In this document: in pieces, positions 1-64,000 of the stretch
How the letters are laid out: the number at the start of each line of letters is the position of its first letter
How positions within the stretch are numbered: the first letter of the stretch is position 1
Assembly (NCBI GenBank): GCA_034420555.1
Contig: DAOULF010000060.1
Location: 58 to 64,057, forward strand
Source of the DNA: Dehalococcoidia bacterium
Lineage (GTDB): Bacteria; Chloroflexota; Dehalococcoidia; Lucifugimonadales; UBA1123
Reading direction: 5' to 3'
Length of the DNA stretch: 64,000 nucleotides
Position numbers and translations under genes: made by a program
Notes under the pieces: model-generated
What the model saw: only the letters and a program-made list of their open reading frames with translations
The model's database searches: none
What the model was told of the DNA's origin: nothing

Positions 1-74
1 TGATGTTTCTCTCCACATCTTATAATCCAACCACCCGAAAGGAAACGCTACCGGTACTGTCAGACCGCTTGTTG

Positions 75-101
75 TAGCATGGATGCCATGCTATCATGCT
101 A
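75..101 (+). promoter_or_regulatory. Palindromic putative operator immediately upstream of higB
   Basis: Perfect inverted repeat TAGCATG-gatgc-CATGCTA (75-93), then a second CATGCTA copy (95-101) ending 3 nt before the higB ATG. This is the usual position for a TA autoregulation operator. Confidence 0.4.
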
Positions 102-103
102 CC

Positions 104-397
104 ATGATCGTATCGTTTAAGGATAGTGGAGCCGAGGATGTCTTTAACGGGCGCGCTACCCGAATGGCCCGGCGGACTTGCCCTCAGGCGATATGGGGAG
201 TAGCGCGTAGAAAGCTTGACCAGCTTGATTCCGCTGCCGTTCTGGGGGATCTTCGCGTACCGCCGGGCAATCGTCTTGAACGGCTGGTTGGCAACCGAAG
301 CGGAGAGTACAGTATTCGCGTCAACGATCAGTTTCGTATCTGCTTCGTATGGACGGAGGCGGGTCCCGCCGAAGTAGAGATAACCGACTATCACTGA
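104..397 (+). CDS. higB: HigB-type (RelE/ParE superfamily) toxin, 'plasmid maintenance system killer' family
   Basis: Translation from ATG 104 (MIVSFKDSGAEDVFNG...GNRSGEYSIRVNDQFRICFVW) matches HigB toxins. An HTH antitoxin gene follows 15 nt downstream. The tracked ORF start at 83 is probably too early. Confidence 0.85.
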   Translation: MIVSFKDSGAEDVFNGRATRMARRTCPQAIWGVARRKLDQLDSAAVLGDLRVPPGNRLERLVGNRSGEYSIRVNDQFRICFVWTEAGPAEVEITDYH

Positions 398-411
398 CCA
401 GGAGACCCAAT

Positions 412-735
412 ATGGTTCGCTTACCGACCGACCGCGAGCCCACACACCCGGGGGAGATGCTACTGAGAGAGTTCCTCATGCCTCTGGGCATGACGCAACA
501 GGACTTGGCTAGCGGGATCCGAGTGCCGTACCAGCGGGTCAACGAGATTGTCCGGGGACGCCGCGGGGTAACCCCGAGCACCGCCTTGCGTCTCGCCAGG
601 TTCTTTGGGGTCTCTCCGGGCTTCTGGATGAATCTGCAACTTCGCTGGGACCTATATCATGCCCAGCGAATCGAATCTGAACAGCTAGAAGCCATCCGGC
701 CTTATGAACACGCCGACGCAGTAGAGAGCCGTTGA
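412..735 (+). CDS. higA: HigA-type antitoxin (XRE-family HTH)
   Basis: From ATG 412: PTHPGEMLLREFLMPLGMTQQDLASGIRVPYQRVNEIVRGRRGVTPSTALRLARFFGVSPGFWMNLQ is the classic HigA/VapI addiction-module antidote sequence. Confidence 0.85.
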   Translation: MVRLPTDREPTHPGEMLLREFLMPLGMTQQDLASGIRVPYQRVNEIVRGRRGVTPSTALRLARFFGVSPGFWMNLQLRWDLYHAQRIESEQLEAIRPYEHADAVESR

Positions 736-815
736 CGCTCCTGAAACCGACAGTAAGGGTATCCACACCAAAGATAACTGACGACTGTAATTGAGCGCTG
801 AAGAACTCTGATTGT

Positions 816-892
816 TGGTGGGCCATCCTGGACTCGAACCAGGGACCTCAGTCTTATCAGGACTGCGCTCTAACCGACTGAGCTAATGGCCC
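816..892 (-). tRNA. tRNA-Ile (anticodon GAU), CCA encoded
   Basis: The reverse complement reads GGGCCATTAGCTCAGTCGGTTAGAGCGCAGTCCTGATAAGACTGAGGTCCCTGGTTCGAGTCCAGGATGGCCCACCA. It has a 7-bp acceptor stem (GGGCCAT/ATGGCCC), anticodon loop CTGATAA, a GTTCGAGTC T-loop and a terminal CCA. Confidence 0.9.
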
Positions 893-922
893 ACTTTGAG
901 AGGGGAGGGGAAGTGGGGAGGG

Positions 923-1342
923 TTATTCTGTTGGCTTGCCCGTCTCCGGGTCGAATTCGACGACTATCTCAACGGGCGCGTTGCGCGCTACGATCAACTC
1001 CATCGTCTCCGATAGGCTGTCGTTCACCGGCTGGTGTACCGAGTCCGGCGGCACGTAGATGAAGTCGCCCTCCGCGATGTCCAGCGACTTCTCCAGGTGT
1101 ATGCCCGTGAGAAATCGCCCTTTTCCCTTGGAAACGTAGATCGCCGACTCGCAGTTGACGTGGTAGTGAGGACTGGACGCGCATCCGGGAGGGATGGTGG
1201 CTATCGCCAAGTGTATCCCCTCCGCGCCGCCGAGCGCTTGGGAGACGCCTGCGAGGCGGGTCATGCTACCCGAGTTTATCTCTACTTCCAAGCCGTCGGG
1301 GTGGACGACCTGGCACTCTGCTGTCAGTTGCGAACTCATCAA
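923..1342 (-). CDS. Cupin-domain protein
   Basis: 139-aa ORF of single beta-barrel size with a cupin metal-site pattern (SSPHYHVNCESAIYV ... GDFIYVPPDSVHQPVN). Confidence 0.75.
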   Translation of the reverse strand: MMSSQLTAECQVVHPDGLEVEINSGSMTRLAGVSQALGGAEGIHLAIATIPPGCASSPHYHVNCESAIYVSKGKGRFLTGIHLEKSLDIAEGDFIYVPPDSVHQPVNDSLSETMELIVARNAPVEIVVEFDPETGKPTE

Positions 1343-1390
1343 GTTGAGTATATCTTTACGCCAAAATCAGTGTCAAGGAAGGCTGAGCCT

Positions 1391-1500
1391 TCGAACCTGT
1401 ATCAGCTTGGTCGGTAGGGGAGTCACCCCCATCCTAACCTTCCCCCATCAAGGGGGAAGGGAATTTTCTCGCCACAGGCAGCGCCGACTAAATTGGTACA
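1391..1500 (+). repeat. 110-bp REP/MITE-like element, long form, copy 1 (inverted partner at 59073-59182)
   Basis: The reverse complement of tcgaacctgtatcagcttggtcggtaggggagtcacccccatcctaaccttcccccatcaagggggaagggaattttctcgccacaggcagcgccgactaaattggta matches 59073-59182 with only about 3 mismatches. The core hairpin is CCTTCCCCC-atcaa-GGGGGAAGG. Confidence 0.8.
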
Positions 1501-1551
1501 GCATCCAGCCTGCACCTCCGACTTATATCCTACAGTATCGAGAAAGCGAGT

Positions 1552-2052
1552 TTGCTTTTGGCTAGCGAGGACTTCAGGTTCAAGTGTATAGAGCGGGTCC
1601 GCTGGTCGGACTGCGACGCGCAGGGCATAGTGTTCAACGGCTCCTACTTCGACTATCTGGAAGTTGCGCAGGCCGCGTATTTTCGCAATCTCGGATTCGT
1701 CCTGTACGACCCTGAGGGCAGGCGGCATTTCGACACCGCTACCGTGAAGGCGACCCTCGAATACATCTCGCCCGCAAGGGTGGACGACCTAATTGACATC
1801 CACTGGAAGGTCGAGCGCATCGGCAACACGAGCCTGACTACTCGTAGTGAGATACACAACCGCGCCTCCGGCGACCTGCTTCTGCGCGCCGAGATCATCT
1901 ACGTGAACTTCGACAGCGACGCCGGCGTCTCCCGCCGCGTCCAGGACGACCTGCGCACGCTTATAGAGACCTACGAGAAGACGGGTGAAATCATCCCGCT
2001 GGACGAACTTCCCGAACTCGCCGGGCTCACGCGAGCCGAGCCGGTAGTGTAG
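1552..2052 (+). CDS. Acyl-CoA thioesterase, hotdog fold (4HBT/YbgC-like)
   Basis: 166-aa ORF. RVRWSDCDAQGIVFNGSYFDYLEVAQAAYFRNLG is typical of 4-hydroxybenzoyl-CoA thioesterase-type proteins. Confidence 0.75.
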   Translation: MLLASEDFRFKCIERVRWSDCDAQGIVFNGSYFDYLEVAQAAYFRNLGFVLYDPEGRRHFDTATVKATLEYISPARVDDLIDIHWKVERIGNTSLTTRSEIHNRASGDLLLRAEIIYVNFDSDAGVSRRVQDDLRTLIETYEKTGEIIPLDELPELAGLTRAEPVV

Positions 2053-2056
2053 GGGC

Positions 2057-2401
2057 CTATACGTCCACTCTCACGACCACCGCCGCGTTCGCTATGACTG
2101 TCTTGTCTCCCGACCCCTCGCGCGGCTCTATCTCTAGCCCGCCTTCGACGGTCGTGAGTCGCCCCTTGCCATGTGGGAGGACGGCGAGCACGGTATCGGC
2201 GTCAACGGCGTCCGGCTGGGGTATAGCGACCGTCACGTCCACTATCATCTCCTTGGAGGTGTCTGGCCCCAGCATTCCCAGGAACATCAGGCTGCTCTGG
2301 TGAACCGCGTTCCAGACCGCTCGCCGCGCCGCCTCCGTGTAGTCCTGGCCGTGAAGGTCAATTCCTGTTCCGATTTCCAGTATCGCGGGCTGAAGCGCCA
2401 T
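2057..2401 (-). CDS. Small conserved protein, Lin0512-family-like, function unknown
   Basis: 114-aa ORF. The N-terminus (LEIGTGIDLHGQDYTEAARRAVWNAVHQSS) resembles the Lin0512 family. Assigned from memory of the family motif only. Confidence 0.55.
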   Translation of the reverse strand: MALQPAILEIGTGIDLHGQDYTEAARRAVWNAVHQSSLMFLGMLGPDTSKEMIVDVTVAIPQPDAVDADTVLAVLPHGKGRLTTVEGGLEIEPREGSGDKTVIANAAVVVRVDV

Positions 2402-2464
2402 TTTATTCTCCTGTGCATTCGGTTGTTAGTTTTTCTATCGTGATGTAGAATCTTAGCACGTTGA

Positions 2465-2539
2465 GCGGGTGTAACTCAGGGGTAGAGTGTTTGCTTCCCA
2501 AGCAAAATGTCGTGGGTTCGAATCCCATCACCCGCTCCA
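2465..2539 (+). tRNA. tRNA-Gly (anticodon CCC), CCA encoded
   Basis: GCGGGTGTAACTCAGGGGTAGAGTGTTTGCTTCCCAAGCAAAATGTCGTGGGTTCGAATCCCATCACCCGCTCCA. The acceptor stem is GCGGGTG/CACCCGC, the anticodon stem-loop is TTTGC-TTCCCAA-GCAAA, and the T-loop is GGTTCGAATCC. Confidence 0.9.
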
Positions 2540-2614
2540 TTTATAGCCAGCCGCCCGCGCCCTGGGCAATACGCCCCGTTTTGATTCAGCGTTGGTGCGC
2601 GGCTGTTTTGCGTA

Positions 2615-3571
2615 GTGGGGGTTCTTTCATTGGCATACGTGGTAGATGAAAACTATCGGAGCAAGGTGCGCAAGCCCGGCGACTTCGACGAATTCTGGGA
2701 CGACGTGAAGGCGCAGGTCGCCCGCGTTGACCTGGCTCCCGAAGTAGTACCCGATCCTCTGCGCTCGGACGATGATGTAGAGGTCTTCCAGGTGTTCTAT
2801 AACAGCCTGGACAACGTGAGAGTCGCGGCCTGGTACTGTCTTCCGAGGGACGCCGGAGGCACGCTGCCCGCTATCCTGGCGGTGCCGGGCTACCAGAGCG
2901 ATCCGCCCATACCCAAGGAGTGGGCGAGGCGAGGATACGCGGCACTCGGAGCCGCGCCGCGCGGCAAGCTGCGCTCCAACGCGCAGTTCAATCCCGGCTA
3001 CCCGGGTCTGCTCACCTATGGCATGGTTGACCGCAACGTCTATTCGTACAGGGGCTTCTACGTGGACGCATGGCGCGGTGTTGACTTCCTGCTGTCCAGG
3101 GACGAGGTTGACTCCGACAGGATAGGCGTCACCGGCAGCAGCCAGGGGGGAGGGCTGACCCTCTGCACAGCCGCGATGCGGGACGAGATCAAGGCCGCCG
3201 CCGCGGGCGCGCCCTACCTGACCGGCTTCATGGACTCGATAGAACTCACCAGTACCTACCCGTACCAGGAGATCAACGACTATCTCAGGCTGCACCCCGA
3301 AAGGCGCGAGCGCGTCGAGCAAACTCTGAACTACTTCGACTGCATCAACTTCGCCGACAGCATAACCTGTCCAATCATCGTGAATATCGGTCTCCAGGAC
3401 AACGTGTGTCCCCCTGAGACCGGCTACGCGCTCTTCGACAAGATTGCCAGCGAAGACAAGGGGATGTACGCTTACGATGGGCAGGGACACAGCGCCGGAC
3501 GGGACGAACACGATCCGATCATCGTCAAATTCTTTGACCAACACCTCAACAGGGAGGCGCCCAATGGCTGA
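2615..3571 (+). CDS. Acetyl xylan esterase / cephalosporin-C deacetylase family (AXE1/CE7-like) serine hydrolase
   Basis: 318 aa. It has an N-terminal DFDEFWDDVKAQV region and a nucleophile elbow GVTGSSQGGGLTL (GxSQGG). The start codon is uncertain (non-ATG in the track). Confidence 0.8.
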   Translation: MGVLSLAYVVDENYRSKVRKPGDFDEFWDDVKAQVARVDLAPEVVPDPLRSDDDVEVFQVFYNSLDNVRVAAWYCLPRDAGGTLPAILAVPGYQSDPPIPKEWARRGYAALGAAPRGKLRSNAQFNPGYPGLLTYGMVDRNVYSYRGFYVDAWRGVDFLLSRDEVDSDRIGVTGSSQGGGLTLCTAAMRDEIKAAAAGAPYLTGFMDSIELTSTYPYQEINDYLRLHPERRERVEQTLNYFDCINFADSITCPIIVNIGLQDNVCPPETGYALFDKIASEDKGMYAYDGQGHSAGRDEHDPIIVKFFDQHLNREAPNG

Positions 3572-4478
3572 CGCCGACTACACCAGGCCAAGCGGCTTCG
3601 ACGCCTACTGGGACGCCGTTCTTGCCGAACTCGACGCCACGCCCGCCGAGCCCGAAATCGAGGTCATACCGCTGAGGGAGACCGACTTCGCCACGCTCCA
3701 CGGCGTTCACATCACAAGCATTGGCCCGTACAGGCTCTTTGGATATCTGAGCGTTCCGAAGGGTGACGGCCCGCATCCCGCCATCTACTGGCCTCCCAAG
3801 TACGCCAGCGTGCTGGAGATTATCCCGCAGGGGACCGCGAACGCTGTCCGAAGCCAGTTCGTCACCTTCTCACTTGCGGGCAGGGGACAGCGAAACTCGG
3901 ACAAGCCCTTCGCCGCCATGTTCCCGGGCCTGCTCACTGAGGGCATATCGTCGTCCGAAAGCTACGTCTTCCGGGGTATCGTGGCTGACGCGATACGCGG
4001 CTTGGAATTCCTGAACTCTCTGGACTACGTAGATAAGTCGCGGACCGTGGTCATAGGCAACGACGTGGCCATGCAGACCCTCGCCCTCCGCCCCGGCGCC
4101 ACCCACCTCGTCTGCACTCCGGCGCTGTTCTACGATCCGCTTGGTGTGGCCCCGAAGACGCAGGGCTACCCACTCCAAGAGTACAATGACTACCTGAGCG
4201 CCTATCCGTCGGACGAGGATTCGGTCGCCGATACGCTCTCCCACTTCGACCTGCGCGCCTTCGCTGGTGGCATCAACGCGACGACGCTGATAAACGCCGG
4301 GCCTGCGGGCTCCATCCTGGCGCCGGATGCGCTTCGTCCCGTATCGGACGCCATAGACGGCGACGTGACCATGTACGCCTCCCAGCATTCCAGCTACAGG
4401 GACGGCCTCTACATGGAACGCTGGATAGCCGACAACCTGGGACTGGACGCGCCGATCCTCCCCGAACACTGGCAGTAG
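3564..4478 (+). CDS. AXE1-like alpha/beta-fold paralog lacking the nucleophile serine motif
   Basis: ATG 3564 overlaps the upstream stop (ATGGCTGA). The N-terminus FDAYWDAVLAELDATPAEPE parallels the upstream gene. The position of the GxSxG elbow reads VVIGNDVAMQTL, with no Ser. Confidence 0.65.
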   Translation: MADADYTRPSGFDAYWDAVLAELDATPAEPEIEVIPLRETDFATLHGVHITSIGPYRLFGYLSVPKGDGPHPAIYWPPKYASVLEIIPQGTANAVRSQFVTFSLAGRGQRNSDKPFAAMFPGLLTEGISSSESYVFRGIVADAIRGLEFLNSLDYVDKSRTVVIGNDVAMQTLALRPGATHLVCTPALFYDPLGVAPKTQGYPLQEYNDYLSAYPSDEDSVADTLSHFDLRAFAGGINATTLINAGPAGSILAPDALRPVSDAIDGDVTMYASQHSSYRDGLYMERWIADNLGLDAPILPEHWQ

Positions 4479-4487
4479 GTCCTGTCC

Positions 4488-5867
4488 ATGGCCACTCCCT
4501 CTATCAAGATAGAAAACGTTCTGTACGCGCTCACGATGGATGCCGAGAGACGCATCATCACCGACGCCTCGATCCTGATAGAGGGCGACACCATTACGCG
4601 CGTGGGCAAGTCCTCGGAACTGGCGAGTGTTGCCGCAGACCGGACGATTGACGCGAGCGACTTCGTTCTCACCCCCGGCTTCATTGGCGGGCATATGCAC
4701 ATCAGCTACGCCCACGCCACGCGCGGCATATTCCCCGACGACCTGGGCCCCGACTACCTGCCCAACGTCTTCAGGCTCCAGAGCGTCATGTCCGCCGAGG
4801 AGGAGCGTCTGACCTCGCTTCTCGGAATCACAGAACTTCTCAAGTACGGCGTGACCACCTTCGTGGATCCGGGCAGCACGAAGCACATCGCTGCCTGCCT
4901 GGACGCTTACCGGACAGCCGGATGCCGTATCGTCACCGGGACGCAGGTCACCGACAGCCACAACCCGCTCAACGTGCCGACATACGACACCGACGAGGCG
5001 CTGGCCATTACCGAGCAGACCATAGCCGAGTTCGACGGCGAACTGGACGGCATGGTCTCCGCCTGGGCGATGCCATTCTCATCCGAGTACGCCTCGCCCG
5101 AACTGCTCTCCGGAGTCGCGCGGATAGCGAAGGACAGCGAGACCCGCGCCACTATCCACCACAGCTTCAGCGACGCCGCTACCGAGGACTGGAAGGCGCG
5201 GACCGGCGCCACGCCCACGGGCTTCCTGCAAGAGATGGGCTTCCTCGACCAGGACGTTCTGCTCGCCCACGCGCTGGGCATAACCGGAGACGATGTTGGC
5301 CTAATTGCCGAATCCGGCGCATCGGTGGCGATGTGCCCTCCCGCCGCCGCGAAGGGCGGGGCAGGCATGACCCAAAGCGCGCTGCTGCCCGAACTGCTGG
5401 ACGCGGGCGTGAAAGTGGCCCTAGGGACCGACGCTCCCAACAACTCGAACCTCATAGAGACGCTGAGGGCCATGTACCTCGCCGCCATCCTGTACAAGGA
5501 CGGCAGGGGGGATGTGTCCATGATACCCGCGGAGACCGCGCTCGAACTGGGTACGGTGACCGGAGCCGAGGCGCTGGGCATGTCCGAAAGCATTGGCTCC
5601 ATCGAGGCGGGCAAGAAGGCCGACCTGGTATTGTTCGACACGATGCGCCCGGAGTGGCGGACCCTGTTCAATCCCGTGAACAACCTGGTGTACTCAGCGG
5701 ATGGGCGCAGCGTTCACACCGTCATCGTGAACGGCAAGATCGTCGTCAGCGACCATGCTCCGACTTTCGTGGACGAGCGCGAACTGATAGGCGATGTCCA
5801 GCGAATCGGTGAGAGTATGCTGGCGCGTTCCGGCGTCTCTTTCCCGTCCCGATGGCCCGTCACATAG
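4488..5867 (+). CDS. Metal-dependent amidohydrolase (chlorohydrolase/aminohydrolase subfamily)
   Basis: 459 aa. Supporting motifs are ILIEGDTITRVG, TPGFIGGHMHISYAH (HxH-type metal motif), ALGTDAPNNSN, and a C-terminal KKADLVLFD...VIVNGKIVV as in the Amidohydro_1 family. Confidence 0.8.
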   Translation: MATPSIKIENVLYALTMDAERRIITDASILIEGDTITRVGKSSELASVAADRTIDASDFVLTPGFIGGHMHISYAHATRGIFPDDLGPDYLPNVFRLQSVMSAEEERLTSLLGITELLKYGVTTFVDPGSTKHIAACLDAYRTAGCRIVTGTQVTDSHNPLNVPTYDTDEALAITEQTIAEFDGELDGMVSAWAMPFSSEYASPELLSGVARIAKDSETRATIHHSFSDAATEDWKARTGATPTGFLQEMGFLDQDVLLAHALGITGDDVGLIAESGASVAMCPPAAAKGGAGMTQSALLPELLDAGVKVALGTDAPNNSNLIETLRAMYLAAILYKDGRGDVSMIPAETALELGTVTGAEALGMSESIGSIEAGKKADLVLFDTMRPEWRTLFNPVNNLVYSADGRSVHTVIVNGKIVVSDHAPTFVDERELIGDVQRIGESMLARSGVSFPSRWPVT

Positions 5868-7048
5868 TCTGTCGGCGTGTCGCGGATTTGGGCAAGGCAG
5901 ACGTAATGGCAGTCCTGGAAGCGAACATCACCTCCGAGAAGCGTTTCTCCGATCTTTGGGAACGCTCCATTGAACTGCGCCCCGACGTTGTGGATGGGGA
6001 CGGCAACAGGTACGAAGTCGTATTCCCGGGGGTCAGGAACCAGGCAGCCGGCCCCGACTTCAAGGGCGCGGTCCTCAGACGCGACGGTCGCACCTTCGGT
6101 GGCGACGTAGAGCTCCACCTGGAGCAGTCCGGCTGGAGGGCGCATGGCCATCATGCCGATCCAGCCTACGATGGCGTCGTTCTCCAGGTCGTTCTGAGAT
6201 TGGTGCGTAACCCCGATCATTTCACCGGCCCGCCCACGGCCACCGCGACATTTCCAGAGCGCGCCGCCGAATCCTCAAGCTTGCCGGAAATCTCGCCCTC
6301 CGACCTGGAAGAGTTGGGAGTACAGAGATTCCTGGCCAAGAGCGCGGGCTTCCATCTGGAACTCGACGCTGGCGCATCCCCTGACCAAATCGTGTACCAG
6401 GGCATGATGGAGGCGATGGGCTACGCGAGGAACCGCAAGCCGTTTCTCGCGCTGTCCAGGGCTGCGCCCCTGTCGCTGTTCACGCCCCTCAAGGACGAAC
6501 CGCGCCGGACAGCCGAGTTCGGAGTGTTCGCGGCGCTGGCGATTGTCGGAAATGTTCTTGAACGAGTCGCGTCTCCTGAGCGCGACCAGATTCGCAGGGT
6601 GGCTTCGATGCTCGGAGCACGCTCCCGCCTATCCGCGCGAGACTGGAGCATGTTCAGGGTCAGGCCGAGCGCAGATCCGGTCAATCGCATGAGGGCGATG
6701 GGGTTCATCCTGGCTTCCGGCTTGGGCGAAAGTCTCTCTGAGCGTATGCAAGCCGTGTTCGAGCGCGGCGGCGCGAACGGCCTGGTCAGGGTAGTCTCGG
6801 ACGCGCCGCATATTGGTCGCGGCTTCGCGCTTGTAATCGCGTCGAATGTTCTGCTGCCCTGTCTGTATGCGATACGCCCCTCCGAGGGAATCGTCTCCGA
6901 ATTTCAGAAGATGCCTTCACCACCCGGTGACTCGGTCACAAGGGGAATGGCGAATGTCCTCGGCGAGCGAATCAGGCCGGCGAACGCCGCGCAACATTCG
7001 GGGCTTCACGCGCTGGCGAAGTCGCGCTCCTGGCCGGGCCGCATTTAG
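5852..7048 (+). CDS. DUF2851-family protein
   Basis: The core NQAAGPDFKGAVLRRDGRTFGGDVELHLEQSGWRAHGHHADPAYDGVVLQVVL matches the conserved DUF2851 block (GPDF...VE(I/L)H...W..HGH..D..YD.V(I/V)L). The start could be ATG 5852, which overlaps the upstream gene, or ATG 5906. Confidence 0.7.
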   Translation: MARHIVCRRVADLGKADVMAVLEANITSEKRFSDLWERSIELRPDVVDGDGNRYEVVFPGVRNQAAGPDFKGAVLRRDGRTFGGDVELHLEQSGWRAHGHHADPAYDGVVLQVVLRLVRNPDHFTGPPTATATFPERAAESSSLPEISPSDLEELGVQRFLAKSAGFHLELDAGASPDQIVYQGMMEAMGYARNRKPFLALSRAAPLSLFTPLKDEPRRTAEFGVFAALAIVGNVLERVASPERDQIRRVASMLGARSRLSARDWSMFRVRPSADPVNRMRAMGFILASGLGESLSERMQAVFERGGANGLVRVVSDAPHIGRGFALVIASNVLLPCLYAIRPSEGIVSEFQKMPSPPGDSVTRGMANVLGERIRPANAAQHSGLHALAKSRSWPGRI

Positions 7049-7057
7049 GAGCGGACA

Positions 7058-7645
7058 TTAGAAGAGGGCGAGAAGTTCCCTCGCCTCCCTGATGACTGGC
7101 CTGTCGTAGATGCGGATGGGGTTGGCGACCTCCAGCGCTTTTTCCAGGTCGACGCGCGCTTCGACCTTCCTGCCCTCGTCCAGATGAACCTTCGCCCTCG
7201 CCACGTAGGTTCCGGCGTATTCAGGCTCCAGCTCGATGGCTTTGTCGAAGTCTTCCAGCGCCAGCGCCAGCCGCTCGTCGCCGTAGAACGCGAGCCCCCG
7301 CCGGTAGTACGCCCTGCCGAAGTCGGGCAGCTTTCTTATCACCAGGTCGAAGGCGGTGATGGCGTCGTCGAACTCCTGAACTTCAAGAAGCCTGACGGCG
7401 CGGCTGTACTCGAACAGCGCCGCCGTCTGGACCGTAGGAGTGGGTTCAGGTTCGGCTGTGGGTTCGGGTGTCGAGGTAGGCTCAGGTGTTGGCGCCGGTA
7501 CAGGCGTGGAGGTGGGCGCTGGCGTATGGGTTGGAACCGGGGTAGGCTCAGGCGTCGGTGTAGGCGTGGGTTCGGGGCTGGAACAGGCCAGAGCCAGAAC
7601 CATGAGTACGATTCCCGAAGCCAGAGTTGCGCTAATCTTGGTCAT
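7058..7645 (-). CDS. TPR-repeat lipoprotein with Pro/Thr-rich linker
   Basis: It has a signal peptide and lipobox ([11 protein letters not shown]), a ~50-aa PEPTPTPTP... low-complexity linker, and C-terminal TPR repeats ([33 protein letters not shown]). Confidence 0.75.
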
Positions 7646-7796
7646 TATGCTGATCTGTGAACCTCTTTTGCGAGATTTATCGTTTGCCGTTCAGCATAGC
7701 ATACGCGCGGGAGGCGGTAGGGGGTTTTCTCCGCGCCCCCAATGGAATACAGTATGCGGGACACTGAATCAACCTGGTTTACTCGAGGGAAGCGCC

Positions 7797-8309
7797 GTGA
7801 TTAGAACATTGGATGGAATTACACCCAGGATTCACCCGACCGCCTTCGTGAGCGAGGCGGCATACGTAATCGGAGACGTGGAAATTGGGGAAGGCTCGAG
7901 CGTCTGGCCCGGAAGCGTCATCCGGGGCGACATGGGTAAGATAACGATTGGCAAGTACACCTGCGTACAGGACAACTCGGTCGTCCACTGCGACACCGAC
8001 GCGACCATCGGCGACTACGTGGTCATAGGCCACCGCGTGGTGTGCCACGCGAAGAACGTCGGCGCCAGGACGCTGCTGGGCAACGGCGCAGTGGTCAACG
8101 ACGGCGTGGAGATAGGCGACGAGTGCGTCGTCGCCTCCGGCGCGGTCGTTCTGGACGACATGCAGGTGCCCGACCGCTCGATAGTCGTCGGTGTGCCGGG
8201 CCGCGTGCGCGGCCAGGTGCAGGACAGGCACCTGGAACTGGGCGAATACTTCAACAAGGTCTATGTTCTGAAGACGCAGCGCTACAAGAGGAACGGCGGA
8301 CTGGAGTAG
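7797..8309 (+). CDS. Gamma-carbonic-anhydrase-like / hexapeptide-repeat (YrdA/PaaY family) protein
   Basis: Left-handed beta-helix repeats (PRIHPTAFVSEAAYVIGDVEIGEGSSVWPGSVIRGD...). The first 357 nt of the tracked ORF (7440-7796) is the Gly/Val-rich antisense shadow of the Pro/Thr gene, so GTG 7797 is preferred as the start. Confidence 0.8.
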   Translation: MIRTLDGITPRIHPTAFVSEAAYVIGDVEIGEGSSVWPGSVIRGDMGKITIGKYTCVQDNSVVHCDTDATIGDYVVIGHRVVCHAKNVGARTLLGNGAVVNDGVEIGDECVVASGAVVLDDMQVPDRSIVVGVPGRVRGQVQDRHLELGEYFNKVYVLKTQRYKRNGGLE

Positions 8310-8326
8310 TCCTTCGGATTCGGGCG

Positions 8327-10003
8327 TCACATCCTGTCCGGCGCGCTCATGCCCATTAGCGACAGGCAGCGCGCGAGCGCTATTCTGGACGCCAGGCACA
8401 GCCGCAGTCTCGCCTTGGTTAGCTCCTCTTCGCCTCCCACTGTCGAAATCACGCGGCACTGCTGGTAGAACCAGTGGAACGCCGTCGCCAACTCCTGCGC
8501 GTAGTGGGGCAGGTGGTGTACCTCCAGGTTGGTCGCCATGACCTCGACGAGTTCGGGCAATTGCACTATCTTGCGGATCAGCGCCAGCTCCGCCTCATGG
8601 TCCAGCAGCGACAGGTCGGCGTCCCCGAACTCGATATTGCGCTCCCTTGCGCCGGCGATGATGCTCGCTATGCGCGCGTGGGCGTACTGGACGTAATAGA
8701 CGGGGTTGTCGGAGGACTGGCGGGAGGCGAGTTCCAGGTCGAACTCCATCTGCGTCTCGGCGGCGCGCGACAGGAAGAAGTAGCGGCAGGCGTCCGCCCC
8801 TACCTGGTCAACCAGGTCGTCAACCGTGATTATGTCCCCGGAGCGTTTCGATAGGCGCACCAGTTCGTCGCCCTGCTTGAATGTGACCATCTGGTAGATC
8901 ATCAGGGTGAGCCGTTCGGGGTCAACGCCCATCGCTGAGACGGCGGCCTTCATGCGGCTGACGTGGCCCTGGTGGTCCGCGCCCCATATATCCACAACTC
9001 GCTCGAAGCCGCGCTCGACGAACTTGTTGTGGTGGTAGGCGACGTCGGAGGCGAAGTAGGTGGGCGCGCCGTTGGAGCGTATCAGCACCGCGTCGTTCTC
9101 GGCGCCGAGTTCGGTGGCCGCGAACCACACCGCGCCGTCGCGCTCCGCGCGGTAGCCGCGCTCGTCTATCAGCGACATCACGCCGTCGAAGCCGCCCTCG
9201 GAATAGAGGCCGCGCTCTCTGAACCAGACGTCGTAGCCCACGCCCAGCCTGTCCAGCGAGTCCCTGATGGAGTCCACCATCGTTTCGAGCGCGACTTCGC
9301 CTATCGCGGCGGTGGCCTGTTCGGGGTCCATGTCCAGGTACCTGTCGCCGTGCCTGTCCCTTATCGCACGCGCCAGGTCGTTCATGTACTCGCCATGGTA
9401 GCCGTCCTCCGGAATCTCGGCCTGCCTGCCGCACTGCTGGAGGTAGCGCGCGTATGCGGTCTGGTAGAACAGTTCCATCTGGGTGCCGCCGTCATTGACG
9501 TAGTATTCGCGCTGAACGTCGCATCCCGCAGCCTCAAGCGCGTTGGCGAGCGCGCTTCCAAGGACCGCGCCCCTCGCGTGTCCCACGTGAACAGGGCCGG
9601 TTGGGTTCACGCTGACGAACTCCACCTGTACGCTCTCTCCGCCCCCGATGCCGGAATTGCCGAAAGTATCATCCTGTTCAATCACGCGGTCCACCTGGGA
9701 CTGGAGCCACCCCTCATCCAGTGAGAAGTTCACGAATCCAGGGCCCGCCACCCAGACTTTACCCACAATCTCAGAGTCGGGAAGCGCCGCGACCATCGCC
9801 TCGCCGATGGCCCTGGGGTTCATCCTCATCGGGCGGGCGAGCTTCATCGCAAGGCTGCACGAAAAGTCGCCGTTCTCGGCCTTCTGCGGCCTCTCTATGG
9901 ACAGGTCGGTAATTTCTACTTCCGGTAGCTGTTCGGTTGATTGGGCCGTATCGAGGGCAGTCTTGACGATTTCGGATATGTGTCTTCTGACTGATGTGGA
10001 CAT
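8327..10003 (-). CDS. argS: Arginine--tRNA ligase
   Basis: 558 aa. It has a class-I HIGH-type motif (NPTGPVHVGHARG), a KMSKS-like LSKRSGD, and the C-terminal ArgRS anticodon-binding (DALR) region ending in a terminal Met. Confidence 0.95.
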   Translation of the reverse strand: MSTSVRRHISEIVKTALDTAQSTEQLPEVEITDLSIERPQKAENGDFSCSLAMKLARPMRMNPRAIGEAMVAALPDSEIVGKVWVAGPGFVNFSLDEGWLQSQVDRVIEQDDTFGNSGIGGGESVQVEFVSVNPTGPVHVGHARGAVLGSALANALEAAGCDVQREYYVNDGGTQMELFYQTAYARYLQQCGRQAEIPEDGYHGEYMNDLARAIRDRHGDRYLDMDPEQATAAIGEVALETMVDSIRDSLDRLGVGYDVWFRERGLYSEGGFDGVMSLIDERGYRAERDGAVWFAATELGAENDAVLIRSNGAPTYFASDVAYHHNKFVERGFERVVDIWGADHQGHVSRMKAAVSAMGVDPERLTLMIYQMVTFKQGDELVRLSKRSGDIITVDDLVDQVGADACRYFFLSRAAETQMEFDLELASRQSSDNPVYYVQYAHARIASIIAGARERNIEFGDADLSLLDHEAELALIRKIVQLPELVEVMATNLEVHHLPHYAQELATAFHWFYQQCRVISTVGGEEELTKARLRLCLASRIALARCLSLMGMSAPDRM

Positions 10004-10027
10004 GAGAATTGCGATTGCCTCGGTTTT

Positions 10028-11086
10028 CTATCTCTTGTTGACGTGTATGGAGGGCGCATCTTTATCAGCGATTATCTCCCCGATAACCACGCGCGTCTGG
10101 ACGCTATGGGATTCCAGAGCCGACAGCAGCGCGCCGGTCTTTTCGTCGGAGACCGCTATCAGCAGTCCGCCGGAGGTCTGGGCGTCGGCGAGAAGGATCT
10201 TCTGCACGTCGGTTATGGAGTCGTCCCACGTGACGTCGGCTTCCATGGAATCGAGATTTCGATGGGTTCCGCCCGGGGCGACGCCGCTTTCGGCGAGTTC
10301 TGACGCGCCCGAGATGAACGGGATCGCGTCGAAGTTCAGCGACGCTCCCACGCCGCTCGCTCGCGTCATGCCTCTGAGGTGTCCCAGAAGGCCGAAGCCG
10401 GTGACGTCAACGCAGGCGTGGACTCCTACTTCATTCATCGCATAGGAGGCGTCATCGTTCAGTTGGCTCATTATGCTAACCGCCGTGTTGAGAACGTCTT
10501 CGGGCGCGACTCCCTGCTTGGCGGCTGTGGTGATTATCCCCGTGCCGATGGGCTTGGTGAGCACAAGATTGTCGCCCGGCTTCGCGCCCGCGTTGGTCAC
10601 GTGGTCGCCGGGGCGTACCACGCCCGTTACCGACAGGCCGTACTTGGGCTCCTCGTCGTCAACCGTGTGACCGCCGACTATCAGGACGCCCGCCTCGCGC
10701 GCCTTGTCCGCCCCGCCCACCAGGATATTGCCCAGCAGGTCCTTCGGGAGCGCGACCGGGAAGCCCACGATGTTCAGCGCGGTCAGCGGCCTTCCGCCCA
10801 TCGCGTACACGTCGCTCAGCGCGTTCGCCACCGCTATCTGGCCGAACGAATACGGGTCGTCAACTATCGGCGGGAAGAAGTCCACGGTCTGGATGAGCGC
10901 GGTGTCATCGTCCATGCGATAGACGGCGGCGTCGTCCCCGGTGTTGACGCCGACCAGCAGATTCGGGTCGGAAACCGGAGGGAGCTTGCTCAGGACCTGT
11001 CCCAGGTCCTCGGGGCTGAACTTGGACGCTCAACCCGCGCAGCTTGCGAGTTCGGTCAGCCGGATGTTTTCGTGCGTGGTGGTCAA
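10028..11086 (-). CDS. selD: Selenide, water dikinase SelD, selenocysteine-containing (in-frame UGA at 11032-11030)
   Basis: The tracked ORF (10028-10915) begins mid-protein (DDTALIQTVDFFPPIVDDPYSFGQIAVANALSDVYAMGG). Reading upstream in frame gives (TTG)TTTHENIRLTELASCAG-U-ASKFSPEDLGQVLSKLPPVSDPNLLVGVNTGDDAAVYRM, which is the SelD G(C/U)xxK active-site loop with UGA at the Cys/Sec position. AGGAG lies 9 nt upstream of TTG 11086. Confidence 0.85.
10992..11010 (-). promoter_or_regulatory. Candidate bacterial SECIS hairpin for selD
   Basis: On the mRNA, 19 nt after the UGA: AGGACCU-GGGAC-AGGUCCU (7-bp stem), with possible outer pairing UCAG/CUGA. Confidence 0.4.
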
Positions 11087-11290
11087 GGTACGGCTCCTGG
11101 ATTCTTTGTATGCGGAATTATAGAGCATTCCCGACATGGTTGCGCAAACCTGTATCAACCCGGTCGGAAGCATCTGTCATAAATTAGCCTTTATGTCATA
11201 CAGGTGACGTTCCAGGTGAGATTCCAATTGGAACAGGAGGCGAGTCACGTGGAAAGTGACCTGTAAACACCTGTCGTTAGCTTTGGATCG

Positions 11291-11395
11291 GAAATTTTTC
11301 GGTCGGATGAGGGATCATTGATAAGTTCTAGATTATATAATATAGGCACTTTTGTTCTGCGATGTGGGTATTGTAGCACAGTGGACGGAGGGTAG
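11291..11395 (+). repeat. ~100-bp non-coding element A, shared with 32948-33045
   Basis: Four collinear conserved blocks occur at the same spacing in both copies: TTTTTCGG(G)TCGG, CATTGATAA, GTTCTGC and GGTATTGTAGCA. Confidence 0.55.
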
Positions 11396-11491
11396 GGCAA
11401 GGTTGGCGCGCGTCCTCTCTTGGTTCGTGGGTATGATAAGATATGCCCCGATTATTCCGCCTGTGAGAATCGCACACGCCCAGCGTGCCGA

Positions 11492-11499
11492 TGTATAAT
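11492..11499 (+). promoter_or_regulatory. Possible extended -10 promoter box (TGTATAAT) for the island operon
   Basis: A perfect TGnTATAAT lies 28 nt upstream of ATG 11527 in an AT-rich leader. No good -35 box is present. Confidence 0.3.
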
Positions 11500-11526
11500 T
11501 CCCACATATTTACGCGGAGTGAACCT

Positions 11527-14500
11527 ATGACCACTGTCAACAGACCCAACAGAGACGCGCTTAATGATGCGCTGGACATATACCGCGACGCTATGCGTCC
11601 GTTCATCGTTCGAAACCTTCGAAGTGTTCAGGGCGCGCAGGTAAGCCAGTTGATAAGTCGTTCACTCCAATTCCGGACGAGCGCTCCCCGGAATCCCAAT
11701 GACCTTGAAGCCTCGATAGACATAAACGACTTTCCCTTGTTGATCAAGGATTACTGGCGCAACGTATTCTCATCAGTGTTCGCTTCCGATATGACCGTGC
11801 AAAACGCGCTCTGGCAGATTAAAGAAGCTCGCAATAAGGCCGCTCATCCAGCGCCCCAGGACATAGATCCAGAGTTCACCAGGGCGCACTTTTTCCATAT
11901 ATCAGATGTGCTGGGAAAGATGAATGCGTCCCAGGAAAAGCAAGCCGTTGAAAACATAAGAGAACGGCTATTCAGCAGTCCCGCTCCCGTAACTCCCTCA
12001 TTGACTGAACCAGAACCTGAAACCGACACCGAACCTGTTCAGCGGCAGCCTCGCACGTCCGGCGACCTTACGCCCTGGCGCGAGGTGATACAGCCCAACT
12101 CCGACGTTTCACTTGGAACGTTCCAGGAATCCGAGTTCGCGGCGAACTTGCAGCAGGTGCATGATGGACGCGCCGACGCCACCCAGTACGGCAATCCCGT
12201 CAGTTTCTTCGATCACACCTATATCACTCCCGGTATCAGAACCCTGCTTCTCAACACCCTCAGACGTATCGCGGGCAACGGTGGCGACCCGGTGATACAG
12301 ACCAAGACCGGATTCGGCGGCGGCAAGACTCACAGCCTCATTGCCCTCTACCACCTCGTCAACAATATCGGTGCGCTCACCAACCCCACGCAAGGCCGAG
12401 ACTCCCAGCAAACCAGCTCTGAGATACGCGCTATCGTCGAAGAAGTCGGACTCGATCCTGACCAGGGAATGGACGCCAGCGTCGCCGTGCTGGTTGGTAC
12501 CTACCTCTCTCCCACGGACACCAACGTGACCGACAGCGGCGACCCACTCAACACCCTCTGGGGCGAAATGGCATACCAGTTGGGCGGACAGGAAGCCTAC
12601 GACATCATTGGCGACGCGGCCAGGCGCGGCGTAGCGCCCGGCGAGAGGCTGCTCAACCAACTGTTCCAACACGTCGGCCCCTGTGTCATTCTCATAGACG
12701 AACTCGTGGCCTACGTGAGAAACGCCGGCGAAGCCCAGGACAACATCTATACATTCATCCAGAATCTCACAGAGTCGGTTAACGGCAGTGACCATGTTGC
12801 GCTTGTAGTTACCCTGCCTGAAAGCGCGGCGGAAGCCGGAGGCGATGCTGGACTCTACGCGCTCAACAGGCTCGACAGCATCCTCGGACGCATCGAAGCT
12901 ATCTGGGAGCCTTTGGAAGTCCATGAGGCGTTCGAGGTTGTTCGCCGTCGTCTCTTCGGAACCGAGATTGACCAGGCCGAACGGGACAGATCATGTGAGG
13001 CATTCTCCAGGATATACAGCAGGTCGCGACGTGACTACCCACAGGAGGCTGGGGAGCAGAACTATCTTGAACGTATGAAGGATTGCTATCCCATACACCC
13101 GGAGATATTCGACAGGCTCTATTCCGACTGGTCTTCTATCCATCGCTTCCAGCGCACCCGCGGCGTCCTGCGTATGCTGGCCCACTGTGTCAGCCGGCTC
13201 TACCTGGACGGCGACTCTTCTCCCCTGATAATGCCGGCGGATCTCCCACTTGACGATCCTGGTCTGAGCGGCGAATTCATCAGCATACTCGGCGAACAGT
13301 GGCGGCCGGTCCTCACCGAAGCCGACACCGACGGCTCCAGGACCGACATGATTGACCGCTCCTCGCAGAGATTTGGCAGATTCGGCGTATCCAGGCGTCT
13401 GGCGCGCGCCATCGTACTCGGCAGTGCGCCGGGCGGCGCTGTCAGGGGAATAGACACGAGCCGCATTCACCTCGCGACCGTACAGCCAGGACACGGCGTC
13501 CCCGTTTACAACGAAGCCCTGGGTCAGATGACCGGAGATCTCTACCACCTATACCACAGCGACGGCAGATACTACTTCCACGTCGAGGAAAATCTGAACA
13601 AGGTCGTCGCTGACCGCGCCGACTCCATGAGCGACCGAGAGATACACGACGAAATAGACAGGGTGATGAAAGAAGCCGTCGGACGCAGATCCGACGTCAT
13701 CATCTTCCCTCGAAACTCCGCCGAAGTCCCCGATACTGACTCCGTCCGACTCGTTATCCTTCCTTCTGGCAAGTCGCTCTCCAACCGCGCCAGCGAACCC
13801 GACGATGCTACTCCTGAGATACTGAACATCCTCCAGAACAGAGGCGACGCCTCTCGTGTTCGTAAGAATACCTTGCTCTTCCTCGTCGCCCGAAAGGACG
13901 AGGTTCGCAACCTGTATAGAGCAGTCCGAAACTACCTTGCCTGGACTTCGATCCAGAGCGGCGACCGCCGCATCGAAAGCCTCGAGGGTGACCGCCGAAG
14001 ACAGGTGGTTGACGGCGTGAGACAGTACGAATCCGAAGTCCGCGCCGCGCTCGTCAATGCCTACCGCTGGACCATGGCTCCGTACCAGCCGGATCCGCAG
14101 AATTCGTCCAGCTTCGACATGAACCCCTGGTCCATAAACGCGCGGGACACCGGCGAGATAGTCGAGAGCGCCTTCGACAAGTTCATTGAGGAAGAGGCGC
14201 TCGTTGATAACCTGTCCCCGGTCGCTCTCGACGCCATGCTCCAGCAGTATATCTGGAAATCCGGCCACGACCATGTGAGCGTTGAACAACTCTGGGATAT
14301 GATGACGGCCAACGTATATATGCACCGCCTGCGCAACAAGTCCGTCCTGGTGGACTGCATACGGCGCGGTATCCCCGAAGCCGCGTTCGGGTATGCCGAG
14401 GGCTACGACGCCAACGCGGACACCGATGAGTACCACGATATGCGCTTCGACGAGCCCCTGGATGAAGGGCTGTTCAGCATATCCGACCTGGAACACGGCA

Positions 14501-14880
14501 TTCTGATCAACCCCGAGATTGCTCGCCTCGTCAAGGAAGAACAGGCCAGCCGCCAGCGGGACGACCAACCTGAGCCGACACCCGCTGAACCCGGCGTTCC
14601 GGCAGCCCCGCCCCAACCTCCTGTTGTGGACACTGTACCTCCGAGCGCGCCCCCCGCCGTCACCCAAATAGTAGTGAACAAGACCTTCCAGAGCGAAATG
14701 GACCTGAACGACATCAGCCTCCTCAACGAGGAGATAATCCGAAACCTCGACGCTGACGGAGTGCAGATAACGGTCAGCGTAACCGTGTCCGCCACCAAGC
14801 AGGACGGCTTCTCCGAGAACATCGCCCGCTCCATCCGCGAGAACAGTGTCCAACTCGGCTTGGACCTCGAGCAGATATGA
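11527..14880 (+). CDS. DUF499-family P-loop ATPase with N-terminal Swt1-like HEPN domain
   Basis: 1117 aa from ATG 11527, with GGAG 8 nt upstream. The N-terminus (ALNDALDIYRDAMRPFIVRNL...WQIKEARNKAAHP) carries the Rx4H HEPN motif. Walker A is TKTGFGGGKTHSL and Walker B-like is CVILIDELVAY. The overall length, the Pro-rich linker (PEPTPAEPGVPAAPPQPP) and the small C-terminal domain are typical of DUF499 proteins. Confidence 0.8.
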   Translation: MTTVNRPNRDALNDALDIYRDAMRPFIVRNLRSVQGAQVSQLISRSLQFRTSAPRNPNDLEASIDINDFPLLIKDYWRNVFSSVFASDMTVQNALWQIKEARNKAAHPAPQDIDPEFTRAHFFHISDVLGKMNASQEKQAVENIRERLFSSPAPVTPSLTEPEPETDTEPVQRQPRTSGDLTPWREVIQPNSDVSLGTFQESEFAANLQQVHDGRADATQYGNPVSFFDHTYITPGIRTLLLNTLRRIAGNGGDPVIQTKTGFGGGKTHSLIALYHLVNNIGALTNPTQGRDSQQTSSEIRAIVEEVGLDPDQGMDASVAVLVGTYLSPTDTNVTDSGDPLNTLWGEMAYQLGGQEAYDIIGDAARRGVAPGERLLNQLFQHVGPCVILIDELVAYVRNAGEAQDNIYTFIQNLTESVNGSDHVALVVTLPESAAEAGGDAGLYALNRLDSILGRIEAIWEPLEVHEAFEVVRRRLFGTEIDQAERDRSCEAFSRIYSRSRRDYPQEAGEQNYLERMKDCYPIHPEIFDRLYSDWSSIHRFQRTRGVLRMLAHCVSRLYLDGDSSPLIMPADLPLDDPGLSGEFISILGEQWRPVLTEADTDGSRTDMIDRSSQRFGRFGVSRRLARAIVLGSAPGGAVRGIDTSRIHLATVQPGHGVPVYNEALGQMTGDLYHLYHSDGRYYFHVEENLNKVVADRADSMSDREIHDEIDRVMKEAVGRRSDVIIFPRNSAEVPDTDSVRLVILPSGKSLSNRASEPDDATPEILNILQNRGDASRVRKNTLLFLVARKDEVRNLYRAVRNYLAWTSIQSGDRRIESLEGDRRRQVVDGVRQYESEVRAALVNAYRWTMAPYQPDPQNSSSFDMNPWSINARDTGEIVESAFDKFIEEEALVDNLSPVALDAMLQQYIWKSGHDHVSVEQLWDMMTANVYMHRLRNKSVLVDCIRRGIPEAAFGYAEGYDANADTDEYHDMRFDEPLDEGLFSISDLEHGILINPEIARLVKEEQASRQRDDQPEPTPAEPGVPAAPPQPPVVDTVPPSAPPAVTQIVVNKTFQSEMDLNDISLLNEEIIRNLDADGVQITVSVTVSATKQDGFSENIARSIRENSVQLGLDLEQI

Positions 14881-14933
14881 TACAATCGGCCCGAAGTTCG
14901 CGCTGGACGGTTGACGCAGGGGAATAGAAACAG

Positions 14934-15242
14934 ATGATGATGCGGGAAGAACGTGTTAGCTCCATGGAAGGACCCTATGATCATCTGGCTACCAGGGCTG
15001 ACGTGCAAGAACTGCGCGGCGAGATGAGAGCCATCACTGCCGAACTCGTCTCTGAAATCCGCGCCGCCACTGAGCGGCTGGAGAGCCAGATCGAATCTTC
15101 CAAGCAGGAACTTCTCGCCGAATTTGCATCCGAAATCCGCGCCTCTGAAATCCGCATCATCAAGTGGGGTGTGGGTATGGCGACCGGCGTCGCTCTCGGA
15201 ATGCTCGCCTCCATCGCGGCCATGCTCAGATTACTCGCCTGA
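14934..15242 (+). CDS. Small coiled-coil protein with C-terminal transmembrane anchor (DUF1640-like)
   Basis: 102 aa. It has heptad-like LATRADVQELRGEMRAITAELVSEIRAATERLESQIESSKQELLAEF and then a hydrophobic tail (WGVGMATGVALGMLASIAAMLRLL). The start is ambiguous (three consecutive ATGs). Confidence 0.55.
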   Translation: MMMREERVSSMEGPYDHLATRADVQELRGEMRAITAELVSEIRAATERLESQIESSKQELLAEFASEIRASEIRIIKWGVGMATGVALGMLASIAAMLRLLA

Positions 15243-15300
15243 TTTCCCGCTCTGTCCGATATAACAGCGTCCAGCTTGACCTGAGCATGGAGATGATTTA

Positions 15301-15516
15301 ATGAGTGGCCCAGTGAAGTATATTGTCGTAATCGAGAATGGCCCTACCAGCTACGGCGCGTATGTTCCCGACCTTCCCGGATGCGTCGCCGTCGCTGATA
15401 CCAAAGAAGATGTCTGCAAGCTGATACGCGAGGCCATCCAACTCTACGCGGAAGCTCTCCAAGAAGAAGGACTTCCATTGCCCTCGCCCCAGTCCTATGA
15501 ACTCATACAGGTGTAG
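15301..15516 (+). CDS. HicB-like (UPF0150) small protein, no DNA-binding domain, no adjacent HicA
   Basis: 71 aa. YIVVIENGPTSYGAYVPDLPGCVAVADTKEDVCKLIREAIQLYAEALQEEGLPLP is the canonical HicB N-terminal fold signature. The stop lies 4 nt before the methyltransferase ATG. Confidence 0.7.
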   Translation: MSGPVKYIVVIENGPTSYGAYVPDLPGCVAVADTKEDVCKLIREAIQLYAEALQEEGLPLPSPQSYELIQV

Positions 15517-15520
15517 GCTA

Positions 15521-18358
15521 ATGTCTCAACCCGCATACCGTAAGAAACTCATTGAAGTTGACCTACCCCTCGACGACATAAACCGCGAATCCGCCCGAGA
15601 AAAGTCCATCCGCCACGGACACCCCTCCACTCTCCACCTCTGGTGGGCGCGACGCCCTCTAGCCGCCTGCCGCGCCGTCATATTCGCCAGCATGGTGGAC
15701 GACCCGTCATCCTGTCCCGACGAATTCCCAGACGAAGAATCGCAGCGGGTGGAGCGTGAACGACTCCATGACATGATCAGAGAACTCGTCAAGTGGGAAA
15801 GCACGGACGAGAGCAAGCCCGATGTGCGTAAACTCATCGCCGACGCGCGGTACGAAGTAGCCCGCTCCGTAGCCCGCTCGCGAAACGAGACGCCGCCCGA
15901 CAAAGACAGTTCCGCCACGGTCCTCGCCTACCTGAACGACAAGGCGCTGCCCATCTACGATCCCTTCGCAGGTGGCGGCTCGATACCGCTGGAAGCCCAG
16001 CGCCTCGGACTACGCGCCGTAGCATCGGACCTCAACCCTGTCGCCGTTCTCATTAACAAGGCTCTTATCGAACTCCCGCCCAAGTTCAATAACCAACCCC
16101 CCGTAAACCCCGACGCCGACCCGATGGGTATGTTCACTGGCAAGCACGTTGGCAGGGGAAAGAACAGAAAACCCGAACAGGTAGCGTGGCGCGGAGCCGC
16201 CGGACTCGCCGACGACATCCGCTACTACGGACGCTGGATGCGAAAGAAAGCACTCGAGCGAATAGGTAACCTCTACCCAAAGGCCAAACTGCCCGACGGT
16301 GGGGAAGCCACCGTGATTGCATGGCTGTGGGCGCGGACTGTTCCGTGTCCTAATCCTGCCTGCGGTATTCAGATGCCCTTGATACGAACGTTTCAAGCCT
16401 CAAGGAAAGCAAGCAATCAGCACTGGATAAAGCCAGTAGTATGCCGCGAGACCAATCAAATATCATTCGCTGTCCAGAACCACAGTAAGGGAGTGCCAGA
16501 AAATGGGACTGTGAATCGCAACGGTGCAATTTGTATTGCTTGTGAGACAACTGCTCCGCTTTCGTATGTACGTGAACAGTCCAGAGCCGGGAAAATGAGT
16601 GAACGTATGACGGCCATAGTAGCAGAGGGAGATCGCAAACGACTGTTCCTCTCTCCCAATGACGAACATACCCAGATGGCAATGGACGCCAAACCTGATT
16701 GGCGTCCAAACGGGAGACTGCCTGAGCGAGCATTAGGCTTTAGAGTACAAAGATATGGATTTACTAACTGGCATCAGCTATTCACTGAACGCCAGTTAAC
16801 GGCACTGACTGCTTTTAGCGATCTAGTGCTGGAGGTTCACAAACAGATTATACGGGATGGATCAAGCAACGAATATGCGGACACTGTCTCTACTTATCTG
16901 TCTCTTGCTATTGGGAAAATGGCGGACTATTGTTCTAATTTGTCGTCATGGATCTTGCCGAGTGAAAACGTGAGAAACGTTTTCACTCGGCAAGCAATCC
17001 CAATGATATGGGACTTCGCTGAAGCTAATCCCTTCTCAAATTTGGCACAGAACCAACGATCTCGTGTAGAGCAAATTGCCGAGACCGTTGAGCGTCTTCC
17101 TGTCAATGTGTCAGGTGGTCAGGTATATCAAGCTGACGCCACAACAACTATATATGCTAAAGGAGGGCCTGTAATTGTCACTGATCCTCCTTACTATGAC
17201 AACATCGCTTATGCTGACCTCTCCGATTTCTTCTACGCTTGGCTCCGCCCTCTGCTTCGTGATATGTATCCGCAGTTGTTGTCAGGTATAGCGACACCAA
17301 AAAACGAGGAGATGATAGCCGCGTCTCGCTTTGATGATCCAAGAGAACGTTTTGAAGATTTGATGAGTAAAGCATTGAAGCTAATACGGGAACGGTGTTC
17401 GCCTGAATTTCCATCTTCTATATTCTACGCATATAAACAGCAAGAGCATCAAAAGGGAGGCACAGCTTCGACTGGCTGGGAAACAATGCTGGCTGCGTTG
17501 ATTAATGCTGGTTTTCAGATAATAGGAACTTGGCCCATGCGTACGGAACGGCAAGGCCGACTCCGTGAGATTGGTTCTAACGCCCTCGCGTCCTCAGTTG
17601 TCTTAGTCTGCCGCCCCCGATCCGAAAACGCCCCCACTGCCACCCGCCGCGAGTTCTTAAACGCTCTTCAGAGCGAACTGTCCGCCGCGCTCGACCACCT
17701 TACCCGCGAAAGCCACATCGCGCCCACCGATCTCGCCCAAGCCGCCATCGGCCCGGGCATGGAAATCTACTCACGATACAGTTCGGTCAACACTCTGAGT
17801 GGTGAACCTGTCACCGTCCGCGAGGCCCTCGTCGCCATCAATCAGGCCATCGAGAACTACTTTGAGACCCAGGAGGGAGAGATAGACTCCGCAAGCCGCT
17901 TCTGCGTCAACTGGCTCAAGGAACACGGCTACACTGAGGGCGATTACGGCGAGGCGGAGGTCCTCTCACAAGCGATGAACGTCGCCATTGAATCCGACTC
18001 CATAGGCGGCCTTCTTACCGCTGAGGCGGGCAGAGTGAAACTCCGCCGCATAGACGAATACGGCAATCCCGATAGGCCCCTCTCCACTGGCATGACTGCT
18101 TGGGAAGGCTGCATGAGAATGGCCTACCACCTCAACCGCGAGTATGGTGAGGGAATAGCCGGCGCCGCCAACGTCGCTCGCCAGATGTCTGGCGTAGGCG
18201 CGGATGTGGACTCCGTAGAACGCCTCGGCCGCATCCTCTACAACCACTACGACCGCAACAACGACTCACCTAACGCTGTCATATTCAACAACCTTGTGAC
18301 AAGTTGGCAGGACATCCTCACCCAGATGCAGGAAGCGCAGAGCGAAAGGCTGTTGTAA
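15521..18358 (+). CDS. DUF1156-domain DNA methyltransferase with zinc ribbon (N6-adenine/N4-cytosine, DPPY type)
   Basis: 945 aa from ATG 15521. The N-terminal DUF1156 signature is KLIEVDLPLDDINRESAREKSIRHGHPSTLHLWWARRPLAACRAVIFA. The SAM motif is IYDPFAGGGSIPLEA, the Cys pairs are CPNPAC...CIAC, and the catalytic motif is VIVTDPPYYDNIAYADLSDFFYAWL. Confidence 0.85.
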   Translation: MSQPAYRKKLIEVDLPLDDINRESAREKSIRHGHPSTLHLWWARRPLAACRAVIFASMVDDPSSCPDEFPDEESQRVERERLHDMIRELVKWESTDESKPDVRKLIADARYEVARSVARSRNETPPDKDSSATVLAYLNDKALPIYDPFAGGGSIPLEAQRLGLRAVASDLNPVAVLINKALIELPPKFNNQPPVNPDADPMGMFTGKHVGRGKNRKPEQVAWRGAAGLADDIRYYGRWMRKKALERIGNLYPKAKLPDGGEATVIAWLWARTVPCPNPACGIQMPLIRTFQASRKASNQHWIKPVVCRETNQISFAVQNHSKGVPENGTVNRNGAICIACETTAPLSYVREQSRAGKMSERMTAIVAEGDRKRLFLSPNDEHTQMAMDAKPDWRPNGRLPERALGFRVQRYGFTNWHQLFTERQLTALTAFSDLVLEVHKQIIRDGSSNEYADTVSTYLSLAIGKMADYCSNLSSWILPSENVRNVFTRQAIPMIWDFAEANPFSNLAQNQRSRVEQIAETVERLPVNVSGGQVYQADATTTIYAKGGPVIVTDPPYYDNIAYADLSDFFYAWLRPLLRDMYPQLLSGIATPKNEEMIAASRFDDPRERFEDLMSKALKLIRERCSPEFPSSIFYAYKQQEHQKGGTASTGWETMLAALINAGFQIIGTWPMRTERQGRLREIGSNALASSVVLVCRPRSENAPTATRREFLNALQSELSAALDHLTRESHIAPTDLAQAAIGPGMEIYSRYSSVNTLSGEPVTVREALVAINQAIENYFETQEGEIDSASRFCVNWLKEHGYTEGDYGEAEVLSQAMNVAIESDSIGGLLTAEAGRVKLRRIDEYGNPDRPLSTGMTAWEGCMRMAYHLNREYGEGIAGAANVARQMSGVGADVDSVERLGRILYNHYDRNNDSPNAVIFNNLVTSWQDILTQMQEAQSERLL

Positions 18359-18370
18359 GCGGACAGTTGA

Positions 18371-18415
18371 GGCTTCACCCCCATCCTAACCTTCCCCCAT
18401 CAAGGGCGAAGGGAC
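18371..18415 (+). repeat. REP-like hairpin element (short form of the 1391-1500 family)
   Basis: ggcttcacccccatcctaaccttcccccatcaagggcgaagggac lies between the methyltransferase stop and the GIY-YIG start. Confidence 0.7.
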
Positions 18416-18417
18416 TA

Positions 18418-18783
18418 ATGCGAACAGGTGGACAGTTGAACACATTCACCCTCAAATACCAGCTTGAGAGGGACATGCGCCCGTTCCATCGCGCGCAGGT
18501 CCAAAGCCTGCCCCGCGACAGGCGCGGAGTCTATGCGCTCTGGCTCCCATCCGGAGACATCCCCGAATGTCTCTACGTCGGCATATCAACCACCTGCATA
18601 CGCCGCCGCCTGCTGGACCACCTCTCCAACGAAACCAACCCCGAACTGCGTCGGCAGTTGTATATGTTCAGCGAGACCGTCCGCTTCTCCACCGCGTTCA
18701 CGGACGGTGACGAGCAGACGCGCGAACTGGAGGCGGCGCTGGTGTCGGACTGGCAGCCCTTGTGCAATGTTCTTCTGCGATGA
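18418..18783 (+). CDS. Stand-alone GIY-YIG nuclease-domain protein (121 aa)
   Basis: From ATG 18418: RRGVYALW (GIY), CLYVGIS (YIG), the conserved Arg cluster IRRRLLDH, and a distal TRELEAALVSDWQPLCN (Glu...Asn) follow the GIY-YIG catalytic layout. The upstream part of the tracked ORF (18304-18417) only translates the REP element. Confidence 0.65.
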   Translation: MRTGGQLNTFTLKYQLERDMRPFHRAQVQSLPRDRRGVYALWLPSGDIPECLYVGISTTCIRRRLLDHLSNETNPELRRQLYMFSETVRFSTAFTDGDEQTRELEAALVSDWQPLCNVLLR

Positions 18784-18799
18784 TTGGTGACCTGCCGCG

Positions 18800-20230
18800 C
18801 TACATGACCTTGTGGCCGGAAGGCGCGTAGGCTGCGAGGTCTGGGTTCCCGGCCAGGAAGTTGGCCCTGCCTTTCGGACGCTGCATTATGCCGTTTTCGA
18901 CGATTATCTCGCCGCGCTGCATGGTCATAACCGGCTGTCCGGTCACCTGCTTGCCCTCGAACATGGTGAAGTCGGCTAGGCAGTGCTGCGCCTCCGCGGA
19001 CAGCGTGTGCTCCACCGACGGGTCGAACAGAACGATGTCCGCGTCGGCGCCCGGGTCCAGCGAACCCTTCTGCGGGTAGATGCCGAATATCTTGGCCGGG
19101 TTCTCGCACATGACCTGAACAAGGCGGGGCAGTGTCAGGCGGCCCATGTTCACGCCCTCCTGGTAGGCCACGCAGAGCATCTGCTCCGCCCAGTTGCCGC
19201 CGAAGGTGGCGTCGAATATCGAGTGTATCTCGTCCGGGTCGGTCTCGCCGTCGTAGGACGCCTTCTGGGACTTCTTGTGACCGCAGAAGTCGCTCGCTAT
19301 CGTGTCTATCAGGTGGGAGGACAGGCCGCGCCACATTGCTTCGTTGTCCTCGCGCTCGCGCAGGGGAGGGCCTATCTTGGCGAGCGCGCCGAAGTCGAGC
19401 ATCTTCTGGTTGGTGAGGTCCAGGTACTGCGGGCAGGTCTCGCCGAACAGGTACATATCCTCCCCTCGGAAGCGCTCCAGGACGGGTATCATCTCCCTCG
19501 CGGACAGGTGGACTATGTAGAGCGGGCAGTCGGTCACCTGGGCGTATGTGGCGGCGCGGTTGGCGGCCTCGATTTCGAGAACGCGCGGTTGGGAGGGCGC
19601 GTAGTGCTCCCGGCCGGTGTTGCCTTCCTCGATTGCCTTGTCCACCAGGTAGTCAATGCAGTAGCCGTTCTCTGCATGGACCATCGCTATGCCGCCGCGC
19701 TCAGACGCCAACTCCATCGCCTTGAGCATCCGGTCGTCCGGCATCATCATGCCGCGCCGGGGGTAGGTCATGTACATCTTGAAGGAGATGACGCCCATGT
19801 CCATCATCTCCGGCACCTGATCCTCCACGTCGTCGTCTCCCAGCAGGATCGCGTGGATCGCGTAGTCGAGATACGAGGTCTCGGCGGCCTCCTCCTTGAA
19901 CTCGCGTATCATGTCCGAAACGGTACCCTCCACGCCCTCGCGCCGCCTGTTCGCTATGAACGGGATGACAGTGGTTATCCCGCCGAACGCCGCGCTGAGC
20001 GAGAACGTCTCTATCCTGTCCGCATAGACGGGGTGGTTGTGGGCGTCCACGATGCCGGGCATGACGTAGAGGCCGGCCGCGTCAATTATGCGTCCGGCGT
20101 CGGAGTCCCTGTACCGGCCGTCGTCCGCCCGAATCCTGCCGTCTTTGACGATGATGTCCTCGCGGGTTATCCCGTTTCCACGCACTACCAGGCCGCCCCG
20201 AATGATGTAGTCTGCGTTCCGGTCGCTCAT
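18800..20230 (-). CDS. Dihydropyrimidinase / D-hydantoinase family cyclic amidohydrolase
   Basis: 476 aa. Motifs are YIIRGGLVVRGNG...IDAAGLYVMPGIVDAHNHP (HxH), SFKMYMTY (carboxylated-Lys region) and ADIVLFDP, typical of hydantoinases. Confidence 0.8.
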   Translation of the reverse strand: MSDRNADYIIRGGLVVRGNGITREDIIVKDGRIRADDGRYRDSDAGRIIDAAGLYVMPGIVDAHNHPVYADRIETFSLSAAFGGITTVIPFIANRRREGVEGTVSDMIREFKEEAAETSYLDYAIHAILLGDDDVEDQVPEMMDMGVISFKMYMTYPRRGMMMPDDRMLKAMELASERGGIAMVHAENGYCIDYLVDKAIEEGNTGREHYAPSQPRVLEIEAANRAATYAQVTDCPLYIVHLSAREMIPVLERFRGEDMYLFGETCPQYLDLTNQKMLDFGALAKIGPPLREREDNEAMWRGLSSHLIDTIASDFCGHKKSQKASYDGETDPDEIHSIFDATFGGNWAEQMLCVAYQEGVNMGRLTLPRLVQVMCENPAKIFGIYPQKGSLDPGADADIVLFDPSVEHTLSAEAQHCLADFTMFEGKQVTGQPVMTMQRGEIIVENGIMQRPKGRANFLAGNPDLAAYAPSGHKVM

Positions 20231-20287
20231 GTGACGCTCCTCGGTGTTGATGCTTAGTGATTATCTCAAAACCCAACCGGATGGAAT

Positions 20288-20409
20288 TTCACCCTCACCT
20301 CAATCCTCTCCCTCAAGGGAGAGGAGGCCCTCCTAGTACCGCGTCCATATTTTTCTGACGTGTAGAAACCAGCCCCTCACCCCTGGATTCCCGCGAAAGC
20401 GGGAATGAC
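20288..20409 (+). repeat. Two adjacent REP-like hairpins (CCCTCTCCC/GGGAGAGG type and GGATTCCCGC/GCGGGAATGAC type)
   Basis: The two elements are ttcaccctcacctcaatcctctccctcaagggagaggaggccctcc (20288-20335) and cccctcacccctggattcccgcgaaagcgggaatgac (20373-20409). Confidence 0.7.
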
Positions 20410-20604
20410 GGTTAGCACCTGGAGTATGGCAAAATCAGATGGTTCTGGCACTAGTCTTGCCGCTCATTTCCCGCGATTGATTTTGAGATAGTTTCTTAGT
20501 CGTAATCATATCCTCATGCTGTCCTGTGTCAAGCCGATTCGGACGAGCCAAAGCGTGGTAGAATGTCCTCCGGCTACACTGGCTGTAATTCAGGGAGGTG
20601 ACTT

Positions 20605-21408
20605 ATGGCAGGAGCGAGACTGACGGTGGGCAACGTGGAGATGGTTTCGGTATCGGACGGGCAGGGCGACATGAACCCGACGGAGGCGTTTCCGGCCAGC
20701 GACATGGAGATCTGGCGGTCGGAGTATTCCGACCTGCTGGACGACGCTGGGCTGATCCATCCGCGCTTCGGGTCGTTCGTAGTCAGCTCGGGCGGCAAAC
20801 TGGTTCTGGTTGACACCGGCCTGGGAGGGCCTGACGCCACTCTGCTGAGCGAGTTGGAGTCCGCGGGAGTGGACCGAGAGGGGATTGACCTGGTTGTTCT
20901 TACGCACATACATCCCGACCATGTGGGCTGGAACCTGTCGGACGGCAGTCCGACTTTCCCGAACGCTCGCTACCTGGTGACCAGGACCGACTGGGACCAC
21001 TGGACTCAGCCTGAAGTCCGGGCGCAGGCGCCGCATGTTGACGAGCAGATGCTTCCGCTCGAAAATCTGAACGTCCTCGATCTCATCGAAGGCGAGTACA
21101 GCGTCACCGACGAACTGACCACGCTTCTGACTCCGGGCCACACGCCCGGTCACATCTCGATAGTGGTGTCGTCAGGCGGGGAGAGCGCCTTCATACTGGG
21201 CGACGTGGCGCACTCGCCGGCCCAGGCGCAGTACACCGACTGGAGTCCCGTGTTCGACACCGATCCCGACCTCGCGCGAGAGACCAGGCACGCTATATTG
21301 GACAAACTCGAAGGCGAGGGTACGGTGGTGGCATCGGGACACTTCCCGGACCCGGGATACGGACGATTCGTGCGGTCGGGTGACCGCCGCGTCTGGCAGC
21401 CGGAGTAG
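20605..21408 (+). CDS. MBL-fold metallo-hydrolase (lactonase-like)
   Basis: 267 aa. It has the HxHxDH motif VVLTHIHPDHVGW and downstream TPGHTPGH and GDVAH metal ligands. Confidence 0.8.
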   Translation: MAGARLTVGNVEMVSVSDGQGDMNPTEAFPASDMEIWRSEYSDLLDDAGLIHPRFGSFVVSSGGKLVLVDTGLGGPDATLLSELESAGVDREGIDLVVLTHIHPDHVGWNLSDGSPTFPNARYLVTRTDWDHWTQPEVRAQAPHVDEQMLPLENLNVLDLIEGEYSVTDELTTLLTPGHTPGHISIVVSSGGESAFILGDVAHSPAQAQYTDWSPVFDTDPDLARETRHAILDKLEGEGTVVASGHFPDPGYGRFVRSGDRRVWQPE

Positions 21409-21414
21409 GAGCGA

Positions 21415-21858
21415 ATGCCGCGCGATAAGCTGACCGATGATGAGACGCGGTTCGTTAAGCGAGCGCGGGTAGCGAGGCTTGGAACCGCGTCGGATGAGCG
21501 GCAGCCGAACGTCGTACCGGTCTGCTTCGAGTTGCTCGACGGGCGCATCTACATCGGCCTCGACTCCAAGCCAAAGTCGGTAGCGCATCTCAAATTGCGG
21601 CGCGTCAGGAATATACTTGCGAATCCAAGAGTGTCGTTCCTTGTGGACAGGTATGACGAGGACTGGGGCAGACTGGGCTACGTGATGATCACGGCCAGCG
21701 CGACTCTGGACTTGCGGGAAGCCGAGCGGAGCCGCGCGATTGTCGCGCTGAGGTCCAAGTACCCGCAATACCTGCGGCTGCTGCCCGACGACGCTCCGGT
21801 CATTCGGATTACCCCTTTGCGGGTGTCATCCTGGGGGAATATGGATGAAGACGACTAG
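21415..21858 (+). CDS. PPOX-class (pyridoxamine 5'-phosphate oxidase fold) probable F420-dependent enzyme
   Basis: 147 aa. ARVARLGTASDERQPNVVPVCFELLDGRIYIGLDSKPKS...LRRVRNILANPRVSFLVDRYDEDW resembles the F420-binding PPOX subfamily. Confidence 0.7.
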   Translation: MPRDKLTDDETRFVKRARVARLGTASDERQPNVVPVCFELLDGRIYIGLDSKPKSVAHLKLRRVRNILANPRVSFLVDRYDEDWGRLGYVMITASATLDLREAERSRAIVALRSKYPQYLRLLPDDAPVIRITPLRVSSWGNMDEDD

Positions 21859-21879
21859 CGAACCTGGACTTCCTGGGGC

Positions 21880-22536
21880 GTGATGCGCAACGCTGTCAGG
21901 ATAGCTCTTATCGGGGCGGTCGCTGTTCTGGCTCTCGCCTGGTGGTCCTGTGGAAGCGGGCAGGACTCTTTCGACGCGGATTCGGTCCTCGAAATGGACA
22001 GGGGGGTCCGACTGCTCGAGGACGGCCACTTCGAACAGGCATACGGGGTATTCGATTCGGTAGTCCGTGAAGAGCCGCGCAACGCGGAGGCGTACGCGCG
22101 CCGGGGATTCGCCCAGCTCGCTTTAGGCGGTATCCCAGGCGGACTCGCGGACATCAACAGGGCTTTGGAGATCAATCCCGACTACGCGCTAGCCCACAAC
22201 TACAAGGGCGTCGTGTTTGCCATGAGCGGCATCCGGGACCAGGCGATCCTGGAGTTCACTCGCGCGGTCGAACTGGCGCCCGGCCTTACGGAAGCATACG
22301 TGAATCGTGGGAAGATCTACCTGGAAATGTCGGATGGAGAGTCCGCTCTCGCGGACCTGGACAGCGCGCTGGAGCTCGAACCGGAGAGCGCCGAGTTGCT
22401 GCTGATTCGCGCCCAGACGCACCTGATTCTTGGAGATACCGGCAGGGCCGAGGCGGACCTGGAGCGCGTCCTGTCGCTGCCGGTTGACGAAGCGACACTT
22501 GCGGCGGCCAGACAGATTCTTTCCAGAATTCGATAG
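21880..22536 (+). CDS. Secreted/lipid-anchored TPR-repeat protein
   Basis: N-terminal hydrophobic signal ending WWSCGSG, followed by about 5 TPR units (AEAYARRGFAQLALG..., ALAHNYKGVVFAMSG..., TEAYVNRGKIYLEMS...). Confidence 0.75.
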   Translation: MMRNAVRIALIGAVAVLALAWWSCGSGQDSFDADSVLEMDRGVRLLEDGHFEQAYGVFDSVVREEPRNAEAYARRGFAQLALGGIPGGLADINRALEINPDYALAHNYKGVVFAMSGIRDQAILEFTRAVELAPGLTEAYVNRGKIYLEMSDGESALADLDSALELEPESAELLLIRAQTHLILGDTGRAEADLERVLSLPVDEATLAAARQILSRIR

Positions 22537-22544
22537 GGGTACAG

Positions 22545-23777
22545 TTGTCAGGTAACCGGCTAAAGACGTTGCTCCCATTCGACGCGGGCGCCGGACTGGG
22601 CCGGATCGGCTGGCTGGTCGCCATGTGCGCGATGCTTCTGACGGCGCTGCTGCCGTTTTCCAGCTATGTCGCCGCCCTGCCGATCATCCAGGGCGAATGG
22701 GGAATCGGCAACGCCAGCGCGGGAGTCATATTCTCCGCCTACCTCGCCGGGTACGCGCTTTCGGCGCTGCTCGTTCTGCCGCTCACCGACAGGCTGCCCA
22801 CCAGGTGGGTCTTCCTTACCTCCGCGCTGGTGACAGTCGTGGGGAACCTCCTGTTTCCGATTGCCGCGTTCGAGCCGGTGGTGGCGACCGCGCTCAGATT
22901 TCTTGCGGGCATCGGACTGGTGGGCATATACATGCCCGGCCTGCGGATAATCTCGCAGGAGTTTCCGGGTTCGAGTCGCGGTGCGGCGATGGGGTTGTAT
23001 GTCACCGCCTTCTACACCGCGAACGCCCTGTCCCTGCTGGCTACGGGCGCTCTTATGAACCATCTCGACTGGCGGACGGCTTATCTCGTCCTGTCTCTCG
23101 CCTCCATAGCGACTATCCCTATGGTCTTGCTGCTGGTCAGAAGCGCGCACGACCCGGAGTCCGGTTCCGGCGGCAGGCTCCAGCTCGGCGTTCTCTCGGA
23201 CCCGCGTCCTCGCAAGTACATCATCGGCTACTCGCTGCACGCGATGGAGCTGTACGCGGTGAGAGTGTGGCTTCCCGCGCTGCTGGCGGCGGCGCTTGTG
23301 TACAGGGGGACGGACGTGGAGAGGGCGGCGGTTACCGCCGCGACGGTCGGGGGCATCGCGCTGGGCGTGGGATCCGTCGGCCCGGTCATGGGCGGCGCGA
23401 TCTCAGACCGATTTGGACGGGCCGCCAGCGCGGGCGGAATTTTCATACTGAGCGGAGTTTGCAGCCTGGCCATCGGGTGGGTCATAGCCGCTCCCTGGGC
23501 GCTGATCGTCGCGCTGGCCTGCATATTGGGCTGGGCGATTTCAGCCGACTCCTCCATATACTCGACTGCGCTGACCGAGACCGCGCCTCCCGGCAGACTG
23601 GGCTCCACGATGGCCGTCCAGGCGTTTCTCGGATTCATGGGTGGAACGCTCGGCCCGGTGTTCATAGGAGGCATCCTGGACGTCTTCGAGGGCAGGCTGG
23701 CATGGGGCGTGGGCTTTACGGGAATCGCCCTGTTGTCGGTCGTGGCCGTGTGGTTTCTGGCGAGTGGCGACGACTGA
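22545..23777 (+). CDS. MFS transporter
   Basis: 410 aa with about 12 hydrophobic segments and an MFS loop motif (PLTDRLPTRWV). Confidence 0.8.
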   Translation: MSGNRLKTLLPFDAGAGLGRIGWLVAMCAMLLTALLPFSSYVAALPIIQGEWGIGNASAGVIFSAYLAGYALSALLVLPLTDRLPTRWVFLTSALVTVVGNLLFPIAAFEPVVATALRFLAGIGLVGIYMPGLRIISQEFPGSSRGAAMGLYVTAFYTANALSLLATGALMNHLDWRTAYLVLSLASIATIPMVLLLVRSAHDPESGSGGRLQLGVLSDPRPRKYIIGYSLHAMELYAVRVWLPALLAAALVYRGTDVERAAVTAATVGGIALGVGSVGPVMGGAISDRFGRAASAGGIFILSGVCSLAIGWVIAAPWALIVALACILGWAISADSSIYSTALTETAPPGRLGSTMAVQAFLGFMGGTLGPVFIGGILDVFEGRLAWGVGFTGIALLSVVAVWFLASGDD

Positions 23778-23805
23778 CAATCCGTAACTTACAGTCACTT
23801 TCAAA

Positions 23806-23832
23806 GTGGATTCCCGTTTTCACGGGAATGAC
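23806..23832 (+). repeat. REP-like hairpin (GGATTCCCG-ttttc-ACGGGAATGAC type)
   Basis: gtggattcccgttttcacgggaatgac lies directly after the MFS stop. Confidence 0.65.
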
Positions 23833-23955
23833 AGGACGAGAACGAAAGACCATGGAATGCTCGGCCTTCCTCGCCTATCTGAAATGTGTTCGTGTATGTA
23901 GAATGTATTGTGAGGAATTGCACGGATACTTGGAGAAACTTCAGGCGGCTGCGAA

Positions 23956-24306
23956 ATGCGTATAATCTTCTGCTCGGAGTGCGGCGAATATTCGCTCGAC
24001 CCCGCGACCAAGTGCGACATATGCGACTCGTCGCTGCCGGAGGACGGCTGGGCCGAGGTCTCCGGTGAAGACCTGGTGCAGCTCGACTACGTTGACGACA
24101 TGGAATACGAGTCCCATCTGCCTATATGGGAGTACGAGGTTATCAAGCTCAATGCCAGGGCGGACGCGGTTAAGTACAACACCGAACTGCTGAACAGGAT
24201 GGGCGACGCGGGCTGGGAACTAGTTTCGGTGGAGTCGTCGTCGGATTCCGATTCGATCCGGTTCGGGATATTCAAGCGAGCCTGGCTGCCCGAAGATTTT
24301 ATATAA
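23956..24306 (+). CDS. Zinc-ribbon + DUF4177-like small protein
   Basis: 116 aa. The N-terminus has CSECG...CDIC. The C-terminal WEYEVIKLNARADAVKYNTELLNRMGDAGWELVSVE matches the DUF4177 pattern. Confidence 0.6.
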   Translation: MRIIFCSECGEYSLDPATKCDICDSSLPEDGWAEVSGEDLVQLDYVDDMEYESHLPIWEYEVIKLNARADAVKYNTELLNRMGDAGWELVSVESSSDSDSIRFGIFKRAWLPEDFI

Positions 24307-24339
24307 GCGCGCTCGCGAGGCCTGGGGACATAGCTGCCG

Positions 24340-25014
24340 ATGACTGACCGACCAATTACGTCAATCCTGTTCGACCTCGACAACACGCTCATAGATCGCT
24401 CAGAGGCGTTCGAGAGATTGTTCGGGCACTGGTACGACACGCTGCCAACCCCCGACCGTCCGCCTGACAGAGAAGAGTTCGTTTCTCGCATGGCGCGCTA
24501 CGGCATAGGCTACGCGCCGATACCGGAGATTTACGAGGAAATGCTGGAGGTGTGGCTTGGCAGCTTTTCCAGCCTGGACGCGGCGGTGGAGGCGCACTTC
24601 GCCATGATGCCGGCGGTGGTGGGACTTCATCCGGACACCGAGGCCATGCTGAAGTGGTTCCGAGACGAGGGTGTTCCGGTGGGCGTGGTCACCAACGGAG
24701 GAACTGAGACCCAGTGGGGCAAGCTGAGAAAGACGGGCATCGCCGATCTGGTGACCGCCTGCGTAGTATCGCAGGAATTCGGCGCGTGGAAGCCGGATCC
24801 GGCGATCTTCAACCACGCACTGCACCTGATAGGCGCGGGCGCGGAATCCACCCTGTTCGTAGGCGACAACTCCGAGCACGACATACTTGGCGCGATTGGG
24901 GTAGGGATGCGGACGGCCTGGATGCGCCTGGGGCGGGAGTGGGAGATCGAGTCCGCGCGTCCTGACTACGTTCTGAATGCGGTCTGGGAGGCGGAAGGGC
25001 TGGTTTCGGTCTAG
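24340..25014 (+). CDS. HAD-superfamily hydrolase (subfamily IA)
   Basis: Motif I is ILFDLDNTLIDR, motif II is VGVVTNG, followed by K(PD) and motif IV (LFVGDNSEHDILGA). Confidence 0.8.
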   Translation: MTDRPITSILFDLDNTLIDRSEAFERLFGHWYDTLPTPDRPPDREEFVSRMARYGIGYAPIPEIYEEMLEVWLGSFSSLDAAVEAHFAMMPAVVGLHPDTEAMLKWFRDEGVPVGVVTNGGTETQWGKLRKTGIADLVTACVVSQEFGAWKPDPAIFNHALHLIGAGAESTLFVGDNSEHDILGAIGVGMRTAWMRLGREWEIESARPDYVLNAVWEAEGLVSV

Positions 25015-25502
25015 GAAGCGCCGTCGCGCCAGTCTCGCATTATCGCGTCGTCGTGAGGAAATGGCAGCGAAGGAAGTTCGTCCGCCGGGAACCAGCCGAC
25101 GGCCTGGGTCTCGTCCCCGGCCTCCGCGAACCCTCCCTCTACGCTCGCGGCAAACGCCACCAGGACGACCGGCGCGCCACGACTCGAGTACACGCCCAGC
25201 AGCCTGTCCAGCGCCACCTCGACGTTGGTTTCCTCTCTCACCTCCCGCACCGCGGCCTCCTCGACCACCTCGCCCCTGTCCACGTAGCCGGACGGGAAGC
25301 TCCAACGCCCCATCATCGGCTCGATGTCGCGCTTGACCATGAGGATCTTATCTTCGCGCGATACCACCACCACTACGGCCAGCTTGGGGTCCAAGAACAC
25401 GACCGCTCCGCACGAGTCGCACGAGGGGCGCATTGCCCCGGCTACGTCGCGTTCGTCCATTGTATTTCCGCACCTGTGGCAGTAGCTGTGGTCGGAGGGC
25501 AA
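25011..25502 (-). CDS. NUDIX hydrolase with N-terminal zinc ribbon
   Basis: It has CHRCG...CDSCG followed by the Nudix box GRWSFPSGYVDRGEVVEEAAVREVREETN. The stop overlaps the HAD gene stop (convergent). Confidence 0.8.
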   Translation of the reverse strand: MPSDHSYCHRCGNTMDERDVAGAMRPSCDSCGAVVFLDPKLAVVVVVSREDKILMVKRDIEPMMGRWSFPSGYVDRGEVVEEAAVREVREETNVEVALDRLLGVYSSRGAPVVLVAFAASVEGGFAEAGDETQAVGWFPADELPSLPFPHDDAIMRDWRDGAS

Positions 25503-25811
25503 TGTCGTTCCTTTTGTCCCTGATTCCTGGATCAGCGGTGAGATTATACGATATACGCGCTCGTGTACACTGTTGCTGATGCACAGGTCGGCACACAGTT
25601 CAATTTGTCATTTCCGGGAAGTAGAATCTCTGAAAAGCGCGCCGCTCTTCAACTCACTGAGCAACTGTTGAATAAAACGCACCAAAGAAATCACTTTTTT
25701 GACGCCGAACCACCGTCGCGCGATATTCCACTCTACCGAAGATGCACAGTACAATCACTCCCATAGCCGACGCTTGTCCTGTATCAGAGCTAAGAGAAAG
25801 AAGGGAATTGG

Positions 25812-28529
25812 ATGCGCGCCAAGATCGTTCTTACGCTCAGAGCCGTCTTGGCCCTGCTGTTGGTTGGCATATTTGCGCGTGGCGTGGTTGGCGTAGAGGC
25901 TTCCGGCGAATTCATCGGCCAGGTAGCGTTCTCAGACAGCCATCAGGCGAGTTTTGACGATGTTAAGGTGACGCTAATCGGGCGGGCCGTTATCGAGACT
26001 GCCACGGTTGGACAGGATGGTATATTTCGCTTCCCGGGACTGGCCGCGGATGAGTACGGAATTCAAGTCAACAAGCCTGGATATAGATCGCCCTCTACTC
26101 GCCATTTTACGGTGGGTGACGACGGAATTATCTCTCCGGGTTCGCGGATGTTCTTGCTTGATCCGTTGCCGTCAGACCTATGGGTATTCCATTGGCAAGC
26201 TGATGCCACCGAGTCTGGCCAGGAATACGCCTCACAAGCCCACGCCATTCAGCCCCTCCACGTGTCGTTCCTCGATGATGACGAGTCTCTCGCCGGTAGT
26301 TCCGCAGCCGTTCAGATCCTCCGCGACTACAACATCGTTCTCGTGAACCAAGCTGGCAATCGCTGGTCCGCAGAGCACGCCTCCCGATTCCTTAGTGCCA
26401 TGCAGTCAATTCCTCAGCTAACCCGCAACCCATACCGCGCCCAATCGCTTCCGGCTAGTCGCTGGTACATCGCCGAAGAACACATCGCCAACGATCTTGA
26501 AATCACCACTCAACCCGAAACAGGCAAGACCGTCCGCATTGCCGCAGCCGCTTTCGTAAACGCGTCTCCAAAGCTGGTCGAAATCGAAGGGAAGAGAGGC
26601 CACTTCTTCTCCCAAAGGTTACACCACGCCCTTGTGCGCTATGTCACCGACAACGGCAACGACGTCAGCGCATACGAGAAGATATTGCGAGACCGCTACG
26701 GCGTCTCTACGCAGATTGGTAGCTATGCGACCCTCACGGCATCCACTACAGGGGAGGGCAGTTCACGATTCCAGCACTTCCACCCGGAAGAGATCATCCA
26801 GATCATCAATATGTTAGAGGAGATGCCGTTAGGTATGCACAAGATTGACGGGCTGCGATACCTCGCGCGACGTTTGGATGGCAACCCACATCCACTGTAT
26901 CCGCAGGCGCCAGCCGTTGCCTGGCCTGCCGCCGGGTACATCGAGTTCATGGAAAGTGCCTTCGACTCTCCCTCAATCGAACATACCCATCGTCTGATCG
27001 TGCATGAGAAGGCGCACTTCCTCTGGGAACACACATTCCCTGTGTCGCTCAAGCAGGCGTGGATCGAACTGGGCGAATGGTATCAGACCGACTCGGACGA
27101 GTGGCGGACGAAGCAGCAGACGCAATTCGTCAGTTCCTACGCTCATGGCATTAACCCGAACGAAGACATGGCTGAATCCATCGCCTATTATATACTAAAT
27201 CCGGACAAACTGCGGTCCGTCGCGCCCAAGAAGTATGAGTTCATCCGGGAACGGATCATGCACGGCGACATCTACATCTCGCAAGTTCGGCCCGATCTGA
27301 CTTTTGAGGTATTCAACCTGTGGCCCGATTACATCTTCCCTGGCAAGATCAAGCGAATAGACATCGAGGCGCGCGGCCTGCCGGAAGAAGATAAAGAGGT
27401 GCGAGTCGAGCTTGAACTCCATGTGCGAGCGGATATAGGCCAAGGTGCCACAAGAGCATATATGCGGATATTCAATGAGCTAGGTGGGTACGTTGATTTT
27501 TACCTTTATCCCATTAACGAGTCCGGGACCATCCTGTCCAACACCTTCAAGTTGAGCCGTCACGTCAAGTCTGGTTACTGGGCGCCAACGCAGATTGAAC
27601 TTGCGGACGCAGTCGGAAATGAGCGGTATGAGGGCACCGGGGACTTCTCCTGGTCGCTCTACATCAACAACCCGCTCGAGCGCGTCGAAGCTCCAGGATA
27701 CGTGCCTAACTCCATCCAGATGTCGGCATTGCCGGGCGCGGATGATGTTCAGATCATCGAAGTCTCCTGGGAAGTAGCCGCCGACCCCACAATGATGCGT
27801 CGCCGACAACCCTGCTACGTTCGGATGAACGATGAGCATCCAACAACCTACGCCTTTGACGAGTACGGTCATTACGACGAGGCGACAAGACTTTGCGTAG
27901 TACAGTTTCCGATGCCCCCATATATGCCGGACGGGATGTACACAGTTGTGTATATCGTGATGGAGGATATAGCGCGCAATGAGTCTAGGGTCTATTTCCG
28001 GGATCCGGGATATGTGCTGCGACAAGAGGACATGATAGTTGACGAAGATGGCCCACAGGTGAGGTTGACTACCATCAATCCTGACCTACAGGGACCGGAG
28101 GTAAACGTCAACAAGATCTATGTGCGGGCGCGCCCGACGAATCCACGCCTACCGGATGGGGAAACGTACGTCACTATCACGTTCGATGTACGCGATAACA
28201 TTTCGGGCTTTGAACATGGGGCCGTGTATTTGCGAGATCCGCAAGGCAAGGAACACTACTACTACGTCTATCACAGCAGTTATCGCGACCTGTATCCGTC
28301 TGGCGACCCGAAAGAATGGGAGACGTTCACCCACACCATCATTCTGCCGCGAGGGTCAGCGCCGGGGATCTGGGGACTGACTTCGCTGCGAGTTGATGAC
28401 AGAGCGGAGAACGAGAGGCATTACGACTTCACGGAGGTCATGCACTTTGTCGTTGGCGACGCAGAGAACGAGAGGCATTACGACTTCAATAAGGTCATGC
28501 GCTTTGTCATTTGGGACTCGGAGAACTAA
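25812..28529 (+). CDS. Large secreted protein with carboxypeptidase-regulatory-like domain and HExxH zinc-metallopeptidase motif
   Basis: 905 aa. Features are a signal peptide (LALLLVGIFARGVVGVEA), a CarboxypepD_reg-like segment (GQDGIFRFPGLAADEYGIQVNKPGY), LIVHEKAHFLWEH (HExxH), and a C-terminal beta-rich region with a tandem repeat. Confidence 0.6.
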   Translation: MRAKIVLTLRAVLALLLVGIFARGVVGVEASGEFIGQVAFSDSHQASFDDVKVTLIGRAVIETATVGQDGIFRFPGLAADEYGIQVNKPGYRSPSTRHFTVGDDGIISPGSRMFLLDPLPSDLWVFHWQADATESGQEYASQAHAIQPLHVSFLDDDESLAGSSAAVQILRDYNIVLVNQAGNRWSAEHASRFLSAMQSIPQLTRNPYRAQSLPASRWYIAEEHIANDLEITTQPETGKTVRIAAAAFVNASPKLVEIEGKRGHFFSQRLHHALVRYVTDNGNDVSAYEKILRDRYGVSTQIGSYATLTASTTGEGSSRFQHFHPEEIIQIINMLEEMPLGMHKIDGLRYLARRLDGNPHPLYPQAPAVAWPAAGYIEFMESAFDSPSIEHTHRLIVHEKAHFLWEHTFPVSLKQAWIELGEWYQTDSDEWRTKQQTQFVSSYAHGINPNEDMAESIAYYILNPDKLRSVAPKKYEFIRERIMHGDIYISQVRPDLTFEVFNLWPDYIFPGKIKRIDIEARGLPEEDKEVRVELELHVRADIGQGATRAYMRIFNELGGYVDFYLYPINESGTILSNTFKLSRHVKSGYWAPTQIELADAVGNERYEGTGDFSWSLYINNPLERVEAPGYVPNSIQMSALPGADDVQIIEVSWEVAADPTMMRRRQPCYVRMNDEHPTTYAFDEYGHYDEATRLCVVQFPMPPYMPDGMYTVVYIVMEDIARNESRVYFRDPGYVLRQEDMIVDEDGPQVRLTTINPDLQGPEVNVNKIYVRARPTNPRLPDGETYVTITFDVRDNISGFEHGAVYLRDPQGKEHYYYVYHSSYRDLYPSGDPKEWETFTHTIILPRGSAPGIWGLTSLRVDDRAENERHYDFTEVMHFVVGDAENERHYDFNKVMRFVIWDSEN
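28407..28529 (+). repeat. 57-bp (19-aa) tandem repeat at the 3' end of the metallopeptidase-like gene
   Basis: gagaacgagaggcattacgacttca... occurs at 28407 and 28464, and a third unit begins at 28521 and is cut by the stop (gagaacTAA versus gagaacGAG). At protein level it reads ENERHYDF(T/N)(E/K)VM(H/R)FV. Confidence 0.8.
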
Positions 28530-28664
28530 GGACAGCCCCAAGTCCCAGGCGAGCGCCGTGGCTGCTTTCACCCAGATTGACCGGCGTCGGAGGGCGAATC
28601 TATAATTGGCCTACCGAATAACTCCGGTTGGGGTATCAATCCAAGCGACAGAAGAGGTGTCACG

Positions 28665-29423
28665 TTGGCGTCCATGAGAGAAAACAGGGTCAAGGCTAAA
28701 CTGAACAGGGGAGAGGTGTCGGTCGTCTTGTCCGGGCACATGACGCCGGACATAGTGGACTGGCTCGGCCCGCTAGGATTCGACGGCGTGTGGATAGAGG
28801 GCGAGCATGGCCCGGTGGACTATAAGGACATCCCGGACCTGACCAGGGCGGCGGACATCTGGGGCATGACCTCGGTAGTGCGAGTCAATCAGAATGTGCC
28901 GGGCGTGATTTATCGCACCCTGGACGTGGGAGCGCAGGGTATCGTGGTGCCACACGTGAACACGAAGGAAGAGGCGGAAGCGGTAGTGAGCGCGGGAAAG
29001 TTCGCGCCGATTGGGGAACGCGGGATGTTCGGCAGCCGCCAGAGCTACGGCGTGGATAACTACTTCGCCGAGGCCAATGACCAGAGTCTGCTCATCGTTC
29101 TCATAGAGGACATTGTGGCGGTCAACAACCTGGACGAGATACTCGAGGTTGACAACATTGACGTGTTCTTCGTCGCACCGAGCGACCTGGCACAGTCTAT
29201 GGGCTACATCGGCCAACTCGGACATCCCGAAGTGACTAGCACGATTGACGGCGCGCTCGAAAAGATAGCCGCATCGGGCCGAATCCCGGGGGCGCTCGCA
29301 AGCGACGCGAATGTAGAGGCGTACATCGAGAAGGGCGTGAAGTTCATGATGACAGGCTGGACGGCGTGGGCGCAGGCGGGAGCGGAAGCATTCAAGGAGA
29401 AGGTGGCCGCGGCGACTTCCTGA
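28665..29423 (+). CDS. HpcH/HpaI-family aldolase (2-keto-3-deoxy-acid aldolase)
   Basis: 252 aa. NRVKAKLNRGEVSVV, FDGVWIEGEHGP, VVPHVNTKEEAEAVV and VLIEDIVAVNNLDEIL are typical of the HpcH/HpaI family. The start is uncertain (TTG 28665 or ATG 28674). Confidence 0.8.
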   Translation: MASMRENRVKAKLNRGEVSVVLSGHMTPDIVDWLGPLGFDGVWIEGEHGPVDYKDIPDLTRAADIWGMTSVVRVNQNVPGVIYRTLDVGAQGIVVPHVNTKEEAEAVVSAGKFAPIGERGMFGSRQSYGVDNYFAEANDQSLLIVLIEDIVAVNNLDEILEVDNIDVFFVAPSDLAQSMGYIGQLGHPEVTSTIDGALEKIAASGRIPGALASDANVEAYIEKGVKFMMTGWTAWAQAGAEAFKEKVAAATS

Positions 29424-29442
29424 CGCAGGATAGAGGGTGGCG

Positions 29443-29907
29443 TCAGGCGACCGACGCAGCTCGCAGCTTGTCCAGTTCGATCTTGCCCATGGTGAGCATC
29501 TCTTCCATGACGGCGGTGGACGCTTTCTCCATCAGTTGGGGCATTTCCGTCGGGACCACCTGCCAGTGAACTCCGAACCTGTCCTGAATCCATCCGCACT
29601 GGCTTGGAATGCCGCCCTCGGAGAAGCCGCTCCAGAAGTAGTCTATCTCTTCCTGCGAGTCGCAGGCGATAACGAATGATATGGAGGGCGTGAACTCGTA
29701 GGCGGGGATGCCGTCGAAGGCGGTGAACGTCTGTCCCTCCAGTTCGAACTCAGCCAGTCCTGAACCTTTGGCTGGGCCGGTGGTGAATTCGGTCGCGCTT
29801 ATCATCCGTGAATTGGGGAACAGCGAGGTGTAGAACTCGGCAGCTTCGATGGCTTTCCCGTCGAGCCACAGGGATGGGCTTATCTTGGTTTGGAGGCTCG
29901 TTGTCAT
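29443..29907 (-). CDS. VOC/glyoxalase-fold protein (PhnB / 3-demethylubiquinone-9 methyltransferase-domain family)
   Basis: 154 aa. Supporting segments are ISPSLWLDGKAIEAAEFYTSLFPNS and WIQDRFGVHWQVVP. Confidence 0.7.
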   Translation of the reverse strand: MTTSLQTKISPSLWLDGKAIEAAEFYTSLFPNSRMISATEFTTGPAKGSGLAEFELEGQTFTAFDGIPAYEFTPSISFVIACDSQEEIDYFWSGFSEGGIPSQCGWIQDRFGVHWQVVPTEMPQLMEKASTAVMEEMLTMGKIELDKLRAASVA

Positions 29908-30028
29908 TCGCTCTCACCTTCCATTTGGGTAAGTTACGGTCGTCCGCGTATTCGGCGACAGCGGCAATCGTAGCGAGCGCGGATATGGAGGGTCAATTCG
30001 GGCTGGGGTCTAAAAGGAGCGATTTGGG

Positions 30029-31285
30029 ATGGTCAATGTCGCCAGTCTGATGGAGTCGGAAATGGAGACCGATCTTCTCCAGACCGTTCGCGCCGTTGCG
30101 AAGGCCGCCGAGGATTGCGGGGTAGAGCCGTATCTTGTCGGAGGACTGGTACGCGACCTCATATTAGGCGTTTCAGCGTCTCCCGACCTGGACATGACGC
30201 TGGTTGGGGCTACTGCCGAGACATTCGACGATGTAGCGCGTCGAGTGTCCGGGGAGATAACCAAGAGGTCGCAGTTCAACACCGTCGCGCTGAGGGTCGG
30301 AGTCCACGACTTCGACCTGATCATGGCGCGGGTCGAGAGCTATCCTACGCTTGGAAGTCTGCCTATCGTGCGGCCGGGGACGCTGGATGAAGACCTGGCC
30401 AGGCGCGACTTCTCGGTGAACGCGATGGCTGTCTCGCTGTCGGAAGCGACTTGGGGGGAGTTGTATGACCCACAGGGCGGATTGGCTGACCTCCGAGATG
30501 GGACGTTGCGGATACTGTATCCCGGCAGCTTTCGGGACGATGCGACGCGGATACTTCGGGCGGCAAGATATTCGAATCGGTTATCGCTCGCTATGTCCCC
30601 TGAGACCAAGGACGCTTTACTCGGTTCGGTAGGGTTCATCTCGAAAATCTCGCCCGCACGGATAAGGGACGAGTTGGAGCGAGTCTTTCTCGAACCGGAC
30701 GCCGCCGCTGCGCTCGGCTTGTTGAGCGAGTGGGGCGCGCTGTCTGCGATCAGCCCGGCGCTTGAGTATGAGGCAGACGCATGGTCCCTGTATTCGGAAA
30801 GAACGGACGGCTTGTCCAGGCGGGGCAGGATAACGGTCGGGTACGCGATACTGGGAGCCGGGATGTCTGCGAGTGGGGCCGCTAGCGTGGTGGCTCGGCT
30901 TATGCCGGGGGCGAGAGCGCGGCGCGCGTTGCGGGATTCGGCTGGGTTGATAGCCCGGATCGAGGAAGGCGAGTTCGTGGGCGCGGCTAATAGCGCGGTC
31001 GCTGAAGCGCTGGACGCTTTATCGGAGCTTGGTGTCATAGGATGCGCCATTGCCAGGGCGGGAAGTCCAATCGGCGGGCGGCTGGAAGAGTATCTCCAGG
31101 TCCACAGGCCGCTCCGGACGATACTGACGGGAGATGACATCATCGCGCTCGGCGTTCGACGGGGGCCGGAAGTCGGCAGAATCCAGAGACGGCTGCGGGC
31201 GGCGAGGCAGGATGGGGTTATTGAGAGCAGGGAGGAGGAGGAGGCTTTCGTCCTGGACAGTCTGAAAGCCTCTCTTGAATGCTAG
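30029..31285 (+). CDS. CCA-adding enzyme / poly(A) polymerase-family tRNA nucleotidyltransferase
   Basis: 418 aa. It has the Pol-beta head motif PYLVGGLVRDLILG...DLDMT, the RRDFSVNAMAV motif and a C-terminal helical body. Confidence 0.75.
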   Translation: MVNVASLMESEMETDLLQTVRAVAKAAEDCGVEPYLVGGLVRDLILGVSASPDLDMTLVGATAETFDDVARRVSGEITKRSQFNTVALRVGVHDFDLIMARVESYPTLGSLPIVRPGTLDEDLARRDFSVNAMAVSLSEATWGELYDPQGGLADLRDGTLRILYPGSFRDDATRILRAARYSNRLSLAMSPETKDALLGSVGFISKISPARIRDELERVFLEPDAAAALGLLSEWGALSAISPALEYEADAWSLYSERTDGLSRRGRITVGYAILGAGMSASGAASVVARLMPGARARRALRDSAGLIARIEEGEFVGAANSAVAEALDALSELGVIGCAIARAGSPIGGRLEEYLQVHRPLRTILTGDDIIALGVRRGPEVGRIQRRLRAARQDGVIESREEEEAFVLDSLKASLEC

Positions 31286-32703
31286 CCAAGCGCGACGCCG
31301 GAGCCGAGACCCGGTTCGGTCATGCCGGACGGGTCTAGTATCTCATCCAGTTCGTCCGAGGACAGGTCGGTCTTGACGAGCGCGACCTCCTTGACGGTCT
31401 GGCCGGTGGCCTGGGCCTCCTTCGCTATGTCGGCGGAGGCGTCGTAGCCAATTACGGGCACGAGGGTCGTTACGATTGCGAGTCCGCGGTCAACCATGTC
31501 CGGCCCCGCCGATGTCGCCTCCAGGTCGCGGACGCACTGTCTGGCGAGGTTGCGGGCGGAGGCGGCGAGCAGGTCTATGGACTGGAGCAGGTTGTAGGCG
31601 GCGACGGGCATCATCACGTTGATCTCGAAGTTGCCCGACTGTCCAGCGACCGCGATAGCAGCGTCGTTGCCAATCACCTGCGCGGCGACCTGGCAGACGG
31701 ACTCCGGTATGACGGGATTCACTTTGCCGGGCATTATGGAACTTCCGGGCTGGACTTCGGGCAGCATGATCTCTCCGAATCCGGCGCGTGGGCCTGAGCC
31801 GAGCCAGCGGATGTCGTTGCTTATCTTCATCAGGCTGACGGCGACCGTCTTGAGCGCGCCGCTGGCGGCGACGATGTTGTCCAGCGTGCTCTGAGCCTGG
31901 AAATGATTGGTGGTCTCCCTGACCTCGACGCCTAGAGCTTCGGACAGGCGCGCGCAGACCCTGGAGGCGAATTCGGGGTGGGTGTTCACGCCGGTGCCGA
32001 CCGCTGTGCCGCCCAGCGCGACCTCGCCGAGTTCCTTCTCGGCTTCTCTGAGGCGCGAGATGGCGCGTTCTACCTGTCCGGCGTGGCCCAGGAATTCCTG
32101 TCCGAGCCTGACCGGGGTGGCGTCCTGGAGGTGGGTTCGGCCCGTCTTCACGATGGGCATGAACTCGTCCGCTTTGGCGTCCAGATCTGCCTTGAGCTCT
32201 TCGAGCGCGGGGATGAGTTCGTCGTGAATCGCCTTGAGCGCGGCGATATGGATGGCGGTGGGAATGACGTCGTTGGAGGACTGGCCGATGTTCACGTGGT
32301 CGTTGGGGTGGACCGGGGTGCGCGATCCCTTCGTTCCTCCGAGGTTCTCTATCGCGCGGTTGGATATGACCTCGTTGGCGTTCATGTTGGTGGAGGTGCC
32401 GGAGCCGGTCTGGAAGATGTCCACGACGAACTGGTCGTCGAAGTCGCCGTCGGCCACCTGGCTTGCGGCGGTGACTATGGCGTCGGCAATGTCGTCGGAG
32501 AGAAGGCCGAGCTCGCTGTTGACCTGTGCGGCGGCGAGCTTGATCGAGGCTATGGCGTGAATGAAGGAACGCCCGAACCTGAGGTCGCTGATAGGGAAGT
32601 TTAGGACGGCGCGCATGGTGTTCGCGCCGTAGTAGGCGTCCACAGGCACGTTGAATTCGCCCATCGAGTCGCGTTCCAGCCTGTATTCCTGTGAGTCTGA
32701 CAC
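31282..32703 (-). CDS. aspA: Aspartate ammonia-lyase-like member of the class II fumarase/aspartase family
   Basis: 473 aa. The signature is GSSIMPGKVNPVIPESVCQVAAQVIGND (NPV(V/I)PE as in AspA, versus NPTQCE in FumC), and the N-terminus is AYYGANTMRAVLNFPIS. The FumC versus AspA assignment is by motif only. Confidence 0.7.
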   Translation of the reverse strand: MSDSQEYRLERDSMGEFNVPVDAYYGANTMRAVLNFPISDLRFGRSFIHAIASIKLAAAQVNSELGLLSDDIADAIVTAASQVADGDFDDQFVVDIFQTGSGTSTNMNANEVISNRAIENLGGTKGSRTPVHPNDHVNIGQSSNDVIPTAIHIAALKAIHDELIPALEELKADLDAKADEFMPIVKTGRTHLQDATPVRLGQEFLGHAGQVERAISRLREAEKELGEVALGGTAVGTGVNTHPEFASRVCARLSEALGVEVRETTNHFQAQSTLDNIVAASGALKTVAVSLMKISNDIRWLGSGPRAGFGEIMLPEVQPGSSIMPGKVNPVIPESVCQVAAQVIGNDAAIAVAGQSGNFEINVMMPVAAYNLLQSIDLLAASARNLARQCVRDLEATSAGPDMVDRGLAIVTTLVPVIGYDASADIAKEAQATGQTVKEVALVKTDLSSDELDEILDPSGMTEPGLGSGVALG

Positions 32704-32947
32704 TTTATCGCTCCTGTGATTCAGTCGGTGGGTTTGGGATGTACAGGATAGTTTACCAGCGTGTGGGTTCGGATGTCGCAGAGTTCTCGCAAAAGCTGGA
32801 GTATGCGACGCTGGATAAGTTCAGATTTATGATAGTACGGTTTCTGCTGGCGCAGTCTGCTGGTGTACGCAGGTGACCTGCTGGTGGGGTCTGGTATCTG
32901 TATTTCACCTGCATATCCCTGTATTTCCCAGTTCCGGGAGTTTTTTC

Positions 32948-33045
32948 GGGTCGGTTGGTTCCATTGATAAATCTGGCCTTATGAATAAATACTAATGTTC
33001 TGCCATGAAGGTATTGTAGCAGAGGGGGAGAGGGGATGTGTAGTG
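32948..33045 (+). repeat. ~100-bp non-coding element B (partner of 11291-11395)
   Basis: The same four blocks occur in the same order: TTTTTCGGGTCGG (32952), CATTGATAA (32972), GTTCTGC (33007) and GGTATTGTAGCA (33020). Confidence 0.55.
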
Positions 33046-33259
33046 GAGTTGGAAACGGATGCAGTTTCAAGGTTTGTATTCGTTTGACACGGGACTGACA
33101 TACCCAGATAATACCGCTTGCCAGAGCGATCAACCCCAAGTGAAGAGAGCAATATCCGTTACGGACGAGAGTTAGGGGCCATTGTGCCCCCTTGTTGCTC
33201 TCAGGGGTTGAGGAACGCTTTGGCAAGCAGCCACTATCTCTTGTCGCAAGGGGGTTCTA

Positions 33260-33361
33260 ATGACCGAGCAACCACAAAACCCAACAAAGACACCCATTTG
33301 GATTAAGATACTCATAGGCGTGGTTGCGTTCTTCGTCATAATGGTATCAGAGCTAAGATAA
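33260..33361 (+). CDS. Possible 33-aa single-pass membrane peptide
   Basis: The sequence is MTEQPQNPTKTPIWIKILIGVVAFFVIMVSELR, with AAGGGGG 5 nt upstream of the ATG. That SD can pair with CCCCCTTG about 55 nt upstream. It is too short for compositional support. Confidence 0.25.
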   Translation: MTEQPQNPTKTPIWIKILIGVVAFFVIMVSELR

Positions 33362-33439
33362 GCACCCTTACCTCCGACAAAGTTGGAACCCTCTGGGTAA
33401 AGTAAATCCAACGTCTCCAACGTCCATTAAGGAGAAGAA

Positions 33440-34099
33440 ATGGCTAGAATATGCTTGTCTTTAGGACTACTATTGGTCCTCGTAGCGTGTAGTAGAACGA
33501 CCGATCTGGCATCAGCGCCTACGGCAATGGCAATGCTGGTACCGACGGCAACGCCAACGTTGGTTCCTACCGCGACGCCAACATCGATACCGACAGAAAC
33601 ACCACTCCCTACCGCGACGCCAACATCGATACCGACAGAAACACCGCTCCCTACCGCGACGCCAACATTGACAGCGACACCGACGTTGACACCTACAATG
33701 ACAGCAACCCCACCACCCACAGCGACACCGCGACCTACGATGACTCCACTGCCTTGGAAGACAGAAGTATTGACTCTCGAGGAGATATCCCGGCTGATTG
33801 ATGAGGAAGGTTGGGATCCCTTTAAGGATTCATTCTTGAGAGGTAGAATCAAAATTACTGCAGACTGGGTTGCTCCTGCGCAAATCTCCACTAGCGAGAT
33901 AAGAGCCTCAACGTCAGGTCTGACAGTCAGGGCGAGCATTGGTGAAGTGATAGAGTATGCTAGAAGTCTGGGAGTCAGGACATACGAGTGCTCTATAGAG
34001 AACTTCATTAGGAGAACCATCATAACGGACGTGCTTAGCGTTTCTAAGTGTGCACTAATTGATCAGCCGCCTGACGAGACTGATACCAATTCAGAGTGA
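33440..34099 (+). CDS. Lipoprotein with Pro/Thr-rich tandem-repeat linker, C-terminal domain of unknown function
   Basis: It has a lipobox (LLLVLVAC-S), about 80 aa of (P)TATPT... repeats, and a ~110-aa C-terminal domain. The coding region is lower in GC than the window average. Confidence 0.65.
33566..33672 (+). repeat. 42-bp tandem repeat (2.5 units) inside the lipoprotein gene
   Basis: cctaccgcgacgccaacatcgataccgacagaaacacc(a/g)ctc occurs at 33566 and 33608, with a partial third unit at 33650. It encodes [14 protein letters not shown]. Confidence 0.8.
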
Positions 34100-34127
34100 T
34101 GTCACCACGTTCTACCTATCGGGCTGA

Positions 34128-34154
34128 GTGGATTCCCGCTTTCGCGGGAATGAC
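34128..34154 (+). repeat. REP-like hairpin (GGATTCCCGC-tttc-GCGGGAATGAC type)
   Basis: gtggattcccgctttcgcgggaatgac lies 29 nt after the lipoprotein stop. Confidence 0.65.
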
Positions 34155-34190
34155 GATACATAGACCGTCACCGAACTTCATGCCTCGGTC

Positions 34191-34226
34191 AGAGTGAAAT
34201 GGTATAATAGAGTGAAATGGTATAAT
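34191..34226 (+). repeat. Perfect 18-bp tandem duplication, each unit carrying an extended -10 box (TGGTATAAT)
   Basis: agagtgaaatggtataat occurs twice (34191-34208 and 34209-34226), about 125-160 nt upstream of ATG 34351. Confidence 0.6.
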
Positions 34227-34350
34227 AATGATACCCGTTAGAAAACAGGAATCCATATACTTGGATTGTAGCCTGATTAGTTGCGATTTCGCTTGCTTCA
34301 AGCATTCAATATTCAGTGTAAATTAGTGACGAATATAATGGAGGTGGAAT

Positions 34351-34821
34351 ATGTACAAAGCCATACTGCTTTCTCTCAACGCTACTCTAATCAGTAACTG
34401 GCGCGCCAGCAATCGGAATATGTCACGGATTGAGAATTGGATTCGGGATAGCGAGGGGTATAATTCATGGGTAATAGATTGGTTGGGCAATGTTGACAGC
34501 CAAGTATATATATTTACTTCTCGAAGCGCAGAGTACAAAGAGGAGACAATTGAAGCCATCTCTCTGAGGTTATCCTGGAATCCGGATGGAGCGTATTTCA
34601 ACGACACGGGCTACGAGAGTAGTGATGTGCCTCGTGTGAAGTCGGCTTTGCTGGACCGTCTTTTGGGTGAGACCGGTCTGAAATCCAAGGAAATCTACAT
34701 ATTTGAGTCCAATCAGGACGCTTGTCGCGTGTGGAAAAGGAGAAACGTCCCTCACAAAATGGTGACCAAGCGTAGCGACCTGCCACATGATATGGGACCG
34801 TTCACAAAGGCCGGTGCGTAA
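34351..34821 (+). CDS. Hypothetical protein, HAD-like layout with degenerate first motif
   Basis: 156 aa with about 45% GC in the one 60-nt line counted by hand. The order of motifs resembles small HAD phosphatases (LLSLNATL instead of DxDxT; IFTSRS; ...K...; FESNQDA), but the nucleophile Asp is absent. The assignment is weak. Confidence 0.45.
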   Translation: MYKAILLSLNATLISNWRASNRNMSRIENWIRDSEGYNSWVIDWLGNVDSQVYIFTSRSAEYKEETIEAISLRLSWNPDGAYFNDTGYESSDVPRVKSALLDRLLGETGLKSKEIYIFESNQDACRVWKRRNVPHKMVTKRSDLPHDMGPFTKAGA

Positions 34822-34950
34822 CCTCAAGGGTGGGGCATATTCTCATCGAGAAGTAGTCTCATAGGCGACGCTCTCTAGGACCACGCTTGCCATCTGGAGG
34901 GTTTTGAGTACGTGTTCGCGCTCGGCGGTGGGGGAAGTTAGGAATTGGGG

Positions 34951-35292
34951 TCAGTGGCCTCCCACGCTCACCTTTTCTTGAAGCGCGCGCTTGACCCAGC
35001 TATTGACGCTCATGCCTTCTTCGGTCGCCGAGATGGTTACGCGATGGTGAAGTTCCGGGCCTATGTCAAGATTCAGATTGCCTGAGAACGGCTTTCTGGG
35101 TTCGACTCCGTCCTCGGCGCAGGACGCGAGATATTCGTCTATGGATACGCGAAACTCTTTTCTCAGTGTTTTGACGTCCTCGGCCTCGCAGTTGGCTATC
35201 GGATACGGACCGCTGTTGACGACGCTGGCGTGTAGGAGGTCAACGGAATCGTCATACTCGACTTTGGCTATATATCCTTTGTACTCTAGCAC
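34951..35292 (-). CDS. hicB: HicB-family antitoxin
   Basis: 113 aa. YKGYIAKVEYDDSVDLLHASVVN...FSGNLNLDIGPELHHRVTISATEEGMSVNSWVKRALQE shows the HicB N-domain plus an RHH/CopG-like tail. It overlaps the hicA stop by 7 nt. Confidence 0.85.
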   Translation of the reverse strand: MLEYKGYIAKVEYDDSVDLLHASVVNSGPYPIANCEAEDVKTLRKEFRVSIDEYLASCAEDGVEPRKPFSGNLNLDIGPELHHRVTISATEEGMSVNSWVKRALQEKVSVGGH

Positions 35293-35543
35293 GGCCTTTC
35301 TCCAATCTGTTCCAAGAAGCGGGCGATGTCTCTGACGGATACCCGTGAGACTTCCGGCCCTGGATGAGGGCGGTGGACCACTATCCGTTCAGGTCCCCGT
35401 CTAAGCAGGACCCTCGATCCGGATCGCTCAATTACATCAATATTCATCGCTTTCAGCATCGCCTCAATTTCCGACCATCTGAGTCCAGCAGGCGTTGGTC
35501 TAGCGAAGACTCTGTTTAGAGTCCTACGATGTCGTGAGTTCAT
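35286..35543 (-). CDS. hicA: HicA-family mRNA interferase toxin
   Basis: 85 aa. The sequence is HRRTLNRVFARPTPAGLRWSEIEAMLKAMNIDVIERSGSRVLLRRGPERIVVHRPHPGPEVSRVSVRDIARFL. Confidence 0.85.
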   Translation of the reverse strand: MNSRHRRTLNRVFARPTPAGLRWSEIEAMLKAMNIDVIERSGSRVLLRRGPERIVVHRPHPGPEVSRVSVRDIARFLEQIGERPC

Positions 35544-35595
35544 GCAATGATGATAGCGTTTGTAGTTGTACCCCGCAATCCAGGCGTGTCTATAA

Positions 35596-36234
35596 CTAAA
35601 GGTTCTGTGCCAGGAACTCGGCCACTACGCGGGCTATCTCTGACTCGTGGCCGCGCATGGAGTGGTCGGCGCCTACTAGCTCGTGGAAGCGGACTGGGCC
35701 GCGGCATTCGTCGAGGATGGTCTGGATCTGGAGGGATGGGGCAACGCGGTCTTCGGAACCGGCTATGACCAGGCGGGGACGCTTGTCTTTGATGAATCGG
35801 CGGTTGCGGAGGGCGGCGAGTGTGGGCGCGATGAGGATAATCGCTGAGGCGCGCTTGATGTGTCTTATGCCGTCCAGCAGGATTGACGCGCCCGCCGAGT
35901 AGCCGACGACGCCGATGCGCTTGCGGTCCACGCCGGGCCACCGTGATAGGACGTTCAGCGCGGACTTGACGTCGTTGTGTTCGTCCTTGCCGTTTGAGAA
36001 CTCTCCCTCGCTCTCGCCGACGCCCCTGAAGTTGAACCTGAGCGTGGCGAAGCCTTCATCGGATGCGGCGCGGCAGACCGAGGTCACTATCGGCGAGTTC
36101 ATGTCGCCGCCGAGTATGGGATGAGGATGGCAGACGGCGACTGCTGGCAGGTATGGTCCTGCTTCCGCTGGCGTCGAAAGAATCCCCTCCAGCTTGAGCC
36201 TCTTGCTCCTGAAGTCTATGGCGGACTGTCGCAT
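35596..36234 (-). CDS. Alpha/beta hydrolase (small dienelactone-hydrolase-like type)
   Basis: 212 aa. It has VCHPHPILGGDMNSPIV, FNFRGVGESEG and the nucleophile elbow VVGYSAGA. Confidence 0.75.
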   Translation of the reverse strand: MRQSAIDFRSKRLKLEGILSTPAEAGPYLPAVAVCHPHPILGGDMNSPIVTSVCRAASDEGFATLRFNFRGVGESEGEFSNGKDEHNDVKSALNVLSRWPGVDRKRIGVVGYSAGASILLDGIRHIKRASAIILIAPTLAALRNRRFIKDKRPRLVIAGSEDRVAPSLQIQTILDECRGPVRFHELVGADHSMRGHESEIARVVAEFLAQNL

Positions 36235-36362
36235 GGCGGTTGCCTGAACTGTGCTTTGTGTGATTCGGGGATTTATATAATTGGATGATGGCCGCGTGAA
36301 TGAGTTGTATGGTGTGGGTTTATCTCTGATTCGCGTTTTGGTTTGGTTTATTTACGGTGTGT

Positions 36363-37046
36363 TCAGCGTTTCAGCCAGGTCGTGAAGAACTCGGACGTCA
36401 TTTCGGAGAGGGCCGGTTCGTGGCCGCGGAAGAAGTGGTCGGCGCCGCTTATGACTTCGGATTGTCGTGGGTCGGCGAATCGCCGGCAGAGGAAGCGGAA
36501 CTGGTCAACCGGAAAGTTGTGGTCGTGGTCGCCCAGGACGAACAGCTTGGGCTGGAGCAGTTCCATTCCGCTGAATGCCCTGAACTGGGGAGCGGGGCAG
36601 GCTATCGCGGCGACCGCGTGCGCCGTCGTGGAGTCCGTTGCGGACTGTATCGCCACCGCCGCGCCGAAGCTGTATCCGGCGATGCCGATCCTGCTTCCGT
36701 CCACCTCGTCCCGCAGTGAGAGAGTTTCGAGCGCCGCGTCAGCGTCGTCGGTTTCGCCGCCTCCCCAGTCGAACGCGCCCTCACTGCCGCCTACGCCGCG
36801 AAAGTTGAATCGCAATACCGCGAAGCCGTCCTTTGTCAGCCGCTCGGTCAGTCCCAGCACGACGTTGTTGTGCATGTCGCCGCCGTATCGAGGGTGTGGG
36901 TGGCAGATGACGATGCCGGGCGCTTTGTCAGCCGCGTCTCCTGGCAGGCGCAGCATTCCCTCTATGCTGAGCCCGCCGCTGTCTATGGTGATTGGTATCT
37001 GGCGGGATTCCATGCGCGTCCAACCTTGTCGTGAAAGCGAAATCAT
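36363..37046 (-). CDS. Alpha/beta hydrolase, tandem paralog of 35596-36234
   Basis: 227 aa. It has ICHPHPRYGGDMHNNVV, FNFRGVGGSEG and IAGYSFGA, the same architecture as its neighbour. Confidence 0.75.
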   Translation of the reverse strand: MISLSRQGWTRMESRQIPITIDSGGLSIEGMLRLPGDAADKAPGIVICHPHPRYGGDMHNNVVLGLTERLTKDGFAVLRFNFRGVGGSEGAFDWGGGETDDADAALETLSLRDEVDGSRIGIAGYSFGAAVAIQSATDSTTAHAVAAIACPAPQFRAFSGMELLQPKLFVLGDHDHNFPVDQFRFLCRRFADPRQSEVISGADHFFRGHEPALSEMTSEFFTTWLKR

Positions 37047-37088
37047 ATTGGCGGCGCGGCCCTGCTCTTGAAAGCGCGCCGTATCAGT

Positions 37089-37880
37089 TTACTCGGACGA
37101 CCGCTCTCCCCGGAGGCGTCGGAGTTCGGCTTCGAGTTGGGCAATGCGGTCTTCGGCGGATTCGCGCGTGGCGCGCTCGGCTTCTACCTTAGCTTCCGCA
37201 GCGTTCGCTCGGGCCATGACTTCCTGGTAGTTCTCCAGCCACACGCCCGCTACCGGGTCGTAGAAGTGCAGGCGGTCCTCTTCCCAGCGCAGGTCGAGGT
37301 TCAGCAGAGGACTGTGGACGCGGGGATACCCGTCGGGGTCGGGCATCATCTCGAAGCGTCGGTACTCGCCGTCCAGGAGGTACTCTCCCACAAGCGGCTC
37401 GCCGTAGTGATCGCCGCCCGTAGGGTCATAGCGCCAGTATTCGAGAGCTCCCAGTTCCGCGTACAGGGCGCGCTTGGGGCCGAGATCGTTGTTCGCCGTG
37501 CTGGACGAGCCGACTTCCATAACGAAGTCGGGGAACTTTCCGATTTCCCATACCAGATAGACGTTGTTGCGCTCGAGGGACTCCTTGCTGATTCCGAAGG
37601 CGATGTACAGATCCGGGGCCACCCTGCGGTTTGGGTCGCCCTCGATGAAGTAGATGAATGTATCGCTGTCCACTTCTACGGTCGGGTCGTTCAGGAAGAA
37701 CCCCGCGAGTACGATGGCTATCTCTTTCAGGAAACTTCCCTGTTCTCGTGAATCGGGCAAGGGCATACCATCCGTTTCGGGATAGAAAATTTCGGTCTTG
37801 CGCGCGGTCGCGCTCGCGGATTTTATGACCATGGCGTTCTCTCCTGCGTCCATTCTAGTGGGAAAGCGGGGGAGAGGCAA
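37089..37880 (-). CDS. Uma2-family (DUF820) restriction-endonuclease-fold protein with C-terminal coiled coil
   Basis: YPETDGMPLPDS...VAPDLYIAFG...PDFVMEVGSSST...YAELGALEYWRYDP is the Uma2 signature. The tail is AEAKVEAERATRESAEDRIAQLEAELRRLRGE. The start may be ATG 37832. Confidence 0.75.
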   Translation of the reverse strand: MPLPRFPTRMDAGENAMVIKSASATARKTEIFYPETDGMPLPDSREQGSFLKEIAIVLAGFFLNDPTVEVDSDTFIYFIEGDPNRRVAPDLYIAFGISKESLERNNVYLVWEIGKFPDFVMEVGSSSTANNDLGPKRALYAELGALEYWRYDPTGGDHYGEPLVGEYLLDGEYRRFEMMPDPDGYPRVHSPLLNLDLRWEEDRLHFYDPVAGVWLENYQEVMARANAAEAKVEAERATRESAEDRIAQLEAELRRLRGERSSE

Positions 37881-38017
37881 TTGAGAATCGCGGGCGGATT
37901 TGCCTGGAAAAACTGATTCATCGGCGCGCTATGGCGTTTGACAAGTTCGGTTGGTAGAATTGTGCGAGCCGCGATACTGAGAACACGCGCCCGTGAAGCG
38001 CGAGGAAGGCATGACGA

Positions 38018-39052
38018 ATGAGAGTAGTTGACCTGCGAAGCGACACCGTTACACATCCTTCTCCGGAGATGAGACAGGCTATGTACGAAGCCGAACTCGG
38101 AGATGATGTCTATGGCGAGGACCCGACGCTCAACGCTCTGGAGGCGAAGGCGGCGGAGCGCCTGGGCAAGGAGGCCGCGGTGTTCGTGGCGAGCGGCACG
38201 ATGGGAAACCTGGTTTCGGTGCTGTCGCACGCGCAGAGGGGCGACGAGATCATCCTGGGCAACAAGGCGCACATCTTCAGAAGCGAGGCGGGCGGCGCGT
38301 CCGCGCTGGGCGGCGTATCGTTCCACACGATACCCAACGACGAGCGCGGGATGCTGGACACGGACGACATACAGGCGGCGGTGCGCCCGAACGACCCGCA
38401 CATGCCGCGCACCGCGCTGGTCTGCCTTGAGAATACGCAGAATATGTGCGGCGGCGCGACGCTGACACAGGACGACATGAAGAGCGTGGCGGACGTGGCC
38501 CACGCCAACGGGATTCCGGTCCACGTTGACGGCGCGCGCATATTCAACGCGGCGGTCGCGCTGGAGGCCCCGGTGTCCGAACTTGTGAGGGACGTGGACT
38601 CGGTGACATTCTGCCTGTCGAAGGGGCTTAGCTGTCCGATAGGTTCGATAATCGTTGGCTCAGAGGACTACATCCTGGAGGCGCGACGCTGGCGCAAGAT
38701 GGTCGGCGGCAGCATGAGGCAGGTGGGAGTCATCGCGGCGGCGGGCCTGGTCGCGCTCGACAATATGGTCGAGAGGCTGGCGGAGGACCACGCCAACGCC
38801 CGCAAACTCGCCCACGGCCTCGCGGAGATACCCGGCATAAGCATCGAGCCGGACACGCTGCCGACCAACCTGGTGTTCTTCGACGTGGAGCGCGAGGACA
38901 GGGACGAGCTGCACCGCCAGCTCGTGGAGCGCGGCGTGAAGGGCGGCGGCGGACAGAAGCGCTGGAGATACGTAACCCACTACGGCATAACCGAATCGGA
39001 CATTGACTACACCCTAGAGACAGTTCGGGACGTCTTCTCCAACGGCGGCTAG
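38018..39052 (+). CDS. ltaE: Low-specificity L-threonine aldolase
   Basis: 344 aa. Motifs are VDLRSDTVTHPSPEMRQAMYEAELGDDVYGEDPT and CLSKGLSCPIGS (PLP-Lys region). Confidence 0.85.
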   Translation: MRVVDLRSDTVTHPSPEMRQAMYEAELGDDVYGEDPTLNALEAKAAERLGKEAAVFVASGTMGNLVSVLSHAQRGDEIILGNKAHIFRSEAGGASALGGVSFHTIPNDERGMLDTDDIQAAVRPNDPHMPRTALVCLENTQNMCGGATLTQDDMKSVADVAHANGIPVHVDGARIFNAAVALEAPVSELVRDVDSVTFCLSKGLSCPIGSIIVGSEDYILEARRWRKMVGGSMRQVGVIAAAGLVALDNMVERLAEDHANARKLAHGLAEIPGISIEPDTLPTNLVFFDVEREDRDELHRQLVERGVKGGGGQKRWRYVTHYGITESDIDYTLETVRDVFSNGG

Positions 39053-39150
39053 AAGCCGAACCAAAGTCCATAGACCTTTGAGGGCGGGTTCGCCGAAAGG
39101 CGGGCCCGCTCTTTCATTAGCTGAGAAACACACTGCGCGCGAGGCCGACG

Positions 39151-40404
39151 GTGCTCCTACTTCTGAGGCACTCACAGTTCAGGACTTTCTGGATAGCGGG
39201 AGCGTTTGGCGACGTGAGCCTGCTGGCGTACTTTGCCGTCCAGGGCTGGCTGGTGCTGCAAATCACCGACTCGCCGCTGTGGGTGGGAATATCCTCGTTC
39301 TGCGGCGGGCTGACGATGGTCCTCTTCTCTCCCATCGGCGGCGTGATCATAGACCGCGTGGCGAAGGTAAGGGCGGTGCAGATTGGAGGGCTGTTCAGAG
39401 GGATAGGGGCGGCCATTATAGCCGTGCTCATCTTCACCGAGTCTATCCAACTCTGGCACGCGCTCGTCTTCGCGATAGCGTCCGGCGTTACTGCGTCCGT
39501 GCGAATCCCCGGGCTGATGGCGCTGAGCCTGGATATCGTGGGCCGCAAGAGGCTCGTGAGCGCCACCGCCGCGAGGATGGCGTCCATGATGGTCATGGGC
39601 GTGGTCGTGCCTCTGTCGGTCAGCAGGGTGGTTGACAGCGCCGGGATGGGCTGGGCGTACACGATCATGGCGGCGGGCGACCTCACATCGGTCGGCCTGC
39701 TTTGGCTGGTGAATCCGCCCGCCCGCAAGCGAGCTGAGAAGTCCTCTCCGCTCGAAGACCTCAAGTCGGGAGCGGTATTTTCCATAAAGTCCCCGCTGGT
39801 CAGGACTTTGCTCGGCGCGATATTGATCAATGAACTGTTCGGATGGGCGCATGAACCTATGCTGCCCGTGATGGCGAGAGACGTTCTGGGCATGGGCGTG
39901 ACCGGGTTGGGCAACCTTCTGGCGGCCGGAAGCCTCGGCGCCACGATCACAAGCATCGCCCTCTCGAATTTCGAAAACCCCAGGAAGAAGGGAGTTCTGA
40001 TGGTGGTCGGGGTGTTCGGCTACGGCTTCTTCCTGTTGATGTTTTCGCTGTCGCGCTCGGTTCCTCTGTCGCTTGCCATGCTTGGGATGGCCTACGGAAT
40101 CGCCATAGTTTACGAGACGGTGGTCAACACCATGCTCCAGACCGGAGTGCCTTACCATATGCGCGGGCGGGTGCTGAGCTTCCAGGGAATGCTGTGGGGG
40201 GTGACGGGCATGACCGGATTCCATACCGGCGCGATTTCCACGTTCTTCGGCGCGCCATTGGCAATCGGAGTAGGGGCGGTCATAGTGATGCTGAACGCGG
40301 TCAGGCTGATTCCGAGGGCGTCGGGCGTCGAGCGGGAGGCGGACCTCGGTTCTGACGAACTAGGTGAGGAAGCGCAGAGCCCGTCGGCGGTCGCAGATAA
40401 GTAG
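39151..40404 (+). CDS. MFS transporter
   Basis: 417 aa with about 12 TM segments and the loop motif GGVIIDRVAKVR. Confidence 0.75.
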   Translation: MLLLLRHSQFRTFWIAGAFGDVSLLAYFAVQGWLVLQITDSPLWVGISSFCGGLTMVLFSPIGGVIIDRVAKVRAVQIGGLFRGIGAAIIAVLIFTESIQLWHALVFAIASGVTASVRIPGLMALSLDIVGRKRLVSATAARMASMMVMGVVVPLSVSRVVDSAGMGWAYTIMAAGDLTSVGLLWLVNPPARKRAEKSSPLEDLKSGAVFSIKSPLVRTLLGAILINELFGWAHEPMLPVMARDVLGMGVTGLGNLLAAGSLGATITSIALSNFENPRKKGVLMVVGVFGYGFFLLMFSLSRSVPLSLAMLGMAYGIAIVYETVVNTMLQTGVPYHMRGRVLSFQGMLWGVTGMTGFHTGAISTFFGAPLAIGVGAVIVMLNAVRLIPRASGVEREADLGSDELGEEAQSPSAVADK

Positions 40405-40445
40405 CTGACAGGGATGGGCATTGAAAATGACCGCGCTTGGGGTCG

Positions 40446-40489
40446 GGTTTCACCCCCATCCTAGCCTTCCCCCGTCAAGGAGGAAGGGA
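40446..40489 (+). repeat. REP-like hairpin element (short form)
   Basis: gggtttcacccccatcctagccttcccccgtcaaggaggaagggac lies between convergent genes. Confidence 0.7.
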
Positions 40490-40495
40490 CTCTTG

Positions 40496-41824
40496 TCAGT
40501 CCTCGCGCTCGCCCCACCAGCGCTTCAGCCTATCCGAGACCTCGGCCTCGTAGCCATACTCTGACGGCTGGTAGTACCTCTTGCCTCTGAGATTCTCGGG
40601 CAGGTTCTGCGTGGGGGTGAAACCGCCTTCGTAGTCGTGCGTGTACTTGTAGCCCTTGCCGTAGTCCTCGTCTCGCATCAGGCCGGTGACCGCGTTGCGC
40701 AGGTGCAGCGGGACGGGTTCGTTCATGCTGCGCTCGGCGTCTCGCATCGCCTCGTTTATCGCCATGTACGCCCTGTTGCTCTTGGGCGCGGACGCGAGAT
40801 AGACCGTCGCCTCGGACAGCGGTATCCTGCCCTCCGGCATCCCGACCAGGTGGACCGCCTGCTGAGCGGACACGGCGACGGTGAGCGCGTTGGGGTCGGC
40901 GAGTCCCACGTCCTCGGCGGCGAGTATCACCAGGCGTCTCGCTATGAACATCAGGTCCTCTCCGGAGTGGAGCATCCTCGCCAGCCAGTAAACGGCGGCG
41001 TCGGGGTCGGAAGACCTTACCGACTTGATGAAGGCGGAGATAGTGTCGTAATGCTGGTCGCCGGACTTGTCGTAAAGCGTAGCTCGTCGCTGTATGGCGT
41101 CCTCGACAGTCTCCAGGGAGACGCGCCTGGCGCCGTCCGGTTCCGGCGGCGTTCCGTTGGCCGCCAGTTCGAGCGTATTCAGCGCTGAACGGGCGTCGCC
41201 GTTGCTCAGCGCGATAAGCGCCTCTCTCGCGTCCTCGTCCAGCGCGGGTTTCAGGCTGGCGAGTCCGCGCCGGTTGTCGGCCATGGCGGAGTCCAGTATC
41301 GCCGAAATCTGCTCTGCCGTGAGCTGGCGCAGCGTATAGACCCGGGCGCGGGACAGCAGGGGAGATATGACCTCGAAGGACGGATTTTCTGTGGTCGCGC
41401 CGATGAGAATTATAGTCCCACGCTCGACGTGCGGCAGGATCACGTCCTGCTGCGCCTTGTTGAACCTGTGAATCTCGTCAACGAACAGGATGGTCCGCTC
41501 GCCGTGCATTCCGAGCCTGTCCGCGGCGTCGGACACCACGCGACGCAGGTCCGCCACGCCGGAGGTGACCGCGCTCACCCTCTCGAAATGGGCGCTGGCC
41601 GAGTTGGCGATTATCTGTGCGAGCGTCGTCTTGCCCGTGCCTGGCGGTCCCCACAGCACCATCGAGGGGATGTGTCCGGCGTCGAGCGATCTTCTGAGAA
41701 CGGTGTCCGGGCCCAGGATATGTTCCTGACCAACGAACTCATCGAGTATGCGCGGGCGCATACGCTCGGCGAGCGGCGCAAGGCGGTCGAGGTCGCGTGC
41801 CATTCTGTGCTCGAACAGGGTCAT
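40496..41824 (-). CDS. rarA: Replication-associated recombination protein A (MgsA/RarA AAA+ ATPase)
   Basis: 442 aa. It has MVLWGPPGTGKTTLA, ILFVDEIHRFNK and the MgsA C-terminal domain (YLARMLHSGEDLMFIARRLVILAAEDVGLADP). Confidence 0.9.
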   Translation of the reverse strand: MTLFEHRMARDLDRLAPLAERMRPRILDEFVGQEHILGPDTVLRRSLDAGHIPSMVLWGPPGTGKTTLAQIIANSASAHFERVSAVTSGVADLRRVVSDAADRLGMHGERTILFVDEIHRFNKAQQDVILPHVERGTIILIGATTENPSFEVISPLLSRARVYTLRQLTAEQISAILDSAMADNRRGLASLKPALDEDAREALIALSNGDARSALNTLELAANGTPPEPDGARRVSLETVEDAIQRRATLYDKSGDQHYDTISAFIKSVRSSDPDAAVYWLARMLHSGEDLMFIARRLVILAAEDVGLADPNALTVAVSAQQAVHLVGMPEGRIPLSEATVYLASAPKSNRAYMAINEAMRDAERSMNEPVPLHLRNAVTGLMRDEDYGKGYKYTHDYEGGFTPTQNLPENLRGKRYYQPSEYGYEAEVSDRLKRWWGERED

Positions 41825-41835
41825 GGGGAGGACAA

Positions 41836-43209
41836 TTATGAATTAAGAATCAGGGATTGGAGGGCGGACGATACCGCCGCGTCCTGGGCGGGTAGAACGG
41901 TTCTGGTGTCCAGGAGGACGTGATCGTCTTCTATTCTGCCGATGATAGGTTGGTCATTCCGGCGCAGGCGCGTGAGAACGCTTTCCGCGCTCTGTCCCGT
42001 TAATCCACAGTCAACTTGAAGGGCGACCGACTCTATCGTCTCTCCTGGCAGGCTGCCCCCGCCAATCGCGGCGCGTGATCCGACTATCTCAGCGCAGTCT
42101 CCAGCGCTTTCTTTCCAGGCCGCCGCCCGCGCTCTCAGTTCGTCCAGGGGCGCGGAGATCATCCTCCATATCGGGACCTTCTCGGTCGGGTCGTCGCGTA
42201 TGTAGTGGAGCATCGTGGCCGATAGAGACGCCATGCTCATCTTGTCTATCCTGACTGCCCTCGCAAGCGGGTGCGCCGATACGATGTCAACATACTCGCG
42301 TTTGCCCACGATGATGCCCGCCTGCGGTCCACCCAGCAGCTTGTCGCCCGAGAAGAAGCCGAGCGCGACACCGGCGCGGACGCTCTCCTGCGGGCGCGGC
42401 TCCCAGGCCAGTCCGTAGGGGCGGGTGTCGAGCAGGCAGCCGCTGCCCAAGTCGTGCAGAACCGGGACGCCGTTCCTGTCGCCCACCTCCACCAGTTCGT
42501 CGGTCGTTGGCGCGTGGGTGAAGCCCATTACGCGGAAGTTGGAGGCGTGAACGGACAGGATCGCGCCGGTGTTCTTGTTGATCGCGGCCTCAAAGTCGCG
42601 CGCGTAGGTGCGGTTGGTCGTGCCGACCTCGACGAGGGTCGCGCCGCTCTGCCGTAGCACGTCGGGTATGCGGAAGCCGCCGCCTATCTCCACAGCCTCG
42701 CCGCGTGAGACTATGACCTCCTTGCCTGCCGCTATCGCGGCCAGTCCGAGCATGACCGCCGAGGCGTTGTTGTTGACCACAAGCGCGGCCTCCGCGCCCG
42801 TCGCCTGGCATACCAGTCGGGATATGTGCGCCTGCCGGGATCCGCGCCTGCCGGACTCCAGGTCGAACTCCAGGTCGCTGTAGCCGGACGCGGCGACCGA
42901 GGCCGCCGCGATGCTTTCGTCGCTGAGAGGGGCGCGACCGAGGTTGGTGTGGAGTATGACGCCCGTCGCGTTGATGACGGTCTCAGGCCAGCTTCTCCAC
43001 TGCGATGCGGCGCGCTCCGAGACGGATTCTGCCACGGTCTCCACTTGAGGAGGATCATCGCCCGCCGCGACGTTAAGCCTGGCAGTGGCGAGTTCCTCCC
43101 TGACTATCTCCACTATTGACTCGTGGGAGTATTTGCCCACCAGATCGGTTACTTCCCGGCACCTCAGCACTTCGTTCACCGATGGAATATCTCTGAATCT
43201 GGATGTCAT
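41836..43209 (-). CDS. selA: L-seryl-tRNA(Sec) selenium transferase
   Basis: 457 aa. Motifs are IPSVNEVL, VINATGVILHTNLGRAPL and FSGDKLLGGPQAGIIVG (PLP-Lys motif, closely matching E. coli SelA). Confidence 0.9.
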   Translation of the reverse strand: MTSRFRDIPSVNEVLRCREVTDLVGKYSHESIVEIVREELATARLNVAAGDDPPQVETVAESVSERAASQWRSWPETVINATGVILHTNLGRAPLSDESIAAASVAASGYSDLEFDLESGRRGSRQAHISRLVCQATGAEAALVVNNNASAVMLGLAAIAAGKEVIVSRGEAVEIGGGFRIPDVLRQSGATLVEVGTTNRTYARDFEAAINKNTGAILSVHASNFRVMGFTHAPTTDELVEVGDRNGVPVLHDLGSGCLLDTRPYGLAWEPRPQESVRAGVALGFFSGDKLLGGPQAGIIVGKREYVDIVSAHPLARAVRIDKMSMASLSATMLHYIRDDPTEKVPIWRMISAPLDELRARAAAWKESAGDCAEIVGSRAAIGGGSLPGETIESVALQVDCGLTGQSAESVLTRLRRNDQPIIGRIEDDHVLLDTRTVLPAQDAAVSSALQSLILNS

Positions 43210-43406
43210 TTCCGCCTGTTCCGTTCCATATCGCGATTACTGTGGTCATTATATACGGCGCATGTCGGCTTCGTCTCAGTTAAATCGCCTGGGCAGAGCG
43301 GTGATGAGAGACAACCACCGAGGAATCGTAACTTCAAGTTGCCATGTTGACCCTGTTTCAGCCGCTTTAGTAGAATGTGAAGACTTTCTCAAACGCTAGG
43401 TTTTTA

Positions 43407-44012
43407 ATGTTCGTCATAGGACTCACAGGGGGCATCGGCACGGGCAAGACCCATGTGTCGAAACTTCTCCAAGAACACGGAGCGACGGTAATCAACGCCG
43501 ACACCGTAGGGCACGAGGCGTACCTGCCCCATACGGAAACATGGCGCGAGGTCGTTTCTGCGTTCGGCCAGGACATCGTTGACGACGACGAGCAGATCAA
43601 CCGCAGAAAGCTGGGGGCCATCGTGTTCAGCGACCCCGCGCACCTCCAACGCCTCAATTCCATTGTGCATCCCAGAATATATGCTATGATTCGGGATCGA
43701 ATCGAGTCCCTTAGAGCCGACGGAATAGAAGCAGTCGTGGTAGAGGCCGCGCTGCTGATAGAGGCGAAGTGGACTCCACTCGCAGATGAGGTCTGGGTCG
43801 TGACGGCTCCGCAGGAGCATGTCTTGTCCAGGCTGACGGGAAGGGGAATGTCGCGTGAACAGGCGCTCGCCAGGATAGAGTCGCAGATGCCGCAGGACGA
43901 GCGGGTTACTCACGCCGACGTAATCATCGAAAACGCTTCGGGAATCTATGAGCTCGAGTCTTCGGTTGCGGAGACCTGGAATTCGAGAGTTTCCGCGCGA
44001 ATAGAAGGATAG
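43407..44012 (+). CDS. coaE: Dephospho-CoA kinase
   Basis: From ATG 43407: [37 protein letters not shown]. Confidence 0.85.
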
Positions 44013-44022
44013 AAGGAGACCG

Positions 44023-44916
44023 ATGACAACACGGACGCAAACACTTTTCCGAAGCTACATAATCGAGGAGTACCATCTCACTGAAGAGCCGTACTACGTT
44101 CCCCTGGGCGATGAGGTCCAGCTGTTCGAGGCGGCTTACGCCCAGAAGATACCTCTGATCTTCAAGGGTCCGACCGGCTGCGGCAAGACGCGCTTCGTCG
44201 AGTATATGTCCTTCCGCCTGGGGCAGCCTCTCACGCGAGTGAAGCAGGTCAACGGCAGCGGAGATACGGACGACAGGGAAAACCTGCCGCTCGTGACCAT
44301 CGCGTGCCACGAAGACCTGACTGCCAGCGACCTTGTCGGCAGGTACTTGCTCGAGGGCGACCAGACTGTGTGGATTGACGGCCCGCTTACCCGCGCGGTC
44401 AAGGTCGGCGGCATCTGCTACCTCGACGAAATCGTGGAGGCGCGCAAGGACACAACCGTCCTGATTCACCCCCTGACCGACCACCGCAGGATTCTGCCCG
44501 TCGAGAAGCGCGGCGAACTGCTTGAGGCCGCCGAGGGCTTCCTGCTGGTGTTGTCCTACAATCCCGGTTACCAGAGCGCGCTGAAGGACCTCAAGCACAG
44601 CACGCGCCAGAGGTTCGTATCCATAGAGTTCGACTACCCGCCACGCGACACCGAGGCTGAAATCATAGCCCACGAGTCCGGGGCCGACAGTGAGACGGCG
44701 CTCCAGCTTGCCAAGCTGGGCGAGAAGATACGCAACCTGAAGGAACACGGCCTGGCCGAGGGCGCGAGCACTCGCCTGCTCATATACGCGGGCCAGCTCA
44801 TCTCGCAGGGCGTTTCGCCCCGCCGAGCCTGCCAGGTCGCCGTGAACTGGTCGGTTACCGACGACTTCAACATCCAGCGCAGCATAGAGGAACTCACCAC
44901 TTCGATATTCGAATAG
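44023..44916 (+). CDS. CbbQ/NirQ/NorQ/GpvN-family MoxR-like AAA+ ATPase
   Basis: 297 aa. It has Walker A ([18 protein letters not shown]) and Walker B ([10 protein letters not shown]). Size and sequence are typical of CbbQ/NorQ. Confidence 0.8.
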
Positions 44917-44918
44917 TC

Positions 44919-44995
44919 ATTCACCCTCACCCTGGCCCTCTCCCATCGAGGGAGAGGGGAGACGGGGCGCCCACAAGGGACGCCGCTACGGGAGT
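44919..44995 (+). repeat. REP-like hairpin element (CCCTCTCCC/GGGAGAGGG type)
   Basis: cattcaccctcaccctggccctctcccatcgagggagaggggagacggggcgcccacaagggacgcc. Confidence 0.65.
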
Positions 44996-45019
44996 CGGTA
45001 TGGGGAATGAGGGCCTGGT

Positions 45020-45595
45020 TTGGGCTTAGATTTCATACACAGCGCCAAGCGCGTTCTCGAGAAGCGAAAGACGGCGACGGCGGAAGACCACAGTATGTCT
45101 CCCGCCGCCGTCCTCCTCGCGCTGTATCCGGTTGACGGCGACCTGCGAGTAGTTCTCCAGAAGCGTTCCCAGCACGTTGAGCACCACAAAGGGGAGATTT
45201 CATTCCCCGGCGGGATGGTTGACGAAGACGATCAGTCCCGCCTGGAGACGGCGCTGCGGGAGGCCGACGAGGAGATGGGAATCCGTCCCGAGGATGTCCA
45301 GGTGCTAGGTCGCCTGGACGATACTCCGACAATCTCGGACTTTATGATCTCGGCGTTCGTCGGTACGATCCCTTACCCATACACATTCACGCCTTCCGAG
45401 GTCGAGGTGGCCGAGGTACTGCTGGTTCCCGTATCTCATCTGAGGAAGCCCACTTCTTTCAGGGATGACGTCAGGTTGAAGGACGGCGAATTTCACAGGA
45501 TGCCCATCTACGTGTATGACGGCCATGTAATTTTCGGAGCGACGGCGAGGATACTGGAACAATTCTTGAGTCTGACAAAAGACGCGCCCTTGTAA
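45020..45595 (+). CDS. NUDIX hydrolase, CoA pyrophosphatase-like
   Basis: VVLQKRSQHVEHHKGEISFPGGMVDEDDQSRLETALREADEEMGI shows the Nudix box preceded by the CoA-pyrophosphatase-type motif. The start may be ATG 45095. Confidence 0.75.
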   Translation: MGLDFIHSAKRVLEKRKTATAEDHSMSPAAVLLALYPVDGDLRVVLQKRSQHVEHHKGEISFPGGMVDEDDQSRLETALREADEEMGIRPEDVQVLGRLDDTPTISDFMISAFVGTIPYPYTFTPSEVEVAEVLLVPVSHLRKPTSFRDDVRLKDGEFHRMPIYVYDGHVIFGATARILEQFLSLTKDAPL

Positions 45596-45604
45596 GGAGG
45601 CCCC

Positions 45605-48600
45605 GTGGTTAAAGAGCAACTGCCAACACTAGAAGAGCTCAGGGCTGAATTCAAGAGATTCCCGGCGCCGGTCGTCGAGGAGTTCGACAAGGCTCGCGCC
45701 GTGATGCCCAAGACCATGGAAGAGGGCAACGTCCTTCTCTGGGGCCAGGCGGGATTGAAGATCGCGGACCAGACGGTGCGCTCATGGGAAGCCGCGGCTC
45801 AGTATTTCAAGGTTAGCCCCAAAGTCGTAGCCTATATGCCGTTCAACTACTTCATGAAGTGGACGGACTGCGGATCGGACCTGTGCAGGGAGTCTCCCAC
45901 ACTCGCGGCTGCCTACTTCGACGCATCGCCCGCCGCGATGGGCAAGCTCCGCTCCCGCCACATAGAGAGCTGGGCCGCTCTGGGCGGCAGCCTCTACAAG
46001 GGCACCTGGAAGTCGAGTACGCTCGCCTGCAAGTTCTTCACTTACAGCCCCGCGCTGATGGACAGCCTGACGTTCCCGGAACTTGAGAGATTCGTCGCTT
46101 TCCTCGATGCGCTGTCTCACAGGTCTTACGACCTGGCCTCCGAATGCCTGTCGCTCGGCACGCAGATATTCCCGCTGATAGGGGAGGACAAGACGGCGTT
46201 CATAACCCTTGCCTCGGCATTGGTGGAATCCGGATGGCGAGAGGTCAAGAGTTTCTTCGACGCAGGCGCCAAGGCCCTGCCGAAGATAGACCCCCAGGAG
46301 CGTTTCAGATTCCTGAGAATCGCCGAGGAACTGGTGCACAAGGGCGGCTCCAATATACCCGGAGTCATGCTGGAAACGTCCCAGGCTTTCGCCCAGATTG
46401 ACCCGGACCTGCATTCCAGAATTCTGAACCTGTCCGAAACGCTGATAAAGGAGTCGCCTGACGCGGTACCCGAGTTCATCAAGTCCTCGGCCCAGGTTAT
46501 GGACCGGCTCTCGATGAACCAGTTGGACAGGTGGTACGAGGAGGGAGTGAATCTGCTTCGCCAGAACCCGGATGGCGGACTGGCGTACTTCAAGATCGAA
46601 TCGGCGCACTCTGAAGAGATGCTCGAAGCCCTCTCCTCCGGCGTGGAATTCGACCGGATCAAGGCGATTATGGAGATGTACTGCCGAGGTCTGGCTGGAG
46701 AGGAGATCAAGCTCGCTTCCTCGCCCGAACTGGTGGACAGGAACATCGGCTGGGTGTCGGCGGAATCTCCGACCACCGAAGGCTCCACGGTCTTCGTGCC
46801 GGACATAGTTGACCGCTACCACACGAAGGACGAGAACTTCTCCTGGTTCAAGGTGGTTTCCACCCACCAGGTGGCGCACCTGGAGTTCGGCAGCTTCTTC
46901 TTTGAGTTCGACACGCCGTCGGCGCTCTTCGAGGACCGTCGGAACGAAGTCGAGCAGCAGAAGATATCCGAGACCGGTCCCACCAACGGAAATGTCGCGG
47001 ACATGGACTTGTCCGGCGAGGGCCTGGAACGTGGCTGGATTACCGATATGCAGCGGTTCTTCAACCTGTTCGAGGACCGCCAGCTCGCGCTGGACGTCTT
47101 CACCGTCGTCGAGGACGGCAGACTCGACTTCCGCGTCAAGTACGAATACCCGGGCATTAAGTCGGCCTACGCCCGCGTCCAGATGGACTCGTCCGAGGGC
47201 AGGCCGGAGATAACCGAAATGCCCGCGCGTGAGGCCATGGTGGAATTCCTGGTGAGGCTGAGTCTCCAGCAGTACCGCGAGATTCCCGCTCCACACGACT
47301 ACGTTGAACAGGCAAAGCAGATAACCTCTATCGCGCGCCAGATCCTGAATCCCGAGGCCACGGTGGAGGACACCGCGGAAGCAACTCTTCGCATCTACGC
47401 GATCATCACCTCTATTCCCAACGAGGAAGTCCCGCCCGAGGACTGGGACGACGTTGACACCGAGGAAGACCAGGAAGAGGAATACTCCGACCCAGACGAT
47501 ATGCAGGACCTTCTCCAGCAGATGGCTATGGGCATGGACATGGAGTTCCGCCCGGACAGCGAACAGGAATACGAGTCCTCCGAGGAGGTTGACTACCGGG
47601 GAGACTTCAAGCCCGAGCTCGTACAGCTTCTGACACAGCTTCGTATGCAGCAGCAGGACAATGCCGGAGAGTCCACTGGCGAACCCATCACCCAGGAACA
47701 GCTTGAGGAGCTGCTTCAGAACAGCGCGGAGCTTGACCTGGAGGCCGTCGAGGGCGACTTGCAGGATACCCAGGGAATGTTCGCGGACAACCTGCTCAAG
47801 GAAGCGGGTATGCAGTTGCCGGACAACCCTGAATTCAGCAATGGCCCATTCGTGCATATAGACGAGGACGGCGACTCCCTGGAAGCCAACGAGCCGCAGA
47901 CATTCGTGTATGACGAGTGGGACTTCAGGGCGGGCGACTACAAGCCGAGGTGGTGTATAGTCCGGCAGAAGATGATGGCCGAGGGCGATCCGAACTTCTT
48001 CGGCGGGACGCTGCACAGCTATGGCGGCCTGGTGTCGCGCATCCGGCGCCAGTTCGAGCTCATGGTGCCGGAGACTTTCCGCAGGGTGCGAAAGCTGGAA
48101 GACGGTGAAGAAATAGACATAGACGACGTAATCGAAGCCATAGTGGACATGAAGACGGGCGCAAGTCCGTCCGATAAGTTCTACTGGCGCAGAAACAAGG
48201 TCCAGCGCGAGGTGGCAGCGGCCTTCCTCATAGATACGAGCGCCTCCACCGCCGAGGCGATAGACGAGGGCAAGCGCACCGCGGACGACTGGGACGCCCC
48301 GGACGATCCGGTCGAGTACATGGTCTGGCTGAGAACCCGCAGAGGCGAAGCGGCCCGCAGGTCTTACAAGCGCATCATTGACGTCGAGAAAGAGGCTATT
48401 GTCCTGATCGTCAACGCGCTGGAGGCCATTGGCGATATATACGGCATATACGGCTTCTCAGGCTACGGGCGCGAGAACGTCGAATACTACACGATCAAGG
48501 ATTTGGACGAGACCTTCTCGGACCGCGTCAAGCGGCGCATTGACCGCGTAGCCCCGCTGCACGCCACGAGGATGGGGCCTGCCATCCGCCATACTACCTC

Positions 48601-48895
48601 CAAGCTGGAGATGGCGGACGCGCGCACCAAGATACTATTCCTGGTGAGCGACGGGCGTCCTCAGGACCGTGGATACAGCCGCGAGGGCGTGGAGAAGGAG
48701 TATGCCGTCCACGACACCCGCATGGCGCTCGAAGAGGCGCGCAGAAAGGACATCAACGCCTTCTGCCTGACCGTGGACAAGAACGGCCACGACTACCTCA
48801 AGACGATGTGCGCCGACATGGGCTACGAAGTCCTGGACAACATATACGACCTGCCGGAGCGTCTGCTGTACCTGTACAGGCGGCTGACGATGTAG
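45605..48895 (+). CDS. Large CbbO/NorD-like protein with C-terminal von Willebrand factor A domain
   Basis: 1096 aa. The C-terminal VWA domain has MIDAS (AAAFLIDTSASTAE) and LFLVSDGRPQD. It has a long helical N-terminal region and an acidic low-complexity linker (EEVPPEDWDDVDTEEDQEEEYSDPDD). It is the genomic partner of the CbbQ/NorQ ATPase. Confidence 0.7.
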   Translation: MVKEQLPTLEELRAEFKRFPAPVVEEFDKARAVMPKTMEEGNVLLWGQAGLKIADQTVRSWEAAAQYFKVSPKVVAYMPFNYFMKWTDCGSDLCRESPTLAAAYFDASPAAMGKLRSRHIESWAALGGSLYKGTWKSSTLACKFFTYSPALMDSLTFPELERFVAFLDALSHRSYDLASECLSLGTQIFPLIGEDKTAFITLASALVESGWREVKSFFDAGAKALPKIDPQERFRFLRIAEELVHKGGSNIPGVMLETSQAFAQIDPDLHSRILNLSETLIKESPDAVPEFIKSSAQVMDRLSMNQLDRWYEEGVNLLRQNPDGGLAYFKIESAHSEEMLEALSSGVEFDRIKAIMEMYCRGLAGEEIKLASSPELVDRNIGWVSAESPTTEGSTVFVPDIVDRYHTKDENFSWFKVVSTHQVAHLEFGSFFFEFDTPSALFEDRRNEVEQQKISETGPTNGNVADMDLSGEGLERGWITDMQRFFNLFEDRQLALDVFTVVEDGRLDFRVKYEYPGIKSAYARVQMDSSEGRPEITEMPAREAMVEFLVRLSLQQYREIPAPHDYVEQAKQITSIARQILNPEATVEDTAEATLRIYAIITSIPNEEVPPEDWDDVDTEEDQEEEYSDPDDMQDLLQQMAMGMDMEFRPDSEQEYESSEEVDYRGDFKPELVQLLTQLRMQQQDNAGESTGEPITQEQLEELLQNSAELDLEAVEGDLQDTQGMFADNLLKEAGMQLPDNPEFSNGPFVHIDEDGDSLEANEPQTFVYDEWDFRAGDYKPRWCIVRQKMMAEGDPNFFGGTLHSYGGLVSRIRRQFELMVPETFRRVRKLEDGEEIDIDDVIEAIVDMKTGASPSDKFYWRRNKVQREVAAAFLIDTSASTAEAIDEGKRTADDWDAPDDPVEYMVWLRTRRGEAARRSYKRIIDVEKEAIVLIVNALEAIGDIYGIYGFSGYGRENVEYYTIKDLDETFSDRVKRRIDRVAPLHATRMGPAIRHTTSKLEMADARTKILFLVSDGRPQDRGYSREGVEKEYAVHDTRMALEEARRKDINAFCLTVDKNGHDYLKTMCADMGYEVLDNIYDLPERLLYLYRRLTM

Positions 48896-49050
48896 GGCGC
48901 TTGCAAGTTGAGGTTTTGCGGCTACGCTGACACTGCTGACTCAAAGGTGATGCGTAAACGAGTTCCGGCGCTTTGCGCGATCTTATGAAGTGCCTTTGTG
49001 GAAGGGTGGTGAAGCGTGGCCGCTTTCTATTCGTAATTCTCGCTACTCTG

Positions 49051-49521
49051 TCAGGAACCATTCCGGCGTTGCTCATCACGTAGCCGCGCCATGACGTCCG
49101 CAGGCAGGGACACGCCGGATTCTTCCAGGAGTGTCCTTACAAGCTCGATTGTCTCTTCTCGACCTTCGTGCAGACCTTCCTGCCGTCCCGCTTGGATCCC
49201 TTCCTGTCGGCCTTCTTGCCGGCCTTTCTGCCACCAATCATCACGAATCTGCTTCAACTTAGCTTCTCGGATTGCCTTTCCTGTCTCGAACATTCTTCTC
49301 CCCCAGTCGAATAGCGCGCCCAGCGGCACTACGAACGCCCAGTATATCTGAACCACAGCGGTTCGGAAGGCTTCGTACAGCCAGAAATCCGAACCCGAGA
49401 ACAGTTCCAAGATTGCTACGCTGGTCAGCGCAACGAGCGTGAACCCAGCAGCCTGCCAGCCTATTCCACGGTCTGAAAGCCCGCGAGAAGTACCTGATGA
49501 ATTCATTATATCACCTTGCAT
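49051..49521 (-). CDS. Membrane protein with (R/Q)EG repeat and DUF4351-like C-terminal tail
   Basis: 156 aa with two or three TM segments, then WWQKGRQEGRQEGIQAGRQEGLHEGREETIELVRTLLEESGVSLPADVMARL. That tail resembles the C-terminal segment of Rpn/YhgA-like proteins. Confidence 0.5.
   Translation of the reverse strand: MQGDIMNSSGTSRGLSDRGIGWQAAGFTLVALTSVAILELFSGSDFWLYEAFRTAVVQIYWAFVVPLGALFDWGRRMFETGKAIREAKLKQIRDDWWQKGRQEGRQEGIQAGRQEGLHEGREETIELVRTLLEESGVSLPADVMARLRDEQRRNGS
49175..49234. repeat. Imperfect 12-bp tandem repeat (5 units) encoding the (R/Q)EG repeat
   Basis: The units are ccttcctgccgt / cccgcttggatc / ccttcctgtcgg / ccttcttgccgg / cctttctgccac. Confidence 0.7.
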
Positions 49522-49539
49522 GACAGCGTGGCGCCGCGC

Positions 49540-50790
49540 CTAACCCCACCTCGACTCATGTCCTCCGGAACCTGTTTCGAGGCATCTGGCGAGTTCCAAG
49601 AGCGCGTGGGTTACGGCGCGCTCTCGAATACGCAGGCGACGGGTGGGGTAGTGGCCGGAACGAACGAATACCTCGTCGCTTGTCGCTACGCCTATATGCG
49701 TGGTCCCGACGGGGCCGGAGTCCGCGGTCTCCTGGGACACCAGCGGCGTCATGGCGAGACCGACGTCCGCGCCGAGCCTGTCCCTGGCTGAAAGGGCCAA
49801 GTTGGAAGCATCTTTGGGCTGTGGGCTATCTGGGTCGGCAACCGACATGCCCAGTATGAGCCTGTCCGAGGCGCCGCCGGTAACGACTACGCTTCCTGCC
49901 AGGACACCGGAAGCGGACGCCGATTCCAGCAGAGCGCTGGACAGCAGCCCGCCGGTGAATCCCTCGGCGATAGCCAGTGTCAGATTCTTCTCTGAAAGAG
50001 CGTCCAACGCCGCCGACACCGGAGTGTCGTCGTCTTCGCCCCAGATAGCGTGGCCTGCTATCTTCCTTATCTCGCGCTCCATTGGCCGGATGAGGGCCTG
50101 GGCCTCTTCCTGCGTGGACGCGCTGGCAATGGCGCGCAGATGTATTCCGTCCTGCTTGGAATAGATGCCCAGATTGGGATTGTCGCTTTCGAAGAGAGGG
50201 GACAGCATTTCGTCCAGCCCTCCCTCAGTGATGCCAAAGGTCTTCAGAGTGCGTGTGACTATTGCGATTTCAGGGTTGAGCGAGCGCAGGCGGGGGCCGA
50301 CTTCGTTGTCCCACATGTGGCTGATTTCCCTTGGAGGGCCGGGCATTGCCGCGATGACGTGACCGTTCTTCTCCACCCACCATCCCGGCGCGGTCCCCAT
50401 CGGGTTGGGGATGACCTTCGCGGATGGGATCAGGGTCGCCTGCTTGATGTTCGTGGCGGGCATCTTGACCCCGCGGCTCTCGAACTGGGACGTGAGGTGC
50501 GCCAGCAGGTCATCCTGAACCTCCATCTCTTCTCCCAGAACCGCGGCTATGGACTCCCTTGTAAGGTCGTCGGATGTCGGCCCAAGCCCTCCGGTGGTTA
50601 TCGTGATTTCCGACCTGTCTAATGCGCGCGCAATAGCCTCTTCAAGCCGTCCCGGATGGTCGCCGACCTTCGTAGCCCAGCGCAGATCAACGCCTATCTT
50701 GGCTAGTTCGTCGGCGAGGTAAGAAGAGTTAGTGTCCACTATCTCGCCCATGAGCAGTTCGGTTCCGACGGAAATTATCTCAGCGTTCAA
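49540..50790 (-). CDS. cinA: CinA-family competence/damage-inducible protein (MoCF-binding + nicotinamide-nucleotide amidase domains)
   Basis: 416 aa. It has the N-terminus MNAEIISVGTELLMGEIVDTNSSYLA, ITTGGLGPTSDDLT and a C-terminal PncC-like domain. Confidence 0.85.
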   Translation of the reverse strand: MNAEIISVGTELLMGEIVDTNSSYLADELAKIGVDLRWATKVGDHPGRLEEAIARALDRSEITITTGGLGPTSDDLTRESIAAVLGEEMEVQDDLLAHLTSQFESRGVKMPATNIKQATLIPSAKVIPNPMGTAPGWWVEKNGHVIAAMPGPPREISHMWDNEVGPRLRSLNPEIAIVTRTLKTFGITEGGLDEMLSPLFESDNPNLGIYSKQDGIHLRAIASASTQEEAQALIRPMEREIRKIAGHAIWGEDDDTPVSAALDALSEKNLTLAIAEGFTGGLLSSALLESASASGVLAGSVVVTGGASDRLILGMSVADPDSPQPKDASNLALSARDRLGADVGLAMTPLVSQETADSGPVGTTHIGVATSDEVFVRSGHYPTRRLRIRERAVTHALLELARCLETGSGGHESRWG

Positions 50791-50930
50791 TGAAGGAGAC
50801 CTCGTGTGTGCCCTGAAACGTGGCGGGATTAACCAACGCGGGCGTTATTTGAGGCACAAGTATATCCCGTCTTGGCGTAGCGTGAAAGACGAGTGAGAAG
50901 GGGAGAAATTTGCGCAAGGCAGTCTCCGGG

Positions 50931-50968
50931 CCTCCCCACCCCTGGATTCCCGCTTTCGCGGGAATGAC
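50931..50968 (+). repeat. REP-like hairpin (GGATTCCCGC-tttc-GCGGGAATGAC type with CCCCACCCCT prefix)
   Basis: cctccccacccctggattcccgctttcgcgggaatgac. Confidence 0.65.
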
Positions 50969-51013
50969 GAATAAGCGGGGCAGGGGACTTTTGCAATCGT
51001 CTTAGAAGGGCGA

Positions 51014-52048
51014 CTATCCCGACTGCGCCGCCGCGTCCGCGTATGGAACGTTGTCAACGAGGTCGAACAGCGTGTCGGCCCACTCGACATCTATCAGAAT
51101 TATCGGAACAAGAGTCTGATCGGAAGCCGGGACGGCGTAGTAGTGTTTGCCGTCCTCCGTCTTGTTGCCGATCAGGAAGAGGACGCCATCCACGAACCTC
51201 GTGCCTCGATCCGTCAGCCCCGAAAAGCGTATCTCTATCGAGAGGCCCTCCTGGTCTATGCCCCAGTCCACGTAGTCGCGGTCTCGCACCCGATACTCAG
51301 CGACCTGGATATTCCCCGGCCCGCCTATGATGGGGATATACTCGGACGTCCACACCTCTTCGTCCAGGGGCCGGTTATCGCTGTCGTTGCTGAAGTTCCG
51401 CGCGAACCACTCTCCGTCTTTCTGCTGAATTCGCAGGTATGGAGGGTCCATCTTGCCGGGTGTGCCAAGGACGATGTTGACCTCGGCGATAGTCTCGGGG
51501 TCGCGTACTTCCCACCACTTTGGAACGGGGGGCTCGTTTGCCAGCCTGCCAAGCACGTCTCCCCAGATGTCGGCTATCAGGAACAACTGGGGGAATCCAA
51601 TGACCTGGCCGTAGTTGTGATTTCCATCCGTCGTCTTGTCCCCAAGACGGAATTCAAGCTCCCGATCCCCGGTCAGGCCAAGATTCACGATAAGCCCAGG
51701 ATCGTCCAGACCGTACTGCGCGGGGTCCTCGATGACGGGTCGGACAGTTGAAAAGTCGCGTCTGGTCTGCGGGCCGCTGACCAGGAGGACGATACCCCCC
51801 CAGCGTAGGTGAGACGGAGGAATTCCTTCCAGCCTGTCGAACACCCAGGACCCTTCCCCGATCTTGGTGAAGCTCTCCACGTTGTCGCCCGACTGAACAT
51901 TGATATGAATGATGTCGTCGAAGCTGACCTGGTAGAACCACGGGTCCTTGGGTGGTCTCTCTTCCTCACCCGCGAAGGGATTGAAATAAACGACCGCCCC
52001 AATCGCGACCGCGACTACTACCAGCGCTGCGGTAAATTTCCAGTTCAT
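51014..52048 (-). CDS. DUF4340-domain protein (accessory to GldG-type ABC system)
   Basis: 344 aa with an N-terminal TM anchor (FTAALVVVAVAIGAVVYF). It sits immediately downstream of the GldG-like gene, as is typical for DUF4340. Confidence 0.65.
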   Translation of the reverse strand: MNWKFTAALVVVAVAIGAVVYFNPFAGEEERPPKDPWFYQVSFDDIIHINVQSGDNVESFTKIGEGSWVFDRLEGIPPSHLRWGGIVLLVSGPQTRRDFSTVRPVIEDPAQYGLDDPGLIVNLGLTGDRELEFRLGDKTTDGNHNYGQVIGFPQLFLIADIWGDVLGRLANEPPVPKWWEVRDPETIAEVNIVLGTPGKMDPPYLRIQQKDGEWFARNFSNDSDNRPLDEEVWTSEYIPIIGGPGNIQVAEYRVRDRDYVDWGIDQEGLSIEIRFSGLTDRGTRFVDGVLFLIGNKTEDGKHYYAVPASDQTLVPIILIDVEWADTLFDLVDNVPYADAAAQSG

Positions 52049-52060
52049 ATCTGCCGCCTG

Positions 52061-53716
52061 TTACCGGCGCCTCCACCACACGAAGATTGCAAGTATAAGC
52101 ATGATTACGGGTGGAACGAACCAGCTCGACCACTTGATGAAGTCTCTCTCTCGCTGGTTCACCACCAACTCCCTGAAGGGAATGAGCTTCGGTCTGATTG
52201 AAATCAATTCGTAGTCTTCGGCGAGCCAGTTGACCGAGTTGAGCAGGAGGTCGGCGTTATCGCTGCTGAAGAAGAACTTGTTCTTCGCGAAGTCCGAATC
52301 TCCGAACACTACGATCTTGGCCACTGTGTCGTCCGCGGTGACCGGCTGGCCCGTCAGGGTGCCTCCCGCCTGGATGACCGCCCCGACGTCGAATGGCCCC
52401 TGGAGATCTTCCCCGGGATCGTAATTGACTTCCTCGGGATGAGTCTCGAGCCAGCTTGCCGGGGTCGTGTGAGTCAAGGATCCGTATGTCATGTAGGGCG
52501 GAATGTCCTCCATGGGTATGATGGGCTGTACCGCCGTCGCGTCGGTAAAGAACACGACATTTAGCTGGTCAACGATTGGCACGCCGGTCAGACCGCTCGA
52601 AACGAATTGCGCGTTCGACTTCTGGGCCATTGGCGACTTCGCCTCGCCCGCCACATTGCTGATCAGGTCGGCGATTGGATCCTTGCCAATGAGAAGGCCC
52701 CATTCCGCAAGTAGCTGCCGGTACGTGTCGGGAGCGTCCGGGTCGAGCAGAATTACCATCTTGCCGCCCCCTATCAGGTAGGCCATGACGGCGTCCATTT
52801 CGTCTGAATCCAGGTCGCGCTTGGGACCGGCTATGATCAGGATGGCCGCGTCTTCCGGCACCTGCCCATCCTGTTTCAGGTTCAAGGATCGGACCTCGTA
52901 ATTGTCCCTCTGCATCCCCTGAAGAGCGAAATCAAGCCCTTCCTCGTCCGTCTCGCCGGTCGCCGGGTCGCGCGTGAATGCCGCTTCCTGGTGTCCGGTG
53001 AGGAAATAGACACGCTTCTGCTGTACTCCCGTGGCTACCAGTATCCCGGTTACGAAGTCCTGCTCGGTCAGTGTGAAGACACTCTGCTGGACTTCAGTCT
53101 CCAGGTCTTCGAAGACGATCACCGGGAAGTCGCGGACGTCATACTGGACGGCTACGCTCCTGTTTAGCTCAGGGTCTATGAACCGGTATGTGAAGTTGGA
53201 ACTCCGGCGCGAAAATTCATTCAGCAGGTCTTCGGCCCCCTGCTGTTCGATTGCGGTCCTCGTATCCGTCGGAACGAAGAAAGCGTTTGCCCGGACCGGC
53301 TTATCCAGCGTTTCCAGCACCTGTACGGTCTGCTGGGAGAGGCTGAACACCCGCGTGGCAGTCACGTCAACCCTGGTCGGGCTGCGAAACAGCAGGAAGT
53401 TGATCAGTATCATTATGACGAAGAAAGCCAGCGTCATAACGGCTATGTTGGCGCCGTAACGCCCCTGTCGTCCAGCCATGAAGACCGCGATGGCGCGAGG
53501 GGACAGGACCAGGGCTATGAACAGCAGCACCAGTCCTATTATCAGGACTGAGACCGCGAAGTTCCTGAGTTCGTCCACCGTGAGGAAGACGACGATTCCG
53601 GCGACGGTGGCGATCACGCCTACGACCGCGCCGATTGCGCTCCAGAAACCCGTTGACTTGAGAGATTCTAAGAGGTCGAGGCTCAGGGCCGCTCTTCTAT
53701 CAGACTGCCTTGCCAA
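52061..53716 (-). CDS. GldG-family ABC-transporter auxiliary protein
   Basis: 551 aa with N- and C-terminal TM anchors flanking a large periplasmic ABC_transp_aux-type domain (RVYFLTGHQE...; IVVFGDSDFAKNKFF). Confidence 0.75.
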   Translation of the reverse strand: MARQSDRRAALSLDLLESLKSTGFWSAIGAVVGVIATVAGIVVFLTVDELRNFAVSVLIIGLVLLFIALVLSPRAIAVFMAGRQGRYGANIAVMTLAFFVIMILINFLLFRSPTRVDVTATRVFSLSQQTVQVLETLDKPVRANAFFVPTDTRTAIEQQGAEDLLNEFSRRSSNFTYRFIDPELNRSVAVQYDVRDFPVIVFEDLETEVQQSVFTLTEQDFVTGILVATGVQQKRVYFLTGHQEAAFTRDPATGETDEEGLDFALQGMQRDNYEVRSLNLKQDGQVPEDAAILIIAGPKRDLDSDEMDAVMAYLIGGGKMVILLDPDAPDTYRQLLAEWGLLIGKDPIADLISNVAGEAKSPMAQKSNAQFVSSGLTGVPIVDQLNVVFFTDATAVQPIIPMEDIPPYMTYGSLTHTTPASWLETHPEEVNYDPGEDLQGPFDVGAVIQAGGTLTGQPVTADDTVAKIVVFGDSDFAKNKFFFSSDNADLLLNSVNWLAEDYELISIRPKLIPFRELVVNQRERDFIKWSSWFVPPVIMLILAIFVWWRRR

Positions 53717-54427
53717 TTATCGCCACCTGCGCGTTTCCAGAGATCGAATTGTCAGGAAGATGAAGACCGCAGCCAGAGAGAGGAAGAAGACCACGCTCGA
53801 GGTATCAATCACGCCCCGGCTGAAGTCCTGTATGTGCTGGTTCATTGACATGCCGTCCAGTATGGACGAAGCCAGTCCTGTTACTATTCCCCCTATGAGA
53901 TGCACGTATGAGAGCATGAGGAGGATAGCTATCCCAACGACTGCGGATACTATCTGGTTGCTCGAAATGGACGAACCAAGCATACCTATGCCGAGAGCGG
54001 CGGCCCCATACAGGATCAGTCCCAGGTAGCCGCTCAGGATCGGCCCCGTGTCCGGCTCGCCGAACACATAGAGGAGGAGCACGTAGTAAAGAGTGACGCC
54101 GACGATTGCCAGCAGTATGAGAAGGCTGGCGATGTACTTTCCGAGAACCACTTCCCAGTCTCTGACGGGAGAGGTCAGCAGGAGCTCGAGAGTGCCCAGC
54201 TTCTGTTCCTCGGCAAGAAGTCTCATCGTGAGAAGCGGAGCGAGGAATATGATGAAGAAGCTGGCCCAGTCAACTATCCCCCGGACACTGGCTTCGGCGA
54301 AAGGAGCGGTGATGTCGAATACGAAGAATACGCCTGTAAGGGCCAGGAACATCGCGCCCACTATATAGGCCGCGGGCGTCGCGAAATACAGCTTGCTCTC
54401 TTTCAGGGCTATGTGAAATGTGTTCAC
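53717..54427 (-). CDS. ABC-2-type transporter permease (GldF-like)
   Basis: GTG 54427 overlaps the ATPase stop (GTGA). It has about 6 TM segments. The N-terminus is VNTFHIALKESKLYFATPAAYIVGAMF. Confidence 0.75.
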   Translation of the reverse strand: MNTFHIALKESKLYFATPAAYIVGAMFLALTGVFFVFDITAPFAEASVRGIVDWASFFIIFLAPLLTMRLLAEEQKLGTLELLLTSPVRDWEVVLGKYIASLLILLAIVGVTLYYVLLLYVFGEPDTGPILSGYLGLILYGAAALGIGMLGSSISSNQIVSAVVGIAILLMLSYVHLIGGIVTGLASSILDGMSMNQHIQDFSRGVIDTSSVVFFLSLAAVFIFLTIRSLETRRWR

Positions 54428-55365
54428 TCTTCGTCCTCGGTGGTAAGTTTGAGGAAAATCTCTTCGAGGGACATAGTGACGGCCTCCAGCCTGTGAAGCT
54501 CCCACCCACTCTCGACCACTTTCTGGGCGAGCGCCGCCCTGATCTCCATGCCGGATTCGGATTCGACCCGGTACTGCGGAATTACTCCGCGCTCTATGTT
54601 GATGCGGCGGACCTCTTCCACGCCCTCCACGCTCTCGAGCGCGGCAATCACTTCCTGCTGCGCTCCCTTGATCTGCAAGTCCACGCGCTCCCTTCCGAGG
54701 AGGCGCTTTGCGAGGTTCTCCGGGTCGTCGGTTGCGACTATCTCGCCTTCGTTTATGACGATCACGCGCTCGCAGAGCTGGCTGACTTCGGGGAGGATGT
54801 GCGTGCTGACTATCAGGGTGTGGTCTCCGCCCAGGTCCTTTATGAGCTGGCGGGTTTCGACCACCTGAATCGGGTCAATGCCGATAGTCGGCTCATCCAG
54901 CACCAGCACGTCCGGCTCGTGGAGAATCGCCTGGGCTATTCCGAGCCTCTGTCTGAATCCCTTGGAGAGCTTGCCGATGATGGAGCCATAGTAGTCTTCG
55001 AGGTGGCATATCTCGATCACGTCGTCAATGCGGGCGCGGACCCTGTCCGACGTCATGCCGCGCAGCCTGCCCATGTAGTCCAGGTATTCGCGGACGGTCA
55101 TCTCCGTGTAGAGAGGAACGGTCTCAGGCAAGTACCCGATATGTTTTCTCGCCTCTAGCGATTCGTTCACTATGTCGTAGCCCGCGATGGACGCCGAGCC
55201 GCTCGTGGGCGGCAGGAATCCCGTTATTATCTTCATCGTCGTGGACTTCCCGGCGCCGTTCGGTCCGAGGAAGCCGACAACCTCACCCTGTTCGACTCGG
55301 AAATTGATGTCGGTTATCGCGGGGAAGTTCCCAAAGTATTTGGTTACGTCGTTGACTTCTATCAT
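54424..55365 (-). CDS. ABC transporter ATP-binding protein (GldA-like)
   Basis: 313 aa with Walker A (GPNGAGKST), signature (LSKGFRQRLGIA) and Walker B (VLVLDEP). Confidence 0.9.
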   Translation of the reverse strand: MIEVNDVTKYFGNFPAITDINFRVEQGEVVGFLGPNGAGKSTTMKIITGFLPPTSGSASIAGYDIVNESLEARKHIGYLPETVPLYTEMTVREYLDYMGRLRGMTSDRVRARIDDVIEICHLEDYYGSIIGKLSKGFRQRLGIAQAILHEPDVLVLDEPTIGIDPIQVVETRQLIKDLGGDHTLIVSTHILPEVSQLCERVIVINEGEIVATDDPENLAKRLLGRERVDLQIKGAQQEVIAALESVEGVEEVRRINIERGVIPQYRVESESGMEIRAALAQKVVESGWELHRLEAVTMSLEEIFLKLTTEDEE

Positions 55366-55643
55366 GGCGTTACGACGTCCTGTTCAGAAATTTCAAGTCC
55401 AAAAATTGGATTCGATAGCGATTACGAACAAGAGGCCCCGTCAGATTCAATGAGGCATCGAACGAAATCCTACGGATTCTAATTGATGCTGTTTCAGCTA
55501 ATCAAGGCCAGCATCGGAGCTTCAGGCGTGTTGTCCTGACTTTGACAGTAGTGATAAGCTAAGTTTCCACTTGGGCGGTCAGTTCCGTTTCTAGGAAGGA
55601 CTGATCGCCGGCCCGCCGGATGTATTTCGCGGAGAGTATATAG

Positions 55644-56069
55644 TTGCACTTGGTAATTGACGGCTACGGAGGAGACTACGAATCTCTGGGAAACGTCGAG
55701 ATCGTCCACGACTTTCTCAGGGACTACCCCGACAAGATTGGTATGACCAAGGTAGCGCCTCCCCAGGTATATACGTATCGAGGTCAGAAACCCGGGGACT
55801 GGGGACTGTCGGGATTCGTTCTGATCGCCGAAAGTCATATCACCGTCCACACATTTCCCGAGCGCGGCTATGTGAATATAGACATCTTCTCCTGCAAGGA
55901 GTTCGACGCGGAGGCGTCGCTTCATGTCGTCAAGCGGCTGTTCGGACTGGTCGAAATGAAGACCTGCGTGCTCGAAAGGGGACTGGAGTATATCGGCGAC
56001 AGGGAGACATACTCCGGCATGGTGCGCGAACGTATCGGTCTGCGCGGCACAGCGATAGGCGCCGAGTAA
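55644..56069 (+). CDS. speH: S-adenosylmethionine decarboxylase proenzyme (small, class 1 type)
   Basis: 141 aa. The self-processing and active-site region is LIAESHITVHTFPERGYVNIDIFSC. The start is TTG in the track. Confidence 0.8.
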   Translation: MHLVIDGYGGDYESLGNVEIVHDFLRDYPDKIGMTKVAPPQVYTYRGQKPGDWGLSGFVLIAESHITVHTFPERGYVNIDIFSCKEFDAEASLHVVKRLFGLVEMKTCVLERGLEYIGDRETYSGMVRERIGLRGTAIGAE

Positions 56070-56076
56070 AGAAGCC

Positions 56077-56958
56077 GTGCTGCGAACCGGATACAACTGG
56101 CAGACCTTTCTGGATACCCCGCCGGAAGAACACGTTTACGAAGACTCGCGGTTTGTCGTCGTCCCTGTTCCATACGACAGCACCACGTCTTTCAGGTCGG
56201 GTTCCAGGTATGCTCCGGCGGCCATAATTGACGCCTCCCGGCATCTCGAAGACTTCGACGTCGAAACGGGGCTAGACGCCTCTCAGTGGGGCATATACAC
56301 ACTGGATGAGTTGTCTCCCGATATGTCGGGGCCCAAGCGGGTCGTAGGGCAGGTCAGCGCATTGATCGAAGGGGTCCTGGACGACGATAAGATGCCCGCG
56401 CTGCTGGGCGGGGAGCACACGATTACGGTCGGGGCCGTTCGCGCCTGCGCCGACCGTTTTGAAGACCTGAGCGTTCTGTACCTGGACGCCCACGCCGATC
56501 TCAGGGATTCGTACATGGGAACGCGATGGGGGCACGCTTCCGTCGCGATGAGAGTTTCTGAGCTATGTCCCATGGTCCAGGTGGGCGTGCGCTCGATAAG
56601 CTCGGAAGAGTACGACTTCGCGGTTTCCCGCGAGATTCCGATCTTCTACTGGCCCCCCGGCAAGGATGGCGAAGTGCTGAACGCCGATGTATGCCGGCGT
56701 CTGTCGTCTAACGTGTATATCTCTATTGACCTGGACGTCGCTGATCCTTCCATCATGCCCGCTGTCGGAACGCCGGAGCCCGGCGGGATGACATGGTGGG
56801 AATTGACCAGCCTGCTCAAAGAGGTGGCGGCCAGGAAGAACGTCGTCGGCTTCGACATAGTAGAGTTGAGTCCCGAAGAGGGGCCTGTGGCCTGCTCTTC
56901 GACAGCGGCCAGGCTTGCGTATAAGATTATGGGATACGTCGCAGCCGGATGGAAGTGA
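56077..56958 (+). CDS. speB: Agmatinase (ureohydrolase family)
   Basis: 293 aa with Mn-ligand motifs (LLGGEHTIT, YLDAHADL, SIDLDVADPS). Confidence 0.85.
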   Translation: MLRTGYNWQTFLDTPPEEHVYEDSRFVVVPVPYDSTTSFRSGSRYAPAAIIDASRHLEDFDVETGLDASQWGIYTLDELSPDMSGPKRVVGQVSALIEGVLDDDKMPALLGGEHTITVGAVRACADRFEDLSVLYLDAHADLRDSYMGTRWGHASVAMRVSELCPMVQVGVRSISSEEYDFAVSREIPIFYWPPGKDGEVLNADVCRRLSSNVYISIDLDVADPSIMPAVGTPEPGGMTWWELTSLLKEVAARKNVVGFDIVELSPEEGPVACSSTAARLAYKIMGYVAAGWK

Positions 56959-57026
56959 GCGCGTGCTACAATTGTTCATGCTGACTAGGCTGTGTTGATA
57001 TTTCTCGTCATTTGTATGTTGAAAAT

Positions 57027-57087
57027 CCCCTCTCCCTCTGGGAGAGGGCTAGAGTCTGCCCCGTACAGCGATACGGGGGTGAGGGCA
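57027..57087 (-). repeat. REP-like hairpin element (CCCTCTCCC/GGGAGAGGG type, inverted orientation)
   Basis: cccctctccctctgggagagggctagagtctgccccgtacagcgatacgggggtgagggc, ending 20 nt before the desulfurase ATG. Confidence 0.65.
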
Positions 57088-57107
57088 AACTGGAACAGGT
57101 CAACCCC

Positions 57108-58298
57108 ATGGCTTTGAGCGACAGCGTAATCTATATGGACAACGCGGCGACCACACCCGTAAGGCCGGAGGTGGTCCGCGCGATGCTGCCGTACTTCACG
57201 GAATACTTCGGCAACGCCTCCAGCATATACGAGCTCGCGCAGCAGAGCAGGGGAGTCCTGGACGATTCCAGGCGCGCGGTGGCAAAGTCGCTCGGCTGCC
57301 GCTCCAGCGAGATAGTATTCACATCCGGCGGAACGGAGTCGGACAACGCCGCCCTCAAGGGCGTCGCCTTCGCTCTCAGGAATGTGGGCAACCACATCAT
57401 CACTAGCGCCATCGAGCACCATGCGGTCCTGCACACGTGCCACCAGCTTGAGCAATTCGGCTTCGACGTTACCTATCTTTCCGTGGATGAAGACGGCCTG
57501 GTCAACCCCGGCGATGTGGCCGCCGCTGTTACGGATCGAACTATACTGGCCAGCGTCATGCTTGCGAACAACGAGATAGGCACCATCCAGCCGCTGTCCG
57601 AGATAGCGGCCGCGCTCCAGCGCGAAGCCCAGCGCTTTGGCAGAAAGATGTACTTGCACACCGACGCGGTCCAGGCGGTAGGTGCGATAGAAGTCAACGT
57701 CCGCAAACTGGGGGTGGACCTGCTCAGCCTCTCCGCGCACAAGTTTGGGGGTCCCAAAGGCGCGGGCGCGCTGTACATCAAGCGCGGAACGCCCTTCGAG
57801 CCGCTCATCATGGGCGGAGGCCAGGAGCGGGACAGGCGCTCAGGCACCGAAAACCTGCCGGGCGTGGTGGGACTGGCCGAAGCGATGCGGCTGGCTGAAG
57901 CCGAACGCGATGAGGTGACTCCGCGCATAATGAGGCTGAGGGACCGTATTATTCACGGGATCCTGGAGCGAATGGACGGCGTTCGGCTGAACGGCCATCC
58001 CACCCGGAGGCTGCCCAACAATGTCAATGTGTCGTTCGAAAACGTGGAAGGCGAGCCCATTCTGCTCGGACTCGACTTTGCTGGAATCTGCGCATCGAGC
58101 GGTTCCGCCTGTTCCGCCGCTTCACTTGAGCCTTCCCATGTTCTCACGGCGATTGGCCTCTCCGCGGATCTGGCGCAGGGCAGCCTGCGTATTACCGTTG
58201 GGAAAGATAATACGGACGAAGATGTGGAATATCTGCTGGATACGCTGACTGACTTGGTAACCAGGCTGCGGGCGATGCCCTCATTGTCCGGCGTATAG
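57108..58298 (+). CDS. Cysteine desulfurase (NifS/IscS class V aminotransferase)
   Basis: From ATG 57108: [30 protein letters not shown] (PLP Lys) and SSGSACSA (catalytic Cys loop). Confidence 0.9.
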
Positions 58299-58494
58299 AT
58301 CATAGATATTGCTATGATTATGATGGGACATTGGGCCGCTCTCTATTGCGCTACCAGGGTCGGTCTCTGCAATAATCTCCAAGCGTAAACGGATACAATA
58401 AATCAATTCGAGACGCTAGATGCTAATGCAATTTGACGCTTCAAAGAAAATCGGACGGATAACGCAGTACAAGCGGGGAGCATTCCCGCTTGGC

Positions 58495-59058
58495 ATGGCC
58501 AGGAAGAGATGGGTGGCCGCGCTCATGGCGCTCATGGCCCTGGTAATTCTAGGATGCTCGAGCGACCCCGATGTCGTCGGAGTTCGCGGACGAAGTATCG
58601 AGATACACGCCAAGAGGCCGGTCGTAGCCGAGAAACTCTCTTACGAGGCTCCGGGAGACCAGTATTACGTCTTCAGGCCCAAGGCATCCAACCGCCAGAT
58701 GGCCGCGGTCTGCGTCACTGTGGTGAACCGCACCAGCACCGTAATGCCGCTGGAAGTAAACCCGGAGGCCGCGAGGCTCGGAAACCGCAGGGGCGAGAGA
58801 ATCTCGGCCTCCGACCCGTTCGAGCGTTCCTCTATCGTGGACGCGACGGACGAGGCTTCGATTCTCAGGGATCCAGGAGATAATGAAGACCTGAGCAGAT
58901 GTACCCAGCTGCTCTGGGGCCAGATTCAGCTTGACCGGGATTTCCAGGTTTCGGGCTGGATGCTGTTCGACGTGCCCAAGGGTCTGACGCTCGGCACGTT
59001 CTGGTGGGACGAAGTGGACGAGGTGGTCCTGGACTACGTGGAATACCGCAGACGCTGA
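58495..59058 (+). CDS. Lipoprotein, DUF4352-like
   Basis: It has a lipobox (MALVILGC-SS) after ATG 58495 and a beta-rich body (VTVVNRTSTVMPLEV...VSGWMLFDVPKG). The family call is weak. Confidence 0.5.
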   Translation: MARKRWVAALMALMALVILGCSSDPDVVGVRGRSIEIHAKRPVVAEKLSYEAPGDQYYVFRPKASNRQMAAVCVTVVNRTSTVMPLEVNPEAARLGNRRGERISASDPFERSSIVDATDEASILRDPGDNEDLSRCTQLLWGQIQLDRDFQVSGWMLFDVPKGLTLGTFWWDEVDEVVLDYVEYRRR

Positions 59059-59072
59059 GACCCGCGTGATAC

Positions 59073-59182
59073 TATACCAATTTAGTCGGCGCTGCCAGTG
59101 GCGAGAAAATTCCCTTCCCCCTTGATGGGGGAAGGTTAGGATAGGGGTGACTCCCCTACCGACCAAGCTGATACAGGTTCGA
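59073..59182 (-). repeat. 110-bp REP/MITE-like element, long form, copy 2 (inverted partner of 1391-1500)
   Basis: tataccaatttagtcggcgctgccagtggcgagaaaattcccttcccccttgatgggggaaggttaggataggggtgactcccctaccgaccaagctgatacaggttcga is the reverse complement of copy 1, with about 3 mismatches. Confidence 0.8.
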
Positions 59183-59264
59183 CCCGCGTCTCGAACCTGA
59201 CATTAGTGCGCCGCATCTAATATAATGAAGTTAAACCCAAACCCTAATCAGATTGGAGCGAAAC

Positions 59265-59594
59265 ATGGCCAATACGGTTGAAATCACGGATGCGACATTC
59301 CAGGATGAAGTGGTCAACTCCGATGTCCCCGTCGTCATTGACTTCTGGGCGGAGTGGTGCGGCCCCTGCAAGATGATCGCGCCCATAGTCGAGGAACTCG
59401 CGGGCGAGTACGAAGGCAAGGTCAAGTTCGCCAAGATGGACGTTGACTCCAACCCGAGCACTCCAATGCAGTTCGGTATCCGGGGAATCCCCACTCTGCT
59501 GATATTCAACGGCGGAGAGAACCCCGTTGACCAGGTGGTCGGCGCGGTTCCCAAGTCCATGCTCAAGAAGAGGGTGGACGAAGCCATAGCCTAG
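59265..59594 (+). CDS. trxA: Thioredoxin
   Basis: From ATG 59265: VEITDATFQDEVVNSDVPVVIDFWAEWCGPCKMIAPIVEELAGEY...GIRGIPTLLIF. Confidence 0.9.
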   Translation: MANTVEITDATFQDEVVNSDVPVVIDFWAEWCGPCKMIAPIVEELAGEYEGKVKFAKMDVDSNPSTPMQFGIRGIPTLLIFNGGENPVDQVVGAVPKSMLKKRVDEAIA

Positions 59595-59626
59595 GGGATA
59601 CTCTCCGGAGTGAAACCCAAACAAAC

Positions 59627-59703
59627 TCCCTCTCCCTCAAGGGCCCACAAGGGTAGAAAAAAGGCCCCTCTCCCCTTGGGAGAGGGCTAGTTAGGGTGAG
59701 GGT
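59627..59703 (-). repeat. Composite REP-like element (two CCCTCTCCC-type hairpin halves)
   Basis: ctccctctccctcaagggcccacaagggtagaaaaaaggcccctctccccttgggagagggctagttagggtgaggg, ending 14 nt before tRNA-Sec. Confidence 0.65.
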
Positions 59704-59716
59704 AAATATCCCCCTT

Positions 59717-59815
59717 GGGAGCGGATAGGGCCTGGTGGCTCTCGCGGTCTTCAAAACCGTCCGGCGGCAACCCAGCGGTTGGCGCGGTGGGTTCGACTCC
59801 CTCTCGCTCCCGCCA
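59717..59815 (+). tRNA. selC: tRNA-Sec (anticodon UCA), CCA encoded
   Basis: 99 nt. It has an 8-bp acceptor stem (GGGAGCGG/TCGCTCCC), a 6-bp D-stem with a 4-nt loop (AGGGCC-TGGT-GGCTCT), anticodon loop CTTCAAA, a long variable arm (GGCAACC-CAGC-GGTTGGC), T-loop TTCGACT, discriminator G and CCA. This is the bacterial 8/5 tRNA-Sec architecture. Confidence 0.85.
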
Positions 59816-59831
59816 GGACATACACAAAGAA

Positions 59832-59864
59832 AGATGGGGCGAATTTTCGCCCCATCTTCTTTTT
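59832..59864. terminator. Bidirectional rho-independent terminator between tRNA-Sec and the convergent selenoprotein gene
   Basis: AGATGGGGCGAA-tt-TTCGCCCCATCT (12-bp perfect stem) is flanked by AAAGAAAG upstream and TCTTTTT downstream. Confidence 0.8.
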
Positions 59865-59911
59865 CAGGAGCGTCAGCCTCGCGGCGATAACGACCACCGC
59901 AACGGCGGGCG

Positions 59912-60454
59912 CTATCTCTGGGCGAGCAGAATGCTCAGCACATCCGGCGCGGCTTTCGTTGCCAGGTCTCTCAATTGCTCCATAGTCAGGCTGCCGAGCG
60001 GGTGGGGAACCACCACGTATGGATAGTCGGGAACGCCGCCCAGGTTCGCCATTGCGTCTGCGCTCGTGATGAACGGCTCAGTGCAAATCACCGCCGTGGG
60101 AACGCCGCGCCGCTCGAGGGTAAGTCCGTCGTGCACACTGCACGATGAGCAGGACCCTCAATCGCCCGACGAGGTGATCACCACGTCGCACTTGTCCACA
60201 ATCTCGTCAATTATGTCCTCCGGGCAGGGGCGGGACGCGTTCATCTTGTTGCGCTCCACCACGCCGCCGAAGTCATACCTGTCGGCCAGAACTTCGTGAA
60301 GGGCCATAAGCATCTCCACCGAGTTCATCTTGCCGTTCGCCAGCAGCCCGATGGTAACGCCGTCAAGCGTCTTCGGCCTGTCCGCGACAACTCCGTCTGC
60401 CGGCAGCGGAGCCACCGTAGGGTCCAGTACCGCTATTCCTGTCGAACCGTTCAT
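59912..60454 (-). CDS. UGSC-motif selenoprotein (in-frame UGA at 60160-60158)
   Basis: Tracked ORFs 60158-60454 and 59912-60136 are in the same frame and are joined by a single TGA: ...DKCDVVITSSGD-U-GSCSSCSVHDGLTLERRGVPTAVICTEPF.... The joined product is 180 aa. The U-G-S-C motif defines the 'UGSC family (seleno)protein'. Confidence 0.8.
60129..60145 (-). promoter_or_regulatory. Candidate bacterial SECIS hairpin for the UGSC gene
   Basis: On the mRNA, 12 nt after the UGA: UCGUGCA-GUG-UGCACGA. This is a 7-bp stem, or a 6-bp stem with loop AGUGU carrying the G/U expected in SECIS apical loops. Confidence 0.45.
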
Positions 60455-60559
60455 ACTTCACCTCTCTTCTGTTGATGCTGTAAGAAATAAGTCGGGCAAG
60501 CACCATCTTGTTCAGCTTGCGATCATCCTGTCTGTGATAAGGGTGAAGGCTCAGCAGTC

Positions 60560-61600
60560 CTATTCTATCAGCTTCGTTACGGATCTGGACCCCGTTCCGC
60601 CGCTCCATAGCGGAATTACGCAAGAGAATGCCCCTGCGTGTCCGCCCGCGACCATAACCGTGATCGCTTCAGGGGACACTACTGAGTGCAGATAGTCGTC
60701 CTCAGACCCCACCGAGTCGCGTATGAAGCGTCCCGCGGACCTCCATTCCGAGATCTTCCGACGCGCGGCCTCGTGGAGGAACTCTTTAACCCGCTCCTTC
60801 GACCAGCCCGCCCGTCTCAGGTGACCGATGTGCTCGGGACACAGGACGACGACGACCTCACCCTGGTTCAAGCCTACGCCTCCCGCGAACATCGCCTCCC
60901 GGAACGAAATCAGTATCTCTTCGGGCCTCTGAAATGCGTGGTTGTCAACCTGTATGCTGGACAGCCCCGCGAAGACTGAGACAGTGCTGTCCTCGGACGA
61001 GAATCCCCTGTCGGTCTGAAGCGGTTCCCAGGGAGACACGTCCTCATCCTCAGCGATGCACCAGGTGTACTTGCCGGGATGGCCCTGGGTCGCCTTGTCT
61101 ATCTCGCCCGACACCGACCCGGTGGCGTTTATGACGACCAGGCGTATGGCGCGTCCAATCGTGGCGTTCGCGCGGTGTCCCGGCCCGAAGACGCTTATGC
61201 CAGAATTCAGCCCGACTTCCCGCGCTATCGGCCCGTTCACGATCGCGAGGACCGCGGAACCCTGGGTGCTGGCCGTAACCGCGTGCAGGTTGAACTGCGG
61301 TTCGCACATAGCTTCCACGGCGGCAAGCACGATCCTGAAATACTCCGGTCTGCACCCCGCCATGACAGAATTGACGGCGACCTTCTCAGCCGTGATGACT
61401 CTGCCCTTGGTCGGCTCCGTGCCCAAAATGTCCGAAGGACTCCTGCCCGCCGCGTCCAGAAACTCGGCCACAAGCTCCGGCGTCGGCGGAATAATTGGCA
61501 GGCCGTCCGTCCAGCCCCTCTCTATATACTCCTCGACCACCTCGTTCCAGTCGTCGAACTGCATTTGATTCGAACTCAGTTGCGCGTTAGCCATGTTCAC
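60560..61600 (-). CDS. Conserved hypothetical protein (346 aa), upstream and co-directional with the UGSC selenoprotein gene
   Basis: Long ORF with native-like composition (WNEVVEEYIERGWTDGLPIIPPTPELVAEFL...VMAGCRPEYF...GPGHRANATIGRAIRLV). I do not recognise a family. Confidence 0.6.
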   Translation of the reverse strand: MNMANAQLSSNQMQFDDWNEVVEEYIERGWTDGLPIIPPTPELVAEFLDAAGRSPSDILGTEPTKGRVITAEKVAVNSVMAGCRPEYFRIVLAAVEAMCEPQFNLHAVTASTQGSAVLAIVNGPIAREVGLNSGISVFGPGHRANATIGRAIRLVVINATGSVSGEIDKATQGHPGKYTWCIAEDEDVSPWEPLQTDRGFSSEDSTVSVFAGLSSIQVDNHAFQRPEEILISFREAMFAGGVGLNQGEVVVVLCPEHIGHLRRAGWSKERVKEFLHEAARRKISEWRSAGRFIRDSVGSEDDYLHSVVSPEAITVMVAGGHAGAFSCVIPLWSGGTGSRSVTKLIE

Positions 61601-61617
61601 CTTTCCAGTAGATAATT

Positions 61618-61657
61618 TCCCTCTCCCTCGATGGAAGAGGGCCAGGGTGATGGTGAC
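61618..61657 (-). repeat. REP-like hairpin element (CCCTCTCCC type, inverted orientation)
   Basis: ttccctctccctcgatggaagagggccagggtgatggtga. Confidence 0.65.
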
Positions 61658-61794
61658 TTGGGAATGGCACGATTATATGAACAGGGGTGTGTTTGGTCAA
61701 CTGCTGATGATCTGAAAACGAACATTCGTATCCTGTGTTAGAATGCCCCGCAACAAGGTAAGCGAGTCAAGAATGGGTAATTAGGAGGCGTACG

Positions 61795-62706
61795 ATGCTC
61801 AAATTAGAATCGCCCATGCCCGCTCCTTTTCCGAATCCGGCCAGCGTGGGAAGTCCCAAATTCGCGCATCCCAGCGAGGAGGAGTTCGCCAGAATCCTGG
61901 ACTTCTACGGCCTGCGCTGGGACTACGAACCGACCTCTTTCCCACTGGAGTGGAATGATGACGGTCCGGTCGAAATGATGTCCCCCGACTTCTACCTGCC
62001 GGATCTCGACCTGTATCTCGAACTGACCACCATGAAGCAGTCCCTCGTGACCCAGAAGAACCGCAAGATACGCAAGATGCGTGAAAGATACCCGGACGTC
62101 AATGTGAAGTTGCTGTACAGAAAGGACTTCCACCGCCTGCTGGCAAAGTACGGATTCGGCCCGCTGTCGGGTCCCGACGTGCCGCGTATTTCCAAAGTGC
62201 TGTTCACCGAGCGACAGATAGGCCAGAAGGTGGAGGAGCTCGGCAAGGCTCTTTCGGCGGATTACGCCGGGAGTGATCCTGTGCTCGTCGGCGTCCAGCG
62301 CGGCATGGTCTGTTTCATGGCCGACCTGATGCGCCATATTTCCCTGCCCATACGGATGGATTTCATGTCCATTTCGCACTACGCCGGTGAAAACGGCCCG
62401 GACATCCGCATAACCAAGTCCCTCGACATAGACATCGAGGGCGCGGACATCATCCTCGTCGAGGACATCGTTGACACCGGCATGACGCTCAACTGGCTGA
62501 CCGGATACCTGCGCTCTCTATCTCCGTCCAGTGTCGAAGTGTGCGCGCTGCTGGACAAGCGAGTGCGACGAATAGCCGACGTGGAAATAAAGTACGTGGG
62601 CTTGGAGGCGCCGGACGAGTTCCTGGTCGGATATGGGCTGGACTACATGGAGACCTACAGGAACCTGCCGTTCATTGCGACGCTCAGACCGGAGGAAAAC
62701 TCTTGA
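61795..62706 (+). CDS. hpt: Hypoxanthine phosphoribosyltransferase fused to a ~125-aa N-terminal domain of unknown function
   Basis: The C-terminal ~175 aa are typical Hpt (KVLFTERQIGQKVEELGKALSADYAGSDPVLVGVQRGMVCFMADL...IILVEDIVDTGMTL...VGYGLDY). The N-terminal part (FAHPSEEEFARILDFYGLRWDYEPTSFPL...SPDFYLPDLDLYLELTTMKQ) is extra. Confidence 0.8.
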   Translation: MLKLESPMPAPFPNPASVGSPKFAHPSEEEFARILDFYGLRWDYEPTSFPLEWNDDGPVEMMSPDFYLPDLDLYLELTTMKQSLVTQKNRKIRKMRERYPDVNVKLLYRKDFHRLLAKYGFGPLSGPDVPRISKVLFTERQIGQKVEELGKALSADYAGSDPVLVGVQRGMVCFMADLMRHISLPIRMDFMSISHYAGENGPDIRITKSLDIDIEGADIILVEDIVDTGMTLNWLTGYLRSLSPSSVEVCALLDKRVRRIADVEIKYVGLEAPDEFLVGYGLDYMETYRNLPFIATLRPEENS

Positions 62707-62960
62707 CAAAAGAGTACGCCCCAACAGGCTTTGCCTATCTGTCCTCAACCCCCTGGAACCCGGCGGGTGGGCCGCCTGATCCCTGATGGTCTCCTCCATT
62801 TGGCTCGGTCCATTGGGACGTGCATATATACTATACCGTAATGCGGCCTTTGTCAACAGATTTTTAACCGAATTTTAAGAAATCGTTAAAATTAGGGAAA
62901 ACGCGCCCTGCGCCGCGCTGTAACGACGATTAAACTCAGCATCACCATAAGGAGACATGA

Positions 62961-64000
62961 ATGACAACATCAGCGCCAACCATTACGACGATCAACAAGA
63001 CCGAAGCCCGGTCCACCGGCGGAATGGTCGCCACGAAGGACATCCACGCCACGGAAGCCGGGGTCCGGATGCTGGAAATGGGGGGCAACGCCGTTGACGC
63101 CGCGGTCGCCGCCTGCTTCGCCATCGGCGTCGTCGAGCCCTGGTCCTGCGGCATCGGCGGCGGCGGGTACATGGTCTATCAGCTAGGAGATCAGGGAGGC
63201 GTCATTGGCTTCCCCATGAAGGGCCCGCTGGACGCCGCCCCCGATATGTACGAGTTCACGGGCGAGAAGGCGGTCGGCAACTTCGGCTGGCCCGGCGTCG
63301 TCAACAACGAGAACCTTGAGGGCTTCAGGTCAATCGCGGTCCCCGGGGCCGTCGCCGGCCTGTGCGAGGCCAACCAGCGGCTTGGAAAGCTCCCCCTGTC
63401 CGAGGTCATAGCCCCCGCCGTGTCGCTCGCCAGGGACGGCTACTCCCCCGGCTGGCACAGCATCTACTCGCTCGCCATGATGTCCGACAAGCTGTTCAAG
63501 TACGACGAACTCAGAAGCGTGTTCATGCCGGGCGGCAGTCTGCCCACCGGCGACCTGACTTCCCAGGCCAACCTGAAGCAGCCCGACCTCGCCAACGTGC
63601 TTGAGGCAATCGGCAGGAAGGGCGCGTCCGCGTTCTACTCCGGCGACATAGCCGAGGCCCTCACCTCCGACATCCGCGCCAACGGCGGCATACTCTCCAT
63701 GCGCGACCTCGCCGAGTACAAGCCCTTCGTCTGGGACGGCGGCCTCGAGTTTGGCTACTCAGGCCACACCGTGCGCGTGCCGCCCTTCCAGTGCGCCGGG
63801 ACCACTTCCGCCATGACGCTCAGGCTGCTTGACGGCTTCGACATATCCCAAATGGGACATAACTCGCCGGAAGCGCTTCACGCCTATATCTATTCCGCGA
63901 GACTGGCTTACGTGGACAGGTTCCGCTACATGGCCGACCCCGCCTTCGTGGATGTGCCCTGGGCCGGACTCGTGTCGGACGGCTACACCAAGAACCGCCG
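62961..64000 (+). CDS. ggt: Gamma-glutamyltransferase (5' part; runs off the window end)
   Basis: It is missing from the ORF track because there is no stop in the window. From ATG 62961, with AAGGAG 6 nt upstream: MTTSAPTITTINKTEARSTGGMVATKDIHATEAGVRMLEMGGNAVDAAVAACFAIGVVEPWSCGIGGGGYMVYQ... Confidence 0.85.
   Translation, partial: MTTSAPTITTINKTEARSTGGMVATKDIHATEAGVRMLEMGGNAVDAAVAACFAIGVVEPWSCGIGGGGYMVYQLGDQGGVIGFPMKGPLDAAPDMYEFTGEKAVGNFGWPGVVNNENLEGFRSIAVPGAVAGLCEANQRLGKLPLSEVIAPAVSLARDGYSPGWHSIYSLAMMSDKLFKYDELRSVFMPGGSLPTGDLTSQANLKQPDLANVLEAIGRKGASAFYSGDIAEALTSDIRANGGILSMRDLAEYKPFVWDGGLEFGYSGHTVRVPPFQCAGTTSAMTLRLLDGFDISQMGHNSPEALHAYIYSARLAYVDRFRYMADPAFVDVPWAGLVSDGYTKNR

Follow-up and report, generated by a model that had tools for sequence, protein, structure and literature searches.

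A predicted helicase-less variant of the Hma defence system with a small GIY-YIG protein at the 3′ end of the HmaC/HmaB pair

Gene organization of the island

The stretch of Dehalococcoidia DNA analysed here (64 kb, hereafter the window) carries five co-directional genes on the + strand at positions 11527-18783; the open reading frames and the neighbouring genes confirm the placement, coordinates and flanks given in the initial annotation. On the − strand, the island is flanked upstream by argS and a SelD-like AIRS gene and downstream by an amidohydrolase gene, and the other large open reading frames of the window are two, encoding CarboxypepD_reg and VWA proteins. The flanks of the related loci described below are different in each locus, and in a close relative with 88% identical ArgS and 89% identical SelD, another methyltransferase island occupies the same selD site. 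The variable flanks and the comparison of the selD site show that the island is mobile.

The first gene is preceded by about 440 bp of relatively AT-rich non-coding DNA (11090..11526), with a GC content of 0.478 as compared with 0.592 for the whole window. Translation of this gene starts at ATG 11527 behind a GGAG Shine-Dalgarno sequence, an arrangement found also in five relatives, and the pattern GGAG-N(7-9)-ATGACCAC is common to all six aligned sequences. DNA homology with relative L001 begins at 11486, and the element TGTATAAT at 11493-11500 is kept in L001 and L002. A consensus promoter scan of 11090..11526 gave no significant match; this region, with TGTATAAT, probably carries the module's own promoter. 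The spacer between genes 4 and 5 contains a 39-nt dispersed REP-like repeat (18376..18414, + strand), present in three copies in the window (1424, 18376 and, on the − strand, 59111; chance expectation 0), and related copies are found elsewhere in L003, L023 and L054. The repeat is thus a dispersed element outside the system.

The HmaC and HmaB homologues

Gene 1 (11527..14880, + strand, 1117 aa) joins an N-terminal HEPN domain to a DUF499 ORC/Cdc6-like AAA+ ATPase. Pfam detects HEPN_Swt1 with a score above the gathering threshold (E=1.5e-8), and DUF499 at E=4.8e-27. It carries the HEPN motif RNKAAH (11830-11847), a Walker A motif GFGGGKT (12310-12330) and a Walker B motif VILIDE (12685-12702), all on the + strand. 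Its alignment with the PADLOC HmaC profile extends over positions 3-935 of 941 (E=6.7e-234) and, judged by these profiles, gene 1 is a full-length HmaC homologue. HEPN-fused DUF499 proteins occur in 1370 taxa (PMC12839542) and, among the loci compared here, also in the canonical, helicase-bearing clade, so that the fusion does not set the variant apart. Gene 1 shares only ~30% identity with HmaC proteins of the canonical clade.

Gene 4 (15521..18358, + strand, 945 aa) encodes a DUF1156 N6-adenine-type DNA methyltransferase (Pfam DUF1156, 4.6e-31; MethyltransfD12, 2.6e-5), with motif I DPFAGGG at 15959-15979 and motif IV DPPY at 17183-17194 on the same strand. It matches the PADLOC HmaB profile over its full length (E=6.6e-291), and by this match it is a full-length HmaB homologue. 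Nested within it is a hypervariable, low-GC target-recognition region (~16420-17170, + strand, GC 0.473). Residues 300-550 show 42-58% identity to most of the relatives compared, and residues 300-450 show 68-80% identity to the nearest relative, L001, as against 76-96% for most other segments in the nearest relatives. The hypervariability and low GC content of this region point to RM-like specificity.

The initial annotation had treated the DUF499/DUF1156 pair as an unnamed module without experimental backing. The pair belongs in fact to the Hma system, composed of the HmaA helicase, the HmaB methylase and the HmaC ATPase (Payne et al. 2021, PMC8565338) and since re-described as a Type-1, DUF499-centred BREX-related (BR) system (PMC12839542), and its HmaA component is known from experiment to protect against phage T4 (PMC11232893). 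The window resembles Hma in its full-length HmaB and HmaC homologues, in the HEPN fusion of HmaC, in an HmaB that combines DUF1156 with a nested target-recognition region bearing a zinc ribbon, and in the layout of its genes, an operon on one strand that houses foreign genes, as do ~63-66% of Hma loci. It differs by the absence of the Snf2 helicase/PD-(D/E)XK nuclease HmaA, by the presence of a 115-aa GIY-YIG protein (G) at the 3′ end, and by its gene order, C-B-G instead of A-B-C.

Genes 2 and 3

Two small genes separate hmaC from hmaB. Gene 2 (14934..15242, + strand, 102 aa) encodes a coiled coil followed by a C-terminal hydrophobic/transmembrane helix, with weak, below cut-off matches to CCDC90-like and DUF2730 profiles; its 13 homologues (47-71% identity) establish it as a real family, and in other loci they adjoin DNA methyltransferase genes. 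Gene 3 (15301..15516, + strand, 71 aa) is a short HicB-like antitoxin (HicB_lk_antitox, E=2e-12), the stop codon of which lies 4 nt ahead of the hmaB ATG at 15521. At the same position, L001 and L002 carry intact hicAB modules, in which a 66-67 aa hicA directly precedes a hicB 91-93% identical to gene 3. The window differs from them, and from hicAB modules in general, in that hicA is absent from it (tblastn) and a coiled-coil/transmembrane gene is found there instead. Gene 3 is thus an orphan hicB and the locus has been rearranged; a cassette bearing gene 2 has probably replaced hicA beside it.

The idea that these two proteins are adaptors of the system does not stand, as no gene 2 homologue was found across the 80 HmaB-derived loci compared, and gene 3 recurs between hmaC and hmaB in no loci but L001 and L002, the two closest relatives, where it is one half of hicAB. 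By this distribution both are variable embedded cargo and not core components, such cargo being typical of Hma loci (10.1101/2024.01.29.577857).

Gene 5 encodes a predicted GIY-YIG nuclease

Gene 5 (18436..18783, + strand) most likely starts at TTG 18436, giving 115 aa as in its homologues; the alternative start, ATG 18418, would give 121 aa. By sequence it matches the Pfam GIY-YIG profile below the cut-off (E=0.005, 17.5 versus 22.6 bits), the NCBIfam Cho profile at 3e-7 and solved enzymes only marginally (best E=0.012). Its AlphaFold2 model (pLDDT 88.7) has as top Foldseek matches the UvrC GIY-YIG domains (1yd6, probability 1.0, TM 0.82, target-normalised), followed by PD-T4-3 and I-TevI, and this structure prediction confirms the GIY-YIG fold. 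All the domain calls of the initial annotation hold. Across 32 homologues the catalytic residues (G-Y, Y-G, R, E and N) do not vary, and dN/dS values of 0.10-0.24 indicate purifying selection. In the window the Tyr of GVY, the Arg within the RRR run and the Glu of LEA fall within 18526-18735. The protein consists of the catalytic core and a conserved N-terminal helix, and carries no DNA-binding domain.

GIY-YIG restriction nucleases include Type II enzymes of the Eco29kI/Cfr42I type. Gene 5 shares the fold and the catalytic Tyr, Tyr, Arg, Glu and Asn with these enzymes, with PD-T4-3 (PDB 9u75) and with the N-terminal nickase domains of UvrC and Cho. Unlike the Type II enzymes, it has no recognition domain, and its strict partners are a large methyltransferase and an AAA+ ATPase, not a simple Type II methyltransferase.

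As gene 5 most resembles the N-terminal domains of UvrC and Cho, in sequence as well as in structure, we considered that the module might serve an epigenetic or DNA-repair role rather than defence, a GIY-YIG nickase acting with an ORC-like ATPase on host DNA; the existence of orphan HmaB copies would agree with this. Such a role is very unlikely in view of the strong match of genes 1 and 4, along their whole length, to HmaC and HmaB proteins associated with defence, the HEPN RNase fused to HmaC, the toxin-antitoxin and other defence cargo inside the loci, the variable genomic context, the hypervariable specificity region and the patchy cross-phylum distribution. A defence-type RM-like module, as proposed from the outset, is the reading that these features support.

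Distribution of gene 5 and absence of HmaA

A profile built from 21 Pfam-checked SNF2+NOV_C HmaA proteins found no match in the six frames of the window and no remnants, in line with the initial report of a missing helicase. Among the 43 loci that form the HmaB clade of the window, its only match was a divergent HKD-Snf2 helicase in L017; these searches covered the window and, for the other loci, 10 kb to each side, and an HmaA-type helicase may be encoded elsewhere in the genomes. The neighbourhoods of the DUF1156 homologues revealed gene 5 homologues in 34 loci, at the 3′ end of the HmaC/HmaB pair and with no HmaA within 10 kb. Their hosts are uncultured, mostly sponge-type bacteria from at least three phyla (Chloroflexota, Poribacteria and Latescibacterota), and complete chromosomes with the variant include OZ253472.1, OZ243964.1 and OZ241923.1. 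Within the window's clade, every locus with HmaC, HmaB and enough downstream sequence has gene 5, and HmaC, HmaB and gene 5 are the only gene families conserved across it; seven orphan HmaB genes of the same clade have neither HmaC nor gene 5. The loci of the canonical sister clade carry HmaA and in no case gene 5, and a neighbour-joining tree of HmaB places the gene 5-linked and the HmaA-linked loci in separate clades.

These data bear directly on whether the window holds a decayed canonical Hma locus from which hmaA was deleted, the unrelated GIY-YIG gene being a chance neighbour. The absence of HmaA, the rearrangement seen at hicB and the proximity of the gene 5 end to the convergent amidohydrolase gene (17 bp), a possible deletion edge, would fit such an event. 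It is nevertheless largely refuted and has next to no probability left, because the 34 loci share gene 5 without HmaA, in three phyla and varied contexts, and also in view of the purifying selection and invariant catalytic residues of gene 5, the lack of HmaA remnants in any window frame and the separate clade of gene 5-linked HmaB. The GIY-YIG gene found in the helicase's place is thus a conserved feature and not a chance juxtaposition.

Gene 5 might also be an independent passenger, either a selfish homing-type gene or a separate single-gene defence nuclease. Indeed, unrelated defence genes tend to accumulate in Hma loci (10.1101/2024.01.29.577857; PMC11232893), a distant small GIY-YIG relative sits between GmrSD and DndB in another modification-type locus, gene 5 weakly matches the PADLOC single-gene candidate PDC-S14 (E=2.7e-4), and cassettes split it from HmaB in L002, L007 and L018. 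Its position, however, is fixed: it keeps the 3′ end in spite of inserted cassettes or of the order B-C-G (L010, L031), in the minimal loci it directly adjoins or overlaps hmaB, and in L082-L086 hmaC, hmaB and gene 5 are contiguous or overlap stop-to-start. Within the close gene 5 family the association holds both ways and without exception; a reverse search with four gene 5 homologues returned seven loci, all with HEPN-DUF499 and DUF1156 directly upstream, and gene 5 and HmaA are mutually exclusive. No gene 5 copies were found in the phage and plasmid collections searched. Homing GIY-YIG enzymes carry a DNA-binding or targeting domain, unlike the 115-aa gene 5 protein. Taken with these observations, a passenger origin seems unlikely.

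In L017, HmaC, HmaB and a gene 5 homologue are accompanied by an HKD-Snf2 helicase and, since gene 5 and a helicase-nuclease are found together there, the replacement of HmaA is not absolute. This locus would suit a model in which a Snf2-type translocase is encoded in trans and the GIY-YIG protein is an auxiliary or back-up nuclease, as near BR systems, where 21% of Type-1 members have helicases without a fused nuclease and separate nucleases nearby (PMC12839542). That model we regard as improbable: the other gene 5-bearing loci have no helicase within 10 kb on either side, nor does the window anywhere along its 64 kb; canonical hma genes are operonic; and the separate nucleases listed are PD-(D/E)XK, HEPN, HNH and TOPRIM enzymes, not GIY-YIG (PMC12839542).

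Discussion

The island is probably, though we hold this with modest confidence, a helicase-less Hma or Type-1 BREX-related variant, a three-component RM-like anti-phage module using a GIY-YIG protein for HmaA. Its core most likely consists of HmaC, HmaB and the 115-aa GIY-YIG protein, the last replacing the Snf2 helicase/PD-(D/E)XK nickase HmaA and predicted to be the candidate effector that stands in for it. Type-3 BREX (BrxC, the PglXI/BrxXI methyltransferase, the BrxHII helicase, PglZ and others) provides the evolutionary parent framework, with which the window shares an ORC/STAND-type ATPase and an N6-methyltransferase with nested target-recognition region, as well as, presumably, self discrimination by methylation (PMC12839542). 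It differs from Type-3 BREX in having three core genes and a small nuclease as candidate effector, with no PglZ, BrxA, BrxB/F or helicase.

In the mechanism that we envisage, HmaB would methylate its own motif in host DNA, while HmaC, alone or with HmaB, would bind DNA without the mark; ATP-bound HmaC would then recruit or license the GIY-YIG subunit, leading to nicking or cutting of the unmarked DNA, and the HEPN RNase of HmaC may serve as second-line abortive-infection effector. The family memberships, the fold, the conserved catalytic residues, the gene linkage, the mutual exclusion with HmaA, the purifying selection and the mobility are shown by the comparisons above; we infer methylation, target discrimination, a nuclease activity dependent on HmaB and HmaC, and an anti-phage role of the variant. 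The canonical Hma effector is a nickase, and HmaA alone protected E. coli from T4, HmaB overexpression giving T4 no escape (PMC11232893), so that an RM-like role of HmaB and HmaC is unproven even in canonical Hma.

A GIY-YIG component is unmentioned in the main texts of the Hma/BR literature searched; in the supplement of PMC12839542 the term appears only as letters within a sequence alignment, and neither HicB nor GIY-YIG is discussed in 10.1101/2024.01.29.577857. The HmaC/HmaB pair is already known, and the new part is the arrangement in which gene 5 would take the place of HmaA.

Genes 1 and 4 encode predicted HmaC and HmaB

The five + strand ORFs between 11.5 and 18.8 kb are present as the initial annotation had described them, as are the surroundings that it reported: argS and a SelD-like AIRS gene lie upstream and an amidohydrolase gene downstream, all on the − strand, and the ~440-bp spacer that precedes gene 1 is AT-rich, with a GC content of 0.48 compared with 0.59 for the window. 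The domain assignments also held in profile searches, which matched HEPN_Swt1, DUF499, HicB and DUF1156; the GIY-YIG character of gene 5 is weak by sequence and is given by the fold of its model.

Gene 1 (11527-14880, + strand, 1117 aa) contains, according to Pfam, a DUF499 domain (E=4.8e-27) and an HEPN_Swt1 domain that passes the gathering score (E=1.5e-8), and the HEPN motif RNKAAH, the Walker A motif GFGGGKT and the Walker B motif VILIDE are all present. The PADLOC-DB model HmaC PDLC00662 matches it with E=6.7e-234 over profile positions 3-935 of 941, which makes gene 1 a full-length HmaC. It corresponds to the ATPase of Type-1 BREX-related (BR) systems, a DUF499 AAA+ protein that often carries an N-terminal HEPN domain (PMC12839542). 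The HEPN fusion is not a hallmark of the variant described here, as the HmaA-bearing clade has it too. Since the ATG at 11527 is preceded by GGAG and kept in five relatives, a longer GTG-initiated ORF from 11485 is probably unused. In the two closest relatives, the loci L001 (the nearest) and L002, the motif TGTATAAT found at 11493-11500 in the window, 27 nt 5′ of the hmaC start, is shared and lies exactly at the onset of the inter-locus DNA homology; in more distant relatives (L003, L023, L054), TGCTA(A/G)AAT is located farther from the gene on the upstream side. It seems that the module carries along a promoter of its own, of the extended −10-like type. A scan for consensus promoters and terminators gave counts not above those of shuffled controls, with no site in the region upstream of gene 1 and TGTATAAT unflagged. 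The HmaC of L001 (6172-9596) is broken into ORFs of 937 and 196 aa, so that it is a frameshift pseudogene or else the product of an error in long-read assembly; two further loci, L081 and L092, show similar fragmentation of HmaB and HmaC.

Gene 4 (15521-18358, + strand, 945 aa) contains a DUF1156 domain (Pfam, E=4.6e-31) and is matched by the PADLOC HmaB models PDLC00660 and PDLC00661 (E=6.6e-291 and 1.7e-290, respectively), with residues 14-949 covered; it is a full-length HmaB. The DPFAGGG motif I (aa 147-153) and the DPPY motif IV (aa 555-558) are separated by an insert of ~400 aa that contains a CxxC motif. This is the organization of the Type-1 BR N6-MTase, whose DUF1156 domain is N-terminal and whose target-recognition region is inserted within the MTase core (PMC12839542). 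Coinciding with this nested region, residues ~300-550 (window 16420-17170) have a GC content of 0.47 and are hypervariable: they are 42-58% identical to those of most relatives compared, with L001 reaching 68-80% over residues 300-450, while most other HmaB segments show 76-96% identity in the nearest relatives. DNA homology to window 16420-17170 was not found in L023 or L054. Such a low-GC hypervariable segment is typical of a specificity domain undergoing exchange and suggests that the specificity domain of HmaB was swapped.

Comparison with Hma and BREX-related systems

The name Hma (helicase, methylase, ATPase) dates from 2021 and was given to a set of 1,638 three-gene operons from 26 phyla (PMC8565338). 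The helicase HmaA is of the Snf2 type, carries a PD-(D/E)XK nickase at its C-terminus and alone protects E. coli from T4; this effect of the Halomonas meridiana HmaA on T4 is the only anti-phage activity shown in Hma (PMC11232893), and one study suggested that HmaB and HmaC may be dispensable. A 2026 survey recast the loci as DUF499-centred "BREX-related" systems, in Type 1 of which the ATPase, fused to HEPN in 1370 taxa, is accompanied by a DUF1156 N6-MTase and by a Swi2/Snf2 helicase that is nuclease-fused in 79% of taxa; alternative nearby nucleases (PD-(D/E)XK, HEPN, HNH, TOPRIM) are listed there only for systems that retain the helicase (PMC12839542). Altogether, Hma/BR systems have been reported in thousands of taxa.

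When compared with these definitions, the window contains HmaB and HmaC but lacks the HmaA that Hma has in the same operon (PADLOC definition, PMC8565338), and it contains the ATPase and MTase of Type-1 BR but not its Swi2/Snf2 helicase (PMC12839542). Type-2 BR, along with the NCBIfam 'anti-phage-associated DUF499 and DUF1156' families, forms a different, more distant branch. Equivalence to these families is ruled out by the scores of the equivalogs NF042962 and NF042963, far under their cut-offs on the window proteins (152.5 bits against 1200 and 146.5 against 1000), and DUF3780, a Type-2 BR criterion, has no match in any of the five proteins.

The initial annotation knew of no demonstrated mechanism and did not recognise the architecture. 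This assessment is only partly right, because the descriptions of Hma and Type-1 BR already cover both the pairing of DUF499 with DUF1156 and the fusion to HEPN. GIY-YIG does not appear in the main texts of the Hma and BR papers or of the preprint on embedded genes, and the supplementary files of PMC12839542 have it only as letters within a sequence alignment. Across the literature searched, GIY-YIG is never linked with DUF1156, DUF499 or Hma, its co-mention with DUF499 being confined to unrelated passages. The helicase-less GIY-YIG variant is new within a recognised family as far as this incomplete body of literature goes, and an earlier description elsewhere is possible.

Gene 5 encodes a predicted GIY-YIG nuclease

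Gene 5 probably begins with a TTG at 18436 (+ strand, 115 aa), preceded by the Shine-Dalgarno sequence AGGTGG, and its homologues begin MN(T/P/L)F. Its match to PF01541 (E=0.005, 17.5 bits) falls below the cut-off of 22.6, and the NCBIfam Cho model matches it with E=3e-7. PF01541 has precomputed matches on some homologues, and two of the seven that were scanned (proteins P0136 and P0265) pass. The AlphaFold2 model of gene 5 (pLDDT 88.7) superimposes in Foldseek onto the GIY-YIG domain of UvrC (1yd6) with E=6.5e-5, probability 1.0, a target-normalised TM score of 0.82 and an rmsd of 2.2 Å, and less well onto the defence nuclease PD-T4-3 and onto I-TevI. Seven residues, G37, Y39, Y53, G55, R64, E105 and N117, are invariant in 32 aligned family sequences, and the family profile aligns with the Arg39/Glu76/Asn88 region of T. 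maritima UvrC. Both the GIY-YIG fold and the catalytic Tyr (GIY), Tyr (YIG), Arg, Glu and Asn are found in gene 5, which is a predicted GIY-YIG nuclease and looks active. The protein is composed of the catalytic core and a conserved N-terminal helix, without a DNA-binding domain; K13, Y14, L16 and E17 of this helix are numbered as in the 121-aa form. Gene 5 is under purifying selection, its dN/dS against six relatives (0.10-0.24) being comparable to that of HmaB.

The family is small, with members of ~105-130 aa. A large protein database holds 142 clusters close to gene 5, with 50-85% identity among the 120 matches listed, mostly unannotated, and in an exhaustive profile search 322 of 1.84 billion representatives matched with E<=1e-3, 56 of them reaching E<=1e-10. 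Phage and plasmid collections gave no match to gene 5, and none of the 109 pattern matches of its profile on JGI metagenome contigs was confirmed by tblastn. A distant small GIY-YIG member (profile E=1.5e-11) is located between a GmrSD-type gene and DndB in two loci outside the HmaB set, L090 (3447-3794) and L091 (1635-1982), with a faint PAPS-reductase-like gene upstream of it in this locus type. The small GIY-YIG nuclease may be a reusable effector of other modification-based defence loci.

A clade of loci without HmaA links HmaC, HmaB and gene 5

A scan with gene 4, using one genome per species, returned 80 loci. In those whose HmaB is 40-47% identical to that of the window, a protein of ~1170-1200 aa is encoded immediately 5′ of HmaB, in the order A-B-C; it consists of SNF2, Helicase_C and NOV_C (Pfam) and is HmaA. 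An HmaA profile built from 21 proteins (SNF2-rel_dom + Helicase_C + NOV_C) finds no match at E<=0.01 in the six frames of the 64 kb window, in agreement with the absence of a helicase reported by the initial annotation. Two long ORFs of the window (905 and 1096 aa) were excluded as helicase candidates, being a CarboxypepD_reg and a VWA protein, respectively.

The HmaB clade of the window comprises 43 loci with an HmaB about 48% or more identical to that of the window, excluding the locus L019. The HmaA profile finds nothing in these 43 loci, apart from a divergent HKD-Snf2 helicase in the locus L017. L019 lies outside the clade: its HmaB is 60% identical yet branches apart in the tree, and the locus is a canonical A-B-C one without gene 5. 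Neighbour-joining analysis of HmaB separates the loci linked to gene 5 from those linked to HmaA, each set being a clade of its own. The GIY-YIG gene that the initial annotation saw in place of the helicase proved to be conserved next to DUF1156 genes without HmaA: homologues of gene 5 occur in 34 loci, all inside the window's clade, and in none of the HmaA-bearing loci. Gene 5 is present in every clade locus that has HmaC, HmaB and enough downstream sequence, and of the nine clade loci that lack it, two stop at a contig end and seven consist of an orphan HmaB gene with no HmaC either.

A helicase supplied in trans is a less likely explanation for the missing HmaA; in the related loci that bear gene 5, L017 excepted, a Snf2 helicase was not found within flanks of up to 10 kb in either direction. 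Clustering of ORFs of at least 80 aa from the 43 loci left only HmaB, HmaC and gene 5 as conserved families, apart from antisense shadow ORFs, and this ruled out both a fourth conserved component and another helicase family in the clade.

That gene 5 is an independent passenger is likewise a less likely explanation. The commonest gene order is HmaC-[cargo]-HmaB-[cargo]-gene 5. When the linkage was examined in reverse, with four gene 5 homologues that include the weakest match listed and a more divergent one (E=4e-18), seven loci were retrieved, and HEPN-DUF499 and DUF1156 genes lie directly upstream in all seven. The order B-C-gene 5 in the loci L010 and L031 means that gene 5 retains its 3′ position, and L082-L086, which are among the loci retrieved in reverse, have their three genes contiguous or with stop and start overlapping, in ~6.6 kb. 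Simple decay of a canonical system, as another explanation, is largely refuted. Across the clade, selection has maintained HmaB and HmaC, HmaA has been lost and a minimal GIY-YIG nuclease has been acquired. We hold the three-gene helicase-less variant, as an architecture, with high confidence.

The variant is hosted by MAGs labelled Dehalococcoidia/Chloroflexota, Candidatus Poribacteria and Candidatus Latescibacterota; the matches include one Vicinamibacterales locus, cut at a contig end. Chromosomes with the variant include OZ253472.1, OZ243964.1, OZ241923.1 and OY730226.1. L017 (2456-13686) is a hybrid that encodes an HKD(PLDc_2)-Snf2 helicase (963 aa) of Type-2 BR style, HmaC, HmaB and a gene 5 homologue with 39% identity, and this combination of helicase with GIY-YIG may represent an intermediate stage of evolution. 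Inside the gene 5-linked clade, the HmaB genes of L028, L030, L033, L006, L012, L035 and L041 are orphans that lack HmaC, gene 5 and HmaA, the first three of which are closely related paralogues on one Poribacteria chromosome (OY282383.1); they may be stand-alone methyltransferases or remnants.

Genes 2 and 3 and other cargo

Gene 2 (14934-15242, + strand, 102 aa) has only coiled-coil matches below threshold in Pfam, and gene 3 (15301-15516, + strand, 71 aa) matches HicB_lk_antitox (E=2e-12) over profile positions 1-62 of 123, that is, the N-terminal half only. The DNA homology with L001 covers window 11486-14881 and 15300-18781 and skips 14882-15299; at the skipped spot, L001 and L002 carry a hicA of 66-67 aa followed by a hicB 91-93% identical to gene 3. 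As hicA is missing from the window (tblastn with the L002 hicA, best E=0.39), gene 3 is an orphaned antitoxin. A counterpart of gene 2 was not found in any of the 80 HmaB-derived loci. The suggestion that the two small proteins are adaptors must be abandoned, since conserved adaptors are ruled out by the lack of gene 2 in these loci and by the hicAB pair of L001 and L002. Instead, the findings fit the published view of Hma loci as insertion hotspots, ~63% of them holding embedded foreign genes, many of which are defence systems (bioRxiv 10.1101/2024.01.29.577857). A search for direct repeats on both sides of gene 2, as an insertion signature, yielded nothing beyond a 27-nt internal repeat of the coiled coil and a weak inverted repeat of 15 nt, and this signature was rejected.

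Gene 2 belongs to a real protein family, of which three homologue contexts were examined. In L087 (6001-6366) and L088 (6001-6378), the gene 2-like coiled-coil/TM gene is directly 5′ of a DNA methyltransferase gene, the enzyme being an N6_N4_Mtase (1080 aa) in one case and a C5 DNA_methylase (346 aa) in the other; in L089 (2144-2455), a YopA_M-like ORF comes next, then, two genes away, a convergent MmeI-like MTase/REase. Gene 2 may be an unrecognised accessory of RM-like loci or a toxin partner that replaces hicA beside hicB.

Other loci of the clade carry different cargo. In L002, two inserted genes (12936-13653) separate HmaB from gene 5; the second of their proteins begins MRFVDTNVLIYAV and is presumably PIN/VapC-like, as judged by eye. 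In L081, HmaC is separated from HmaB by a NYN gene, and gene 5 is followed by a SIR2_2 gene (6458-7129 and 10510-11013, respectively). L010 (16348-18353) has a 511-aa P-loop protein and a 169-aa ORF between HmaC and gene 5, and L031 (7196-9727) carries a second HmaB-like MTase as cargo.

Genomic site and repeats

The genes that flank the module in the window are found in none of the other loci and, because the flanks differ in every locus, the module moves as a unit. L087 belongs to a 3.78 Mb genome close to that of the window (ArgS 88% and SelD 89% identical), and its selD-adjacent site contains the gene 2-like gene, the 1080-aa N6_N4 MTase, a DUF7689 protein and a protein of >933 aa. As a different MTase island occupies this site, it is a defence-island hotspot in this lineage.

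The SelD-like AIRS gene of the window (10028-11095, − strand) extends upstream through an in-frame TGA at about 11031-11033, in the context ...LTELASCAG*ASKFSPEDL..., at the catalytic Cys/Sec position of selenophosphate synthetase, and its product probably contains selenocysteine. A partly palindromic, REP-like repeat of 39 nt, with the consensus CACCCCCATCCTAACCTTCCCCCATCAAGGG[C/G]GAAGGGA, occurs at 1424-1462 (+), 18376-18414 (+) and 59111-59149 (−), three copies compared with 0 expected by chance; related copies are located at unrelated positions in other Dehalococcoidia loci (L003, L023, L054).

Proposed mechanism and implications

We propose that HmaB marks host DNA, by N6-adenine methylation as judged from its DPPY motif, and that HmaC, an ORC/Cdc6-like AAA+ protein, would recognise unmarked DNA, possibly together with HmaB. 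HmaC would then license the GIY-YIG subunit to nick or cut, replacing the nickase role of HmaA in canonical systems, while the HEPN RNase would be held in reserve as an abortive effector, a role already proposed for it in Type-1 BR (PMC12839542). For this succession of inferred steps, from HmaB marking through HmaC sensing and GIY-YIG cutting to the HEPN back-up, we consider the chances about even; a non-defence role for the module is an improbable rival. A broader reading, which we put forward tentatively and rate somewhat lower, is that HmaC, HmaB and GIY-YIG form a self-contained, translocase-free, NTP-dependent restriction system, in which a minimal domain-less GIY-YIG nickase would be licensed against unmethylated DNA by the ORC/Cdc6-like AAA+ sensor and the DUF1156 methyltransferase. 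HmaB and HmaC would then be a recognition machine in their own right and not accessories of HmaA, and the ~110-125-aa GIY-YIG family an interchangeable effector cartridge of defence systems based on modification.

The variant is found only in uncultured genomes (MAGs), mostly of sponge-type Chloroflexota, Poribacteria and Latescibacterota; this confinement and its absence from phage and plasmid collections may explain why RefSeq-based surveys missed it, and detection rules requiring HmaA would miss it as well. The existence of a clade that retains HmaB and HmaC without HmaA argues that the part conserved for recognition is formed by these two proteins and that one effector can be exchanged for another. 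The compact three-gene form offers a simpler system for DNA discrimination by a DUF499 ATPase and a DUF1156 methyltransferase, a question common to BREX, and the variant bears on what HmaB and HmaC and, by extension, the ATPase-MTase cores of BREX do.

Follow-up and report, generated by a model that had tools for sequence, protein, structure and literature searches.

A 64,000-nt stretch of DNA (the window) from a sponge-associated member of the Dehalococcoidia carries a gene which, on comparative evidence, is a genuine selenocysteine-encoding member of the catalogued UGSC family. It is paired with a gene for a second protein, which we call the partner. With high confidence we regard as the best overall explanation that a single UGSC selenoprotein gene is translated by selenocysteine (Sec) decoding into a redox domain, and that this domain and the partner form one enzyme. 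The reading of UGA as Sec has strong comparative evidence behind it, while the enzymology is what we infer.

A UGSC gene split by an in-frame UGA codon

The preliminary description of this DNA had joined two ORFs, in the same frame and on the same strand and separated by a single TGA, into one selenoprotein gene. As read from the window sequence, positions 60454 to 59912 of the minus strand indeed form one gene of 180 codons, which runs from an ATG at 60454 to a TAG at 59914-59912. The ATG is preceded, at a distance of about 6 nt, by a Shine-Dalgarno-like GAGGTG. The only internal stop in its frame is the TGA at 60160-60158 (codon 99), and the joined product of 180 residues reads ...VVITSSGD-U-GSCSSCSVHDG.... 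As the frame is open from 60157 onwards, the two ORFs are indeed parted by one TGA. The second ORF thus follows in frame after the TGA, while its start at 60136 is merely the first GTG chosen by the ORF lister.

The family assignment made at that time is borne out as well. Scored against family models with Cys written for Sec, the joined product exceeds the curated cutoffs of NF041046, "UGSC family (seleno)protein" (147.1 bits, cutoff 125, model positions 2-146 of 147), and of PF24696, "UGSC" (194.1 bits, cutoff 25, model positions 2-171 of 172). The literature agrees with the earlier statement that the family was known from marine metagenome surveys without an assigned function, and describes UGSC as a marine and aquatic selenoprotein of unknown function (PMC1976440, PMC2398784, PMC13188914). 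Compared to the "UGSC-containing protein" of Zhang and Gladyshev (2007/2008), there is no essential difference: the U-G-S-C motif stands where the family has it, Sec forms can be aligned with Cys forms, and the window gene, being from a sponge-associated member of the Dehalococcoidia, also has an aquatic or marine source. It is an ordinary member of the family. The sequencing runs that best match the window are sponge metagenomes, and orthologues with up to 95% protein identity are already present in public MAGs, the closest being chromosomes of Dehalococcoidia MAGs. As publications on the family date back to 2007-2008 and curated models exist, the finding is already known and the UGSC call itself is not novel. 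What goes beyond the preliminary description is the predicted fold, a weak likeness to GrdB and PrdB, the conserved and sometimes fused partner, and a two-protein reductase as the most likely mechanism. The features of the locus are listed in Table 1.

Table 1. Features of the UGSC locus and of the Sec decoding genes in the window.
Feature	Position	Strand	Remarks
selA, L-seryl-tRNA(Sec) selenium transferase	41836..43209	-	TIGR00474, 532 bits (cutoff 268)
Thioredoxin gene	59253..59594	+	TIGR01068, 124.6 bits (cutoff 96.8)
tRNA-Sec (selC), anticodon UCA	59717..59815	+	ARAGORN; Rfam RF01852, 66.2 bits (gathering score 47)
Bidirectional intrinsic terminator (predicted)	59830..59859	.	12-13-bp stem, T-runs on both strands; between UGSC gene and tRNA-Sec
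UGSC family selenoprotein gene	59912..60454	-	180 codons, Sec at codon 99; matches NF041046 and PF24696 over full length
SECIS hairpin (putative)	60129..60145	-	7-bp stem, loop G-U-N, 12 nt downstream of UGA
UGA selenocysteine codon	60158..60160	-	TGA in 83 of 83 scored related loci and in the window; Cys aligned in full-length homologues
Partner gene, 346 aa, uncharacterised	60560..61600	-	Upstream of UGSC gene, co-transcribed
Sigma-70-like promoter candidate, TTGACC-17-TATAAT	61672..61700	-	11 of 12 consensus matches; consensus match only

Conservation of the UGA codon among relatives

A scan of species-representative genomes revealed more than 500 relatives, and the best 80 loci are nearly all from Dehalococcoidia, SAR202 and other Chloroflexota. 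The aligned codon is TGA in all 83 scored related loci (83/83). In these, GD-U-GSCSSCS(V/M/L)HD is invariant, while the proteins diverge to about 50% identity. The half of the protein that follows the UGA is 52-96% identical across loci and is conserved at least as well as the N-terminal half.

The preliminary description had suggested to look for homologues with Cys or Sec aligned at this position, and the protein search found them. One class of relatives consists of uninterrupted proteins of 176-192 aa with an aligned Cys (GD-C-GSC or GD-C-AGC), one of which bears the name "UGSC family (seleno)protein". The other class consists of gene calls of about 99 aa which end exactly at ...SSGD and which evidently are Sec forms cut at the UGA.

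Public gene callers routinely split Sec-form UGSC genes into a 99-aa piece and a piece of 46 to 74 aa. This was seen for database proteins P0001-P0031 and for loci L001 and L004.

The preliminary description had itself considered as a contrary outcome that the TGA is a real stop and that the region encodes two independent proteins; a dead split gene would be another form of this reading. Automatic gene callers do partition the region in this way, but to both family models the sequence on either side of the TGA is a single domain. A real stop is also difficult to reconcile with a TGA that is retained in 83 of 83 loci over about 50% protein divergence, with coding conservation downstream that equals or surpasses that upstream, with uninterrupted homologues that have an aligned Cys, and with the presence of a conserved SECIS, of selC and of selA. 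We give this reading only a minute chance, and consider it effectively refuted by the conservation across the TGA, the Cys homologues, the SECIS and the selC/selA pair.

Sec decoding genes and the genetic code

The gene for tRNA-Sec is convergent with the UGSC gene at a distance of about 100 nt, and selA is about 17 kb away from selC. Neither selB nor selD was found among the ten window ORFs checked. The arrangement of selC and UGSC is common to about 20 of the closest related loci and is not seen in distant ones, so the adjacency is a lineage-specific synteny and no general feature of the family. The call of the UGSC gene indicates that this sponge-associated member of the Dehalococcoidia uses selenocysteine.

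It was also considered that the TGA might be read as Trp or Gly under an altered genetic code. Such a reading could appeal to P0001, the closest full-length database homologue, which has been deposited with W at the Sec position (GDWGSCSS). This W is best explained as an annotation artefact, with the TGA having been read with the wrong code. Against an altered code stands that TGA terminates 4 of the 19 confident window genes (argS, HGPRT, rarA and a 1131-aa ORF), which shows that the code is not reassigned. Furthermore, the tRNA with a UCA anticodon is a tRNA-Sec according to both ARAGORN and Rfam, and the homologues carry Cys rather than Trp. Translation of the TGA as Trp or Gly is next to impossible in our view, and Sec remains the preferred reading.

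The window was also scanned for other ORFs split by TGA, which is less rigorous than a selenoproteome search. The scan returned no second candidate and only out-of-frame noise of the kind that GC-rich DNA produces.

The putative SECIS element

In bacteria, the prototype of a SECIS element is that of E. coli fdhF, a stem-loop that lies in coding sequence a short way past the UGA; its upper hairpin of 17 nt is located about 11-12 nt downstream and has G and U in the apical loop. The preliminary description had pointed to a hairpin with G and U in the loop 12 nt after the UGA of the window gene. We find it to be a perfect 7-bp stem with a 3-nt GU-N loop (UCGUGCA-GUG-UGCACGA, 17 nt), which lies within codons 104-109 (S-C-S-V-H-D) plus two bases at the start of codon 110. 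The hairpin resembles the fdhF element in being an in-coding stem-loop soon after the UGA, in its 17-nt hairpin and in the G and U of its loop. It differs in its very short, perfect 7-bp stem with only a 3-nt loop, in that no bulged U is evident, and in that no conserved lower stem was found in the consensus fold of 80 sequences.

The folding energy of the hairpin is not beyond chance when compared to shuffles of this GC-rich stretch (z = -0.44), so the case for a SECIS rests on the comparison with relatives. RNAalifold recovered the 7-bp hairpin from 80 distinct sequences without a single broken pair. Compensatory double changes are found in two loci, G-C to A-U in L083 and C-G to U-A in L067, and there is one G-U change in the stem (L027). 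The loop begins with GU in every one of the 80 distinct sequences. Codon usage points in the same direction: third-position entropy is 0-0.38 bits for the hairpin codons (+5 to +10 relative to Sec) compared to 1.1-1.8 bits at equally invariant flanking residues (Gly-2, Gly+1, Ser+2, Ser+4, Pro+20, Val+23). For example, five different codons serve Ser+4, but 79 of the 80 sequences have TCG for Ser+5 and all 80 have AGT for Ser+7.

The hairpin was retained in every Sec-type orthologue examined, and no such hairpin was found at the equivalent place in Cys-form UGSC genes. We regard it as a putative SECIS element that is conserved as RNA. With the questions about the stop codon, the alignment of Cys and Sec, and the hairpin all answered, a selenoprotein is favoured.

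Many contigs from four metagenome or metatranscriptome runs match at 60125-60167, exactly the UGA-SECIS module, and differ from one another in their flanks. In runs X3 and X9, a "joint" 60144/61048 is seen in RNA contigs at high depth, with only 20 nt matching on one side. Rather than a real deletion, these are probably foreign contigs that have the conserved UGA-SECIS 40-mer in common.

Predicted fold and active-site residues

The preliminary description had left it open whether the fold is thioredoxin-like or Rossmann-like. The AlphaFold model that we analysed is that of P0001, which is 55% identical to the window protein and has W at the Sec position. The model (pLDDT 90.7, pTM 0.85) has five beta-alpha units, with the Sec position at the N-terminus of the third helix, directly after the strand CDVVIT. 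Foldseek against the PDB returned weak neighbours (TM 0.4-0.5), all of them flavodoxin/Rossmann-like, and neither a thioredoxin-fold protein nor a structure of GrdB or PrdB is among the top 50 PDB fold matches of the model. A sequence search of the PDB with the UGSC profile gave nothing meaningful. The fold is thus predicted to be flavodoxin/Rossmann-like and not thioredoxin-like, and the thioredoxin-like fold suggested in the 2008 survey (PMC2398784) is not supported by the five beta-alpha units and the flavodoxin-like neighbours.

That survey's proposal amounts to a stand-alone thiol/selenol oxidoreductase with a thioredoxin fold, which would need no dedicated partner and would serve as a general antioxidant or disulfide reductase. 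In its favour, redox proteins typically have a UxxC where a helix begins, and a thioredoxin gene is nearby. The confident model of the 55%-identical homologue argues against the fold, however, and the tight pairing and the fusions with the 346-aa protein, described below, favour a dedicated two-component enzyme. We consider a stand-alone thioredoxin-fold enzyme quite improbable.

The residues U/C99, C102 and C89 are conserved throughout the family. Cys105 is conserved in Sec forms and is replaced by Ser or Ala in many Cys forms. In the Sec forms the SECIS stem includes the codon for Cys105, so that constraints on RNA and protein overlap and the conservation of this residue is not purely protein-driven. 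Of the extra Cys residues after the Sec, which the preliminary description had taken to suggest a redox or metal centre, only Cys102, the UxxC residue, is found family-wide.

This bears on another view of the site, according to which U-x-x-C-x-x-C and Cys89 bind a metal or an iron-sulfur cluster, so that the protein would handle metal or transfer electrons instead of being a Se/S redox catalyst. Sec forms do have three closely spaced chalcogen ligands plus the invariant Cys89, and a flavodoxin-like fold is also that of electron carriers. As Cys105 is not family-wide, a three-ligand metal site is less plausible: where it is Ser or Ala, only two universal motif ligands are left, and in Sec forms the SECIS stem also constrains its codon. 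We hold a metal site to be improbable and continue with Sec99 and Cys102 as a redox pair.

The partner gene

The listed start of the partner is GTG 61600. An ATG at 61594, which is preceded by GGAAAGG, would give a protein of 344 aa and is probably the true start, as partner homologues have 343-344 aa. The partner had no match in Pfam and NCBIfam at E up to 10, and a sequence search of the PDB gave nothing meaningful. Foldseek with a model of the partner returned no structural neighbour (best TM below 0.3), and hhalign of the partner against the alignment of GrdB/PrdB sequences was negative. The partner family is very large and comprises over 7,900 clusters at 90% identity.

The two genes of the window are co-transcribed, as seen in a sponge metatranscriptome contig of 1,813 nt, for which contaminating DNA is possible. 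The contig is about 97% identical, covers 59851-61639 and spans the partner and UGSC genes, continuing through the UGA. It starts just downstream of the promoter match and ends at 59851, inside the terminator, so that its limits coincide with the predicted ends of the operon.

We analysed 81 non-redundant loci for which the upstream flank is available. The partner is directly upstream and on the same strand in 72 of them; in four others it is about 0.5 kb upstream, in three it is 2-3.5 kb off and on the other strand, and in two it is absent within 6 kb. The pairing extends to Cys-form UGSC genes from Actinobacteria, which are accompanied by a partner homologue (37-47% identity, E 1e-57 to 1e-102). 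In these pairs the ORFs overlap, and the gene order is reversed in two of the three cases. An exhaustive search with the UGSC profile resulted in 4,371 clusters at 50% identity. It included nine long hits (485-657 aa), eight of which are UGSC-partner fusions and are 34-46% identical to the partner from the window. A "UGSC/Unknown_1" fusion has been reported before (PMC2398784), and as we found the fusions independently it is likely that Unknown_1 is the partner protein.

Pairing across phyla, rearranged gene order and gene fusions together are strong evidence that UGSC and the partner act as a unit, and we are quite confident that the two proteins work together.

In long-read metagenome contig L004 (1529-2504), the partner appears to be split into ORFs of 124 aa and 179 aa, and either a frameshift or an error of assembly may lie behind the split.

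Possible relation to GrdB and PrdB

Five NCBIfam models for reductase selenoprotein B (glycine, sarcosine, betaine and proline) match overlapping stretches within residues 73-161, around the Sec. All scores fall well short of the family cutoffs: the best match is TIGR01917 with E 1e-5 and 24.6 bits (cutoff 602), and TIGR04483 reaches 14.1 bits (cutoff 300). The PrdB model is matched by 9 of 14 UGSC members. An hhalign comparison of UGSC with GrdB/PrdB-family sequences from the GOS data of the 2008 supplement, six of nine of which match PF07355, places Sec on Sec with a pairwise E of 9e-4 and a probability of only 23%. Beyond the Sec, the match extends over the next helix and the G-[IV]-P-T strand. 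When UGSC members were scanned with PF07355 (GRDB), there was no match at E <= 1. This model stops immediately ahead of the Sec, at position 345 of 347, and so cannot detect similarity in the Sec region. Presumably, the UGA had cut short the proteins of its seed.

The residues U99-G-S-C102-S-S-C105 of the window protein form a U-x-x-C-x-x-C motif, which is the documented motif of GrdB, GrdF and GrdH (PMC6778437, PMC13188914). In UGSC as in GrdB/GrdF/GrdH and PrdB, a hydrophobic strand (DVV...) leads directly into U-x-x-C(-x-x-C) with the Sec, and a helix and a G-[IV]-P-T-[AV] strand come next. The HMM matches, weak as they are, are consistent in register. Both also work with a second protein encoded alongside, which for UGSC is suggested by the gene pairing. 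Unlike GrdB and PrdB, UGSC has only about 180 aa and is without the N-terminal GRDB domain of about 250-320 residues, and its partner is unrelated to their subunits. Its hosts are Chloroflexota and Actinobacteria rather than amino-acid-fermenting Firmicutes. There is no GrdA, GrdC, GrdE or PrdA near the UGSC gene, the neighbours being the 346-aa partner, HGPRT, thioredoxin and NifS. Due to the low scores, the missing GRDB domain and the lack of these genes nearby, UGSC is not a member of the GrdB/PrdB family.

A relationship restricted to the Sec region is suggestive but unproven on this comparison of profiles, and we consider homology to GrdB/PrdB about as probable as its absence. By analogy, the UGSC-partner enzyme might carry out a GrdB-like reductive bond cleavage, which we regard as possible and yet rather unlikely. 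If true, there would be a widespread and unrecognised selenoenzyme of two subunits, sometimes fused, in marine Chloroflexota, Actinobacteria and other aquatic bacteria, and the Sec domain of UGSC would be a minimal, distant relative of the Sec domain of GrdB/PrdB.

Proposed mechanism

In bacterial Sec decoding, SelB carries Sec-tRNA(Sec). For the window gene, SelB would bind to the 17-nt hairpin downstream of UGA99, so that selenocysteine would be inserted instead of translation being terminated. The product would be a small flavodoxin/Rossmann-like alpha/beta domain with Sec99 and Cys102 at the N-terminus of a helix, and this U-x-x-C pair is expected to cycle between the selenol/thiol and the selenenylsulfide state.

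The linkage to the partner and the fusions make a two-protein reductase the most likely mechanism, in which the partner and UGSC would most likely form a complex and act as one enzyme. On the model of GrdB/PrdB, substrate binding would fall to the partner, the selenolate would then attack or reduce the substrate, and Cys102 would resolve the adduct. A dithiol, possibly that of the neighbouring thioredoxin, might re-reduce the Se-S bond. As the partner resembles neither a GrdE/PrdA-type subunit nor any other known protein, the chemistry is unconstrained.

Significance

The call of the UGSC gene is routine, and restores as one gene what standard gene finders report as two. UGSC ranks with the most abundant selenoprotein families of aquatic environments, with 255 sequences in GOS and the clusters counted above, and its function is still unassigned nearly twenty years after the family was first noted. 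A partner that looks obligate, the fusions, the predicted non-thioredoxin fold and the GrdB/PrdB-like Sec site provide a testable handle on this function.

Neighbourhood of the locus

Next to selC are a NifS-like cysteine desulfurase (57012-58298), an unannotated 212-aa ORF (58420-59058) and the thioredoxin gene (59253-59594). This block is syntenic in the TARA locus L001, and the adjacency of the thioredoxin gene was seen only in close relatives of the window. A role of the NifS/thioredoxin block in selenium mobilisation or in re-reduction of the selenoprotein is possible.

REP-like palindromes of the form CCCTCTCCC-N3-GGGAGAGGG occur in two perfect copies (57028-57048 and 59666-59686), where none is expected by chance. 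The 5' leader of the partner gene contains a variant, CCCTCTTCC-ATCGA-GGGAGAGGG, at about 61619-61646. Four metagenome or metatranscriptome runs have contigs that accumulate on 61617-61658 and differ in their flanks, which indicates that the REP-like element is widespread.
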